This document shows, piece after piece, positions 1 through 12,869 of a stretch of 12,869 nucleotides of DNA; within the stretch, counting starts at the first letter, position 1; every line of letters starts with the position of its first letter. The position numbers and the translations under genes were made by a program. The stretch is from Pedosphaera sp. (GTDB lineage: Bacteria > Verrucomicrobiota > Verrucomicrobiia > Limisphaerales > SIBH01): contig JANOQV010000080.1 in assembly GCA_031414955.1 (NCBI GenBank), positions 1-12,869 of the forward strand, read 5' to 3'. Below the pieces are notes generated by a model. That model made no database searches, was not told where the DNA came from, and worked only from the letters and a program-made list of their open reading frames with translations.

Positions 1-1053
1 CTGGATTTGCGGGCCAGTCACGGGGCCGGCCCGGACTATTTGAAAAAGCCCCGGCTCGGCGCGGGCGAAAGCCTCGTCGGCGTGGTCCTGCGCCGCGAAA
101 AGCCGCTCCAGGTGGAGGATGTCCAGACCTCATCGCGTTACCAGAATGTCGGGGTCGCGCGCCTCGAGGGGCTGGTCTCGCTCCTCAGCGTGCCGCTCAT
201 GTACGCCGACAAGGCAATTGGCGTGCTCAATGTTTACACCGGCCACCTCTACACTTTCTCCAACGAGGAAATCCAGATTCTGACCGCGCTGGCCGAGCTT
301 TCCGCCATCGCCATTGAAAAGGCCCGGCTCTACGAGCGCATCGTCGATGTCGAGGAGCAGTTGCGCCAGAACGAGAAACTCTCCGCGCTCGGCCTGCTCG
401 CCGCCGAGGTCGCGCATGAGATTCGCAATCCGCTCACGGTCATGAAGATGCTTTTCCACTCGCTGGACCTGCGTTACTCGCCCGGCGATCCACGCGGGAA
501 AGACGCCCAGATTGTGCTCGAGAAGATGGATCACCTGAACAAGATCGTGGAACAGATCCTGGGCTTCGCGCGCACCACCGAGCCGGACTTGCAGGCCACG
601 AACGTGAATCAGCTCATCGCCGACCTCGCCCTGCTGGTGCGGCACAAGCTCCAGAACCAGAACATCCGCTTCGAGCAGAAGCTGGGGGAAAATCTGCCGG
701 ATGTTTCCGCAGATGCGGCGCAACTGGAGCAGGCTTTCTTGAACCTGACCCTGAACGCCGTCGAGGCCATGTCCGCTGGCGGGACGCTCACCATTGCCAC
801 CAAGATCATTCATCTGCCTCGCACCAGCCGCGCGCCGACCCACCTGCTCATCGAGTTCACCGACACCGGCTCCGGCATGACGCGCGAGGTGCGGGACCGT
901 GTGCTGGATTCCTTGTTGAGCACGACCAAGCAGAAAGGCACCGGCCTCGGCCTGGCCATCGTCCGCCGCGTGGTCGAGGCGCATCGCGGCAAGCTGAGGA
1001 TACGTTCCACGCCTGGCCAGGGCACCACGATGACGATCACGCTGCCGTTGTAG
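1..1053 (+). CDS. GAF-domain sensor histidine kinase (HisKA + HATPase_c), 5'-truncated by the window edge
   Basis: The frame is open from base 1 (ctg gat ttg...). GAF-like segment (GESLVGVV...SLLSVPL...IGVLNVY...FSNEEIQILTALAELSAIAIEKARLY), H-box AHEIRNPL, N-box QLEQAFLNLTLNAVEAM, G1 DTGSGM, G2 GTGLGL. Stop TAG at 1051-1053. Confidence 0.93.
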   Translation: MDLRASHGAGPDYLKKPRLGAGESLVGVVLRREKPLQVEDVQTSSRYQNVGVARLEGLVSLLSVPLMYADKAIGVLNVYTGHLYTFSNEEIQILTALAELSAIAIEKARLYERIVDVEEQLRQNEKLSALGLLAAEVAHEIRNPLTVMKMLFHSLDLRYSPGDPRGKDAQIVLEKMDHLNKIVEQILGFARTTEPDLQATNVNQLIADLALLVRHKLQNQNIRFEQKLGENLPDVSADAAQLEQAFLNLTLNAVEAMSAGGTLTIATKIIHLPRTSRAPTHLLIEFTDTGSGMTREVRDRVLDSLLSTTKQKGTGLGLAIVRRVVEAHRGKLRIRSTPGQGTTMTITLPL

Positions 1054-1095
1054 TGCGGTGGACAACGGGCTTCAGGATGTGTTCTCAAAATGCAT

Positions 1096-1294
1096 CAGCG
1101 CCGGAGGCGCGGCCGAGAGTAGCCCACGGCGTGAGCCGTGGAACCGGCGTTCCGGAATGTTCCAGCCCCAGCGGGGCGGCACCAGCCCGGCGTAGTGGGA
1201 GTTTTCGCCTTTCGCCCCGCTGGGGCTGATGCTGTTTGGGCCGCTGCCCCACAACTCACGCCGTGGGCTACTCTCTGCCGCCGCGCTGCGGCTG
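1096..1294. repeat. REP/REPIN-like nested palindromic element (GTAG-type) between convergent genes
   Basis: Perfect 21-bp inverted repeat at 1115-1135/1255-1275 (gagagtagcccacggcgtgag) and perfect 16-bp inner inverted repeat at 1163-1178/1213-1228. GTAG (1119-1122) is followed by the hairpin ccacggc-gtga-gccgtgg. Confidence 0.8.
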
Positions 1295-1309
1295 AACTTG
1301 AACAGCGCT

Positions 1310-2038
1310 CTAAAAAATCATCTGCGAAAGCTTCATCAAGGCGGGAGCGACGACCAGCGCCGGCAGGTAGTTGCCGATCTCGACGCGCCTCACTTCGAAG
1401 ATCACCAGCGCCACGTAGGTGAGCAGCAAGCCGGCGCTGGCGTGGACCACGCCGAGCAACCCCTGCCCGCCGAGCCACGGCTCCAAGACCGCGCCCAGAA
1501 TGGTCAGCGCGAAGAGCAGCGTGCCCAGCGGCACCGCGCTCAACAGCACCGGCCAGCCAAACATCCGGGTGAACGACAGCGCGGCCAGTCCGTCCATCAC
1601 GGCCTTGATGGCCAGCGGCGCGATGTTCCGCGACAAGCCATCCTCCAACGCGCCCACGATGCCGAGCGGCGCGGCGCAGAAGAGCAGGGAGGCCGTCATG
1701 AAACCGTCGCCAGCGACCTTGGCCCCGCCGGCCGCCCGCTCCAGTCGAACCTTCGCACTCTGGCCGAGGCGATTCATCGCCGACTGAATGCGGCAGAGTT
1801 TTCCCAGCAGGCTGCCCAGAATCATCGCGAGGAGCACGATGCCAAACTGGTGCCAGAAATGTTTTGCCGTGCCGGTGGCCAGTCCGGTCCACAACAGCTT
1901 TAACCCGAAGAACGCGGTGGCCACGCCGAGCAGCACCTTGACCTGCTGCTGCCGGCCCACGGCAAGATCGAGCTTCGTCGTGCGGCCGAGGACAGCCCCG
2001 AGGACGATGGCACCCGTGTTGATCAAAGTTCCGATCAT
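1310..2038 (-). CDS. DUF554 (YdfK-like) multi-pass membrane protein, 242 aa
   Basis: N-terminus MIGTLINTGAIVLG, plus GFMTASLLFC, IVGALEDGL, KAVMDG and a C-terminal NYLPAL, as typical for this family. Many hydrophobic helices. ATG at 2038 is preferred over the ORF-track start at 2083. Confidence 0.85.
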   Translation of the reverse strand: MIGTLINTGAIVLGAVLGRTTKLDLAVGRQQQVKVLLGVATAFFGLKLLWTGLATGTAKHFWHQFGIVLLAMILGSLLGKLCRIQSAMNRLGQSAKVRLERAAGGAKVAGDGFMTASLLFCAAPLGIVGALEDGLSRNIAPLAIKAVMDGLAALSFTRMFGWPVLLSAVPLGTLLFALTILGAVLEPWLGGQGLLGVVHASAGLLLTYVALVIFEVRRVEIGNYLPALVVAPALMKLSQMIF

Positions 2039-2155
2039 CGTGCGTTCCGGCGCAGCGTAGGGAGGGCGGACGGGCGCTGACAACGCGCATCTCCGCGGGG
2101 CCAGACATCAGCGCTGGCGCAACTTGAAGGTGCGATGTCCACCAACCAGAAACAC

Positions 2156-2221
2156 GAGACTGGAAAGTCTCTCAACCTGCCGGCTTTCCAGCCGGCCGGT
2201 GGCGACACTTTCTAGTGTCGC
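2156..2221. repeat. Cluster of three REP-like hairpins sharing a CT-(GGAA/TTCC/TTCT)-AG apex
   Basis: gagact-ggaa-agtctc (2156-2171), gccggct-ttcc-agccggc (2179-2196), gcgacact-ttct-agtgtcgc (2202-2221). Confidence 0.65.
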
Positions 2222-2377
2222 GGGGCCAGGCAGGGCCACGGTGGCACTTCCAAGATGCGCCCACCGCGGAGCGACCCTGCTCAAGGGCGAACTGAAGCTC
2301 GCGAAGTCCAGCGGCGCGGATCGGCTGCGCGCCCCCGGCACCTTGCCGGGAGCGCGACCACTTCCCCGCGTTCCCGC

Positions 2378-5300
2378 TCAGGGCACGGCCAGCCGCCAGA
2401 AGACCGGCAGGTCCGCCGGACTCGTCGTGAAGCTCTGCGGATTCAACTGGCTGGGCGCGGCGGTCCACGGGCCGCTGGGCGTGGGAGCGTATTGCAGTTC
2501 CAGGCCGGGCACGATGGGCAGCCAGTTCAGGTTCACCATGCCACCACCCTGACTGATGAAGAGCTGCGGGCCGCTCTCGGCTTGCAGTTGCAGGTCGAAG
2601 CTCACGTCGGAGGATGCCGCCGTGGTCTGGTGGATTTCCACCGCCACCAGGTTGTCGCCCGCGCGCAGCAGGGAGGCGTTGGTCGAGCCGCTGAAGAAGC
2701 TCACTTCGTCCGTCGCGTTCAGGGCCAGGTTGGTGAAGAGCACGGGCACGCCAGATCCGTTGGTCATGTTGCTGCGGAAGATTTCCACGCCGTTCAGATA
2801 CACCACGCCGCCATCGTCGCGGCGCAGGCGCACCACGAGATTCGAGTAACGCGCGGGATCAGCCACAGAGAAACCCTTGCGGAAGTAGGTGGTGATGATG
2901 CGCTGGCCATTCGTGCCGGTGCTGCGAATGACCGTCGCCTCGGGCAGGGCCGGGCCGTCGCCGTAGCCCAGTTCGGCCACGCCGTTGCTCCAGCCGGCGT
3001 CGTTGTAGGCATTGGTGCGCCAGAGCGTGCCCTGGTCGCTGCCGTCGTCGAGGTAGCGCCACGTCGAGTTCGAGTTGACCAGCGTGGTCAGCACGGAGGG
3101 CAGGATGACGGTGAAGGGCTGGTTCTGTGACACCGCGCTCAACCCGGTGTCGTCCGTGGCCACGGCCTGCACGTAGTGCGCGCCGAGCGAGACGCCGGTC
3201 CACAGGCCGGTGAAGGGCGCGTTCGTCACGCGACTGATCATCAGCCCGTCCACGTAGAAGTCCACGTTGGTCACGGTGCCCTCGGGGTCGCGGGCGGTGA
3301 CCAGCAACGGCAGGCCTCCCGCGTTGTAAGGCACGGTATTGGTCGGGCTGGTCACGGTGATGACCGGCGGCAGGATGCCGAAGTAGTTGCCCACCAGGTC
3401 GAGGTTGAAGCCCAGGTCGCTGCTGTTGGTGGCGGCCTGGTGAACTTCCGCCGCGAGCACATTCACGCCGTTCACCAGCGCGAGGCTGTTGGTGCTGAAG
3501 GTCCAGAACGTCTGCTCGTTCGCGGCGTTCACGGTGGCGGAGGCCAGCGAGCGGTAGTTCAAGGTGGCCTCGGCGTTCGTCATGTTGCGGCGGTAAATCT
3601 CCGTGCCGTTGAGATAGAGAATCACGCCGTCATCCACCTGAATCTGGCCGAAGAGGTTCGTGACAGCGACGGCGTTGGCCACGTTGAAGGTCTGGCGGAA
3701 GTAGAAAGTGACGAAGTTGCTGGCCGCGTTGGCGATGGCCGTGACCTCGCCGTCGCCGCCGAAACCGAGGCGCGCGACGCCGGTGCTCCAGGCCGAGTCG
3801 TTGAAGTTGGTGCCGCGCCAGGCCGTGCCCTGGTCGCTGCCGTCGGCCAGGTATTTCCAGGGGCCACCTTCGGCCAGGAGGCGCGTCGGAGGCGCGGAGC
3901 CCTCAACTGCGCCGATGTCGGGACCGGCCCCGATAGTGCGAGGAAAGCCGCGCTGGTCGGTAAGGAAGGAGGTGGCGGCAGCGGCATCAACGGCCGGCGA
4001 GCCGGGCATGGGCGGCATGGTGGGCGTGGGGCCGCCGTAGTTGCCCAGGGGGGCGAGCAGCGGATCGCCGGAGTTGAGATTAGCGCCCGTGCTGTTCAAC
4101 GTGGTTCGATTGATGATCTGATTGGGTGTGTTGCCGGCAACGATGGAATTGTGGAGGTTCAAAGTCCCCCAGTTGTAAATCCCACCCCCATCGAAGACCG
4201 CTGCATTCCCGGATATGGTGCTTTGATCCACGGTGAGCGTGCCGCCAGGGAGATAGTTATACAAGCCGCCGCCGTATAGGGCCCCATTGCCTGCCAGCGT
4301 GCATTGGATCACCGTCAAGGTGCTGTTGGAATTGTTATAGATGCCGCCGCCGTCAACACCCGACGAGTTGCCGGCCAACGTGCATTTGTTGAGCGTCAAG
4401 GATGCGCCAGAATTGTTGTAAACGCCGCCGCCCACGTTCGCGTTGGTCCCATTCACGATCGTCAGCGCGGTCAACACCACGGTCGAGCCACTATTCACTT
4501 CAAAGATGCGGCTGGCGTTATTGCCATTGATGGCAATGCCATTCGCCAGCCCCGAGCCATCAATGCTCAGGCTCCGGTTCAGGGTGATCTGGCCATTGGT
4601 CAGCCCGATGGTCTGGCCGGAGAGGCTCGGGTCAAAGGTGATGGTGGAGCCGACGGGGCAATACGTAACGGCATAGCGGAGCGACCCAGGACCGGAGTCG
4701 GCGTAATTGACGACCACCGGGCTGGCGTCCTGGAACTCCACCGCGCCGATGTCCGCGAACGGGCCGACGAGGCGCGCGAAACCACGCTGGTCGGTGGTGA
4801 AGCTGGTCGCACCGCCCGCATCAATGGCGGGCGAGCCGGGCAAGGGCGGCATGGTGGGCGTGGGGCCGCCGTAGTTGCCCAGCGGAGCGAGCGAGGGATC
4901 GCCGGTGGTGAGATTGTTGCTGCCGGCGACCGGATTGCCCGCGAAGTTGTTGGGGGAATTGCCCGCCACAATGGAGTTCGTCAGGGCGAGCGTGCCGAGG
5001 TTGTAAATCCCGCCGCCGTTCCCGGCCGAATTGCCCGCCACAGTGCATTGCAGAATGGTGAGTGTCCCATAGCTGCCGATCGCTCCCGCGTTGATGGCGG
5101 AATTGGTGGTGAGCGTGCATTGTGACATCGTCAGCGACGTGGCTCCGTCGCAATAAATCGCGCCACCCGCCGCGGAGCTATTGTTGTGCAAGGTCGCACG
5201 GCTGATGGACAAGGCGCTGCCCGAAGCGCAGTAGATCGCGCCCCCGTAACCATAAGCACCGCCACCGGCGTAACCGTTGACCAGCCTGAGGGAAACGAGC

Positions 5301-8300
5301 GCGTTCGTTGTTCCACCAGCCACGGTAAAAATACGCGAGGCACCACCATTGCCATCCAGGGTGATTCCGCCGGCCAAGGCCGAGGCGTCAATGGTCAGGC
5401 TCTTGTCCAGCGTCAGTTGCCCGTTGGTCAGCAGGATGGTCTGGCCGGACAGGTTCGTGGCAAAGGTGATGGTGGAACTGGACGCGGAAAACGCGATGGC
5501 CTCGCGGAGCGAAACGCCGTTCACATCCAGTCCGTCGATTGCGTCATTCGTGCTCGTCACCACCGTCGAGCCGGGAATGGCATGGCCTGATTCCACCGAG
5601 CCGATGTCCACGCCCGCGCCGAGGCTGCGGATGAAGCCGCGCTGGTCGGTGGTGAAGCTGGTCGCACCGCCCGCATCAATGGCGGGCGAGCCGGGCAAGG
5701 GCGGCATGGTGGGCGTGGGGCCACCGTAGTTGGCCAGGGGAGCGAGTAGCGGAGAGTTGGTGAGCGGGGCGGGATTGACCGGCGTGGGGTTGCCGTACTC
5801 GCCGTAAGTCTGGATGAGATTCATTCCCAACAGGGTCAGCCCGCCCTGGTTGTTAAACACATCCGAGGCGATCGAATTGATGTTGGTCTGCGGCGTGACA
5901 TAGCAGAAAATATCGGCTCCGAGACCATCCGGATAGACGCCAGTCGCCGTATTCCCGGACAACGTGCATTGGTTCACCGTCAGAGCCAGTCCGCGCACCG
6001 TCGCGATGGCGCCGCCACCGTCGGCCGAGTTGCCCTTAAAAGTGCATTGGTTCACCGTCAGCGTGCCCTCCCAGTTCATGATGCCGCCGCCGCCGCCGGC
6101 CGCCCAGTTGCCTGCCAGAGTGCAGCGGTTCACCACCAGGGTTCCCAGGTTGTAAATGCCGGCGCCGATGTTCGCCGGGTAGCCTCCGGGCGCGTAACCG
6201 TTGCTGATAGTCAGGGAGTTCAGAGCCACCGTGGCGTTCGTCGCCACCTCAAAGATCCGGCTCGCCTGGTTGCCGTTGATCGTGATGCCGTTGGGGAGCA
6301 TCGAAGCATCAATGGTCAGGCTTTTGTCCAGCGTCAGTTGCCCGTTGGTCAGCAGGATGGTCTGGCCGGACAGGTTCGTGGCAAAGGTGATGGTGGAACT
6401 GGGCGCGGAGAACGTGATGGCCTCGCGGAGCGAAACGCCGTTCACATCCAGTCCGTCGATTGCGTCATTCGTGCTCGTCACCACCGTCGAGCCGGGAATG
6501 GCATGGCCCGATTCCACCGAGCCGATGTCCACGAACGCCCCGACGAGGCGGAAGAAGCCGCGCTGGTCCACGTTGGTGAAGCTGGTGCCGCTGGTGCAGC
6601 CGTCGATGACCGGCGAGCCGGGCAAAGGCAAACACGTTGGCGTCGGCCCGCCGTAGTGGCCCAGCGGGGCCAGCAGCGGATTGCCGTTGGTGAAGTTGTT
6701 GCCCAGCGCGGTAAAAGTGCCGGTGGCGAAGGCGATGTCGGGGTGAACCGGGGCGCTGTTCCCGGCCACGATGGAGTTGTAAATGGTCAGGGTGCCGATG
6801 CCGGAGAACTTGACGACGCCACCGACGCCATTGGCACTCGAAGACGAGTTGCCGGTGACGGTGCTTTGATTCACGGACACCGTCCCGTCCTGAATGTCCA
6901 CCCCGCCGCCGCCATCGCCATCACAGGCATTGCCGCTCACGGTGCTCTGGTTGAGGGTGAGCATGCCGGCGTAATTCTCGATGCCGCCGCCATAACCGCT
7001 GGCCGAGTTGCCGGACACGGTGCTGTCGTTCAACGTCAACACGCCCTCGTTGTAAAGTCCGCCCCCGCCCACCCCGACGCCGGTGGCCGAACTGCCGGCA
7101 ACGGTGCAACGGTTCAAGGTCAAGTTACCCAGGTTGAAGACGGCTCCGCCCCGATCCGCCAACCCGTTCTTGAGAGTCAGCCCGGTCAGCACGTTGATCC
7201 GGCCGAGCAGCACGTTGAAGACTCTGGAGGCGTTCCCCGCATCGACGATGATCCCGTTGGGCAGCGACGAGGCGTCGATGACCAGGCTCTTCCTCAGGGA
7301 CAGTTCACCGCTGGTCAGCAGGATGGTCTGGCCGGAGAGCGTGTTGGTGAAGGTGATGGTGGAACCGACGGGGCAATACGCCACGGCATCGCGCAGCGAC
7401 CCGGGACCGGAGTCGTTGTTATTGAGGACCACCGGGCTGGCGTCCTGAAACTCCACCGCACCGATGTCCGCGAACGAGCCGGCGATGCGCGGGAAACCGC
7501 GCTGGTCGGTCGGGAAACTCGTGCCGCCCGTGCAGCCGTCGATGGCCGGCGAACCGGGCAAAGGCCGCATCGTCGCCGTGGGGCCACCGTAATTGCCGAG
7601 CGCGGCGAGCAGCGGCGCGGCAGAGATCGGGGCCGGGCCCGAGTATCCGCTGTTGATGGATTGAACGAGGTTCGATCCAGCAAACGTGAGCGTGCCGCTG
7701 TTGTGAATGTCCGCGCCCCCCGTGGTGGAAGTGTTCCCGGCCACGATGCTGTTGGTGACAGCGACCGCGCCGAGGTAGCTGAAAATCCCACCGCCCGCAC
7801 CGTTGCCGGCGGCGGGGGCTGAGTTGCTGACGATGGTGCAGTGCGAGACGGCCACCGAGCCACTGTCGTTGGCAATCGCGCCACCAAACGCGGCGGCGCA
7901 GGTGTTGGCAGTGAGCGTGCAGTTGACGAGGGAAATCGTGGCCGCAGCGGTGTTATTGAAAATCGCCCCGCCGTTGTTGGGGGAATAATTGCCCGTGAGG
8001 GTGCAGCCGGTGAGCGTGACCGGGGATTCCGCGTAAATCGCGCCGCCGTTGCCGCTGAGGGCAGTCCCGCCGCCGTACGCCAGGGTGAGGTTGCGCAGGG
8101 TGAGGTCGCCCGCGCCCGTGACATTGAAGAGGCGGAAATTTCCCGACGCGCCCTGGTCGGCCTTGCCCCGGAGGGTGACGCCACCGGCCAGGCCGCTGGC
8201 GTCAATGGTGAGGTTCTTCGTCAGCGCAATCTCGGAGAGGAACTGGATGGTCTGGCCGGAGAGCGTGTTGGTGAAGGTGATGGTGGAACCGACCGGACAA

Positions 8301-9808
8301 TACGCCACGGCATAACGCAGCGACCCGGGACCTGAGTTCGCGTTATTGACCACCACCGTGCTGGCGTCCTGGAATTCCACCGCGCCGATGTCCGCGAACG
8401 GGCCGGCGGGACGCGGGAAGCCGCGCTGGTCCACTGTGGTGGTGGAGCTGGTGGCGGCATTGATGGCCGGCGAGTTGGGCAAGGGCCGCATGGTGCGCAT
8501 GAGGCCGCCGTAGTTACTCAGCCCGGCCAGTTGCGCCAGCACCGGGAAGCCATTCGTGCCCACGTAGTCCCCGTTGCCATTCGGTGCGCCCACCGGCGCG
8601 ACCGCTTGGTAAAAGGACGGTTGCACTCCGATGATATTGTTCCCCGAACGAGTCAGCGTGCCACCGGCTCCGCCGATGTCCTCCCCGCCGAGATTATCCG
8701 GATTGCCGGCGATGATCGTGTTCTGGAGGGCGAGCGTGGCGCTGGATTCAAGCACGACTCCGCCGCTGCCGCCCGTGCCGGTGTTGCCAGAGACCGTGCA
8801 ATGAACCAGCGACGCGGCGGTGCTGTTCCTGAGCAAAAGGGCGCCCCCGAAGGCCGCCGTGTTTCCGGAGACCGTGCAGTTGTTCATGATGAGTTCGGAA
8901 CCGACGAACTGGCAGAAAATGCCGCCGCCGCCGGAAGCGGCGGAGTTGCTCGACACTGTGCAGGCGGTCAAGGTCAGCGACCCTCCGTTGAAAATGGCCC
9001 CGCCGTTGCCGTTTTCAATCCCGCTGCCGCCATTGCCGCCGGTGAGCGTGAGATGGCGCAGCACATTGGTCGTGCCGCCGAGGATGGTGAAGATGCGGTT
9101 GGCCCCCGGCCCGCCATCCAAGGTGAGTCCGCCGGGAAGGTTGGAGGCATCGAGGATGACCCCGGAGCCGAGGGCGATTTCGTTGGTGAGAGTGATGGTC
9201 GCGCCAGAGAGGTTGGGGGCAAAAGCGATGGCGCAGGGACTGCCATTGGTGCCCAGATCGAGCGCGGCCTGCCGGAGCGAGCCGGGGCCGCCGTCGAGGT
9301 TGGTGGTGACGGTGATGAGCGCTGGGACGAGGAAGCCGCGGGCTTCGCCGCCGCCGTTGTTGACCGTGTGGACATTCACGTAGTAGCGCCCGGCGAGCAG
9401 TTCCACGGCCTGCCCCGCGGTGAGCGTCACGTTGGTAACGATGGAGCCGGCGCTCGCCGAGTTGGACAGGCGCGGCAAATTGATCAGCACCCCGGCCGTC
9501 TGACTGAACGCCGCGATGCCGGAACCCGCCGTGGGTCCATGAATATGGGAGTTGTTCGCCGCGCTGCTCAGGTTGCTGAAACCATTGGCCGAACCCCAGC
9601 CGACATTGATGGAGAGCACGCGGGTGACGTCATCAAAGGTGATGCCCGCGCCGATCTCGCCACCGGTGCCGCCGATGATGGCGCCCGGCTCATTGGTGGC
9701 GAGCAGACCGGCGCCTCCGCGCCCGAGGAGATTGAATTGCACGACACCGGCCGAAGCCGACGTGACAAAGGCGCAAGCGAGCAGGGCGAGGAGTTTGATG
9801 AATTTCAT
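2378..9808 (-). CDS. Giant secreted/surface protein: signal peptide, CHRD, six beta-helix/choice-of-anchor-Q (CSLREA-like) modules, jelly-roll / Ig-like / jelly-roll domains, C-terminal FWRL tail
   Basis: 7.4-kb ORF. Sec-type signal MKFIKLLALLACAFVTSASA (ATG 9808; alternative GTG 9814). CHRD motifs HIHGP and GRYYVNVHT..GGGEARG (~9323-9748). Six copies of YGG.T.T..P.PGSP.....DQRGF.R.....DIG.VE, with GGAI/GGGI beta-helix repeats. Two W(K/R)YL.DGSDQG...DDG...YLNG.EI domains and an Ig-like PVITVTSP...DPEGTVTNVDFYVDG segment. Confidence 0.93.
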   Translation of the reverse strand: MKFIKLLALLACAFVTSASAGVVQFNLLGRGGAGLLATNEPGAIIGGTGGEIGAGITFDDVTRVLSINVGWGSANGFSNLSSAANNSHIHGPTAGSGIAAFSQTAGVLINLPRLSNSASAGSIVTNVTLTAGQAVELLAGRYYVNVHTVNNGGGEARGFLVPALITVTTNLDGGPGSLRQAALDLGTNGSPCAIAFAPNLSGATITLTNEIALGSGVILDASNLPGGLTLDGGPGANRIFTILGGTTNVLRHLTLTGGNGGSGIENGNGGAIFNGGSLTLTACTVSSNSAASGGGGIFCQFVGSELIMNNCTVSGNTAAFGGALLLRNSTAASLVHCTVSGNTGTGGSGGVVLESSATLALQNTIIAGNPDNLGGEDIGGAGGTLTRSGNNIIGVQPSFYQAVAPVGAPNGNGDYVGTNGFPVLAQLAGLSNYGGLMRTMRPLPNSPAINAATSSTTTVDQRGFPRPAGPFADIGAVEFQDASTVVVNNANSGPGSLRYAVAYCPVGSTITFTNTLSGQTIQFLSEIALTKNLTIDASGLAGGVTLRGKADQGASGNFRLFNVTGAGDLTLRNLTLAYGGGTALSGNGGAIYAESPVTLTGCTLTGNYSPNNGGAIFNNTAAATISLVNCTLTANTCAAAFGGAIANDSGSVAVSHCTIVSNSAPAAGNGAGGGIFSYLGAVAVTNSIVAGNTSTTGGADIHNSGTLTFAGSNLVQSINSGYSGPAPISAAPLLAALGNYGGPTATMRPLPGSPAIDGCTGGTSFPTDQRGFPRIAGSFADIGAVEFQDASPVVLNNNDSGPGSLRDAVAYCPVGSTITFTNTLSGQTILLTSGELSLRKSLVIDASSLPNGIIVDAGNASRVFNVLLGRINVLTGLTLKNGLADRGGAVFNLGNLTLNRCTVAGSSATGVGVGGGGLYNEGVLTLNDSTVSGNSASGYGGGIENYAGMLTLNQSTVSGNACDGDGGGGVDIQDGTVSVNQSTVTGNSSSSANGVGGVVKFSGIGTLTIYNSIVAGNSAPVHPDIAFATGTFTALGNNFTNGNPLLAPLGHYGGPTPTCLPLPGSPVIDGCTSGTSFTNVDQRGFFRLVGAFVDIGSVESGHAIPGSTVVTSTNDAIDGLDVNGVSLREAITFSAPSSTITFATNLSGQTILLTNGQLTLDKSLTIDASMLPNGITINGNQASRIFEVATNATVALNSLTISNGYAPGGYPANIGAGIYNLGTLVVNRCTLAGNWAAGGGGGIMNWEGTLTVNQCTFKGNSADGGGAIATVRGLALTVNQCTLSGNTATGVYPDGLGADIFCYVTPQTNINSIASDVFNNQGGLTLLGMNLIQTYGEYGNPTPVNPAPLTNSPLLAPLANYGGPTPTMPPLPGSPAIDAGGATSFTTDQRGFIRSLGAGVDIGSVESGHAIPGSTVVTSTNDAIDGLDVNGVSLREAIAFSASSSTITFATNLSGQTILLTNGQLTLDKSLTIDASALAGGITLDGNGGASRIFTVAGGTTNALVSLRLVNGYAGGGAYGYGGAIYCASGSALSISRATLHNNSSAAGGAIYCDGATSLTMSQCTLTTNSAINAGAIGSYGTLTILQCTVAGNSAGNGGGIYNLGTLALTNSIVAGNSPNNFAGNPVAGSNNLTTGDPSLAPLGNYGGPTPTMPPLPGSPAIDAGGATSFTTDQRGFARLVGPFADIGAVEFQDASPVVVNYADSGPGSLRYAVTYCPVGSTITFDPSLSGQTIGLTNGQITLNRSLSIDGSGLANGIAINGNNASRIFEVNSGSTVVLTALTIVNGTNANVGGGVYNNSGASLTLNKCTLAGNSSGVDGGGIYNNSNSTLTVIQCTLAGNGALYGGGLYNYLPGGTLTVDQSTISGNAAVFDGGGIYNWGTLNLHNSIVAGNTPNQIINRTTLNSTGANLNSGDPLLAPLGNYGGPTPTMPPMPGSPAVDAAAATSFLTDQRGFPRTIGAGPDIGAVEGSAPPTRLLAEGGPWKYLADGSDQGTAWRGTNFNDSAWSTGVARLGFGGDGEVTAIANAASNFVTFYFRQTFNVANAVAVTNLFGQIQVDDGVILYLNGTEIYRRNMTNAEATLNYRSLASATVNAANEQTFWTFSTNSLALVNGVNVLAAEVHQAATNSSDLGFNLDLVGNYFGILPPVITVTSPTNTVPYNAGGLPLLVTARDPEGTVTNVDFYVDGLMISRVTNAPFTGLWTGVSLGAHYVQAVATDDTGLSAVSQNQPFTVILPSVLTTLVNSNSTWRYLDDGSDQGTLWRTNAYNDAGWSNGVAELGYGDGPALPEATVIRSTGTNGQRIITTYFRKGFSVADPARYSNLVVRLRRDDGGVVYLNGVEIFRSNMTNGSGVPVLFTNLALNATDEVSFFSGSTNASLLRAGDNLVAVEIHQTTAASSDVSFDLQLQAESGPQLFISQGGGMVNLNWLPIVPGLELQYAPTPSGPWTAAPSQLNPQSFTTSPADLPVFWRLAVP
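4785..5722. repeat. Intragenic perfect 83-nt direct repeat (4785-4867 and 5640-5722)
   Basis: Identical sequence encoding GPTPTMPPLPGSPAIDAGGATSFTTDQR, offset 855 nt (in frame). Confidence 0.9.
5388..6533. repeat. Intragenic 225-nt direct repeat (5388-5612 and 6309-6533)
   Basis: Manual alignment gives 220/225 identical, offset 921 nt (in frame). Encodes the VDIGSVESGHAIPGS...SLREAI...LDKSLTID junction. Confidence 0.9.
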
Positions 9809-9926
9809 AAACACATTGGTTCGTTCACTAAGTTCTTTCGCGGAAACCCGCCGGTTGTTTCAAAGAAAGTGAAAAAAGTTTTAGGAGCAGGAAACGAGGT
9901 GTCCCGCTGCCGGATCGGGGAGGTGG

Positions 9927-9949
9927 GTTTTGTCGCGCTGCGACAAAAC
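9927..9949. promoter_or_regulatory. Perfect 10-bp palindrome in the divergent intergenic region (operator or REP-derived hairpin)
   Basis: gttttgtcgc-gct-gcgacaaaac. The function is inferred only. Confidence 0.4.
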
Positions 9950-10013
9950 AAGCCCGCGTCCAGCGAGCGGCCGGCGGTCGAGGCTAAACACGGAGGGCGG
10001 GGAATGGATGATG

Positions 10014-10042
10014 TTTACGCACGAACGCCCCCGTGCTACATC
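10014..10042 (+). promoter_or_regulatory. Possible sigma70-like promoter giving a leaderless transcript
   Basis: TTTACG (10014-10019), 17-nt spacer, extended TG-n-TACATC (10034-10042), then ATG at 10049. The -10 match is imperfect (no final T). Confidence 0.3.
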
Positions 10043-10048
10043 ACCGGC

Positions 10049-10279
10049 ATGATTCAGCCGGAAGAACTGGTGGGCGGGGAATGGGCCGAGTGGTACCGGC
10101 TCACGCCAGTCCAGCGCTGGCTGGAAAGCGAGAAACTCTGGCAAACCTATCTCGCACTCGGAGGCTCACTTGATCCCGAACCCGATACGCAAAGTCCTTT
10201 CTTCGATGCGCGCGCACCGCGTCCGCGCCCTGCTCATGGGCGGACAGGCGTGCGTGTTTTACGGCGCGGCCGAGTTTAG
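10049..10279 (+). CDS. Small hypothetical protein (76 aa), putative partner/antitoxin of the downstream nucleotidyltransferase
   Basis: This is the 3' end of the long 8531..10279 shadow ORF. It reads MIQPEELVGGEWAEWYRLTPVQRWLESEKLWQTYLALGGSLDPEPDTQSPFF, is protein-like and Trp-rich, and fills otherwise empty space. Alternative ATG at 10004 has GGAGG at 9992-9996. Confidence 0.7.
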   Translation: MIQPEELVGGEWAEWYRLTPVQRWLESEKLWQTYLALGGSLDPEPDTQSPFFDARAPRPRPAHGRTGVRVLRRGRV

Positions 10280-10916
10280 CCGGGACACCGACCTCGCCAT
10301 CGTTGCTGACGCGGTCAACCTCGCGCGACTGCGAAAGACGCTGGCCGAGTTACAGGCTGAGGTCATCGCCGTTCCGCCTTTCGAGTTGAAATACCTGCGG
10401 CGCGGGCACGCCATCCACTTTCGTTGCCAGCATCCCGAGGCGCTGCGGATGCGGGTGGACGTGATGTCCCGAATGCGCGGCGTGGAGACGTTTCCGAGAC
10501 TGTGGAAGCGGCGCACCACCCTCGAACTGCCGGACGGCACGCGCTGTGATCTGCTTTCGCTACCCGACCTGGTGCAGGCGAAGAAAACGCAGCGGGACAA
10601 GGACTGGCCGATGATCCGACGGCTGGTAGAGGCGCACTATTTTCAGCACCGCACCCGGCCCGCACCCGCGCAAATCCGCTTCTGGCTCCAGGAACTCCGC
10701 ACGTCGGAGTTGCTTCTGGACGTCGCCCGGAGCCACCCCGCGCCTTGCCGGCGGCTGGCGGCCAAGCGCCCTCTGCTCGCCCACGCTGCGGGGGGGCAGG
10801 TTCGGAAACTGGAGCAGGCGCTGGCCGCTGAAGAAACGGCGGAGCGCGAGTTGGACAGGGATTACTGGCGTCCGCTGCGGGCGGAATTGGAGCGGCTGCG
10901 CCACGGCCCCAAGTGA
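10170..10916 (+). CDS. Pol-beta-superfamily nucleotidyltransferase-like protein (AbiEii/DUF6036-like), 248 aa
   Basis: N-terminal LLMGGQACVFYG...FSRDTDL (GG + DxD), a third Asp in MRVDVM, and DLVQAKKTQRDKDWPMIRRL (K..R.KD motif). TTG start with GGAGG at 10160-10164. Confidence 0.8.
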   Translation: MIPNPIRKVLSSMRAHRVRALLMGGQACVFYGAAEFSRDTDLAIVADAVNLARLRKTLAELQAEVIAVPPFELKYLRRGHAIHFRCQHPEALRMRVDVMSRMRGVETFPRLWKRRTTLELPDGTRCDLLSLPDLVQAKKTQRDKDWPMIRRLVEAHYFQHRTRPAPAQIRFWLQELRTSELLLDVARSHPAPCRRLAAKRPLLAHAAGGQVRKLEQALAAEETAERELDRDYWRPLRAELERLRHGPK

Positions 10917-10935
10917 CAGATTTCTCCGCGGGCAC

Positions 10936-10956
10936 CGCGCCGCTCTGCGCGGCGCG
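10936..10956. terminator. GC-rich hairpin between convergent genes
   Basis: cgcgccgc-tctgc-gcggcgcg, 8-bp stem. There is no U-tract on either strand. Confidence 0.25.
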
Positions 10957-10982
10957 ACCAGATCCACCCCATGGAAACTGCC

Positions 10983-12334
10983 TCACCGCTCCAAGAGACA
11001 ATCCGGCCGCGCCAACTCGAAGGCCGCGCTGCCCTCGGGCGTGACGCGCGTGCTGGCCACGGTCAGAGAGCGCAGGCTCGGCATCGTCGCGAGCTTCGCC
11101 AGTCCGGCGTCGGTCAGCGGGCAGCCTCTCAAGTGCAGTTTGGCAAGATGGGTCAGCGTGGTGGAGATCGCGGCGGCGGCCGCGTCGCCAAACGGCGTGT
11201 CGTTCGCGTTGAGTTCCCGCAAGCCGCCCAGCCTGGGCAGTCCCTCGGCCAGTCCTCCGGCCGTCAGGCGCTGGGAGTGTTCCAGGCTCAACGACCGCAA
11301 GGCATGTGCCCTGGCCAAGGATCGCAGCGCGATGTCGGTAATGCGCGTATCGCTCACGACCAGGCGATCCAGCTTCGGGCCGCCGGCCAGCGCCTCCACG
11401 GCGGCGTCTTCCAGCCCGGTGAAATAGAACTCGCCAACCTTCAAGGAAGGGAGCCACGCGGCGTTGGCGAACCCCCAGCCGGACAGGCGCGGAGCGTGAG
11501 CCAGCTTGAGATTCTCCAGCCGCTTCGGCCCGTAAATGTATTTCGCCATGCTCACCATGCCATCCGAAAGCCCTTCGCTCCCGTCAATTTGCAGGCGGTC
11601 GAGCTGGGTATTTTGTGCGAGAAAGGCGAAGCCCTCATCCGCCCGTCCGGGGAGCGTTTGCATGAAGACCGAGCGCAGCGTTGTGACGGAGCTGAGCACC
11701 TGGAATTCCCCGGCCGGCGGCACGGGCAAGTCGGAGGCCCACCGGTTAAACTCCAGGCCGGTAATTTGGAAGTCCTGCGCCGGGATGTCCTGTTCCCGCT
11801 TCACCTCGATCGTCCGGCCCGCCGTGGTGATCGTGAATTGCAATTGGTTCTTCGCCATCCACTGCGCGGCGGCGCGCACGGCGGGGAGGTCGGTTGGAGC
11901 AGGCATGGTGGGAGAGAATGCCGCTCGCGGCTTCGTGCCGGGTGCGACCGTGCCTTCCACCGCGCCGAGGTCGGGCGCGGGAAACCTCGCTGGTCGTTGG
12001 TGAACACGGAACTGATGGCGGCGTCGAGGGCCGGGCTGCCGGGCAGCGGCGGCATGGTGGCAGTAAGGCCGCCGTAGCGTCCCAAGGGGGCCAGGTGCGG
12101 GTCGCCGCTGGTCAGGTTGGCACCACGAAAGTTGTTCGGCGTGATGACTTCATCCGCATCGCGGTTGCCCGCGACGATGGAATTACCAAAGGTCAGCTCG
12201 GATTCGAACAGCCCGATCCCACCGGCCCATTCTTTGTCGCAGGAGTTGGCCGTAACGGTGCAATGGTTCAGATCGATTCGGCCGCGATGGCCCCGGATGC
12301 CGCCCGACTTGTTCGCCCGATTGTTCGCGACCGT
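10983..12334 (-). pseudogene. Disrupted gene: truncated choice-of-anchor-Q module frameshifted into a C-terminal leucine-rich-repeat domain
   Basis: 12334-~11976 encodes ...HCTVTANS...NSIVAGN...GANLTSGDPHLAPLGRYGGLTATMPPLPGSPALDAA...DQRGFPR. The expected continuation DLGAVEG lies in the frame of ORF 10983..11960, which carries LRRs (LDRLVVSDTRITDIALRSL; LAKLHLRGCPLTDAGLAKL; LRSLTVASTRVTPEG). The original 5' end is replaced by IS110 sequence. Confidence 0.8.
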
Positions 12335-12634
12335 GGCGGGCGGCTGGCTGGCCCGGCCGTAGGCGCTCAGGACGGGAGCGTCGATGGGATCGGTTTTGGC
12401 GCGCTGACCCAGGGCGCGAGCGAAGTGGCGCCCGCGCGCGGCGGCTTTTTCATAACCGCCGGTGGCTTCGCACACGATCTGGGCGGTGGGATGCTTGCGC
12501 AGGAGCTTGAGCAACTGCGCGTGGCCCTTGGGATCATTGGTGAGGGAGTGAGGCTGACCGGCCAGATCGAGTTGCAAGGAAGCTTTGGCAACGACGAGGC
12601 CGACGTAGAGGATGGACGTGTTGTTCTGACTCAT
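12335..12634 (-). mobile_element. IS110-family DEDD recombinase/transposase N-terminal remnant (inactive)
   Basis: YVGLVVAK (consensus GxDxxK, with Asp replaced by Val, codon GTC), CEATGGYE, FARALGQRAKTDPIDA.VL..YG...QP. The segment between YEK and RHFARA is short (the usual V.VVNP stretch is missing) and the C-terminal domains are absent. Confidence 0.88.
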
Positions 12635-12790
12635 ACTTGTCTGGATACGAGCCGAGCCGGCAGCAAGCTGACCCGCTCAAGCAACGGTTCGAGTTTGGAC
12701 CAACGAGCGAACGCGGAACGGGCTTTCGGACGCAGCGCCACTGGGCCTGCCAGGCATTCACGTTCCCGCGTTCGCCGCCGTGCGTACCCC
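12622..12790 (-). ncRNA. Candidate IS110 bridge RNA in the non-coding end upstream of the recombinase
   Basis: A 14-bp stem with one bulge (12707-12720 / 12761-12775) encloses an internal loop and an apical hairpin. A second internal-loop structure spans ~12622-12705. Both left loop strands end in CT and both right strands end in AG. The 5' boundary is uncertain. Confidence 0.65.
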
Positions 12791-12869
12791 AGGAGGGGGG
12801 GGGGCGGGCCCCACATACGGTTTTGGGTGGGGCCCAAAAGGAAGTTTGGAAGAGGAATAACACGGGGGG

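What the first reader, a model, noticed from the sequence alone, without database searches (positions are those of the whole stretch)
12622..12790. Readable IS110 bridge RNA: target and donor guides share a CT core
Seen (minus strand): gcgaacgcgggaacg-[TGAATGCCT]-g-gcaggcc-cagt-ggcgctgc-gt-[CCGAAAG]-cc-cgttccgcgttcgc, then aaactcga-[ACCGTTGCT]-tgagc..cagc-tt-gctg..gctc-gtatcc-[AGACAAG]-tATG. Established: IS621-type IS110 elements encode an upstream ncRNA with a target-binding loop and a donor-binding loop, in which the left guide matches the top strand and the right guide is the reverse complement, overlapping at a dinucleotide core. Inference: guides at 12752-12760 and 12723-12729 give target TGAATGC-CT-TTCGG, and guides at 12680-12688 and 12636-12642 give donor ACCGTTG-CT-TGTCT. 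Both loops independently give the same CT core. This would be a programmable RNA-guided recombinase ortholog, probably from a PVC-lineage host, with its specificity predicted from sequence alone.
Basis: partly seen in the sequence, partly recalled or inferred. Interest (0 to 1): 0.85.

Follow-up and report, generated by a model that had tools for sequence, protein, structure and literature searches.

The report
Bridge RNA of dead IS110 copy
This is a real guide RNA of a known kind of RNA-guided jumping gene (IS110), left on a broken copy; intact relatives show the guides can be read from sequence, but this copy can no longer move by itself.

Summary
12630-12790 (minus) is an IS621-type bridge RNA: a model built from 48 relatives, window left out, scores it 109.9 bits, and the stems covary. 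In intact relatives the same guide register predicts the real flanks: right target 140 of 160 bases against 52 when shuffled, left target positions 4-7 81 of 96 against 35. The left donor ACCGTTG-CT is confirmed at element right ends.

Three corrections. (1) The right donor is CT-TGTAT, not TGTCT: the guide pairs around a bulge (16 of 16 against 0 of 16). (2) The first three target bases carry little signal, so the supported target is about ATGC-CT-TTCGG. (3) This copy is dead: catalytic Asp changed to Val, 48-nt deletion, truncated near residue 103, no right end.

The window's own target could not be confirmed. No element with these guides was found, the genome has no exact site, and the expected left junction lies in a degraded contig end that does not match. 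Verdict: new member of a known system in Verrucomicrobiota; the useful leads are its intact relatives.

The parts
12630..12792 (-). [quoted passage not shown]
   Evidence: Model R1 hit over all 160 positions, 109.9 bits
12762..12779 (-). Target loop outer stem, 5' arm (pairs with about 12701-12719)
   Evidence: Fold; 13 of 14 pairs show changes on both sides in relatives
12752..12760 (-). Left target guide TGAATGC-CT; 12760 is probably a structural linker U, and 12757-12752 carry most of the specificity
   Evidence: Per-position test on relatives; linker inferred from the IS621 numbering in PMC11208158
12732..12750 (-). Target loop inner stem-loop
   Evidence: Fold; 3 of 3 tested pairs covary, 77% paired
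12723..12729 (-). Right target guide CCGAAAG, predicting CT-TTCGG
   Evidence: Same register predicts right flanks in relatives, 140 of 160 bases
12721..12722 (-). Target-loop handshake position (C could pair with G at donor position 7)
   Evidence: Position by analogy with IS621; the C is invariant in alignment A1; pairing inferred
12681..12688 (-). Left donor guide ACCGTTG-C (8 nt, as in IS621)
   Evidence: Right ends equal guide positions 1-7 in 53 of 58 relatives
12649..12678 (-). Donor loop inner stem-loop (GAGC...GCTC)
   Evidence: 4 invariant and 4 covarying pairs, 94% paired
12636..12646 (-). Right donor guide, discontiguous: AT (12646-12645), 4-nt bulge, ACAAG (12640-12636); predicts CT-TGTAT
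   Evidence: Discontiguous reading right in 16 of 16 guide/end types, contiguous in 0 of 16; same scheme as IS621
12620..12634 (-). Start codon and first codons overlap the predicted closing stem of the donor loop
   Evidence: Duplex -7.2 kcal/mol with 12691-12705; own partners pair better than swapped partners over 48 elements; RNA 3' end not measured
12326..12634 (-). IS110 recombinase remnant: RuvC-like N-terminus only, Asp14 to Val, 48-nt in-frame deletion at 12442, no coiled coil or Tnp domain; lower bound approximate
   Evidence: Pfam DEDD_Tnp_IS110 weak, E 1.6e-4, below cut-off; alignment; contigs of runs X1 and X2 match this stretch without differences
12782..12869 (-). 5' part of the left end, degraded; core expected at 12863-12862, where the window reads CCCCCC-GT-GTTAT
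   Evidence: Aligns without gaps to L124 and L042 at 51 of 88 and 52 of 87; not covered by the matching contigs of X1 or X2
11960..12330 (-). Unrelated fragment fused in frame after the truncation; resembles the repeat units of the 2478-aa protein at 2378-9814
   Evidence: tblastn E 5e-18 and further hits in C80, C238, C303

Best explanation
This is the left end of a decayed IS621-type IS110 element in a Verrucomicrobiota genome. When the element was intact, excision joined right and left ends into a circle junction ACCGTTG-CT-TGTAT that also forms a promoter. The bridge RNA was made from it and bound the DEDD/serine recombinase. The donor loop paired with that junction, and the target loop chose sites of about (nnn)ATGC-CT-TTCGG, with strand exchange at the CT core. 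Shown here: the RNA family and fold, the guide-to-flank rule in intact relatives, the donor sequence of the clade, and the lesions in this copy. Inferred: the chemistry (from IS621), expression, and this copy's own target. Today the copy cannot move by itself: no active enzyme, no right end, hence no circle and no junction promoter.
For: Model hit 109.9 bits with the window left out. Stem covariation 0.517 against 0.172 shuffled and at most 0.145 slid. Right guide against real flank, one element per distinct guide: 140 of 160, null 51.7 +/- 5.8, 0 of 10,000 shuffles; core CT in 54 of 55 right junctions. Left guide positions 4-7: 81 of 96, null 35.2. Five copies of one element in G059 are identical from CT-TGTATG to ACCGTTG-CT with differing outer flanks. 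An intact relative (L045) matches IS621 and ISCro4 recombinase chains, E 1e-38 and 2e-36. Rebuilt junctions give TTG-starting -35 boxes at a 17-nt spacer in 14 of 25 and TAnnnT in 14 of 25 (no shuffle control). Lesions.
Against: At the expected left junction the window reads CCCCCC-GT-GTTAT, not GAATGC-CT-TGTAT; I attribute this to a poor contig end but could not prove it. No exact 14-mer or 11-mer target in the genome (2 sites with one mismatch to the 14-mer; shuffled 11-mers average 2.3), whereas the siblings' 10-mer target occurs 148 times. No element with these target guides was found. Only 1 of 27 distinct left guides matched its flank 7 of 7. Relatives are not independent, so the shuffle figures overstate significance. 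No expression data.
Confidence: 0.88

Rival explanations
1. The RNA is a genuine bridge RNA, but its target guides drifted after the copy died, so the predicted target never existed as such.
For: No exact site in the genome. A 92%-identical undeleted relative in runs X3 and X5 differs at 12755 and 12727, one base in each target guide (40 of 117 difference rows shown). The coding part took at least three lesions.
Against: Stems, linkers, core bases and donor guides are all intact. Target guides vary widely among intact relatives anyway, with 32 distinct right guides among 55 elements, so differences do not imply decay.
Confidence: 0.25
2. The orphan RNA is still transcribed by read-through and lends a second target specificity to the intact sibling recombinases of the same genome (C204, C134), which share the donor sequence.
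For: Siblings have intact frames and end in ACCGTTG-CT. IS621 bridge RNA works in trans (PMC11208160 section 8) and is weakly made from linear copies (PMC13626964 section 5).
Against: RNA and coding parts are equally diverged from the nearest relative L124 (115 of 147 and 148 of 192), so no sign of selective keeping. The readable sibling flanks fit their own guides, not this one. The siblings are only 55% identical to the remnant protein. No junction promoter can form.
Confidence: 0.07
3. The remnant is an assembly chimera of an intact element, not a real broken copy.
For: It lies at a contig end of a metagenome-assembled genome (5.84% contamination), and the last 88 bases look error-prone.
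Against: Single contigs of runs X1 (12031-12781) and X2 (12031-12703) span the deletion, the Asp-to-Val codon and the fusion point with no differences. Both runs are of one study and may be the source, so this shows the reads support it, not independent occurrence.
Confidence: 0.04
4. The guide-like stretches and shared CT are chance features of a GC-rich hairpin region.
For: Single-sequence fold z-scores are unremarkable; no Rfam match.
Against: Model hit, covariation and guide-flank agreement.
Confidence: 0.01

Closest known systems
IS621 bridge RNA system (Durrant et al. 2024, PMC11208160, abstract and sections 5-8, 10, 12 read, supplements searched; Hiraizumi et al. 2024, PMC11208158, passages read)
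   Same: RNA in the left end upstream of a DEDD recombinase; two internal loops; CT core; 8-nt left donor guide; discontiguous right donor guide AT...CAAG; targets often in repeated extragenic sequences; junction promoter layout in intact relatives.
   Different: Different donor left half (ACCGTTG) and target. The 5' side of the target loop is 10 nt between the conserved G and the inner stem, against 11 by IS621 numbering. Natural specificity sits in left positions 4-7, whereas IS621 assays prefer matches at all nine non-core positions tested. The right donor bulge is 4 nt here (1-4 in relatives) against 2. The start codon overlaps the donor-loop end. This copy is non-functional.
ISCro4 / IS622 (bioRxiv 10.1101/2025.05.14.653916, passages read)
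   Same: Same architecture; its recombinase is hit by intact relative L045 at E 2e-36. That study predicted RNAs, targets and donors for 72 orthologues from sequence.
   Different: ISCro4 is 88% identical to IS621 and active in human cells; the Verrucomicrobiota clade is distant and untested. The term 'Verruco' does not occur in that preprint's main text (its supplements are closed).
IS1111-group elements
   Same: DEDD recombinase and a guide RNA.
   Different: Their RNA lies in the right end, with long sub-terminal inverted repeats (PMC11208160 section 12). Here the RNA is in the left end and the right ends of close relatives are a few bases long.

Membership tests
IS621-type bridge RNA | Located in the left non-coding end, upstream of an IS110 recombinase gene | tested here: met
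   Directly upstream of the remnant at 12634
IS621-type bridge RNA | Two stem-loops with internal loops, supported by covariation | tested here: met
   the donor-loop closing stem is supported only weakly
IS621-type bridge RNA | 5' stem-loop ahead of the target loop | tested here: inconclusive
   Visible in the sequences of relatives but broken in the degraded 12782-12869
IS621-type bridge RNA | Donor loop complementary to the element's own joined ends | tested here: met
   Met in relatives: 53 of 58 right ends, 16 of 16 right-donor types. This copy has no right end and an unreadable left end
IS621-type bridge RNA | Target loop complementary to the insertion site | tested here: met
   Met in relatives at the same register
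IS621-type bridge RNA | This copy's own flank matches its target guides | tested here: inconclusive
   The expected junction does not match but lies in a degraded contig end; the right flank is lost
IS621-type bridge RNA | Transcribed as an RNA that binds the recombinase | not testable with these tools
Autonomous IS110 element | Full DEDD motif (D11, E60, D102, D105 in IS621) | tested here: not met
   First Asp is Val in the window and Asp in 5 of 5 aligned relatives; loss of D11 abolishes IS621 activity
Autonomous IS110 element | C-terminal Tnp domain (PF02371) with catalytic serine | tested here: not met
   PF02371 found only on C204 and C134, not on C80
Autonomous IS110 element | Both ends present so that a circle and junction promoter can form | tested here: not met
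   The only ACCGTTGCT on the minus strand of C80 is the guide itself; unrelated sequence follows 12330
IS1111 group | Guide RNA in the right end | tested here: not met
   The RNA is upstream of the gene

The most novel reading that the evidence does not exclude
The broken copy acts as a stand-alone guide cassette: its intact bridge RNA is made by read-through and redirects the sibling IS110 recombinases, which share the donor ACCGTTG-CT-TGTAT, to a second target. Dead IS110 copies would then form a natural library of swappable guides, in a clade whose targeting rests on an 11-base site (4 + CT + 5).
Probability: 0.07. Interest if true: 0.65.

Novelty: new member of a known kind. Interest (0 to 1): 0.3.

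Why it matters
The locus itself is a fossil of a system described in 2024. Its value is as an entry to a Verrucomicrobiota clade of IS621-like elements, distant from IS621, that keep nearly one donor sequence while using many targets (32 distinct right guides among 55 elements). That is a natural demonstration of target-loop reprogramming, and intact members (L124, L045, L044, C204) are candidates for ortholog screens. The clade also hints at design rules: a short left seed, a donor-guide bulge of variable length, and a start codon inside the RNA end.

Tried and rejected
Rfam search: no family. Single-sequence folding: uninformative.

Search for an element with the same target guides found none. 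Metagenome pattern scan: 6 hits, all in unrelated sequence. Viral scan: 2 hits, unrelated. DNA search of 401 genomes of the order: best relative 81%. Predicted left-junction pattern in the same 401 genomes: matches in 62 genomes; 46 of about 91 places were examined with model R1 and none held a bridge RNA; the 9 of 15 places in G307 that were read are an unrelated repeat.

Model R1 was built with the inner target helix set in the wrong columns (29% paired). I corrected the columns for the pair count but did not rebuild the model. Donor-loop handshake base against target position 7: no consistent pairing in relatives, so it was not used. A sigma-70 scan of linear L045 found no promoter. No RNA holder was listed among public runs. 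Earlier findings of this scan: two look-ups returned nothing.

Literature: one search for IS110 + Verrucomicrob + bridge returned 1 paper on another subject, seen as a listing only. In the Durrant supplements, 9-mers like this donor's left half occur (26 places in file 5). The exact 14-nt donor, the donor-loop motif and the 11-nt target were not found, but files 3, 4 and 6 are cut, file 2 is unreadable and alignment gaps can hide matches, so absence from print is not shown.

Full report
Observation. The window is the whole contig C80 of a 6.55-Mb genome in 313 contigs. The quoted guides are present exactly as stated. The target loop folds as drawn, but no single-sequence z-score is significant, and the donor loop is not recovered by energy folding. 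Rfam has no family for it.

What lies downstream. The frame from 12634 begins as an IS110 recombinase (weak PF01548 hit) and is broken in three ways. The first catalytic Asp is Val, 16 residues are deleted in frame, and homology stops near residue 103. It then runs into a fragment resembling the repeats of the large protein at 2378-9814. There is no Tnp domain on C80 and no right end. Contigs of runs X1 and X2 cover 12031-12781 and 12031-12703 without differences, so the lesions are in the reads; both runs are from one study and may be the source.

Relatives. The genome holds intact paralogues on C204 and C134 and a left end on C115. More elements came from searches of 61, 401 and 401 partly overlapping genomes and one scan of the genome collection. 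The closest named ones are mostly titled Verrucomicrobiota. Five copies of one element in G059 fix the boundaries without any motif assumption: CT-TGTATG on the left, ACCGTTG-CT on the right.

Structure. I aligned 48 relatives without the window, chosen from 65 distinct RNAs by leaving out near-duplicates, two RNAs with deleted parts and a group with a different target loop. RNAalifold found the outer target stem and the inner donor stem. With the inner target helix added, 92.1% of cells pair (shuffles 73.0%), 20 of 25 pairs have changes on both sides, and the covariation score is 0.517 against 0.172 shuffled and at most 0.145 slid. Model R1, despite a misplaced inner helix, scores the window 109.9 bits.

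Guide test. Guides were parsed by structure alone. Of the loci with a recombinase hit, 76 lacked the donor-loop motif and 20 failed the parse; 65 distinct relatives remained. A few of these are visibly mis-parsed on the left guide. Right target: 55 of 65 had a readable right flank, with core CT in 54 of 55. With one element per distinct guide (32), 140 of 160 bases match against 51.7 +/- 5.8 in 10,000 shuffles, 18 of 32 are perfect, and offsets of 1-3 give 43-58. Left target: 38 of 65 were usable; 27 were dropped for a missing, short or doubtful left end. For 27 distinct guides 121 of 189 match against 67.1. By position the matches are 10, 10, 11, 21, 21, 24, 24 against 9.6, 9.0, 8.1, 7.2, 8.0, 14.1, 11.1 expected. 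In the window's loop class (24 guides), positions 4-7 give 81 of 96 against 35.2. Positions 1-3 give 27 of 72 against 22.6 (not significant), or 45 against 35.9 with G-U pairs (48 of 10,000 shuffles). Position 1 is T in 19 of 24 and lines up with linker U49 of IS621. The AG end of the right guide and the C after it were anchors of the parse and are no evidence. Kin are not independent, so the shuffles overstate significance, but the effect is large.

Donor. Right ends equal guide positions 1-7 in 53 of 58. The search motif fixes most letters; the commonest ends were ACCGTTG (43), ACAGTTG (7) and ACCGCTG (7). Guide positions 8-9 are CT in only 16 of 66, so the donor loop's left CT is not a rule; in IS621 this guide has 8 nt. 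Left ends begin CT-TGTAT in 34 of 38. My motif could not have found TGTCT, but the multi-copy boundaries and the nearest relatives with the same 4-nt bulge (L124, L042, L127) all read TGTAT. A discontiguous reading predicts the last two bases in 16 of 16 guide/end types and a contiguous one in 0 of 16. Two elements with CT in place of AT in the guide have TGTAG ends, a compensatory change. This is the IS621 scheme. The donor is therefore ACCGTTG-CT-TGTAT.

The window's own site. The left end aligns without gaps to L124 and L042, which puts the core at 12863-12862. There the window reads CCCCCC-GT-GTTAT, which does not match the prediction. The last 88 bases are only 58% identical to L124, against 78% in the RNA and 77% in the coding part. 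The differences are substitutions only, and 17 of 37 are to G on the + strand. The X1 contig stops at 12781. A failing read at the contig end is the likeliest cause (the G bias of two-colour sequencing is recalled knowledge), but decay is not excluded. The genome has no exact 14-mer or 11-mer site, and no element with these guides turned up. The target is thus a well-founded prediction, not a result.

Mechanism. By the IS621 model (PMC11208160 sections 5-8; PMC11208158 passages), excision forms a circle whose junction is a promoter; rebuilt junctions of relatives show a fitting layout in about half of 25 cases (no control). The RNA pairs with donor and target and the recombinase exchanges strands at CT. 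A recent preprint argues for single-strand excision and donor-only recognition (10.64898/2026.08.31.748434, abstract only). For this copy all of that is past. Use of the RNA in trans is possible in principle but has no support here. In 13 of 48 elements, the window included, the only Met before the first catalytic motif lies inside the predicted closing stem of the donor loop, so one transcript may have to serve as either guide or message; this is inference.

Verdict. It works like IS621, the RNA meets the family's testable features, and the locus fails the test for an autonomous element. New member of a known kind; interest 0.3.

Noticed in passing
L125 (G092:C9, upstream of the recombinase): A close relative with an open recombinase frame and both ends whose RNA lacks the whole target loop but keeps the donor loop; a natural case for donor-only activity or for borrowing a target loop.
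   Followed up: no
L174 (G431:C35): Left end shortened: the 5' hairpins are missing, both loops are kept, and the element sits in a site matching its guides; the recombinase match has one internal stop.
   Followed up: no
runs X3 (record 19) and X5 (record 28), window 12351-12811: An undeleted element about 92% identical to this copy, at depth 214 in X3, differing in at least one base of each target guide.
   Followed up: partly
L031-L033 (G059): Near-identical copies in one genome carry two different target-guide pairs, each fitting its own flanks: guide switching within a genome.
   Followed up: partly
L001-L003 (G000 C204, C134, C115): Sibling elements sit in a hairpin repeat; the 10-mer around their core occurs 148 times in the genome. 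The left end of the C204 copy reads CT-GGTAT next to another repeat and may be clipped or mutated.
   Followed up: partly
L127 (G139:C989) and L201 (G108:C368): A short repeat expansion right after the start codon of the recombinase in L127, and a similar start in L201.
   Followed up: no
L042: A 1194-base contig that is just one element of this clade, in a record titled Klebsiella; probably mis-binned.
   Followed up: no
window 2378-9814 (-): 2478-aa protein with an N-terminal CHRD domain, many internal repeats and an Ig-like domain, probably secreted.
   Followed up: no
window 10983-11960 (-): Leucine-rich-repeat frame of 325 aa directly after the fused fragment; it may itself lack its start.
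   Followed up: no
window 10170-10916 (+): 248-aa frame without a Pfam match, preceded by a short frame; by eye it resembles nucleotidyltransferase-like proteins (recalled, untested).
   Followed up: no
L241-L249 (G307): A dispersed repeat of several hundred bases (15 pattern matches in that genome, 9 read), unrelated to the bridge RNA.
   Followed up: partly
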